Origin: Bispira polyomma
Lineage: Eukaryota
Assembly: GCA_965649765.1 (NCBI GenBank)
Contig: OZ287761.1
Location: 15,624,001-15,688,000 of the forward strand
Direction of reading: 5' to 3'
Length of the DNA stretch: 64,000 nt
Numbering within the stretch: the stretch's first letter is position 1; each line of letters begins with the position of its first letter. Under the pieces are notes generated by a model. The model was not told the DNA's origin and made no database searches. It was given only the letters and a program-made list of their open reading frames with translations. The translations under genes were made by a program, and so were the position numbers. This document shows positions 1-64,000 of this stretch, piece by piece.

Positions 1-1530
1 TTTACACTGATAATGATTAGACAGCATACTGTACTTTGAGTAAAATCCTGTTACATCTCCTCTAGTTGGTGTGAACAGCTTGTTCAAATCCAGCTTACAG
101 TATTGTTTCTCCAAGTCCCCAACTTCATACACCTCCGATTTCACAATTAACTTGTCATCTTTGAGATATATTCCCCCTGTATCTTTATTTTCCTGTTCAA
201 ACCAGCTTTTACTGCCTCCATCACCGGGAACAACTTCCTTCTTGCCTGTGCAATTTCCAATGGTAAATCTTCCACAGTTGTTATGCCGTGTTGATTACTT
301 ATCTCCCTTTTTATCCTCAGGATGCTCAGTTTGTCCTTAAAATTTGCTAATCTTGCTATAACAGCCCGATTCTTCTGGTCTGGTCTACCTCCTAATCTGT
401 GAATTCTTTCAAAAGATCGCCAGTCCAGTCTTTGAGGCCCCTTGAGAAACTTGTTCCAAATATCCAACATTTTCTGCTCTAAATTTTCATCTCTCTCTTC
501 AGCTACACCCAGAAATCTGATATTATTTTTCCTTTAAAACAGTTCTAACTTATTAACTTGATCGTGAAGCTTCTTATTTTCCTCTTTCAACTGTGTAATT
601 TCTTCTATGTTCTTTGTTTTTGTCTGACAAAAGTCTTTTTTTAAGGATTCAAGATTGCTCTGAACAGGTTTTATATGCTCATTTAACTTCTCATCCAATA
701 CTTCTCTTAAAATATCCTTGAAATTTTCATTTTGATTTAATAATCCTTCAGGTGAAAATAACATATATGTGTGTAGGCGTTTTGGGGTACAAGGTGTAGC
801 CATTTTAATAACCAATCATTTTAATAACCAAACACTATATTTTGCTTTTTTTCTGCACTACACTTCAATGACCTAATTCTTTGACAGTTCTAAAAAAGAC
901 TATTTGGCTGTACTGGGTCTTCCGCTATTGTTCATAGAAATCACAACATGTCATTCATTACCCTGCCTTCCCAAAACACTATAACTTGTTTCTCTGCAGT
1001 GCACTCCAATGACCTAATACTTTGACAGTTCTCTGTGCTGAATGTTTCTTCTGCAGTTTATATTATTCACAACATCTCATTAAATAGCTTGTCCAGTCTC
1101 CACACTTTGGTTAGCCCTATGTATCTTTGCACACTTGATTTAATTAATCTATTATTATTACTTATAAGGCTTGATTTACTACTTGTGTATATCCTTTTTC
1201 ACCAGTATTAAACTTTCTATCTTTTAAAATATTTATTTTTTCCTTATTATTCTAAGACATATTCAACTATCCATTTATGTCATTAAAGCCTCTGGAATTT
1301 AATCTTCCATATTATATAAAATTCATGTCTCTTATATGCCTGTTAACACCTTAAAACTTTAACTTTTTAACTGAGAAACAAAACCATGTCTCTCCCTCTG
1401 AGGGAGAAAATTGTATCCAAGTCCATCAGTTACTGAAGAGAGAGGTTTGAGGATGACCATTTATTAACTTCCTCAAGGATCTTTAACCTGCTACTGGAGA
1501 TAGTACTCAGTGACAGAGGACCGCCATTTT
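1..1530 (-). mobile_element. Decayed LINE 5' end: 5' UTR and ORF1 (coiled coil plus L1-type RRM), truncated by the window edge
   Basis: ORFs 815-534 and 470-147 are one frame split by a single TAA: ...LKEENKKLHDQVNKLELF*RKNNIRFLGVAE...FERIHRLG...RAVIARL...EDLP..IAQARRKL. These are L1 ORF1/Transposase_22-like motifs. A YY1-like AAAATGGCGG at 1530-1521 marks a plausible 5' end. Confidence 0.75.
147..815 (-). pseudogene. LINE ORF1p-like pseudogene
   Basis: In-frame stop at 536-534 just before the RKNNIRFLG motif. Confidence 0.75.
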
Positions 1531-1532
1531 AA

Positions 1533-2005
1533 GGTTGTTCGCTTACCATTTTTTTGAAATTACAGATTTTCAAAAAAAAAATTTATGAAAAGCTTGATTA
1601 ATGTGTTAAACAAAAATGTCAAAAAAACTATATCACACCAGGCTCTTTCGAAAAGGTACTTTAGAGAAATTTCAACCCACAGAATTTAATTTTTTCTTCT
1701 CACCAGTTGTGGTATAGTACAAACTATATTTAAATATGCGAAAAAAAAAACAGGGGGTCACTGCGCATAATTTTTTAATCTCAGTTTGTTTAGAATTTTT
1801 AGGGCCCAAAACCTTCTGTTTCTATTGAAATATAGGAAACATCTCGAATTTTTTTGAGGATAAACATTATATTTATAGCAGAGTGGTTTATAAAAGGACA
1901 AAGTTACCCTTCCCAATGGACAATTTAACAAGGCACATTTTCTACAATTTTCATGAAAATATATTGAAATTAATTTTTTAGGGAAAAAAATGGTACCAAA
2001 CAACC
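1533..2005. mobile_element. Non-autonomous DNA transposon, Kolobok-like
   Basis: TIRs GGTTGTTCGCTTACCATTTTTTT / AAAAAAATGGTACCAAACAACC; flanked by TTAA (1529-1532) and TCAA (2006-2009). Confidence 0.6.
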
Positions 2006-2199
2006 TCAAGTGGACATACGAGCCACTAGACAAAAGTGTTTACACATCTTGCTTAAGGATGTTATCCCACCAATGAAAATAGCCGCCTGGACTGGGAATG
2101 GAACCCAGGACCTTCTGATCATCAGACCAACTTCCTAACCACTAGGTCACAAGGGACCACATAGATATGGAATATTTTAAACATTTAGTATTGTGAATT

Positions 2200-2522
2200 A
2201 TACAGAAGTAGTCTCTCTCTATAGAGGTGGTCTCTCTAGAGAGGTGGTCTCTCTCTATAGAGTTGGTCTCTCTATAGAGGTGGTCTCTCTCTACAGAAGT
2301 GTCTCTCTATACAGGTGGTCTCTCTCTACAGAGGTGGTCTCTCTCTACAGAGGTGATGTCTCTCTACAGATGTGGTCTCTCTGTACAGGTGGTCTCTCTA
2401 TAGAGGTAGTCTATCTACAGAGGTGGTCTCTCTATACAAGTGGTCTCTTTACAGAGGTGGTCTCTTGCTATAGAGGTGGTCTCTCTCTCTATAGAGGTGG
2501 TTCCTTAAGCCGGTTTGACTAT
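2200..2522. repeat. About 22-bp tandem repeat (AGAGGTGGTCTCTCTMTAC) inside a Tc1/pogo-like MITE remnant
   Basis: About 13 degenerate units, ending in GTGGTTCCTTAAGCCGGTTTGACTATA, which resembles a pogo/Tigger-type TIR. Confidence 0.75.
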
Positions 2523-3044
2523 AGTCAGTATTTAAAACTTGTTTATCCTAATTAAAAACTATACCAAATGTCAGAAGGACAACCATCCCTCCTTAATAAA
2601 AGATAAGTTAATCAGATCATCATCGAAATGTAAAGCTTCCTATGTGTTAAAATACTGATCAAACATTATTTAAAACAAAATATAGAGACATATCACATGA
2701 CATCAGTGCAGTGTGTGATTTTACTGCCGTCCCAATTGCCCGCTGTCACTATCTTCTGGTGTGATCTAGTAAGTTTAAAAACTTAAAAGTCCACTTGCAA
2801 GTAACTTTTTCGAGTAAAATATTTTTATATGTGTCTTTGAGATTTTGCTCTGTTTATCTTCTTCGTTTAGCAAGGTAATAAGCAATTGATTCTGTGATAG
2901 GTGTCAAACACAAACTTTAAAAAAAAAGTTGAGTAATTTTTTCCATGGGCCAGTAATTTTTCAAGGTTACTGGACCTATGGTCTACATTTTTTGCTGCGG
3001 AATATCTTGCACGGCATAGGTGTAATATTGGTGAAATCTCTTAC

Positions 3045-3149
3045 CTCATTTGTCGCCCCAGTTGCCATATCCGTTAATTCTTCATCAAACTTTTCCGATC
3101 CTCTGCTTTCAGGTTCACTTTCAGGAGCAATTTGTATACTGGACATCAT
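3045..3149 (-). CDS. Possible coding exon of an unidentified neighbouring gene
   Basis: MMSSIQIAPESEPESRGSEKFDEELTDMATGATNE ends GAG|gtaaga (strong donor); acidic, protein-like composition; no recognised domain. Confidence 0.3.
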
Positions 3150-4346
3150 ATACCTTAGTGAATCACACCTTAAAGATAACAAAACTTATTGTCAAAGTCC
3201 ATTTAATTCGTGATAACGTCGAAATTAATTGGTGTTTTTTTTGTGCATAGTGATAAAAACAGAAAAAAGCCAATAACAAAGCAAATTGATACATAATTAG
3301 TCAACAATTGAATGTTATTTAGTACATATTAAGTACAAAAAAAGTATAGTGGTATGTGAATGACATCTTTTCTTAGTAGTTAAAACCAAAGAGTCTGCAC
3401 AAATGAAGTTTTATCCTCCTAAATTTATGCTTTTCCATTGTTTTATACAGAAATGCCTCTTCTATTTTATGAACAATATATTGTCCAAACAAAATCTTGC
3501 ATTTCTCCCGACATGTTTGGATAATAGAGGTTCTACCGTGCTTAAATGGCTAAATGGTCTCATATTTGCTGTAACAAGTCATTTCAAATGCAAGGAGTAT
3601 GTTATTATTGTATTATGGGGGTTCAGTGGCTTTAAAACCAAATCTGTAATGAAACTGACTGTTGGTCTGTCTAGTTTAATATACAAAATTGAAAATACAG
3701 TTGAACTCTGTTAAGTCGATTCTGAAGGGACCATACAAATTTGTTGTACTTAACAGGAATTCTACTCGACAAGGTAAAGTTTAATTAGAAATTTAGCAAT
3801 TTGACCTTAAACTAATCTCCACTTAACAGGTAATTAACCTCGCCCTTTTTAACCTCGCCCTTTAGGAGAGGTTATTGTTTTCGGTTCGTGTGTGGGTGTG
3901 TGTATAAACCATAATTACACAAAATACTGTACTGTATCAAATCCAATAAAATTTACAGATCTGTTTCAAAATTGGGACCTCTACATTTGTGCCAAATTTC
4001 ATACCAATCGGGTGTGAACTGTAGCTTTAAGATGAGATTACCTTTTTTATATACAAAACTATCACTGAAGATCTGTTTCCTTCCGCGCCATATATAAGAA
4101 ACGAAGACAGCGTTCGGCAAACCGAAGCTACTCCAAGATCGGGGATCATTTGCATATATCGAACACCGAAGACACCGCTCGGGGATGTATGACCTATTTA
4201 TTTTCAGCGAAGACAGCGTTCGGCAAACTGAACCTACACTGAATCCAAGATCAGGGATGTATACGAAATATGGTGACGTCTTCATTACGTCATCAACGCA
4301 CTATTTTTGATTATGACGTCACAATCTTCTGGCTGATATACTCCAT

Positions 4347-5087
4347 GTCGCATCGGTGTGTAGATCATGTTTTGTTGGCCTCCGTGATTTCAGGTGGATT
4401 CGATGCTATCTTTCAAAATCCACTGCAATCACTGTTGCCAATGCTTTGGTCAGCAGCAGGCTTGATTACTGCAACTCTCTGTTTCGTTCCTTATCTCGTA
4501 GTGATCTCAGACGCCTTCAGAATATCCAACACTCATTGGCATGTATTGTGACCAAAACATCTAAATTTTTCCACATTACTCCTGTACTCAAGTCACTGCA
4601 CTGGCTCCCAATAAAATATCGTGTTGCTTTCAAAACAGCAACAATAATATATAAATTTCTAAATTCTAGATTACCCACTTATTTTAGCCCCCATCTATCC
4701 AAATATACATGCTCAGTCAGGACTAGGCGCAGTAACCCTGATAAATTATACCTTAACATTCCCACTTTCGACCCTCGCATCCACAAATCCAAAGTTCAGT
4801 TCAATTACTGCCTAGCTCATGATGGCCCCCTCATTGGAACAGCCTACCTGATCATGTTCGCCTGGCTCAAACTTTCTCCTCTTTCAGGAGTAAGCTGAAG
4901 GCCTATCTTTTTGAACAGGCTTTTCCACCTTAGCCGTCGCAACCATCTACGGTAGTCTCCCTGGTTACGACTTCCATCCGCCCACTATTTTTGATTTGCT
5001 ATTAACGTTTTGGGTTTGTTGCGCCTTAGAATTTGTTGTACAAAGATTAAGCGCTATAAAAGTACGACTAGATTAGATTAGATTAGA
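4347..5087 (+). mobile_element. 5'-truncated L2/CR1-group LINE (RT C-terminus, 3' UTR, (ATTAG)n tail)
   Basis: ALVSSRLDYCNSL...HITPVLKSLHWLPIKYRVAFK motif; tail GACTAGATTAGATTAGATTAGA; TCCAT on both sides (4342-4346 and 5088-5092). Confidence 0.9.
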
Positions 5088-5197
5088 TCCATATATTAAA
5101 TTGGGATGTACACTACCTTTAGTGCTAGTTTGTGACGTCATATTGGGGTTAATATGTGGAGTATATCACCCAGAAACGGCTCATTTTATTGCATGTA

Positions 5198-5351
5198 AGG
5201 TGTACTTTACTTTAAAATATGAAGTTCGGGTTATTATGTTGATTATATACCCCTTTTTTTGTTAGATTTCTCTTCCTAAAATTAAATAGAAATGGTGTGT
5301 TTATTCAACACAATAACCCTAACTTCATATTTAAAAGTAAAGTACACCTTA
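5198..5351. mobile_element. Small foldback/MITE with about 50-bp inverted arms
   Basis: AAGGTGTACTTTACTTTAAAATATGAAGTTCGGGTTATT is near-complementary to AATAACCCTAACTTCATATTTAAAAGTAAAGTACACCTT. Confidence 0.6.
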
Positions 5352-5976
5352 CTCCATATATTAACCCCAATCGCCAATTTGCGAGTTCGTGATAAAAATT
5401 CCGGGCGAGGTTTTGCAGTCTCTGACTGCTATCTTGTTCTACTTGTTTTGAGTTCTACTTAAAATGGATATATTTTTAATCAGTCATGTTTTTGGTACGT
5501 GTAACATGTACAGATGAATTTTATGAAAACAGGACATTAGAGTGCTTAGATTATATGTTATACAGTAAAATTGTTGTAAATTTGATTATCCGAATATGTT
5601 GGGAGACCAAGCTTGAGTTTGGATAATAGAGGGTTCATCAAATACAAGAGGCCCTTGTGCACAAATTAATAGGAAAGCATAATTTTGGTGGGAATGATTT
5701 TATAAAATTAAATATTCAGATATTAGAAGATTGAATAATACAGGTTTTACTGTAATTATGCATTGCAAACACAGATGTATGTATAACAAACAAACACCAA
5801 AGAAATATATGAGGAGTGCAAATATTGACTGGTCCATGTGACCTGTATAGATTACTTATCTATATAGCACATGAAGACAGGGTATTAGTAACGTAAACAC
5901 ACAAAAGTGTTGCTGATAATAAATCCTACTTTGGTGAAAGTTTAATTGTTGTCAAATATTTAACTGCAGCTTCCTT

Positions 5977-6065
5977 AAAGGTCAACATTTGACATCGACT
6001 CTTTTGAAGGTCAACATTTAACACTGGCTCCTGTAAAGGTCAACATTTAACACAAAATGAGGTCA
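5977..6065 (+). promoter_or_regulatory. Tandem NBRE-like array (AAAGGTCA x2, GAAGGTCA, TGAGGTCA)
   Basis: AAAGGTCA at 5977 and 6035, GAAGGTCA at 6006 (29-bp period), TGAGGTCA at 6058. Confidence 0.4.
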
Positions 6066-6666
6066 AATTTCCGTACATTGCCTGAATAGGGGAAATCCTT
6101 TTTAGTCATCAAGTTGTCGCTCATAATAAGCTATATCATTTCTTATACTATCATTTTTGGAGTGTAAGGGATTTTAATTTTAATTCTATTCATGAGATGA
6201 TCAAAAAATACATTGGTACCTGTCTAGTCTTAATCTGAAGGGACCATAAAAATTATTCTATTTGACAGAAATCCTACTCAACAAGATCAATTCTAAATTA
6301 AACAATATAACAATAGGACCTCAAGAAAATTATACTTAACAATAAATTCCACTTATCAGCATTCTACTAAAAGTGGTTTGACTGTACATGCATTTGTATA
6401 TCCTATGTTATTTGATGATAAAAAACAAATTTAGTTACAGAGTATTTTCATGTTTTATATTTCCAGTATGGGCTACCTCAAAATAGTTAACACATAATTA
6501 TAATGAACATCTTGGCTAGGTCCAGTGCCAGTGTGCACTATAGGAGGTTTTACAGTATTAGAAATATTAATTCTATGCACGTATGCCTCTACTAAATACA
6601 ATAAAAAAAATATAACTAAACATGATATATAAAAATAATTATCATATTAGAACATCATTTATTTTT

Positions 6667-6912
6667 AGTGTAAATAATCTAAAATTGGCCACCGTATCTG
6701 AAATTCACTACCTAAAAATGTTGTGTTTTTTGTAGAATTGTAGGTAATATTGGCTGAAATTAAGATTTTTATGACTATTTTGCCCTTACTTACCTAACTT
6801 CCAGTTATTTTTAGCCAATTTTTATTGATTGGGCTTAAATTTAAGGGATGGCGAATTTTAGATACAGTGGCAAATTTTAGATACAGTGGCAAATTTTAGA
6901 TTCCTTACTCTA
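6667..6912. mobile_element. MITE family A copy (TIR TAGAGTAAGGAATCTAAAATTT...)
   Basis: Homologous to 10101-10320, 18026-18263 and 19775-20020. Confidence 0.65.
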
Positions 6913-8506
6913 ATCAGTACTACACACATACGATTATGTCTAGTTTCTATTAACTTCCTTGTGTTTAAAGTCAGGTATGTAAAGAACAATTAAACCAACT
7001 TATACCAGGGCGTATCCCCTGCTTTTGTTATTTGAAAAGATACTTGATTTTAGGGGTGGCGACTTTCAGATACAGTGGCAAATTTGATATTTTTTACTCT
7101 ACGTCACATTCACTAGTTCCAACTGCAATAAAATATTCACAGTCAAATATTTTATATAATTTTCTACTTTCCACATTTATTATTTATTTCATCATTGTTT
7201 TTGAAAAAAGGGGTGTCTTCTCTAACTAATTTTTATTTAAATTTAATAATCATGAAATAAATTAATTTTTTCTGTCATAAATCTTTTAAATTATTACCGT
7301 ACCCTGAATATTTTGCTTCCTATTACATTCCAGATAAACTATTATTATTTCTTTAAACAAGTGCTGTTAAAAAGGTTTTGTTTTCTATTAATAGCATTTG
7401 AATTAAATTTATCTTTTTAATTTTTAATCCTTAAAATTATTACCTTACCTTGATATTGTGTGCTCCCTTTTTTACATTCTAGTTGATCCAAACTCCTGAT
7501 GGACACAAATAACTTATCCTCCGATGACTCTTCTTTATACAAAGTATGTGATCCAATGAAATTATTGACTTAGTGTCACTGTAATTAAGTCCTTCAAATA
7601 GTCACCAAGAAGGTTCAACTTTGTCAGAATTAAAAACATACATCAGAACACTTATCTGATAACGTAGCAAAAAAAAACCACTGCTGTTGTTGGTAGAGAG
7701 ATTCATGTGTATTAGAAAAGGTGATTTAGTTTTCAATTTGAGTTAAGTTTCCAATTATTGTTAGAGACGTCGTCACACTGACAGAATTTCCATCACTTTT
7801 TATCTCTATATTAACTTTGATACCCCTTATTGCATTTACAATAAAAAATAAAATTGTACATGGTGATTGCTAAGATAGAGTATTTAAATTAAAATATCAA
7901 AAAAAAAATTGAAACCTTAACTGTATGTGTTTATTTATATACACATGTGAAGGGTATTACCACATTAACAGCTAACTTTATTACCATATTCTATCACAAT
8001 AATTAACACTGGCACTTATTTTTAAAAAATGAAAGGCATTGGAATTTTTTTAAGTAGAGATGTAAATGTCAAAAGCATTGGTTTAAATATGTACCTGTTT
8101 TAATGGTATTATATTAATAATGAAGTTACTCTGAAATTTGCATTTCTACCTCTGCAATTTCTCCACAATTTACATTTCATGCACGGTTATGTCTTCACCA
8201 CGAGGAACATGCCTGCCAGTCGTCTAAAATATCCTGTCAGTGCGCAGTATGGACACTTGTTAAACTGGATCGTCGTGTGGTCCTGTGTGTGTTTTTATCT
8301 TAGTACCCTCATCTGGTCAGCGCCAGTAAAAGTAGAGTTGTCGGTTATCTTGTTGGACCATTGAGAGTCAGTGTTCGGCTCTAACAGACACTGTTGAGTT
8401 GAGGGGGTCGGCTTGGAGGCACATGTGACCAGAAACAGCATCAGTGACAAGACCAAGACACAGATCAAGTCTAAGTTGTATTTTTGTGTAGGACTTACGT
8501 CTAATG

Positions 8507-8631
8507 TAGAAATAAAGTTCAAGGGTGAGTACTTTATTGGCGAATCAAGGACTGACTTACGGCGGAATAATTATGCCGGAAGGCTGTCCTTGATTCGCCA
8601 ATAAAGTACAAGCCCATGTACTTTATTTCTA
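8507..8631. repeat. Long imperfect palindrome / hairpin (about 57-bp arms)
   Basis: TAGAAATAAAGT..GTACTTTATTGGCGAATCAAGGAC..CGGC [loop] GCCG..GTCCTTGATTCGCCAATAAAGTAC..ACTTTATTTCTA. Confidence 0.85.
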
Positions 8632-9656
8632 TTATAAAGAATGGCAACAGTATATTTTTGAGCAAATACTAAGACATTTTCCAACTTACTGTGGACTATT
8701 TTTGTAGCTACTGATGGAACTATTTATCCCTGATCTATTCTCCCAGATAAAGTACGGTTACGAATTGCGCACTGACGGCTTTTGTGTTGTATGCGCACTT
8801 CCGGTCTTTATAATGTCTTAAAGTAAACCGTTGCCCCCTACCATAAGCTGTTATTGTAACAAGTTAAGGTGCCATACTATTCGGCACAGTAAAGGTAGGG
8901 CCACACTTTAGCTAGTCAGTGGAGGGGCCTGCAATAGAAATTCCAACTGCAGCTGCATTGCTCGGCCATAGCAGTAGTCTTTTGTTTACATAGAATTGCT
9001 TGTGTTTGTTGGAAACGTCAACACCAAACCAAAACACACAGTAACTTTACATTATATACAATCTGTAATTTTATCAGTGACCTATTTATTTTAACGTGTA
9101 CAACATTTACATTTTAATATTTTAACTTACACTCCATTGCATATAAATATCTATTTTAATTACAACCTAGCAGAAAAGGCTTACATTTGTTATTTAGTTA
9201 GCACCAAATTCTAGTTATTATGTACCATATAGTTTACATGTCAGGGTGTTCTCATGTTAACCAGTTAACACTAAGTTATAGTTATAATATAATTTTTTTT
9301 TCATTTTACATGTCAAACAATGGCATTTAGTTACCCTGTTTGGCCAGAACAGGCCTTCAACCTGCCAGATAAACAAGTCAGCTTTACTGCAAAACCAGAT
9401 TGACCAGTACAGGCTCTAATGGGTTCAATTAATCACGTGGGTCATCACATCTGCCCCCACATTCCTTGTGCCAGTACAGGCTATTAACCATTACTGCGTA
9501 GATTTCAATAACATATATGTATATATAGTATGTAAATAACAACCGTGCATCATCACAATGCATTTTAATAAGAACAACCTAATGTCAGGCTGTGCCGTAA
9601 TGCCAGCGTATGTTTTACCTTGGAATGCATGGCGTCATGGCACCCCAACCTAAGTA

Positions 9657-9842
9657 CAGTAGAACCTCTAATATCCGACCATATTGGGAGAGTGAGAATT
9701 TGTTTGGATAATAGAAGATCCATAAAATAGAAGGGGCATTTTAGTATAAAACAATAGCAAAAAAAAAGTTTGGGAGAATGAAATTGAGTCCGTAAAATTG
9801 AATAGTCGGATAATAGAGGGTCGGATAATAGAGGTTCTACTG
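9657..9842. mobile_element. Tc1/mariner (pogo/Tigger-like) MITE, family B
   Basis: TA|CAGTAGAACCTCTAATATCCGACC ... GGTCGGATAATAGAGGTTCTACTG|TA; relatives at about 3420-3540, 5563-5752, 10952-11088 and 22120-22300. Confidence 0.85.
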
Positions 9843-10100
9843 TAACTTTAAAAATTTTGATATCTACACTAATATGCATATCAAATATATAACCAAAAGA
9901 AAAGTAGATTAATGTGTTTGTAGGGGTTGGGGAATGACATAAGCAATCGCATTGCTATGAAATTTACATTTCATGAGATAATTTTTTTCCATTGCTTCTA
10001 TTTGAACATCAATTGTCATTTGTTCACAAATTAGATATAATTAGTACATACATAAAAGTATATCTTAGTTGTATTTACTTCCTTGTATTTTTTTGTTAGG

Positions 10101-10320
10101 TAGAGTAAGGAATCTAAAATTTTACACTGTATCTCAAATTCGCCACCTAGATAAGGTTTTTGGTGGAATTGTGGGTAATATTTGCTGAAATTGAGATTTT
10201 TGTGACTATTATGCCCATACCTAAGTTCCAGTTATTTGTAGCCAGTTTTTATTGATTTGGCTTAAATTTAAGGGATGGTGAATTTTAGATACAGTGGCAA
10301 ATTTTCGATTCCTTACTCTA
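10101..10320. mobile_element. MITE family A copy
   Basis: TAGAGTAAGGAATCTAAAATTTTACACTGTATCT...AGATACAGTGGCAAATTTTCGATTCCTTACTCTA terminal inverted repeats. Confidence 0.75.
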
Positions 10321-10951
10321 ATCAGTACTACATACATACGATTATGTCTAGCCTCCATTAACTTCCTTGTGTTTAAAGTTAGGTATATAAAGAACAATTA
10401 AACCAACTTATACCGGGGCGCATCACCTGCTTTTGTTTTTTGAAAAGATACTTAGTCAATGGTCAAGTTTTGAAGGTAAATAAAAGAAAGAGTCAAGCCT
10501 TAAAAACTGACTTTTATATAAAAAAAATTGAAATGTACTATAGGATATCTGTCTATTAAGTGTACAGCAGTAATATTAACCTTAGAATATGTGCAGTAAA
10601 ATGTTGATATTGTAATACCCAATGTTTTTGTCTTTAGTTAAAGCTGTAAACACTTGACAAAAACATTATCACGAATGGCAGGAGTTTCAGTGTTGCGTGT
10701 TAACGTCATATTACTCTTAAGACTATGATGTGGTCTGCTTTTAATAAGAAGCAAACATATTCTGTAGACAAACCTTAAATTGTAAGAAATAGATATTTAC
10801 GTATTACGTACACTTATTGTAAAATGAGTGCAGTCAGTTTTAATATTTTAGGGGCATCTTCAGATCGTTTGTCTGGAGTGTCATGCTTAACAAAAATGTG
10901 ACACCTGGCAATTGTATGTTTTATAAGTATATTTCTTTTGTATATACACAT

Positions 10952-11088
10952 ACAGTGGAACCTCTATTTTACAGACACTTTGGGAGTCAGAATTTATTTT
11001 TTTGGATAAAAGAAGGTCCATAAAAGAAGTGGCATTTTACTACGAAACACAGCAAAAAATACAGATTTGGATAATAGAGGTTCCACTA
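10952..11088. mobile_element. MITE family B copy
   Basis: TACAGTGGAACCTCTATT ... GGATAATAGAGGTTCCACTATA. Confidence 0.7.
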
Positions 11089-11098
11089 TATTTACATA

Positions 11099-11333
11099 CA
11101 GGGGTGGACAGCTTAGTGGATAGTGGACAGCTTAGCGGACAGTAGCTTAAAATGTACACAGTTCATCCATTTAACAAATAATCTGATCCGTTTTGGATGC
11201 AAGTCTGCATTTGCAATGAAATTAGTGGGTTAAGTAGTTTATATTTTACAGATGGTTTTTGTAATGAAAGAAATTTTATGTTTTAAGTTACTGTCCGCTA
11301 TCGCTGTCCCGTCCGCTAAGCTGTCCACCCCTG
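11099..11333. mobile_element. Tc1/mariner-type MITE with TA target duplication
   Basis: TA|CAGGGGTGGACAGCTTAG...CGGACAGTAGCTTAAAA ... TTTTAAGTTACTGTCCGCTA...CTAAGCTGTCCACCCCTG|TA; about 50-bp TIRs. Confidence 0.88.
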
Positions 11334-14029
11334 TATATATGACACATAGTAAGAGAGTATCATGTATGTTTTATAAGTATGATATTTGTTTTATCTATAC
11401 ATGTATATAAGTCTCATTGTGACACATAATGAGACGGTATCAATTGCCTTTAATTACCTCCTTAAACTAATTTCTGATAACCACTTTTAGTACACAATAT
11501 CTTAGAAACAATGTCCTATTGTATAATGAGTGTTACAATTTGAGTTATATGTTTTGGTTACTAGTTAAGCATTCTATATGTGGACATTCTGATGTAGTTC
11601 ATTTATTTCATGTGTGTTTAAAATGTCATATGTGGTGTACAGACTTGAGGGGTATCAGCTGATGTGTATTGGGTACAATATTGTTGGAGAACTGTTAGTT
11701 ATAAAAGTTTAGGGTCCAGTCGCATATATGCAGATACACTATAAATTATTGGTAATATGTCGTTGAGGAGTAGTTATGACTTTTAAACATGTTATTTAGC
11801 AGTTGTATTTAATTGTGAGTGTTACTATCACATGTAATTTAGAATTTAGTAGTGTATATTAGACATTGTTGTTTATCACTCAGGAATGATTCTACACAGT
11901 GTACATTGAGCTTAAGCTATGCTCTGTTCAGAAACTTTGATTCAATATAGTCTAGGTATTCTGTTGAGCGGTTTTGAGACAGGCATGCTGTCTGAGGTGT
12001 AGAATGGCAAACAGTTTAGTTTAAAAATCAGCGGAGTTTTAGCAGCCAGTGTGGTAGTATTACCGGGGAAGGAAATGTAACTTATACTACAGGAGTGTTT
12101 GTAAGTAAATTAATACACTTTGGTATATTAGACTTTATGGATATTTCATTGTGATAGTATGTGTATGTAATGTATTACTCCAAATATGTAGTTACTGAAA
12201 AGTTCATGTTATAAGAACAGCCTATGTAAATATGTATGTCACTTATTAAAGGTCTGTTTAGTTAGGGGTTCATACCTCTATAATAGAATATTGAAGTCAC
12301 TTTAGAGTTATATGTAGTTTATGAATATAGGTGACAAGTAAAATTACTAACTAATGAGGTGTAACTTTCAAAAGTAATTATGTATAGGTATAATGAATAT
12401 TGTTATACTTTATGAACAAGGATACACTTGTATAAAGAGTATAGTAAGGATGCTTAATTCTTTACTTTTCAAGCACTGGTGCTGGCAGTACGCCCTTTAT
12501 GACTGAACAATTGAGGCTGGTGGTATCATTCATCTTGTTAGTTACACAGAACAACAGTGCATGGTGATACAGGCAAGATTCAGCATGTTATATCGACTCC
12601 GCACAATTCTTCACGGGGACTGTGAGTTATGACTGCGTAACAACTTTAGTCAAACTTGAACTGACAACAACAACGTTACTGTAATACAGCTAACAGCTTG
12701 GAAGACATTTCATCAGGAGGACAATAGTCAGGAACTTTGTGAACTATGGTATTGTAACATTATTAAAGGTGTATCCTTGGTGAGAGTAATTTATTAATAA
12801 TCTGGTTTTGAACCTATGAGATAAAAAGAGTTCGAATTTAAGATTGAACACACTTAATGTGAGCCACATGTTATTTTGTCTTATCATTGTAATTCTGAAT
12901 AAATAGCAATAAGCTTAGTAAAGTTAGAAGCTCTTTTACTATCCTACTATCTACAAACCACTATACAATCAAAGCGTAACAATGAGCTAAGCTGTCCATC
13001 TGTATACCAGTCAGAGAGTAGACTCTAATAGATAAAGCACAGAAAACAATAGGGAGTAAAGTCCAGAGTCACTCCCATATCCAGGTGAAGATGAAAGGTC
13101 AATGGAAGGTTATTGGTAAAAAGGAATAATTAAGGAGATCGAGTTGTTGAAAATGGTGCATTATACAGAACTGTTGATGTTATGTGATGTTATTCCTTCT
13201 TTTAATCAGTAATAATTTTTGGCTATGAATATGTTTTTTGTGCCTTGTGTTTTTGTATATTTCTAAAAAAAGTCCGATCTAGTAAATAATAATTTAAGTG
13301 AACACCTTGTTGACCTGAGATCATACTCGTGTAAAATATTGGCAGTTGCTTGTTTTTGCATGATATTTGATGCATGACGATCACTAAGTTTTGATGTGTA
13401 ATATCCATTATTTAAGATGCCCTCAACACTGATGCAAGGTTTAATGCCATTAATTAAGCTATCATTTCAGGGTGGCATTTGTATTTGTCTTCAATACAGG
13501 ATGAGAAAATCTACATGTACTTGCACAATTTCATAGATGTATTACCATGGCAAACCTCTACATAGAAGTAAATCATATTTAATGGATTTTATGTGGCAGT
13601 CACACTGTTTACGTTCTCGGGGCCATTCAAGCTCCGTAGAACGAGGCTTAAATGGTCTGGGACAAACATGTGACATGTGGGCATAAACTGGTGAGATCAG
13701 CAAGAATGGGAAGCATGTTTAAAACGTCTGTGGAGAACTTGAGAGAACTGGAGCAAAAAGGGTGTGGTTGGAGCTTAAATGGAGCATAAACTGCTTAGAG
13801 ATGGTCTGGGCATAAATTTATCACAAACTGGTAAGATCTGGTCAAAACTGGGCATAAACCAGGTTAACTGTTGCATAAACGGGAATGCAAATATATGCAA
13901 ATGCAATGAGCATTTCCCCCCCCCCCCCCCCCTCCAATTCTCTCCTGACCAGCCAAGTTCAAATGATCGATATAATAAACTGGTATAAACGTGGCAAGAA
14001 ATTGGACAGTGTGACTGCCACATTAGATA

Positions 14030-14410
14030 TTGAGCAGAATCACTTGTGCAAAATTGTTTACCTTGTAGGATCTCGCGTCAGTACCACTCCTTGTTTCAAA
14101 AGGCTCCATTGGCTACTTATCAAGTACTGCATCATCTTCAAGATCAATGTCACTACATACATAACTGTCAACTTTTGTCAGCCCACATATCTTGTCACAT
14201 TGTTGTCTTTCAGCAGGCTTATTAGGGGAAACAGAATCTCAGTCTCTGATACTAGAAAGAGTAAACGTATTGGATCCCTATGGCTCCTCTGTTGCAGCAT
14301 CAACCCTATGGAATATTTGACCAGCCAATATAAGATCCCAGAAAACCCTCTCTGGTTTCAGAAGTAACCTTAAGACCCAACTGTTCACCCTGGATTACTC
14401 TCTATAGACA
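14030..14410 (+). mobile_element. Highly decayed L2/CR1-group LINE RT C-terminal fragment
   Basis: STTPCFKRLHWLLIKYCIIFKI motif, like the LHWLP motifs at 4.6 and 49.6 kb. Confidence 0.65.
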
Positions 14411-14864
14411 TCTTTTTTGTCCACATCACCTCACCCATCACGAATTTGCATTGGAAATGGAGTAGGATTTCAACAATTTTGTCCATGATGTTGCTCTTTA
14501 GGAGATCAGACCAAAGTTGACAAAGATTTGTTAAAACCAAAATTTGGATTGTCATGCATAGAAATAATTATATTTGTTTTTAAATAAAAAGTAAGTTTAT
14601 TGGTTCAAAACTGCATTAGTGCCAGATCATTGGCAAGACACTGTGTTGAAATATATAAAAATAATAAAAGACTCCAGGCGTTCAATTTTTAATTTTATTC
14701 CACCTCTTGTGCCAGTGTGGCACTGGATTTCATACACAAAATGTTAACAATAGAATAAAGCATATAAAGGACTGTAATAACTTAAAACAATTGTAAATAA
14801 TAAGAGATGATGACAATATCAGGTAAAAGAGGGGAGAAATATTATAATTATAGCCAGAAACCAG

Positions 14865-15152
14865 TGGTCGTATTCTCGTAAGAACTCAAGTTCAACTCAA
14901 GCTTAAAACTTAAATCTGAAGCCCAAATATCTTTCCGTAACTAAAATCAGACTGCATTTTCGAATTCAGTGCTGAAAGCTCTATTAAAATGAATGGTCAC
15001 AAGTATATGTTGTGAGGAGATATATAAAATCTGACTGTATATTTGAATTCAGTGCTGAAAGCTCTTCTAAAATGAATGGTCACAAGTATAGATTTCTAAA
15101 TAGCTTTCATTTGAGTTGAGTCTAAGCTTGAGTATCTTTCGAGAATACGGAC
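14865..15152. mobile_element. PIF/Harbinger-like MITE (family C), with an internal duplication
   Basis: CGTATTCTCGTAAGAACTCAAG...CTTGAGTATCTTTCGAGAATACG inverted ends; relatives at 28570-28800 and 62627-62874. Confidence 0.6.
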
Positions 15153-16409
15153 TGGACCCTGTGACATAATTTAGTTATATTCAAAAAAAAATTTATAGCA
15201 GATTTTTAATTAGAAATATTATCTAACTTTTGTAATAGAATCCATATTAGTAAGAAAGGTTTGGCTTATTGGAAGTTTACTAATTTCAACCCAATTTGAT
15301 TTTTGTCTATTTTTTCACTTTCAGGTTGGTAAACCATTGTAGTATTTCAACATCTACAAAGCATAAAGAAAATATTAGCAAGCTAAGTCTTTACAATTTT
15401 GACACTAGAATAATATTTATTTTAACAGTAGCTTTTAGGCATTTTAATGATGACAACCAGAACTATCTGCAGCCTTGATTTACATGCATACAGAAAATAT
15501 GTTCATTTATCAAACACAAATACTTTTTAGCATAAAGATCATTCTTATTCAATATTTACATATAGAAAGTGAAGCTGTCATATATTTTTAAAATGTAAAA
15601 ATTAAACTAACTTAGGTGATCCTTTAGCACAGGTGATCATTTTATGTTTTATAAGCCAAAGTAATAAAATTCTTCTAATTTGTACAATTTTCGAACAAGT
15701 CAGTTTACAATCAAGATTTTTAATTCTGTTTGCATTTAACATTTGTATGTCAATAATTCATTTCAGTAAACAACATTGTTATTTTATCTGAGATTTATAC
15801 ACACATTAACCACACCACTGCAAAAACAAGAAAAAAATTATACTTATAAAGTAACATGTCAAAGTCTTCTTTGATGCATAATTATGCTAAAAATTACAGA
15901 TAGCCCGATAAGCTTAATCATGCAAAACAATTATACAAAACCATATTATTAAATCTCAGCCAATCAAACTGCTTGAAACAAAAATTAGAATCATTTTTAA
16001 ATACTAGGTCAGATGAAAACAAATAATTGACACCAATAGTAAACTTACATTAATGATTGGCAAGTTTTGGTGACGTAATCATTTTTTTTACAATAGTTCT
16101 GAAAGGTAACCGATTCAAATTCACTAATTCAGAGGTTTCCTAGAAGTTAATGGTAATGACACGTTTACATATTACTTTATAAGGCAGCTATTTTTCCACA
16201 GCAAAATTATTTGTTTTATAAACTGCATATCGTGTTACAGTTGATTGAATATACCATGTTTTTATTAAAATAGAGTAAGTTAAACCCTTCAAGACAAGAG
16301 ACAACAGTCAAATAAGACACAACAATAAAAACAACCGAAACAGATCAACTTAACTGAAATATTCTAGTGATTGCAGCTACTTTACAATATACTTTATGAT
16401 TGCTTTTAT

Positions 16410-16596
16410 ATTTGGTATTATTTTCGTATCATGACAGCCAGAATCAATGAAACCAGTGCTGAAGTAATGTGTAAACCACCGACCTAAGGCAAGTACCTGA
16501 CAAACTTTCCCACATGAAGGAATAGACAGGATTTGAACCCACACATTGGTGAGAGGCCAGTGATTGTGAAGCAGGCGCTTCTAACCATTGGGCCGT
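16410..16596 (-). mobile_element. tRNA-derived SINE
   Basis: Minus-strand head GGCCCAATGGTTAG (A box) ... GGTTCAAATCC (B box); body shared with 50316-50520 and 56613-56790. Confidence 0.75.
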
Positions 16597-16898
16597 CATG
16601 TGTAATCATTGTCGTATATGCATACTTATTTGTGGTTTATTCTATTGATCTTAAAAATTATGTACACAGCAAAATATGGCTTCTCCCTTTTTTATATGGT
16701 TAACAATGATTTAATCCAATAATCAGTGAATATATAGCGAATCAGGTTTGTTTTTAGGTCAAGAAATGTTGAAAAACCCACAAAATAAAACAACTAAGTA
16801 CATATTCTAATTTTTAAGATATCTTTGCATGATTTTGTTTTTGGTGAAGATTTACAATGTGTAATATTTGGTGTATAATTTGGTGTCGTAACATCCAG

Positions 16899-17529
16899 GG
16901 CCCGTATTTACAGAAGGTCTTAGTCTTAACTTAGTCTTTACATTTATGTCTAAAATATTTAAGACCACCTACTCTAAAGTCTGTGTGTTAAGAGTCCAGT
17001 TTAGAACTCAGCAAAGATCTTTTCTTACTATTACCATAACTATAAGACCAAAATCCTAACCTTTTCGGCCAAATTGATCAAAGACCAAAATCCTAATATT
17101 AGGACTAAGTTACAAAATCAAAGACCAAAATTCCAGTTAACACTAAGCACGGATCTTTTCTTACTATTACTGAGCCTAAGATCAAAACCTTAAACTTTTC
17201 GGCCAAAATAAAAGACAAAAATTCCAGTTAACACTAAGGACAGATCTTTTCTTACTATTACTGATACTAAGACCAAAATCTTAACATTTTCGACCAAAAT
17301 AAAAGACAAAAATTCCAGTTAACACTAAGGACAGATCTTTTCTTACTATTACTGATACTAAGACCAAAATCTTAATCTTTTCGACCAAAATCAACGACCA
17401 AAATCTTAATGTTATTGTGAATTTTCAATGCGCTTTATTGATGCTAGGCATTTTCTAAAGCACAACAGCAGAATCATTGATCTAATATTAGGACTAAGTT
17501 AAGACTAAAACTTTTTTGTGGATAGGCCC
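16899..17529. mobile_element. PIF/Harbinger-like MITE with CAG target duplication and internal tandem repeats of about 90 bp
   Basis: CAG|GGCCCGTATTTACAGAAGGTCTTAGTCTTAACTTAGTC ... GACTAAGTTAAGACTAAAAC..GTGGATAGGCCC|CAG. Confidence 0.75.
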
Positions 17530-18025
17530 CAGTGAAGTAAGAAGTCATTAAATTACTACTACATCAACACAACATCCAGTTCAGTGTAAATATTAATAGT
17601 GTAAAAATATAGATTTTTGTGAATACACCACAACATTATGAGATATGAATAGGAAACATACAAATGTCAACTACTGATATTAAAACAATATATAAAAAAA
17701 GATCATAGATTTAACAATATACCACAATAATTGCACATAATCGTATATAGTATTAACATATAGATATATATAGTAATCACTTTGCCAGTTTTATTAGACA
17801 AAATTTTATATATTAAAGAAAAAAGTTTTTTAAGCACATTCTGGTTAGTTGTTTACAATAATTAACTAATATTATTACAATATTAAACTAATATTAAACC
17901 GTAAACAAAACAAATATATTAAATTAATCAGTTTATATATTTTTATATAGCACTTTTACTCACATTTATCTCTAACAACAGTTTACAATACAAAGTTAAG
18001 ATTTTACAATGCATTCATTAATAAC

Positions 18026-18263
18026 TAGAGTAAACAATCTGAAATTCGCCACTGTATCTGAAAATCGACACCCCTAAAATTTAAACCAAATCAATAAAAA
18101 ATTGGCCAAAAAATAACTGGAATTTAGGAAAGTAAGGCCAAAATAGTCACCAAAAAAATTTGAATTTCAGCAAATATTACCCACAATTGTACCAAAACAA
18201 AAAAACATTTTATAGATGGCGAATTTCAGATACAGTGTCAAATTTTAGATTTCTTATTTATAG
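18026..18263. mobile_element. MITE family A copy (opposite orientation)
   Basis: Same TIRs; internal sequence is the reverse complement of the 10101 copy. Confidence 0.65.
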
Positions 18264-19066
18264 AGATGTGAAACAATTATTTATACAGAAATTTACAATA
18301 ATATATGATGACTGTTAAAATCATGACTCTTATGTTTATAACATAAACACACTCCATTGAAAACCTGTTTCTGTAATGCATTTTTATATTGCGTGTATAA
18401 ATGACTTCACTTACTGCAACATGACCGTGTAAATTATTTCAAATTGTTTTTGAAATACATTGATAATTGGGTTAATTGATTTATGATGAGATCTGGGATA
18501 CAATCCACTGTACTACAATGTATGAAAATATGGATATACATATAGTATAAAGAGATAAATAAAATAAAGTTTCAAGTGATATATGATAAAAATATTTCTT
18601 TTGAAATTTAACTATTTCATATGTGACCATAATTGACAAAATTGAGCAATACATAGTGATACAAATTATACAATTGTTACTGACAACATCACAATTAACT
18701 AAAAGTTACTATTACTAATATTTCAGACTACTAGTGTCCCTTAAGTTTTAATAAATTTGTAAAAGTTTTTTTGCTGTTGTTACATAAGTACCTTAAATAA
18801 TAGCATCACGTCTTGGTTGAATTATGTCAATTTTAAATCTGACCTGAACAATATTTTAGTGCTAAGATCTCTTGTTGTCACAGAAATAAACAACCTTGGC
18901 TGTAATTAGCCTTGTCTGCACCCTAAAATGACAATAAACGGGGGTATTTCAGAACACAAATTGACAATAATCAGGTTTTTCTATACCATAAATTGACAAT
19001 AATCAGGTTTATCTACACCATAAAATGACAATAACCAACTTTGGCCACACCAAAAAAGACGAAAGG

Positions 19067-19092
19067 TATAAATAATATAAATACCATAAATA
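19067..19092 (-). promoter_or_regulatory. AU-rich element cluster in the putative NR4A 3' UTR
   Basis: Minus strand reads UAUUUAUGGUAUUUAUAUUAUUUAUA: three AUUUA pentamers spaced 9 nt apart, 1.5 kb past the stop codon. Confidence 0.4.
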
Positions 19093-19774
19093 CTAGTCCA
19101 CACTTTTAACCACCAGATATGATTACAATATGATATAATTTAACACAATGTGTTCTGCAACAGGTAAATCATAGTAAGTTTTACAATAAAATATCTCTAC
19201 AACTTAGTATAACAAGTTTGTATGTAGATATGGCACTTATGTATTATACATGTATTTCACCAGTTCAACTCACTTTAGTAAAACATCAAACAGACAGTCA
19301 CAATATGTATAACAAAACTTACACACACTCTGGGATTTTACAACATAAAACTTTAATGGATGTGGTGGGGCAAGATATATGCCAATATTGCTTTATAACT
19401 TCACATAAAATAGGGTAATAATAATAATGATATAACCAGTTACAATATAAATACATTTACCTATCAAAATCATCACTATATATAAAGGGAATACATTCTT
19501 GATCTCCAACACAAAAATCTCCCACAAGACCATCTTCTGAATGTGCAAGCATATCTCATATCAATCATATTCTTTGGCAAACACTCTAAAAGCTCATGGA
19601 AGCCCCCCCCAAATAACTGCAAACCACAAACCACAAAATGTAAAATATTGAAAAAATAAAACCAAAGGGTTTCTATGAGCTTTACTGGCGTGTTTGCTTA
19701 TACGCACACTGTTACACTAGAATGCAGTCTTATCACAATGTAATGAGCAAAATAGAGAGATTTTTATGAATTGA

Positions 19775-20020
19775 AGTAAATAATCTAAAATTTGCCTCTG
19801 TATCTGAAATTCGCCGCACCTAAAATTTAAGGCCAAATCACTCAAAACTGGCGGTAAAATATAACTGGACTTTTAGGTAAGTGAGGGCAAAACTAGTCAC
19901 AGAAATCTCAAGCTCATCAAGTAAATACCCACAATTCTACCCCCAAAACCACAACTCTTTTCCAGGTCGCAGAAAATTTCAGATCCAATATGGCAAATTT
20001 GTTTTAGAATACTTTACTCT
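19775..20020. mobile_element. MITE family A copy (degenerate), in the putative NR4A 3' UTR
   Basis: AATCTAAAATTTGCCTCTGTATCTGAAATTCGCC...; colinear with the 18026 copy. Confidence 0.6.
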
Positions 20021-20588
20021 TAATAAGTGTCTGCTCAGTTGAAACAATCCTTCTTACATATTGATCTTATTAAATCTCACACGGATCCGCATCATTGGGT
20101 CATCATGCTGTACCTTAGACCTTAGTTATCTGGAGGATGATGCTGTTGTTGTTCTGGAATATTCTTGGCTCTATTGATCTAGCATTCTGGTCAGAACACT
20201 GTTTTTGGCATTGGAATACCACAGTTGGTGAACGCAACTCGTATGACTGTATATATATATATATTAGCCAGCTACTGTCTTGTCAACTTCATGCCAGCCA
20301 TCCCTGCACGAATCACCAACCAAAATCGCCATCCCTGCACAAGTCACCAACCCAAAGCTTTGCTTCTTTCTCGCATTCATTGGTGTAAACTGTCCTTTCT
20401 CTTTGTGTATATATATATGGAGATTGTTGGGAGATCATGTGACCTCAATCTCAACATAGTTTCCAAAATATAAACATCGAGTTATACACACAAAAACCCC
20501 AATAAAATACCAATGTTTTAGCATTCCACGGTAGCAGAGTTTTAATCTAAGCTGACAAACACAGCCAAAAATTAAGCCTCTCTCTTCT

Positions 20589-31445
<10,857 letters not shown>

Positions 31446-31466
<21 letters not shown>

Positions 31467-31738
31467 CTTGTCTTCACTGCTCTGATGATGTACACCCTGG
31501 CTGTTCAACAGGGGGCTGTGGGGTGAGATGTTCTGTCCTAAGGCCAGTGGGCTGGTCTCCACCTGGCTGGCGGTAATGGCCGAAGATGGGCTGGTCACGT
31601 GACTTGCGTGTGGGTAACTGGCGTTTTGAACCACCGATGGGTGAAGGTCGTTGCTATGGTCGTGCTGCAGTTGTTGGGTAAGGCTACTTCCGGAAGTATG
31701 TGGATGCTGATGCTGGAATTGAATTTCAGGCGTCACTG
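31446..31738 (-). CDS. NR4A: NR4A upstream exon: H/Q/S-rich in-frame extension ending in MLVLQAQ (ATG at 31466)
   Basis: Polypyrimidine tract and tandem acceptor ttccagCAG; open frame VTPEIQFQHQHPHTSG...SSEDKMLVLQAQ|gtcagt; MLVLQAQ resembles the vertebrate NR4A start MPCVQAQ. Confidence 0.82.
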
Positions 31739-32708
31739 CTGGAAATGGAAAAAAATTAAATACCAATGGTTAGTCTTGGGAATCTAACATTGAGTTAATT
31801 ATGTGGTAGTCCTTTGTCACATACAGTTTCATTTCTACCTGGCGCAAAGTTCTGAAAGAAAGGTTGGCTATATTGTTTGTCAAAGCATAAACTTTCTGTG
31901 GAAGGCAAATGTTCTGTCAAGTTCTCAAACTATCACTTAAACCCAAAAACAATATATTCTGCATTGACTTATCAACAGAACTAAAGAAATGTCTTCCTAT
32001 ATTTCAATATTAAATTCATATCATACAGTTATTGATTTACTCCCAAAACGTAAATAATAACAAGTAAGAAACCATAACCGTTTTAAAGATACATATGTAA
32101 AGAGATAACAAATTAGTAACATTACAATCACCCTTCATAAGAATATCATCTGCATATTTACATCCTCTGGTGTGTCAAGTCTTAAAACAGTAAACTTAGA
32201 CACTGGTGACGTAAATCTTTTATTACACAACTTTTACTCAATCCTACTAGTTATTGTCAGTTAACTACTTATATTTAGTTTTTATTATATTATACACATT
32301 CAGCAGCATCAAACTTTCACTTTGCATCTTCTTCGGTAGAACAAACACAGCAATTTTTCAACATCTTAAAAAAAAGTTATAGTATCACGTGACCTACCTG
32401 TAAACGTGTTCCCACAGTTATTGTTGTAATATGAATAATTGTTCATATTATGGTAACTATTCTCTTCACCGTACAGAATCATGTTTGCTTATGCATAGAG
32501 TACATACACGTGTGGTGTAGAGATATCACAAGTAACTGTTCACAGTTATCTGAACTGTGCTCTATTTCCCTACCTCAATAAATAAACTGTTTTTTAAAAG
32601 AAGCACTATTCTTGTCCCTCGTTTGATCTCTCCTCCAGACGTAATGGCCACCACCAAAATAATGAACTTTCACTTTGCTGAATTTTTATTAGATTAGGTT
32701 GCCTCTCA

Positions 32709-32713
<5 letters not shown>

Positions 32714-32752
<39 letters not shown>
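32714..32752. repeat. (TA)n microsatellite
   Basis: Uninterrupted TA run. Confidence 0.95.
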
Positions 32753-32756
<4 letters not shown>

Positions 32757-35700
32757 CTGTATGGAGACTGTTAATTTCCAATCTTCAGTATTATATATTA
32801 ATCAATTTTAAAACCCACTTGAAATTTCAAAGTTGAAACATTTCAACATCTCAGTGGAAAGACACTTGTAGAGTCTAATTAAATGGCAAACTTCTAAAGG
32901 TTTTTATAAAATAAACTCTTTATATGGCTAATGATGACTACCCCTCACTAGACCCCTCCCCTCTCTCTTCCCCCCCCCCCCCACACACACACACTTGAAG
33001 GGTGTCTTATGCCTATCCCTGGGCTCCTATTGGCTAAAAGTTTTCAATTAAAAACAAGCTTGGTCCTATCAACAGTGGGTGTCAAGTTCCATACTCACTC
33101 AACTGACACACTTTCACATCCATGAATAGTTTCCCATAGTTCTTCCAAACTTCTGATTTTAACCTCAAAATATAAAGCTTTAATTTTAATTACTAAAGGT
33201 TTTCTCTTGTTCCTTCAAACATCACATTTTAACCCCCTAAAAATGAAGCTTTAATTTTAAGTATTAAAGGTTATTACTAGTGACATTTTCAGTTTCATAC
33301 TCACACTTTCTAACCCATAACAACTTTTCCCATCTTCCTGTGAACATCTGATTTTAGCCTCAAAATGAGACTTTACTTTTAGTTATGAAAGATTATTACT
33401 AGTGGTATTGTATTTAAACTATTAAAAATATGTATGTAAAAAACCTTTTTCAAACTTTTTGTTGGCTTCATTTACATTGTAAGGTTATTCGTCAACTTTT
33501 TGGTTATATTTTAGGAAATTTTATTGCTCTACTGGGTTGCGTTTCTCATATTTTATCTATACATTGCTCTAAAATTAGTGAACTTATGCATTAGGTTAAG
33601 TGGTTTGTATCTAAGTACCTAAAACCAGAAGCAAATTGGAATTCCCACAATATCACAATTTCAAAACTGTAATCACACAATATCTAAAATGATACCTTCT
33701 CTCGATGATGTCACAATATTGCGGTAGACGATGACGTCTTTAGTTATAATAATTCAAAAATGTTAAAGACATATTTCACTTGATAACAACCGTCCATCAA
33801 AAGACAAAGCCACGCTTTGGTTGTTAACATTTTAAACGTTTAAAATATTAAATTTACCTAGCCAATCTTAAGATGGGCTACTTTGGATGGCATTTAAACA
33901 TTTAATAACTTCTTAAATTCACATTTTTGTGGAAAAGAAAGATATCAAGATGTGGCTAACTGTTGCCTTTGACTTTTGTCATTTGACTTGAAAACCAATA
34001 AGTTTGCATCTGATGGCAAGTTAACAAATGATAAGGCTGCATAAATTGGCACAAAACAAATATGAAACTCCTGCTAATCTCTTAAGACGATTATGGGAAA
34101 GTAATCTATACTTGTGACCATAGATTTTGGTAGAGCTGTACACATTAAGTGTAGTTTTTTTTTCGTGAAACAGACTTTTTTGTAAAAGTTACCATGTAGA
34201 CATTTGAGCTCAAAGATGTCTTTAAGCTTTAGTGTGTTCCAATAATTATGCTTGTGTATTTATATATTTATAATACCAATGCTAGAGTTTGTAAGGCCTA
34301 TAATATTTTCACATTTCTACAAGCATACTAGGTTTTAAGCAAGTGGCGACAAAGAATCTACGCTCATAATATTTTCACATATCCACAAGAATACTAGATT
34401 TTAAGCAAGTCAACTCGCGACACAGAATCTACAGTTATATTTTTGTTAAGACCAAAAAGAACGATTTTCAACCTAATTGACATTTTAACAGTATTTTGGT
34501 TACTAACCATATTATTATAAACTATGTAATATAAGAAGGTTAATGACTAAATGTTGTTTACTAATTCCAACAGAGGAATCACACGAAATTTTTGGTTATG
34601 AAATGCAAGAACCTTTACTAACTTAGAACTAGATCAACCATTTCTTTACCATTTTTTTTTTTCACTTGAGTTTAACCCTTTGTGTGACGTCATTATTGCC
34701 ATTGCAAATTTATTTAAAGAAAATAAAAAAATCTTTTTTCAACAAAAGACAGACTTTTGAAGAAAAGTGAAATAAAATTACGAATAAGAAAACAGTAAAA
34801 GATGTATATTTCAAATATCGTTTTGTAACTGCCAATAGTTTACACTTTGAATATGTAACAAGCTCACTGTATTAGAATATAAATGAAATTTTTTGAGTTT
34901 GTGTAAGAAACTCTTTGTAAAATTGCAATCATGGCAAGCTATTGTACAGTATTCCCTTCAAATTATCTTTCGTATGTACCTAACACCCTATTAGCATGTG
35001 TAGTGTATTTTAAAAATGACAGTTCATAAATACATCATACAAAAGAAGTTTTTTCTTGAATATAAAGAAGAAAAAACTTGGAAAAGTTTAACCATATAGT
35101 AACCTATATGCACAATTTATCCTTAATGTTGCATCCCATTCCAATAGTTCAACCATATAGTAAATGAATTTGCATTGTCAATGGACTACAATTTAACAAC
35201 TTTGTCAATGATGTTGCACTTTAGAAGATGATGCCTGGCATTAATTAGGCACGTAAAAAAAATCTATCATATCAGCATATATTGCACAGTTTTACCTTCA
35301 TATTCGGTCCCATTCCAATATTTCTTTACTCTGGAGAAGAAATGATTCACTCTGTTTTGCATGTTGGATACACTGACTGTTTGTGTGCAGTAGGCATTTC
35401 CAGCTATGTCCTAGTTTTAATTATATACATCTACACATTCCAATCAGGATCACATGTGTATCTCAGATATATATTTCTCATTCCAGCTCAAAATGCCCAG
35501 AACTGTTTATTTATTTGTTGTATTTTTGGTATTTCTAGATATAGTTTCTAAGTTTAAATTACAACAAAGTAAGCAATAAAATATTCAGTACACTTAAAGA
35601 CACCGACAGCTCATAATTATACTAAAAAAAAACATGTATTTTTTCAAATACTTATGCTATTTCCCTCTGTCCCAACAGTAGCTGTGCACACAAAACACAC

Positions 35701-38700
35701 GCCCTCCCATTGATATCTAATTAATTATTCATTAGGCATTGTAACTTTTCTCCACCCCCCCCAAAATAACATTAATCCAGCTACTACAGAAATACCCCCC
35801 TCCCGAAATTTGGGTCACGTGACCACAGCCCTATCCGGTTTGGCTCTTGTTAATCCGATGTTATGTAAATTAATAAAGTATTCACGTGATATTTTATGGA
35901 TGCACTTGATTTGAAATCATCCAGAGTGGGCTAGGTACTATGCTGCACTTGATTTAAATTAATGAAGTAATCCACAAGAGATATGTTACGTTTATATCAT
36001 TGAAATGTTTCTGTGTTATGTTCAGGGCCATTCTTATATAACTAAATTAGGTCCAATAAATACTTACTTTATAATATTATGTGCCAAAAAAAAAAATAAA
36101 TAAAAACCCTGGGGAATTCAAAAATGGACATTCTAGTTCTATTGTCAAATTTAACTTACGTCTATACAACAGATACCAGAAATTCTAAAATATCTCAGTT
36201 TTTTTTCCCCTTTAAAATGATAAAACTTCATCATACAAGAATGTCTTGAGTGTTTTGTTAAATCTTTTAAATACGTAGATAAAGCTGTCAATCAAATCAG
36301 GGGGTAGGATAACAATTGGGGTAGGGGTTTAACATACAAATACATGTACCTATACATGTATACACATACAAGAGAAGTTGGTCTCAAGTGGTATAAACAC
36401 AGCCTACGTGAGTTGGGATGACGTCATTCTACTACTCTCATTTCAAGGTTTTTGTCAATGGAAAAGTTACGTGCAATAATGTCTCCCAGGTTATAGAAAA
36501 AATTTTTATAATTTTTTTTTTTTTTTTTTTTAGGTGTATTTCAAATTTGTGTCTTGTTTTTTTATTTTTTTTTTAATTATTTGTAAACTTAGTATTATGA
36601 CTCATTTTGGGTTTTCAGATTTATATATACAAAACTCCTACATTTTCCCTGTGTTCTAAAAACCTTCTTTTTTCTTAGAATAATAAGTACGTCAGTTTAT
36701 CAGATAACACATGTTGAATAATACAGTAGTATTTTAAGATCATCGTTTAAATTACAAAAATTTCTAGTTATTATAAGTTAATTACAAAATGGATCAATGG
36801 GGTGGTGTTGCATTAAATATATTTTAGTTATTATATCCAGACGAAAATATACATATATGATAATTTAAGTTTATGAATTTTGAAAAGTTAATAATGAAAT
36901 GTCTTTCCACTTAATACATTTTTAACTGACAAACTACGTAAACAAGTCTTTTCAAATACTAACTGTGGCTAAGAAACAATAAATCCCCGAGTTAGAAAAT
37001 AGATTTTCTCTGTTGAAAACCTGTAGGAATGCAAATTGAACAAATTAAAATCACTCATCACTGCGTCATAATACAAACAATGCCCCCCCCCCCCTTTTCC
37101 CGTCTTCTGACGCATGCGCAGAATGTGTGTGTAAATAAATCACTGCACATAGTTAACAAGGGTGCCCATTAAACCTCTCACCCCACCCCACCCCACACCC
37201 CTCTCAATGGAGTTTATCTGGGGAGTGGTAACCAGTGGATCACACTGGGGACATTAAAAGAAAGAGGTTAGTGGGTGTTTAGGGGCCAATTAAGCAATAA
37301 TGTTTTCATCTTGGTAAGGTTTGTGCAGAGATAAAAGAAATCCAGCCCAGTCTTTAAACAGCAGGATACAAGTGTATATATATACCCGGCTTAATGTTTG
37401 TGTGTCATTTCTAATAGTTAAGTGAACAAAAGTAAGGTCACTTTAAAATAATTTAAAAAGTTTAGCACCATTGTCAGCCCTATGTCAGCATGGAATGATA
37501 TATTGTAGACTTAAAACAGATGTATTTGTCCTGAGTTGGAAAGTATCCATAAAAAATGTTATAATAAACTCGTTATAAGTACAAGTCATTAAAAAGTTTA
37601 GTCACAATTGCCCCATATTAGTATGGAATAATACAGTATAGACTTAAAACAGATGTATTTGTCCTCAGTTGAAAAAGTTTCTATAAAATAAGTTATAATA
37701 AACTCGTTATCAGTAAAAGTCATAACAGAACCATCTAGATCAGTTCTATAATATGATGGGTATCCATAGAGTCAAACTGGTGGCTTTGAAAATGTGAGAG
37801 AATAGAAATTTTTAAAATACACATATTTAGGCTTAAGTCCACTAGTGCTAGGTGTATATATGTAACACTGTTTACTCTAGTTTTATTGTAATTTCCATGT
37901 GTACTGTGTCACAATAATAGATGAATAAATAAATACAACATTGTTATTGTTGTCCTAAACACGTGTATATAGAGACCTAACAACGTGAACATTCAGAGCA
38001 ACCTGAAGAAACTATAGCTTTTGGCACCAGCAGTCTTGTCTTTTGATAAAATAAAATATAAAATTTGATAAAAGTTATTATGGTGATATAGTATATACAC
38101 ACACACACACACAAAAAAAAAAAAAAATGCATGTTATACATTGACAATGTAGTACCCAGCCCTAATGGGCTTATTAGTCACTAATAATCTTATTAAAATG
38201 GTAGTTTAACAATAACTTATTACACCAATTTGCAACCTTCTTTGATGACACATCATTTTTGGGGCTTTTGTTGTAAATTTTCCTTTTGTTCAAAATATAA
38301 CACGGACAGCTGTCTTTATTTGTCACTTTTTATGTATATATAATAACATGTTATCAATCTTACTCTCATATCGAGAGATAAACACACCCATATATTTGTT
38401 ATATATGTATACAGGTCAACACTTTATGCACTTGAGCTATAAGTATATTTTGATGGAGAAGGACGTTCTGGTGGTTTGTGCAATTAATAGAATTAACAGG
38501 AGCTTATCATTTATTAATACAGACCTTAAAACTGACATTATCGCCCATTGTTAGGTCACGTGGTGGGGAGTCTTCCAGAAAATCGGGCGTACTGCTGACA
38601 TTTGGGAAACCAATTTGGAAGAAGAAGCAAAAACAATCTGGCCTGAATAGCAGCCTTCCGCCTGGCTGGTTTTCATAATGACAATATTGTTTAATTACAG

Positions 38701-40876
38701 GAGTCAGATCTGGAGGTTCTGTTTTTTTTTGTGGGAGATTGTATGGAACAAGTTTGGATAGAGAGATAGTGTTGTTAGAGAAGAGGAGTGTATATATATT
38801 TAATCACACGCAAATTTCCTTTGAAATTACTCAGCAGCAGACGAAAATTGATGGACAACATTCTAAATGTCAAACTTCCCCCAAAAGTTTTTTTTTTTAC
38901 TAGTATCAAAACATGCAGGCAGCGAGAAGGATGGTTTTTGTTTCTTGTAAACATCTTTCTATGTTTTCATTGTGTAAAGTGTTTCCCTTTGTTTAAGCAC
39001 ATTGAAGAGCGAAGACTAATTCATTCTATTATAATTGAAGGAGGATGGGTTTTTTTTTTCTCGACAAAACACGTCATCGCAATATAAGTGTCCACTTCTC
39101 AATTTGTGCAAAACACGGAAGTCTACAAATTATGAAAATCAAGGAGTTTAAGTTCACATCAAATCTAGATGTTATATGGTATTGTTACAGCTTATTTCGC
39201 AGAACAAAATTTTTATGTTATTTTACAAGCAATCAAAAATTATCTACTATCCCAATTACAGTATTTTTGTGGTTATAGGTAATATGCCTTACTTGAAATA
39301 TGTATAATTTCTTATGAGTTCTTAGCAACATTCGATAAAGCTTATTTTTTTGGGCATGAACTTTATACACAGCAACTTTCTTTTATTCTGAAGGCGACGC
39401 CATAAAGTTTGCTGTGGAGACGAAGCTGAAGTAAATGTATAGCTTTTTAAAATTCTCTACAAATTGGATTTCAAATGTCAGGCTGAAGTGAATGTTCATA
39501 AAACACATATATCAAAAACCCATTACTCATTGTTTGGAGGAGGGGGGAAGTGGTGGTGTGATTTGGGATATATCAAAACTTTCTCTGCTGAAACCTAATG
39601 TCTGTAAATAACTTTTGTAATCCCCCTTTATCGTATTTCTGTATTAATCTGACTGTTCTAATTGACTAAATAATGTTTGGGTTACCTCCCTGTCTCATAT
39701 TTAACATCCATCATGATATATATATATATACATGAATATATGTCAGTCCTTTCCTGGAGGTATATGTCAATGGGTCACAAGGAAAGAAGTTAGGATGTTC
39801 ACCAAAGCCACTGTTATAACACTAATCACTGGTGATGACTAATCTATTCTTGTATTCTTTTACTGATGCATCTTTAGTGGTTCGATGTTTCCATACTCAG
39901 GACCTGGCTGATAATACAATTACACTGGCAATTATATAAACCTGCGCCCCCCCCCCCCCCCCTCAAGAATATTTACAATATCTAAAACCTTTAACACCAA
40001 CACAAGCTGATAACAGTACATTTTTGCAGCAAATTCTTATCTCAAATGACACACTTTACTCAGATTATTTAATATACTGTGGATTCATCCATGTACTTCT
40101 TCTAAACACTAAGGTGGGATAGAACATAAGACTTTATTTATGTGGTCAACATAAATCAACTTATAATTTGGGAACAATTATGACAAATTTAAAACTAGTA
40201 GCAATTAGCTAGTAATTCAAACCACCACATAACACACGGCACACACAATCTGGAACTTAAAAACAAAAACACCATCAACAGTGTCATGAACGAAACCATG
40301 CCTTTTTCAGAGCAATGGAATTTAAAATATTAGTTGCAAGTACAGCAGAAACAGGCATTTCACTGCCAATAACATCTTGCTTCAATGCGAAAACAATGTC
40401 ATAAAGATGGTAGTTTAAACAATCCAAGACCAATATTTGTCATTGCAAGTCATCAGAGCATGAGGTCACTTCCGTCTAAAGAAACTAAGTAATCAATTGG
40501 TTGACTGAAAATGATTCCAGATGATATCATGACCTGTTCTGCATTCGATGGTAGCCAGATATACCCACTATTTAAAAGAAAAGACAATGTGATCAATAAT
40601 ATGTTACAACATATGGTTATATTTTCAGTTCATGACGTGGAAAGTAATGTTTCAGTTTGGAGGCACAAACCTTAAATTCACACCACACACAAACCACCAA
40701 CAGTAAAACCAGCCACTTCTGGTCAATTCAGCAAAAATTCTGCACACATTTATGTATTTTTTTAAATTTTGTACAGGGTGAAGGATTTTGGGACAAGAGG
40801 CAGCACCACATACACACACATTCCACAAATAATGGAACTCACTGCACGTCTAGCTACAGATTTGAGCATATCTTGC

Positions 40877-41054
40877 CTGACGTGAGCATATCTAAAAGCC
40901 CATTGCCTTGTTCAGTAACTTTGTCTGGATATTGGCTCATTCTGGTGTTGATGTCTCCTGGGTGTTGTTCCTTGCACATCCTTTCTACAAAATCTGGGGG
41001 GTATGGGGGTAGAGTTCTTAGGGTCGGGGGTGGGGGTGGGTTACATACATTCAT
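40877..41054 (-). CDS. Candidate first coding exon of a long NR4A isoform (GC donor)
   Basis: ORF MNVCNPPPPPTLRTLPPYPPDFVERMCKEQHPG...LDMLTS ends TCA G|gcaaga, phase 1, matching the phase-1 acceptor at 31738; CArG box about 310 bp upstream. Confidence 0.5.
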
Positions 41055-41365
41055 TTGGGAGTGGGTGGGTAATCTTGTGTAATTATTTACTTATAATCTT
41101 TGCTGCTGGTATATTGCATACTAATTTTTGTCCTGCAGTAGCAAAATGGTCAATGGAACTGTGGGTATACAGGACTATTTCGGAAAGAGGGACAGATTTT
41201 AGGGTTTATAGGATTGCAATGATAAGAAAGCAGAAAGAAATGTCATTACATCTGCATAGATGAAAGAAGAGAGGTGCAGAATCAGAGATTATAGGAAAGT
41301 TTGTGGTGTACAGAGATTTAGAGGCTGGATCTGTGAATCAAAGCAAAATAGCAAAGGTTGTATTA

Positions 41366-41375
41366 CCATATTTGG
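41366..41375. promoter_or_regulatory. CArG box / serum response element
   Basis: CCATATTTGG is a perfect CC(A/T)6GG, upstream (minus strand) of the candidate exon 41054-40877. Confidence 0.4.
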
Positions 41376-41734
41376 TTAATGTGTTAAAATAACAAAGACG
41401 TGCAGTCGCAAGTGTGATATATCAGCCTGGTTTTGCAAAAATACCTATGCAAAAGCATCAATTTGATTGAATAAGGACTATATTACAGTATATATATATT
41501 TCCCCCGTTACTTTAATGACATATACAACACTCAATAGGCAATTGATCATGAAATGCCAAACCACTTTTATAAAGTTTCCAATTATATTAGACATCTAAC
41601 AAGTGTGTCTGAAAGTTTTACATACAACAAGGGTGGGTGGGTGTGTGTGCACCAACCCAGGACATCTTAGTGTGAAATCTTCTCAAGGGATTCAGACGTT
41701 CAACCCACCTTTCAATGTGAGATATAATATACTG

Positions 41735-41932
41735 AGGCTGTATTCACAAAATGTATTACACTTAACTGAACTCTTTAGATTTTACCGAAAATGGCAAGAT
41801 TTTGGTTCCAGTGACAGTAAAAATAGATAATTCATTAGTGTTAACAGACTATCAGTGGACAGCCCTAAATATTTAAGACCCAAAGGCTAAACTTAAAACT
41901 AAGTTACCACTACCATATTTTGTGAATATGGC
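41735..41932. mobile_element. Degenerate PIF/Harbinger-like MITE
   Basis: GGCTGTATTCACAAAATG ... TATTTTGTGAATATGGCT inverted ends, similar to the 57714 element. Confidence 0.5.
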
Positions 41933-43568
41933 TTTTGAGTTACAACTAACAGTAGCAAGCCTCTTAAGCAATTTTGTCCATTTACCGCATAGCCTTACAT
42001 TATTTGTACAGTTACTATAATTCTGATTTGATTAGCATTGCAATTACATGAGTTGGAAATTTATTCCAAAATTAAACTCCATAAGCCTTATAGAACCAAA
42101 TTTTAATGTAATTTCTTTAGAAAGCCTCAGAACCAAATTTAAAGGTGCATTTTTAGCAAGTTTAAGATGTATCTTAAACACAAGAACCGTGGCAACTGGT
42201 ACACTTCAACCAGATGTCAGTTCCTTTAAGCCATGATTTATGATGATACACGTGTTTTAATGGTTATTTTGTCTTTTCACTTACACTGGGGAAGGGGGTG
42301 ATTGAGGGTGGGTGTGTGATGATATTCTCTCATGTATTCAGATATAAAGTGAGAGGTAGAGAAAGGAGTTTCCCCTTTATACCAGTGGTGAAATACACCC
42401 CACCTCCCCCCTGCATTTACAAGCTACCCTAGTTGACCTTACTCAGAGAGGTACCTCATTAAAGTGAATATTTATCTTGTTAGAAAACCTTTTTACTTTA
42501 TCTATTATTTTAATATGTGGCCTTCTTAATATTATCTACTTATTGTAATAAATTTCCTGAACTACATTTAAAAGCTGAAGGATCCTGAAGTTCATTTTAA
42601 CCATTATCGTCTTTCCTGTTTATTGATTTTGACATGTTCAACAAACCTAAAATACTAATCGACTAGGAAATATACTTTTAAAATTTGCAATTTGGCCTTG
42701 CAAAGTACTTGATAAGTGATTTTTGGGGTTCATAAAATAATACATACTTATATAACGTAATCGAAATCCCATACTTATCAAATATTGTAAATATGAAACA
42801 TTTCATATATATCTATTACTATAAATATAATTTTCCCATGAACATAATTAGGTTTCCATGAGTATTTAATCATTTTTAAGAACATTTTTCTAGCACAAGT
42901 AGGTCTCACTTGTTCCACTCCCACAAACTACAGAAGTTCTCATGGAGCATTAGCTGATTTGTCTCATGTAAAAATGGGCCATAAATTAGTTTTAAAATGA
43001 AAACATCAAGAAAACAATATGAGTTGAAATTACAAGCAGTGGGTTTTCTCAAGGTCCATCTGTTCTCAGATAACTAAAGTTAAAACCTTAAGTTAAAACT
43101 CACAAATGTTTATATCATTCTATATTGCTTAGCATGTAAAATAAAAATAATAATAAAAATTCATACATTTTATACATCATATTTATTTATTTATTTTTTT
43201 TTTTTTTTTTGTGGAAATGTGGCAGTGCAATAATTTTTTTCTTGTTTAAAAAACAAAAAACAAATATAAGTTATTGTAAGTTTTAGAATGCCGAGCCTCA
43301 TTCGAAGCCTCGGATTTTCACACATACAACAAATTCTTATCAAGTAATATCCCCTTATAGTACTTGACAAACACATACACACATCATTCTACTAAAGTTT
43401 TAATATTTCTCAGGGATTTTATGGCCATCATTTTCTGTTTGGGACTGTGAGAGATTCTTGCATATTTATTAACCATTAATTACACTGTGTCATCAAGAAT
43501 TCCATAATTTCCAACGCCTTAATATCCTATAAATATAGTAGAGCAAATTAATATCAGTATTTTGAGCA

Positions 43569-43970
43569 GGGACCGTGGTTATAACTTACAAGCATCTGTT
43601 TTAATAGCACCAGCCTCTCACACCTCTGAAGACTGTGGGATCGAGTCCCACTACTTCCTTCATGTGGGAATGTTTACCAGGTCTTGTAAGGTTGTTGGTT
43701 TCCAAGTACAAATCATACCTGGTTCCTCTACCAATAAATCTTGCTGTCACAATATGACCAAAGATTTTTTTAAAATTTCTTTTGATATTTTAATGTTGCT
43801 ATCAACACATTGTATGGGTCATATAATGACAGGCAATTTGTATTTCCGGAGTAAAGCAGTGTGTATTACTAGTTGTTAAAGATTCTGCACTGTAAACCAG
43901 CGACCACCGACCAGTAACTGCCAACTTTCCCAATTAAAGCCCTGGCAGAGATTCGAATCGGTACCTTAAA
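43569..43970. mobile_element. Two tail-to-tail SINE copies (+ strand about 43569-43760, - strand about 43780-43970)
   Basis: GGGATCGAGTCCC B-box-like site on +; GATTCGAATC and a SINE body on -, also shared with about 31040-31160. Confidence 0.5.
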
Positions 43971-45066
43971 AGCTGTTGAAAGTCAAAATCTAAATTCAAA
44001 CACTGAGTGACTTGTCTTTCTCATCTGATAATTTTCGAGGGGGAGGGCAAGGGGTATGTGACTTTGTGATTAAATTTAATGACTCTTTTGTCAAAGAAAA
44101 AAAAACCACACACACAAATGACACTAAGAAATAAGATATCTCTGCTTGGGCACAAGTATCTGGTCTGTTAGGTTGTATTGTCAAATTGTTGACATTAATG
44201 TGTTGTGTTTTGGCTAGTTACAACAACAAATAGAATGAAGCCGATAATTAGCTGTCAATTAAATTGTAAAGTGAAATTTCACACATCAAATTGCCAATAA
44301 TTTAATTAGAATCTGGTTGGGAATTTGATATTTTTTTTTCTTTAATTTTTTTTTTTTATGGATATGATATTGTTTCAACATCTGGAGTTTTGATGTGTGT
44401 GTAAATTAATATCTTGGACACGTCATTTAAATGTTTTTAAATTTAATCTGGCACAAATCCGCATTGATATTCTAGACCTATAATTTCCAGAACATATAGC
44501 AGTATATAGGTCAGTGGCTTTATAGTACAAAATAGTATTGGCTCCCTCTACATTCCTCATCACATTATGAGCCAAAGATAGTGAAAGTTACATAAAATCA
44601 AAATAAATCACATTATGACCCAACGATAGTAAAAGTTACACAAAATCCAAATCAATTCAAATTGAAGTTTTAGCAAGGTCTTTGATCACAAAGCCAAATG
44701 TTCAGAGAAAACTGTCTCTGTGCACCCAATTTTGCACCCTCACCATTGGGCAAGGATATACCCAATAAATCTCAAACAATTTGGTGTGTAAACTTAAACT
44801 CAACACCAGAACTTAAGGCCTTTGAATGATAAAAAATAATCTGAGTACTAGTTTAATGTTTTATATATATATATATATACCCATTCTCTTAAATCAGCAC
44901 TGTACATTGGTGTAAGTATAATAAAGTTGACATAGGGACATCTTAGATTGATCTATTTCATATTAAGTGTCCCAAACACAATTACAAGTGTCTAATGGGC
45001 CGGTCCCACCAGATTTACGTTAAGATGTGTAAGTCACGCATGGCCTTGTAAAATATTTAATGCAAA

Positions 45067-45543
45067 ACGTCATGCAGAACTCAAAATTAGCGATTTTCTC
45101 CACGTTGAAGGGGTCAACAGATGTTGAATTTCATGTATTAGTACGTCAAAAGCTGTAAAGTCTCGCAGAGGATGCATAAGTTCACAGCCAAGCACGTATT
45201 TGAACCCCCGTATGACGTGTATGAGTACGCCATTACACGTTAAAGGCCGTCATTTGTGACGTTTAAGTACATTTGACTACTTTAACTCACGTCATTCATG
45301 CATTGTGACGCACATAGCCATTACACTAGGCGAACTGTCGCAATGCTCATGCTAAAATTCACCTTTAAGTACGTCAAATTTTGCAGCTTTTGCGTGTCCA
45401 AATTTCAAACGGTTTGAAATTATTAATTTCTTGCATGTTATCTCTCACGCCAGGTTATGCATGCTTATGTATATTACGTCAGCTCCCGCAAATACCACGC
45501 AAAACCGACGCAAATTAATTTTCAAACGGCTCCTAACGTGACG
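45067..45543. promoter_or_regulatory. Dense cluster of CRE/ATF half-sites in a CpG-rich island (candidate CREB-responsive NR4A promoter/enhancer)
   Basis: About 10 CGTCA/TGACG sites at about 45067, 45142, 45213, 45248, 45257, 45288, 45306, 45370, 45474 and 45539; local CpG enrichment; NR4A genes are established CREB-induced immediate-early genes. Confidence 0.7.
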
Positions 45544-48500
45544 GCCGGTGGGACCAGGACATAACAAGAGGGATGGGTATCTATTACAGTTGTTATATTC
45601 GTGTGCCAAGCTATTTTGTTTTAATACCCAGCATTTAGACAATTTTCCACTTTTGTCCTGTTCAGAGCTTCCCGTCTGTGAACTGATTTATTCTATGGAC
45701 CAAACCCTGTACTCTCCTTGTGATTGATACTATGCAACTTAAAGTCATTATTATATAGAATCTAAAGGGACATCACACACTGTCAATTAATACCATTGTC
45801 AGTGCATCTAGGGAAAGGTGTTTAATATCTGTTTTATTATCTGTTGAAAATAATAATATTTAGAAATAATTCAAGTTGCTGCATTCTAATTCTAAGCTCA
45901 CTTTAAAAAGGCATAGGATTTAAGGATTTTTCTCTGGTACGATACAAAATGTACTCCAGAATTAATACCTGGTATTTCTGAATTCCTTCATTGTCGATCT
46001 ATTATACTAAATTAAAGATAAAGTAAGAGAGTAGTGTAATTTTAGGCCCTTTTGTTCACAGTCTGCACTGTTTTTTCAATACAAAAAAAAGACAACAATT
46101 CAATCAACAGAACTAGAGCATCTTCATGGCTTAAGCCCAAACTAAGCAGGCCAGAGAACTATAGTGTCTTTAATCTGACATCAAAACAGTTGACTTTAAT
46201 CCCAAAGAAGCATCATCCTCTGCAATACCTTCCCATAACATGACCACCTGTTCATTTTAGTGCAGATTTCATTGCATTAACGTGAAACCCAACATTTTCC
46301 TTAATTTCTTACAACACAGGGACACTAAGACCAGAAAGCTATATTTTAGGCAGGGTTAGGGCCGATGTAATAGAAATAATAGAAAAGTGATGGATTTTCT
46401 AAAATTTTAAAGTAAAAGTAATAGATTTCAAAATTTAAAATGTAATAGTAATAGATTGCAAAGTAATAGATTTTATCCATTATTTTTCTATTACTTTCTT
46501 TTACTGTCATTGTTTCATTATAAAATATATTTTATTAGGCTCTTGCATTGTCACACTGTATGAATAAAAAATTTGTAAGATTTCCACACACAACACCGAG
46601 ATTTGAAGGATATTTAAATAAATCCTTTTCAACAACCTCATTGACAAGGGACATTTGCTATATTTTGATTCGCCTTTTTAAATTTTTTTTCATGTCAAAA
46701 ATCTCAATCATTTATGCACCTAACATTTTTAGGTACAAAAATGATAACTTAAAAACATTAATGTTATACTTTTTGCTAAATATTTTTTGCCATTATAAAG
46801 TAACTGATACCAAAAACATTAATATTGTAGTTTGTGTTAAATACTGGTTGCCATTATAAAGTAACTGATACCAAAGATTTTGTCATATTTTACAGTGTCA
46901 AATAATTTTTTTAAACCACAAAACAAGCAAGATATTGTGACTCAATTGAAATGAGTTTAAGCAGAATATTTCCGCCCATATGGTTTAACTCTCACTTGTT
47001 CTAATTTCAGACAGCCAACAAGATGCTATCATCAGGATAATCTGAGATGCCATGCCACAAGCTCATTGTATTCATAATCATTAGAAAAATATGATGTTTT
47101 TGACAGCTTACCAAAGATCTGGTGTCATCACTTTGCACTTGAGATACAATGATAACCATATATCTGATTTCCTGGTCTTATTCTTTCCATCCCTGCCACT
47201 TATTGTGTCGAAACTTTCATCATGTGCAATAACTTGAATCTATCTGTTCAATATACCCTTCATACTGAAGTTATAACTTGTCACTGCTACATGTTTCTTT
47301 GTTTTTGAACATATGTATACCAAATGTTTCATTGGCCATTTTACACACCTTTCTTCTTTTTGTATGGAAACAACGAATGAAATAGACTCTTTAAGGTTAA
47401 TAACTGTAATATATTCCTCCTATTATTGGTATTCATTGTCTGTTGTAAATCTTTGATTAAAAACTTTAACAAAGCAAATAATCTATATCTAAGGTCCCTG
47501 TAGTATGAACGACAATTGTGTATTGCTTGAGATCTCATTGTTTGAGAAATTCACCCAAAGTAATAAATATTTAGTTTGTATCTTGCATAATATCGTATCT
47601 GTCCATTTTTTATATTATTACAGTTTCACTTTTGTTTTTGACAGAAATCACAAGTTTCTAACTCTTTGTTACTGTTACCTGTCTTTAACATTTACGACAA
47701 TACTGTATTGCTTTCAGAGCCATTGTTGGATTGTTGAATTTATAACAAGTTTAACTATTTAGTTACCATCTTGCATAATATGGTATCTGTCCAAGTGGAT
47801 ATATTATTACAGTTTAATATGCACCGTTTCACTTTTTATTTTTTTTATCAATCCCAATTTTCTTACTCTTTTTCTCTGTGTGCCTGTCTCAATAGTCAAT
47901 TTATTTCACATTCCTATTTTCAAATAGCATATAACTGCAACTATATTACAATTTGTAAAAAAAAATTAAAAGTTCCTTTTTAACTAGGCAGTGAGGACTA
48001 GCTATGTAGTTGAAAAAGCCCCTAACCCTTTTATATATGATGAGCATCTTGCCCACAAACCTTTGGAGATTAGCGTGATATTTTACATGATATTTACCTG
48101 CGAAGCAAACTATGCTATCAAACACTGTTTGGGACATTTAAACTACATTAAATTGCCGGCCAGTAATTGTTTTAGTAAACTTTTAGAAAATAGGGACTGG
48201 GCTCAATTGACATTATGCTGCCAGCTAATAGGGGGTAGTTGTGCGGGGTTACAGAACATCTCCAAATGGCAGGGTGACATTTCATAATAGCAGGGACACA
48301 GTTTTCCAGTTTGCTTCATTTTTCTTTTGTGTTATGTATACAATACAGCAGCAGTACGCAGTTGTGGATAGGAGAATGATACACACCAAAAATACAGATT
48401 GTCCTAATATTAAAGTATCCAGATGAAAACCTCTTATTGGCAATTGTCTTAAACCATCCAATGCAACTTTACCAAGTTTTGCATATTTTGGGGTGAAACA

Positions 48501-49544
48501 CATTAAGTTCTTAAACCCTGTTTTATAACTGCATAATGGCTTTGAATTCATTAAAAAAAAAAGAAAGATTTGTTTGTCAATATAAATTTACTTTGAGTTT
48601 CAGTACCGACTTCTCCACAATTCTGTGGGTTTTTTTTCCGGTTAGTATCCGTATAGCTGCTGTTTAGCCGCGCTGTTTCTGACGGCCTTAGCCTAATGTG
48701 GCCTTTCTGCCTGAAAAGTTAATTATATCAACACTTATAGGTTAGAACCCTGCACTGACTTTTATATGAAATGTTAAACCTGCAATTCTCGAGATTGGCA
48801 TTTGATTTCATGAAGAAAATAAATTAGCAAGGCATGGGTTGCTCTTGATGTAATTGTAAGGTATAAAGTTTCATATATTCACATCGAGACTCTGCTTGTG
48901 CTTCTGAAATAAGCAGGTTTGTACAGGAATATATAAGTAAAAATAGCGGTTTTAAAAATGATCAGGGTCGTACAGGGGCCAAAGTAAAACTACCGGTTTT
49001 CAAAATAATCATGGTTGTACAGGGTAAAAACACAGGTTTTGCGGACGACTGCAGAGACTTTAGTATAAGCCAATTTAGCATTTCGAGTGTTGAATAAATA
49101 TAATATATATTGGGGATAAATAATAGCACGTGTAAGCGATAATGACGGAGTGTGTCCAAATCTCAAAAAATAACGGCAAAATTTCCCTCCACTTCAGATT
49201 TCAAAATAATTAATATAAAGCACTAATGTTGTCAATCTTGGTATCTACAGAAAGGTTTGGATGAGAACTTCGCGATTATAAGTTATAAGTATTGATTTTA
49301 GTAGCAACACAAGAGTACTAAATACAGTGCAAACCTCCACCCATGGGATACAAAATTGGAAACACTCTGTGCTCTCAAAAACGGCCATCTGATAGCATAT
49401 AAACAAGTGGGTGAATAGATTAGTTGACAAAAAGGTATAAATACTCATAAGGGTACTCGATAAGTCATCAGTATTTATTAAGCTTTATCTAAATCTGCAC
49501 AAGATGTAATAGTTTGTTCTTGAGACCATGCCTCGGAATAGAAG

Positions 49545-50096
49545 ATTTGCTAGAATTGTGTCAAATACCAGTCGATACACCAGTATAATTCCTGTTCTTG
49601 AGCAATTGCATTGGCTTCCTGTTGAACAGCGCTCAGTGTTTAAAACAGCCACACTTGTTTATAAGTTTATTCACACTGGTTTTCCAAAGTATTTTGCCCC
49701 ATATTTTTTTTCTTACAGTAGTTCTTGCAATACCAGCCGCAGTCAGAGTGGTAGTAATTTCCTTGTAGTTCCAAAGTTCCACCCATCTATTCAAAAGTCA
49801 GTTAAACAGTTTGGTTATAGCTTTACTTTTGATGCTCCCATTGTTTGGCAAGCTCTTCCTGATACGATTCGTGCGCCCCCCTCACTAGCCTCTTTCAGAA
49901 AGCAGCTTAAAACCCACCTGTACACCAAAGCATATCTGACTTAGTCCTGATCATCCCCCGGCGTTCTCTGTGGTGCTTAACCCTTTTTCTGTCCCTAGAT
50001 ATTGAAATTGGATTACTGTCTTTTTGTGCTGTTGTGCCTTAGAGTCCCCTTCGTTAAGGGGAGATTAAGCGCTATAAAAGTCTAATTACAATTACA
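49545..50096 (+). mobile_element. 5'-truncated L2/CR1-group LINE (RT C-terminus, 3' UTR, (ATTACA)n tail)
   Basis: SIIPVLEQLHWLPVEQRSVFKTATLVYKF...SFRKQLKTHLY; the 3' UTR ends GATTAAGCGCTATAAAAGT, as in the 4347 element. Confidence 0.9.
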
Positions 50097-50315
50097 ACGC
50101 CTTAGCCTCCACAATACAACTGTTATTGTGTTATCCTGCTAAGAAATAGACATGGGACAAAAACGTAACCTCTTTGATGGAAGTCAATATAGAAAAGCAC
50201 AGGGCAAAAAGAAACTGTAGCCTGCTATCATTCATTACTATAGATGAACAACTCTGTAGTGGGACACAATGGGGTTGCAAACTATGATATGGATGTACCA
50301 CGCCTGAAAACTTGA

Positions 50316-50520
50316 GGCTGCGGTGACCTATTGGTTATACGTCTTCGCTTTAAAATCACTGGCCTCTCACCTCTGGGTATCGAATCCCACAGATTCTTTT
50401 TTTTTTTTTTGCGTGTGATTAAGTACTTGCCATGGGTTGGCGGTTTATAGTGGCTTCATCACTGGTTTCCTTTACCACTAAACCTGGCCGGCGTGATATG
50501 ACCTAAGCTGTTAAAAATTA
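50316..50520 (+). mobile_element. tRNA-derived SINE
   Basis: GGTGACCTATTGGTTA...AATCACTGGCCTCTCACC...TATCGAATCCC; same family as 16410. Confidence 0.65.
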
Positions 50521-50525
50521 AATTG

Positions 50526-50851
50526 AATACACGTGAAAACAGCATGTTAGACCTCACCGGGGTGTAATACACGTTAAAACTGCATGCTGGACCTCACCGG
50601 GGTGTAATACACGTTAAAACTGCATGTTAGACCTCACCGGGGTGTAATACACGTGAAAACTGCACGCTGGACCTCACTGGGGTGTAATACACGTTAAAAC
50701 TGCATGTTAGACCTCATCGGGGTGTATGTAATACACGTGAAAACTGTATGCTGGACCTCACCGGGGTGTAATACACGTTAAAATTGCATGCTGGACCTCA
50801 CCGGGGTGTAATACACGTGAAAACTGCATGTTAGACCTCACCAGGGTGTAA
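50526..50851. repeat. 40-bp minisatellite, 8 copies
   Basis: AATACACGT(G/T)AAAACTGCATG(T/C)T(A/G)GACCTCACCGGGGTGT repeated head to tail with no unique spacers. Confidence 0.95.
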
Positions 50852-53136
50852 TTTCCTATCAATATATATGATAGGTAATTCTTTACAAGCATGCCTTTAT
50901 CATATCTCCCCCCCCCCTCCTCTGCCATTATTGATAGATCATTTCATTTCTATTGGGGTTTATTGCTGATTCTGACAGTTTTATAGACCCACTAACAGAA
51001 AGGCACTCACAAAAGGTTAATAAATTCTTTTCTTATAAATCATCTTCTTCTTCAAAAAAGGGGAACACCAACCATTTAAGTCTCCTTTCATAAGATAATT
51101 ACTCTTCACATATTATAACATGTACCTGTATACTTGCCAAAAGAGCTGAAATTGATATATTTTTTAAGTTATAGCTTTATGGTATTAATGTGGACACTTA
51201 GTGTTTTTTTCGGAGAAATGTAGGTTTAATTTCCTCAAGCACGAATTGCATTCACCCTTTTTTATATATATATTTCCACTGTTAAAAAGTTATGAGGTTG
51301 AAAGTGAAAGGCACAAAATTTAAACAGATGTCTAATACCTAGGTGATAGCTCATATTTTTTGTGCATCTCAATTTGTTGGACCTCTTTAAATAACCATAT
51401 TACATCAGAACACTGTTAATACGGCATAAATGGTCACATTCAGAGTCTGGTTTATGTTGCAAAAAACACGGTTTTTCCACTTGGTATACTATTCCAGTAA
51501 GTTTAGGGGTTTAGGCATAAGGTCATATAGTGGCTTGACAATAAATTAAAATTACACATAATTTTTTTTCAAAATTATGCCCAATTGATAAGGTTGCCTT
51601 TAATTTCAATCATGATTACTTTACAATTAACATTCGTGTTTTATGTATTGTATACATAATTTCAGCAATTTGTCGAAATTTTATTGGGGTCAAGCTCTGC
51701 TACATTGAAGTCATTTGTTATAATTAATTAAGTCCCTTTTAAAAATTAGGGTTTTTCAAAAAAGAGACACCCTTACTCATTTCAGGGAACATCTGCCAGG
51801 TAAAGCCCTGTGGTTAGGGGATCATATTTCATCAGAGACATGCTAGTCTGTTAGTATTTAAGTTTAAAATGTATGGTCATATAAAATATGGTGATCTGAT
51901 TTGTGTTTAAAAGTATGGTCATCTAAAATATAGTGATCTGAGTTAGAGATCTGAGTTAATGCGACATAGAAGTATTATTTGATTTTAAAAGTATGGTCAT
52001 ATAAAACCGTCAACTTACCAACTTATTAATTTTTCTAAAATCTAAAAAAAAAGAAAATGGCTCAAAACGCTATTATGGACGGCGAAGACATCATCTTGAA
52101 CGCTTACTTCGATTGAACTTAAAAACTACAAGATGTATCCTAATATGGGTCAGTGTTTTAGTTTTTAATTCAAATTGAAAGTATTTTTGAGACACTTTTG
52201 TGTTATATCGTCATGGTCAATGCTTTGTGCTGTACAAACCTTCAGCATTTCTTCTGCCAACTTTATTGTATTGTATACCACTGTTGTCTTTAAGCAAGAA
52301 TTATTCAATACATTGTCGTTGAAGTATATAAAAACCCTACATTAAATTTTTTGTGAGCACAGTTTAAGTATAACTTCAGTAGAAAAGTAAATGTTAAGCC
52401 TCGGTCTGCTACTAGTCAAACAACAACTGTTAAAAAGTAGATATTAAGTCTCAACCTACTGCTACAAATACAAAAGCCAACAAAATGTGTGTTGATGATG
52501 AGTTTGAACCCCTCCCCACCGCTTTAATACCCCCTTCTCCCCATATTACCATCGAGCCTCCCATTTCAGCCTCCCCCCACACACACCCAGTACAAGAATA
52601 ATAGCACAGGAGTCTGAAAAAGCCATTGTTTTGTACAACAACAAGGGGCAGACGTCCAGGGAAATTAAGTGATGATTCCTCCCTGCCTCAGATGGGCTGT
52701 CACTGGCCATCATTTCCTAATTGAAGTCAAATTGCCGACACGGGGTTAGGAGCAGATATTTATTACCCCGTCTTTATCTGTACAAACCCTCCTCTCCCCC
52801 CCCCCCTTACCCACCCCCTCTTCACCTAGAAAGAGTGTAAAGTGAAATTGTATCAATTTTAGCTAACCAAATCATCAATTTGGAGAACGTGAAAATTAAA
52901 TCTCTGTGAAAATTTGGACTTGTCTTGATATTTCAACTACAAAAGAAAAGGTTCAATAGTGAAAATTAATTCCAGTGAACTTCCGAGGAATAGTAAATTA
53001 GTGACATTTTCGTCCAGCTGAAATGCATACAGTATGTTGGGCTAAGACAAAGGGATAGAGAGCCTTATTGATAAATGTTCTGTACTTGGTATACTGAGTA
53101 TCATCGATTATTTGTATTAGGTAGAATAATGCCTTG

Positions 53137-53159
53137 TGACGTCACAGTGGCGTACGTCA
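53137..53159. promoter_or_regulatory. Full CRE plus adjacent half-CRE
   Basis: TGACGTCA at 53137-53144 followed by TACGTCA, in a CpG-containing patch. Confidence 0.4.
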
Positions 53160-56100
53160 ACGCTTTAACGCAGGCGGCATAGTTCAAAGGAATATATTAC
53201 ATACTTTGGACGCGTGGTAGCTGTAATATTTCAAATAGAACTCAACATGTCTGGGGGTGGGGGATCCTAACAAAAAGTCGCCACCAATGATCAACGACGA
53301 CGAATTTCCCATAAAATTTACTCTTTACTCTTTATTATAAATAATTCTATATTTTTTCTAGTTGTTTTCAAGCCCCAGATAATATGTACTGTACCTAATT
53401 TGCCTTTGGCAAAGAGATGACCCATATTGCCGGTACGCTAGGCATCTTTGGGTGTAATTGGTGCAAAAGGGGGTGATTTTTCCCTTTCAATACAGATGGT
53501 TAAAAGGAAACAGTTTCATAGAGATAGTAATTACTGTATAAATGGAAAAATTCACTGAGAATTAATTTTAGGTAACGAGTTTGAGAGATAGTGAATTTTT
53601 TTTATTTTTTATAGAATTAAATGCTAAATAATATTGAAAATTTAATTCAGTGACATTCTCACATTTTCTAAATCAGTGAATTTTTTCTTGCAGCTAAACT
53701 TTTTACGTGAACTGTTGTTTTTTTAGAGGCTTTAAGAGATACTCAAGAGTCAGTGTGTGTGTTTTTGTATAACTGGTAGATTGACACTATCATGGAAGAT
53801 CAGTTGAATAATTAATAGACAAAAAAAACCACCTAACAACACTCAATGGCCACCTTTATAATATTCATATCTTGAGGCAATAATATTCACCAATTATTAT
53901 TATAAAAAAGTTATTTTTTAGATTAATATAACTTTAATATTTGTTAATTTTAGCTTTTGTTGGATGCTTTCAATAAAATAATATGTTCTTCACTAGGTTC
54001 TTTGTGAGTGTAGTGAGTGAAGTACTTTCTAGCGATTTAAATGGGAAGGATAAATCAATATTTATCTGGTAAACATAAAAGTCATACATAACCAATTAGT
54101 GTAGTATATGGTTTTTATTTTAATTATGAGCTAAAATGACCCCCGAAATTGATTGGTACCAAAAGCACAAGAAGACGATTATACAAAAGAATATACACGA
54201 GTACATTGTGTTTCACCCTCACGTTTAACCAAGGAATGAGCACATTATGGCGCTAATTTTGGTATTGCCTTTTCACCAGAAAAAAAGGTGTGAATTACCA
54301 GACTTATGTGGTGGTGTATTATGTCACAGATGTAGTGAGAATATTGCATGTATACCTAAGTAACATCTGATAGCATAACCAGATTAGTTTTAATAAACAA
54401 GTAAATGCAAATCTATGAATAATCATTTTTCACCTTTTACCAAAATGTTTCCCTGAGTAATGACAGTCATTGGTGCAATATTAGCACCAGAATATACCTG
54501 CAAACATTAGGAGTAGTATTATTCTCTGATGACTGTGTGTGATGGGCGTTTTCTGGTGTGAAAATAATTACAAATTGCAAATTAAAAAAATGCCCCAAAA
54601 ACACACACAATATTCGCATCCTATTCTTGCTGGCGTGTCACGCTTGCAAGATTTTCACGGATATAAACCAACTTGGCAAGAGATGTTTAAGAGCGGTGCC
54701 GTAGATTGGAATTATAAATGAGCAATGGCCCCCCTGTTCTCTCTGAGAACCCTAATTTAAGGTGGACCCAGTTTAAGGCTGACTATAAATATGAAATGCA
54801 AGTTTCTACAGCAGCTTCTTATTCTTACAATTGTTTAAAGAATCATTTCAAAACGTGAAGTTGAAGTTTGGAAGTGGACAGTACAAATTTTAATTCAACA
54901 ATGTTGACTGAACTGTCTTTTTAACATTTTTTTTTTTTTTTGGAGATGATGGTTTAGATTTTGTTTGCATACATTGTGTTAATACTCAAGGTGCAACTAA
55001 CTCCCTCCTGTCTTTTAGAACTGTTCAAGCATCAGGCGATTTTATAGCTCTGAGTTAATAAGCCAACGGTTAGGGATATCACATAAAACAGGTTTCCCCA
55101 GCATAAAATCACTCCTTGGCTATTAAATCCAGGTGGGCTGAATCTTTAAGCAGTACTGTTTACTACAGTGAGTTGATAGTAGTTTCATTTAGAAAAAAAC
55201 AACTATTTAAAAAAAAAAAAAAATCTTTCCTTCGTATTTTTGTAATTGTGCCCAAATAAATTGTATTAATTTTACTGGGGGAAAATACATCAATTTCTGA
55301 AATACTTGTCAAAATGTTCCATACACATATCAAACTACAAACTTTTAACCCAGTTGAAAATAATATAGAAAGATAGCAGGTTTAGGGAGTTACTTAAACT
55401 GCCTTGAAGCAGATGTAGTTGTTTTTTAAAGATCCCCTAGCACACAAGTAGATTTCCAGAGGAAAGTAAAAGTATCTATGATAATGAAAGACTGCTTCCT
55501 TTTTACAATTGAAACACGGCGGAGCAAGTGTCGTAAATAAGGACGTTATGACCCATAGTAATTCCTCCACAAATGAACTGCGAGGCGAAAGTCTGATTTG
55601 AAATCAGTGGAAGGTGTGAATAAAATCACCGGGGTGTGTGTGTAACTGTCTGTCTGTTGTGGGGGTGGGGAATTTATTGAGAGACAATCTGTGTGAAGAT
55701 TACATATTTTTGTAATAATATTTTCAGGTAACTTGCTGGGTTTTTAGTTGCATTTTTTGTGGGAGGTTTTCGTGTGAAGAAGATGAAACACAGGTACTTT
55801 TTTAATCTCCCAGAAATCAGACCACAATGTTTTAGATGTAATAATTTCATTCATGTACACATGTATATATAAACATATTGTGTGAAATTAGTTTGGCATT
55901 TAATTTTTTTTTGATGATCTTTATGGTATGTTTCATTAAATTTTATTGGTATGTTTTATTAAATTTTACTGGTATGTTTTATTAATTTTTTTTAACTAAT
56001 CATATATATTTTTGTAATGATCTTTATTGTATGTTTTATTAATATATTGTAACTCATCATCAAATAAACTTTACAGGATTTGGATTCAGTTTATAAACAA

Positions 56101-56612
56101 TGGTCAATTTGATTTCCTGACTCATCTGCATTTTACGATATCCTTTTACAATATCTGATTAATTCAAGTTCCTTTAACAGTGAAGTATATTAGGTGGAAA
56201 AATTTAAGCTAACGTTAAATATTCATATCTTATCTGTGTTAAAAGAAAACTGTGGATTGAACTGCGAGGATTTACTCCTCTTTATGAAGCCTTGAGCCGG
56301 CGGTTGTTTGTAATAAGCCAAAAGCAAAGAGGAGTGAATATTTAACTGTGTGTCTTTACAGGCGAAAATCTCCAATACTAAACGAAGGTGAATATTTAAA
56401 TGAGTATCTTTTCAATAGAAATTGGTAACGCCAAAAATGCAGCCAAAATAGTAAGTCCTTTTGAAGATTTCAATCTTTGTATCTCAGTAGAAAATTAACA
56501 ATAATAAAACAAATAATTGCAATGAATTCTTCGAACATTATAAATAAATTAAATGTTTTACCAGGTGAGAAAATAAGTCACCTGACACCTACATAAACTG
56601 AATTAACATTCG

Positions 56613-56790
56613 TCACAATCACTGGCCTTTCACCAATGTGGGTTCAAATCCCATTCGTTCCTTCATGTAAGTAAGTTTGTCGGGTACTTGCCGTAGGTCG
56701 GAGGTTTACAATGGCTTGATTTCTTCCATCATTGAATCTTACCATCGTGATAAGCAATTTAAATCCCATGTAAAAAATAATAATAAAAAA
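56613..56790 (+). mobile_element. tRNA-derived SINE, 5'-clipped, with A-rich tail
   Basis: AATCACTGGCCTTTCACCAATGTGGGTTCAAATCCC (B box) ... GTACTTGCCGTAGGTCGGAGGTTTAC. Confidence 0.7.
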
Positions 56791-57713
56791 AAAAAATTGC
56801 TTTCAACATTTTGCAAGTTCATCATTAATTCTTTAGAGCCTTGTAGAGACTAACGTGTGTATATAAATATCTCCCCCAAGAGTTCCCTACTCTAAAGGCT
56901 CATACCCAACTCACTAGAAACCTTCATCACAGTAAACACTCTAAATAATGCATCTTGTTAATTTCCCCACGCAGTCCTGTTTCAAATGTTTCAGGAGTAG
57001 GTTTTACATCCCCATAACACCCGATTTGTTCCTTTGCAAAGTGTAAACTATTAAGACTGGAAATATAATTTCTAGTTGTACATAAAGTGACACATGAATG
57101 ATTTTTTTTTTAAATCACAGCTGATTATAATCTATGAACTAAAAGGTGTATACACTATTTCTCCTAAACAATATTCTTTCCCCTGCTGGTTTTGTCATAA
57201 TTTACGCAGTGGGAGCTAGTTCCTTATCTACGTTCAACTCAGCAGTCAAAATATGGGATTTTTTTCCCCACTAAGGAATTTTACTGTCCAAAGAACCAAC
57301 TCTCCCCCCCCCCCCCCCCCTCCATCCTCTTGTGTTTGAGTCTCTGTGTACTTCCTTGCTGCTCCTGAAGCCAATATTATCGCCGCAGACAATGCCTATC
57401 TAGATAAGCCTTTGTTGGGGTAGGTGGTAAAGAGTGATAAAAACTAAAACACTACACGTATAGATAAAAAAAAAAAACACACACACACAGGGAAATACTT
57501 ACGCCTGTTTGTGACGTCATCAATGTAATGCCTTAGTTCAAAAAGGTTTCAATGAATTCCGTGTAGACACACGTCACGTTCTTTTTTGAACCCCAGTCAA
57601 TCATTTAATTGTTGTGATAATCTGTTACTTTGCGGGACTTCCTTTTATACCAAAAACAAACAGTTTTACAGCGGGTTTAGTCCCATTTCTTCTTTTTTGG
57701 GAAAGTTAAGCTG

Positions 57714-58395
57714 GGGCCGTATTCACTAACGGTCTTAAACTAAGCCAAAACTTAGGCTAAGCCCAGTCATAAATCTAAGACTTTTGTCTTAGCTAAGTTT
57801 TGTCTTAAAATGGTATTCACAAAAGGTGACTTAGCTAAGACTATGTTAAGACAAAAGTCTTAAATTTAAATTGTTCTTTTTACAATTATACAAAATATTA
57901 TTTACATTTTTACACACACACATATACTATATAATTATTTAGGCCTATTTGAACTTCCCAGAGTAAAAAAAAATCATTAAATAAGAAATTTTTTTCTTTC
58001 ATTGCACTTAGACTTAAGACTGGCTAAGTCCTCTTCAAAGAATATATGATTCAAAATATGTTGGGAATTATACTACTTTTTGTTTGACTCATCACAAGTT
58101 ACGGTAAGAATTGTTTGCTATTTGATATCATAATATCAAAGTTAAATGTTTATAGTTTGTTATGGACTCCAAATTTACACTGTTTCATTTGTAAAAGTTG
58201 TGTAAAAACCCCAAGACTTTTTACCATAAAGTTAAGCCCACTCCCTACCTGTCTTAAGGTTAAGCCCTTGGCTAAGCTAAAAACGTAGGCTTAGCTGCTT
58301 TGTGAATACCGCTAAGACTAAGACTTTTGTCTTAGTATTTTTTCCCCAAAAATTAAGACAAAAAACTTGGCTAAGTCTGTTAGTGAATACGGGCC
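57714..58395. mobile_element. PIF/Harbinger-like MITE with CTG target duplication
   Basis: CTG|GGGCCGTATTCACTAAC ... GTTAGTGAATACGGGCC|CTG; internal palindromic CTTAGCTAAG motifs. Confidence 0.85.
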
Positions 58396-60639
58396 CTGAT
58401 AACTACTGCTTATTATTCATCAATACTGTCACTCAATCATGTATTTTAAAAACAACATACTACAGGAATATTCTCCAGCTTTCTACCCTTCAATGATATT
58501 TTGTAATAACTGAAACTAACTTGGAGGAAATAGTTAACAATGAACCGTTAACATTTGTTTGAGCAGTTTTATCACACGAATATTAATAATGTTTCACTGC
58601 CTGACCAGGGTTATTTTTCTTTAAAAAAATAAATGTATATTAAAGTAAGGTCAAATAATGATTCATTCCCACTTAAAGGTCCCCAAACATTGCATCCGTC
58701 ACGAACATTCTGATTCTTATAATTTTTTTAAAGAATCATTACCCACAAAGTTGCCAATATTTGAACCATTCTTAGATTTTAGCCTCAATCAATTTTTTCT
58801 TTAAAAAAAAAATAATGTGAGCATAGGAATAAAACCTTTGTGAATATGGCCTCAGATCTAAATATACACCCATATATTCAGACATGGACCTCCTGGAGGT
58901 TTAAGTAACATAATTGCCATTACATGAACAGCTGGTATTCTCTAGCTGGTGTGGTGGGGGAGGGGCGCGTTGTTAAAACCACCCATATGTAGAAACAGAC
59001 TGATGTACCACACACCGAGTTATGGACAATTGAGCCGAAAGGGGGGCGACGTTTGATCTCCCGGAAGTGACTAAGATTCACGGTTTTTGTCAAGAAGGAG
59101 TAACTGTAGAATAAACGTATTTTAACTATTAGTTGAGGTGTTAAATTATGTGTGAAAAGAAAGAAATTTGGTAACAAACAGAAGGGTATCCTAAAATGAT
59201 TGCACCACAAACAAGACACATTTATTATGTCTTATAATGGTGTGTGAAAAGTAGCAAATATTTAATGCCAGACATTTCGTTCTCACTTTATGTTTCATTT
59301 ACTAGCGCACTTGCACCTGTTTTTTTGTCCACTACATGTTTAAAAATTCTGGAAGGAGAAGGTTAGCTATATAATGTTTGTCACATTATTTGATTGCCTT
59401 TAAATTGTATTTCTTTTCAAGACTAAGAATAAGCAATGGTTAAAATATTATGAAACCTTCCTTCGACTTTCACCTACAGCACATTGATGTATAATCTGTT
59501 TGTATCAGAATTTTAAACAAGTTTTTTTTGTGTGTTGAAATTTGATACCAAATTGCATTCATCTCAAAAATCAAAATGAGATGGATGGGTATTTTACACA
59601 AGCTTTTATTGTACGTTTGTGTCAAAGCGTATTGAATCTATTTTAGTTCACAGAAGTCATACTAAAATTTTAAAAATATGCAGGGCTTTTATTGACATAC
59701 GAGTAAAATATTGATGAGCCTGTGTAAATTATAGTTTAATGCTACATTTGGATATTTTGTATGTCTAATTTAGTACATTTTAAAGAGTACTTTAAATAAA
59801 ATAACTTAAGTAAAGGGAAAGCATATTCAAAATGTTTTGGTTTTGTTCGAAGAAGAGTAATATGGCTCCTTCAAACTGCACAGAATGCAGACATATGGAT
59901 TCATTGGTTCTTATAAATTATAAATCTTATAAATCGGAATATTGACCCAGAAATTAGGTTGGGACCAAAAAATATAAAAATAATTTGTTTGCTCTAATTT
60001 TTTCCAAACTGTTGAGGGTGCTAAATAAAACTACCCAACTAAAACCTAAGAAAAAACTGGTACAAAGGTGCGCATGATTCAGATGAATGTTTCGGCTGTG
60101 CATGTGTATTGCAAGTAAGTGTATAAAATTCGGTTTCTTGAAAATTGCCAAATTCTTTGATGAATCTGTATTTAGTCAGTACAGTGAGTAGTATGAATGG
60201 GCGATAAAAGCAATGTTATTCCGCTATTTCACGCTAGCCAAATACTTGGGTAAACCATTGTGTAATTGTAATGAGGACTACATGTAACGAAGCCATTGTG
60301 TGAGGAGTGGCATGCCCATAATCCAAGACCTCAAGGCATTAGACTAGTGTGTGCTGTATGGTGTGGATGTATATCATGGTATCATTTTGGGGCGTGAATT
60401 TGGATATATATATATATATTCTTTTTTCAACCTCTGCCCCTCTTCTTTGAAAACACCACCACCACCAGTACATGTGGCTATATCTCTCTAATCAATAGAG
60501 AAATGATAGAATGTATATCATAAACAACAGTTTTTGACACCAGCATTGATGGATGGGCCTGGGTCATGGCAAGCCTAACATAGCTGCTTCTTTTGTGCAT
60601 ATATTCCTGTGATGGTGGCGTGGTGCTAGTACTAGCCTC

Positions 60640-61130
60640 ACCCAGGCCTCTTTCTGCCTCTTACTAGCTTTTTAGCATGTTCCTAGTTTTAACATGCTCC
60701 TAGCTTCAACATGCTCCCAGATGCTGACCCAGATCTTTTTCTGCCTGTTGGTAGCTTTTTAGCATGTTTCAAACTTAGCTCCTAGCTACAGCCTGTGGCA
60801 AGGTTTACCAGGTTGTAAGTTTTAGCCTTCTCCTAGTTTTAGCATGTTCTTAGTTTTAACATGCCCCTAGCTTTTGCCTGTTGTAAAGTTCTAGCTTATT
60901 GCTAGTTTTAGACTACTTGCTTTTAACCTGTTTACATCTAGGCTGTCCTAAACTTTAGCCAGTGGCAAGCTTTACCCTGTTGCTAGTTGTAACCCGTTGT
61001 CAAATTTTGGGGCTGTTGCAAGCTTTGCTCTGTTGCTAGCTTTAGCATGTTTCACAGCTTTAGCCAGTTGTGAGTTTTAGCCTGTGGCTTGTTTTAGGCT
61101 GTTGCAATGTTTAGCAAGTTGTAAGCTTTA
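60640..61130. repeat. Degenerate tandem repeat of about 20-21 bp (TTTTAGCATGTTCCTAG-like)
   Basis: Recurring TTTAGC(A/C)TGTT..TAG units. Confidence 0.65.
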
Positions 61131-61261
61131 TTAGTCTTTGTTTCTGATAGGCTGAGTAGCAATGCTCTGATTGCTGGTGCAGTCTGCTTGTACCAGGATA
61201 TTCATAAACAGATTATTTTAGGTCTGATGCTGGAAGCATATACTTTTATATATTATATATA

Positions 61262-61375
61262 CCATTAATTGTAATTAGACTTTTATAGCGCTTAATCTCC
61301 CTTTAATAAAGAGGACTCTAAGGACAGTAATTCAATTTCCAATATAAGGGACAGAAAAGGGTCAGCACCACAGAG
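61262..61375 (-). mobile_element. 3' UTR tip of the same LINE family as 49545-50096
   Basis: Reverse complement of ...GGAGATTAAGCGCTATAAAAGTCTAATTACAATT. Confidence 0.8.
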
Positions 61376-61447
61376 CGAACAATTACATATTCAGTTAAGT
61401 CAGTGTTTACAACCAAAAAGCCACCATCTACCATTTTTGTTACTTAC

Positions 61448-61580
61448 CACCGAGTGTGGTAGGATCAGTCGTTGTGAACAAACAGTAAATGGAAACAACT
61501 TGTATGAAACCAAAGTTAATGATCAGATTGGTGTTGGCCGCACGCCACAGAAATGCTAGTGATCCACTGCTATTCTATTT
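61448..61580 (-). other. Candidate non-coding first exon (distal NR4A promoter or lncRNA)
   Basis: TATAAG at 61610-61605 on the minus strand, then a GC-richer segment ending GTG|gtaagt; 5' boundary approximate. Confidence 0.3.
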
Positions 61581-62626
61581 TTTTTTTCGCTATTCAGCCC
61601 CATACTTATAGAGAATTTGAGGAATCAAGTGGGCTGTGTATGTATGTGTTGTAGGAGGGAGAACCATTTCGACATTTCCTAACTACACTACTACCTCTTA
61701 AACTGCTAACAAACTACCCAAACTATCTGGAAGTATATATTTATAGTTAAAAATCCACACCAGTTTGTTAAATATTATCTAAAGAAATCTTGATAAATGG
61801 TGACAAATTCTTTCAAGGTCTATGCCAAAAATCTATCTAAAGGAAATCTCGATAAATGGTGACAAATGCTTTCAAGGTCTATGCCAAAAATCTAAGTTTT
61901 ACCAGTAATTGTTGAATATTCAAGCCCAGTAACATAGTTTTAGTAGCCCCCTTTTTCTTTGTTTCAGCTTGCTAGCTACGTGTCATTTTTTACTTATCCT
62001 CTGACGGATGTGCAGAAAATATAAGTTATCCCCACCGAGCCTGTGATAGCATATGTTGTTACAGCTATACCCATACATCACAACCAAATACATACATGCT
62101 TTCAACATCTTTAATATCTCTGCCTCTAAATACTGTTTAAGTAAATCAAATCTATCTATTTTAATGTTTTATTAAACTTTAAGCATTAGGATAGTCGTCG
62201 TTCCATTATTATATGTGTAAATATGTCAATTTAATTTAACTTAATTGAATATTGTATTTCCTGATGTTGAGTTTGACTTTAGGGTTAAGATATAGCATAA
62301 ATCCCACCCAATCTTGTATCTCCTTTTGTGTGGGAGGGACTTTACGATCCATAAGCCTTGCTATATTAAGGACACTCCTTCAAGTTAATGCATTAGATGT
62401 GATAGTAAATCTACAATACAGTAATATCCTGAACTTCTCTCCCTTTTGTAAACGTTCACATGTATAGGAAATAGTCCCTGATGTAGTAAATGTATAAAAT
62501 GGACGTTCTAGCACACGGTTTACGAGTTGTTTTCTATTGCAATTTCAGAATTTAATGTAGTCTGGCATTAGTTATAATATGGATATAATTTGTAAGTTAA
62601 ATTTATATGCCTGGTTTAATTTCCTG

Positions 62627-62874
62627 GGACCGCCGAATTCTTAAAAGATCTCAAGCTCAACTTGGACTTAAATTCAACTGTGAAGTCTCCTTATCTCTGG
62701 ATAGAGAGAATTTAAATAAAAACTGACTGCATATTTAATTTTAGTGATGAAAGCTCTAATAAAATGAATGGTCACAAGTGTATGTTTATTCCATGTACAA
62801 GAACTTCCACACATAGGCTTCTTTTGAGTTAAATCTGAGTTAAAGCTTTAGTTTCTTTGGGAGAATACAAGCCC
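62627..62874. mobile_element. MITE family C copy
   Basis: Shares GACTGCATATTT..GAAAGCTCT..AAAATGAATGGTCACAAGT with 14865-15152. Confidence 0.6.
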
Positions 62875-64000
62875 TGGTGAATTATATGGCACACAGAGAA
62901 TACTGATTAACATGGAACCATAAAGTGTTGTCACCAGTGTGTCACACTTTTAGTCACATGTTTCCTTAGTCCTTATGCCTTTTATGGGTGTGAGTATAAG
63001 ATGGCCAGTCACTAACCATGTGTTTCCCCAGGCTTTCATGGGTGTGATTATAGATGGTCAGCCATTCCCAATCATTAAAATTTACAAAAATTACTATCAA
63101 ATACTGCTTATAAATAATGACTGAAATATAAATACATGTAATATAAAATTATACTGGCTGGTCAGTCTTAAGATAGGCTTCCATACTTAGGCCACAGCCA
63201 TCACAAGATTGGCGAAATCCTACGTTAGGCTCACAGATCAAAATTGATTCATTCTCAAGCAGAAGCTACAGTTCTGTAAAGATTTTAAGTAAAACAAATC
63301 CAACAAAGCAACGCATCAGTCACACAATTCAACAATATTTTAATTACTTATCGATGACATTAGATACTATTTAGTACATTTTAATGTATAACCTTATGGT
63401 TGAAACAAATAGTTAAACATCTCAAAATATATTACCTGTTTATCAGTGGCTTTTATAATCCTTAATCACCAGCCTTGTAAACTAGTTAACTTCTTTGTAT
63501 CTACATCTTTAGGTGGTTGCAGCAAAACTACGGTTAACTTCCTTTAACATTAACTGCAAACCTTTTTTGGGGGTGCTGCTGTTCAATGCTTGCCTATTGT
63601 ACAAAATAATTAGTCATTGAATCATTGTATACCTTTTATAAACTGTGTTTATACTTTGGCAGTAATTAATGAATAAATTCCAACTTTTTTTAATGGTGTC
63701 CATAAAGTGTACAACACTTTTGTTAGCTTTTTGTACAAACACATTGCACCATTAATAGCACTGTCTAAACAAGGTGTTTTGTCCTCTTCTTCTTTTAAAA
63801 TGTGTTAGTTTTAATAAATCACGGGTGCCATAACTGAATTTTTCTAAAATTTATTACAAAATCTGAAGACATTAACCTTTTCAATGTAGGTTTTTCTACA
63901 TTCTGTTTGTTTTATTGTTCTTTTGTGGGACGCAAACAATACGTATGAATTAACCTTTTATATTATTTGTTCTTGTTTGAAAGCAGACAAAAAGTCACAA

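Follow-up and report, generated by a model that had tools for sequence, protein, structure and literature searches.

In NR4A nuclear receptors the ligand pocket is occupied by bulky side chains, and expression is induced by stimulus. With respect to promoter signals, the closest described case is rat Nr4a1, where a conserved CArG box at −123 to −111 is bound by SRF as judged by ChIP in hippocampal cultures; in the relevant passages of that report, the evidence on control of Nr4a1 by SRF versus CREB/MEF2 is mixed (PMC3720722). This precedent covers the SRF site itself, and the passages on rat Nr4a1 contain no word on isoform choice (PMC3720722). Likewise, hr38 is described as an immediate-early gene in the cricket, in passages that do not treat its first exons (PMC6140108). 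As regards splicing, GC-AG introns account for 1.2% of the first introns of human and mouse coding genes and are enriched in first introns and at alternative 5′ splice sites (PMC7242645).

The closest parallels in gene architecture come from database gene models of related animals, which we took as annotated. Mutually exclusive, short N-termini are joined to one shared exon ending in M[LI]xxQxQ in Owenia fusiformis (CAH1788402-405; all four members differ), Lineus longissimus (XP_064646080-83; three N-termini), Tubulanus polymorphus (three plus a short form), Haliotis and Patella (in each, a short form and two N-termini that by eye are conserved from one genus to the other) and, again together with a short form, Limulus/Tachypleus. 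Several N-termini are also annotated in Dimorphilus, oysters, Argiope and horseshoe crabs. The short form is produced from several transcripts per species in the models of Haliotis, Patella, Ruditapes, Mya and horseshoe crabs, and many NR4A proteins in the databases start at a motif of the MLVLQAQ type. In Tubulanus P, T or A precedes the shared part, which fits a codon split in phase 1. The 31 first-exon peptides that we cut from relatives range from 3 to 87 aa, with 11 of them reaching at least 34 aa and three at least 59 aa. Alternative first exons with PPxY are present in Owenia and both horseshoe-crab genera (P0016, P0036, P0135, P0139); PY motifs, among which LPxY is counted (PMC8509885), were found in 2/31 first-exon peptides (shuffle p 0.015). 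The sequence-only reading of the DNA studied here had suggested a system of several starts with different N-termini. The different N-termini on one exon in the relatives support this idea well, but the architecture is not new because their gene models already annotate it. In the open-access literature we found no paper that describes an alternative-first-exon cassette of NR4A.

The locus analysed here lies in a window of 64 kb at 15624001-15688000 of its contig, window meaning the whole stretch of DNA under study. By its encoded domains and its relatives, the gene is an annelid-type NR4A/HR38 nuclear receptor. It occupies 31738 to 20589 of the minus strand and comprises eight nuclear-receptor exons whose introns are all canonical GT-AG:

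31446..31738, minus strand: shared exon with a phase-1 NAGNAG acceptor at 31738/31735, starting AVTPEI and ending MLVLQAQ
25912..26031, minus strand: 120-nt phase-0 exon after MLVLQAQ, in frame, by eye like the residues of P0001 and P0002 at this place
24560..25466, minus strand: large A/B-region exon ending within the first zinc finger (protein search and Pfam)
23987..24136, minus strand: DNA-binding-domain exon (zf-C4, Pfam E 2.6e-19)
23338..23498, minus strand: exon for the C-terminal extension and hinge, with the same stretch in P0002
22456..22661, minus strand: ligand-binding-domain exon 1 (PF00104, E 1.1e-08)
21546..21727, minus strand: ligand-binding-domain exon 2, in frame with canonical ends, without a Pfam match of its own
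20589..20845, minus strand: last coding exon, ending KLPF and stop (PF00104, E 4.4e-09)

With the large A/B exon as query, 63 relatives were found among 3488 candidates, the named ones being mostly NR4A or HR38; the best were an unnamed protein of 807 aa (P0001, 42% identical) and HR38 of Paralvinella (P0002). Pfam matched zf-C4 and Hormone_recep in the coding exons, with PF00104 above the curated cut-off in two of them. The sequence of an NR4A-type C4 zinc-finger DNA-binding domain is present in the gene, a stretch of the C-terminal extension is identical to that of Paralvinella P0002, and MLVLQAQ, which represents the conserved N-terminal M[LI]xxQxQ motif, is identical in P0001, P0002 and P0016. 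Exon coordinates, frames and the identity as NR4A are direct observations, as is the architecture in the relatives' models. A full CRE (TGACGTCA) at 25959-25966 sits within the 120-nt coding exon.

The acceptor at 31738 consists of AG and a pyrimidine tract and is in phase 1. In relatives, the counterpart of the AVTPEI start reads A[LVI]SP[ED][LI], and a protein search with the 97-aa shared exon returned no match. ATG 31466 of MLVLQAQ, with A at −3, opens the short form of 667 aa. The sequence-only reading had described this acceptor as otherwise unpaired and as matched in phase by a GC donor 9.1 kb away. In the region from 31.8 to 64 kb, however, there are phase-1 sites that close a frame opened by an ATG and reach a score of at least 1.4, 26 of them GT and 14 GC; the donor matrix used is generic, and its uncalibrated scores rank sites. 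These candidate partners include a strong canonical donor at 32398:

32398..32482, minus strand: candidate first coding exon with a canonical donor, CAG|GTAGGT (score 7.25); phase 1, 28 codons plus 1 nt

The main argument for the GC exon thus fails, since a canonical exon is the better-supported partner of this acceptor, and acceptor 31738 is explicable without the GC exon.

The ATG of this proximal exon at 32482 stands in the start context CAAACATG. The exon lies 659 nt upstream of the acceptor, and a protein starting there would comprise 786 aa. Its codon scores were equalled by 20/588 and 19/588 GC-matched stretches, and by chance a strong GT donor with an ORF of at least 28 codons is expected 0.29 times per 32 kb. 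A metagenome contig (L031) offers a comparison: its best matches are P0003, P0001 and P0002, and its DNA contains a phase-1 acceptor with AISPEL...MLVLQTQ. The nearest of four phase-1 candidates upstream of that acceptor (3785-3869) also has 28 codons and encodes YGYYN at positions 16-20, where the window has YSYYN. When the two exons were set against 1884 background candidates from the genome of the window, their end-anchored score was reached by none, their local score by 7 and the length of 28 by 36. Identities amount to 6/28, and in this single comparison shuffling gave p 0.031 (ungapped) and 0.18 (local). Compared with 51 N-terminal extensions, the proximal peptide did not match any of them significantly (lowest p 0.43), and no similar proximal exon was seen in contigs L018 and L013; coverage upstream of the acceptor extended over 4.9 kb in L031 and 6.8 kb in L013. 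The Owenia isoform P0016 carries SYY eight residues ahead of the junction. A 28-codon exon is apparently common to the window and to L031 as another annelid-like NR4A locus. Exon 32482-32398 is probably real, and it is the better-supported start of a long form when compared with the GC exon.

The stretch flagged by the sequence-only reading lies farther upstream and comprises the following elements:

41366..41375, minus strand: CArG box CCAAATATGG, a perfect CC[A/T]6GG, 312 nt upstream of ATG 41054
40877..41054, minus strand: candidate first coding exon, 59 codons plus 1 nt, with a C-rich 5′ third, LPxY and donor CAG|GCAAGA
40837..40845, minus strand: competing GT donor GCA|GTGAGT, with the exon end at 40843, 34 nt downstream of the GC donor

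What that reading had described at this place was largely found again. An ORF of 59 codons opens at ATG 41054 and closes with CAG|GCAAGA at 40877 in phase 1; a perfect CArG box (CCAAATATGG) is located upstream at 41375-41366; and joining the ORF to 31738 and seven further exons, including the 120-nt exon 26031-25912, yields an in-frame CDS of 2454 nt or 817 aa. The donor context is strong, as had been claimed, since its score of 7.44 is the highest among the GC candidates listed and 7/11 U1-pairing positions match; on the same generic matrix, the seven GT donors of the gene score 1.5-8.1. The intron would span 9138 nt (40877 to 31738), with the NAGNAG alternative at 31735 giving 816 instead of 817 aa. 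Starting from the second ATG of the ORF would give 792 aa; the base at −3 is C for the first ATG, and A for the second and third. At the GT donor (40843) the score is 2.59 with 5/11 U1 matches, and splicing there would end the ORF as an upstream ORF of 66 codons. With U2-type GC-AG introns the site shares the AG|GCAAG context, the first-intron position and the GT competitor nearby (PMC7242645); it differs in that the published figures refer to human and mouse, whereas splicing here is predicted from the DNA. The region 40200-41724 is single copy and not a repeat, and the GC content of the flagged stretch, 0.48, was equalled by 2/180 upstream windows. Three sequencing runs covered the introns evenly, as DNA would, so they are uninformative on expression, and possibly they are the source of this assembly; between 40200 and 42000 they contain no splice-like joint or variant.

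Based on its amino acid sequence the 59-aa peptide has no homolog among the proteins searched; the closest relative covered reaches only 42% identity in the A/B exon. One protein search gave no match, and a second, in a representative library, gave two unrelated ones that by eye are a repeat protein and an Ig-repeat-like one; both were set aside as repeat artefacts. Matches within the same genome (L002-L004) were discarded because the DNA there shows C/G homopolymer tracts. Comparison with 51 NR4A N-terminal extensions (best p 0.32) and with 65 metagenome loci did not uncover a homolog either. These missing homologs weigh little because no close relative is among the sequences searched. The WW-type motif of the peptide is LPPY, thus LPxY and not PPxY, and PPxY or LPxY arises in 9% of its shuffles. 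Its proline run derives from a C-tract, and C-tracts with proline-rich frames are common in this genome. With a codon score trained on the gene's own exons, the stretch ranked above 49/49 background stretches (none was higher), which is largely a GC effect; this score was dropped after independent training on 30 GPCR genes of the genome, by which 17/20 and 12/20 GC-matched stretches scored as high and frame +1 of the flagged ORF outscored frame 0. The codon test is low in power because the true NR4A exons also lack a frame-specific signal.

The combination of features is rare, with the reservation that cut-offs were chosen after the feature was seen. A GC site of at least 7.4 at the end of an ATG-initiated ORF with 59 or more codons appeared in 1/150 Markov simulations of 32 kb, and in real genome DNA it was found once in 3.12 Mb of strand-phases (52 stretches), that is 0.01 per 32 kb, the single background case being presumably a transposase frame. 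Looser cut-offs raise the rate to 0.072 per 32 kb (at least 34 codons) or 0.144 (either donor type at 59 codons).

CArG boxes are not enriched in the 64-kb window (6 observed, 7.08 expected), and the chance of finding one within 330 nt is ~3%. A strand background of 1.04 Mb contains the 10-mer CCAAATATGG a single time, and an identical copy is present in L031, 3.5 kb upstream of its acceptor and above the same exon. The flanks of the two boxes do not align (84/200 shuffles as high), and directly below the box L031 has no phase-1 candidate with a score of at least 3. In L031 (1355-1900), ~530 nt below the CArG box, there is a GC-donor-like AG|GCGAGG at 1892 (6.3), the spacing in the window being similar at 498 nt. 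Judged by eye, the nearest ATG puts this site in phase 2, and with a weak GT located 5 nt beyond it a 12-codon phase-1 exon would result; the peptides do not resemble each other. A TATAAA at 41210 does not conform to the fuller TATAWAW pattern. The likeness to mammalian Nr4a1 consists of a perfect CArG box upstream of an NR4A gene; the difference is that SRF binding was measured there (PMC3720722) and is predicted from the motif here. SRF may bind to this site, and the selection of N-termini by SRF or CREB inputs, suggested in the sequence-only reading, is a hypothesis whose precedent extends to the SRF site in rat.

Taking into account these data, we consider it rather likely that this annelid-type NR4A gene has several first exons that join at 31738. 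According to this model, different alternative first exons would be spliced to the shared exon. The canonical 32482-32398 is likely among them, and possibly so is the 59-codon stretch with the GC donor, to which we give somewhat less than an even chance. Each of the short first exons would be transcribed from a promoter of its own and then joined to the phase-1 acceptor. First exons in frame would add a short private N-terminus and ~90 shared residues ahead of MLVLQAQ, while non-coding or out-of-frame ones would leave the 667-aa form from MLVLQAQ. We infer here which upstream stretches are transcribed and spliced, and by what they are driven. An alternative to upstream coding exons in general would be that MLVLQAQ is the sole start of the gene and everything upstream is untranslated. 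Many database NR4A proteins do start there, and ATG 31466 has A at −3; yet the preceding 90 codons are open and GC-rich and start with a motif conserved in annelid, nemertean and spider extensions. We regard a gene with this sole start as very unlikely.

For the flagged stretch itself, we see about an even chance that it is a fortuitous ORF with a GC look-alike, located within a long first intron or in DNA farther upstream; the CArG box would then be due to chance or belong to another promoter's enhancer. This would touch the flagged exon alone and is compatible with the several-first-exons model. It is in line with the small share of GC-AG among human and mouse first introns (1.2%; PMC7242645), the results of the protein, NR4A-extension and metagenome searches for the peptide (weak evidence, given that no close relative was covered), the GC-matched stretches with equal codon scores (17/20 and 12/20) and the higher score of frame +1, the abundance of proline-rich C-tracts, the C at −3 of the first ATG, and the fact that only 3/31 first-exon peptides of relatives have at least 59 aa; the peptide matches none of these and would rank among the longest. 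It sits less well with the rate of 0.01 per 32 kb for the combination on the sense strand in the right phase, with a CArG box within 330 nt (~3%) and with a GC content equalled in 2/180 windows, and the codon test that speaks for it is low in power. The sequence-only reading took the stretch to be a putative first exon behind a promoter with a CArG box, with the GC donor leading to an isoform of 817 aa; from the second ATG the length would be 792 aa. The donor (7.44; U1 7/11), the rarity of the combination, the unique DNA, the codon score above 49/49 stretches (largely the GC effect), the CCAAATATGG twin in L031, the SRF-bound box of rat Nr4a1 (PMC3720722) and the preference of GC-AG introns for the first-intron position and for alternative 5′ splice sites (PMC7242645) all point in this direction. 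Against it stand the low prior of a GC donor, the peptide without homolog, codons not above the GC-matched background, CArG flanks that cannot be aligned, the lack of a phase-1 candidate of at least 3 below the box in L031 and the unmatched TATAWAW. The 817-aa isoform, whose main argument from an unpaired acceptor is wrong, is a tentative proposal that we rate somewhat below an even chance.

A third possibility is that the stretch is a real first exon that is mainly spliced at the GT 34 nt downstream, so that its 66 codons would form an upstream ORF and only the short form from MLVLQAQ would be made. The score of 40843 (2.59) falls between the lowest and the highest of those reached by the true donors of the gene, and several short-form transcripts per species exist in Haliotis, Patella, Ruditapes, Mya and horseshoe crabs. 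With 5/11 U1 matches, and since a long upstream ORF is expected to repress translation, we regard this as unlikely. These gradings are estimates and not computed posteriors; they assume about two more coding first exons, GC donors in 1-3% of cases and this length in roughly a tenth. Under such priors, chance would produce the combination a few times more often than true exons would; the odds then rise several-fold through the CArG box, the matching 10-mer in L031 and the unique, GC-rich sequence. One might speculate further that the CArG-driven exon is a switch, with the GC donor leading to an 817-aa NR4A with LPxY and the GT donor to the 66-codon upstream ORF plus short receptor, and that promoter choice sets control of NR4A by WW proteins (Nedd4-type ligases or YAP/Yorkie) across protostomes, a notion that we consider very unlikely as a whole.

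Several other elements were noted in the window. A second CArG box at 52139-52148 (CCATATTAGG, minus strand), presumably resembling the serum response element of c-fos, is accompanied 1 kb away by a full CRE (53137-53144) and a half-site; the DNA around 52139-53144 is unique save for a repeat at ~52850-53025, and this segment could be a distal enhancer or promoter. Closer to the gene are full CREs at 34685 and 36419, an NRF1-like TGCGCATGCG at 37120 that is accompanied by CRE half-sites, and a TATA-like run at 38798 that precedes a donor AAG|GTCTGT after 38525 (by eye); the signals from 34685 to 38800 are candidates for further first exons, possibly non-coding. The segment 44990-46500, dense in TGACG/ACGT and with CRE half-sites at ~45000-45550, was rejected as a promoter as it is a high-copy repeat (depth >10,000 versus ~20). 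A tandem repeat at 50520-50850 has units of ~40 nt, each with a strong donor look-alike CCG|GTGAGG. The frames 150-815, 4317-4895 and 49513-49941 as well as L108 and L105 are what we take to be pieces of LINE ORF1/ORF2, L105 being presumably a DIRS-like element; Pfam gave no match over the cut-off for four LINE-like frames of the window.

If the GC exon is real, its isoform would likely be missed by annotation that does without RNA, and an immediate-early gene would possess a non-canonical first intron. The flagged exon is a tentative refinement of a gene model in an ordinary member of the NR4A family, and not a new mechanism. Beyond this single locus, NR4A gene models of animals as far apart as annelids and chelicerates show the same arrangement, in which alternative first exons form a cassette joined to one phase-1 exon.
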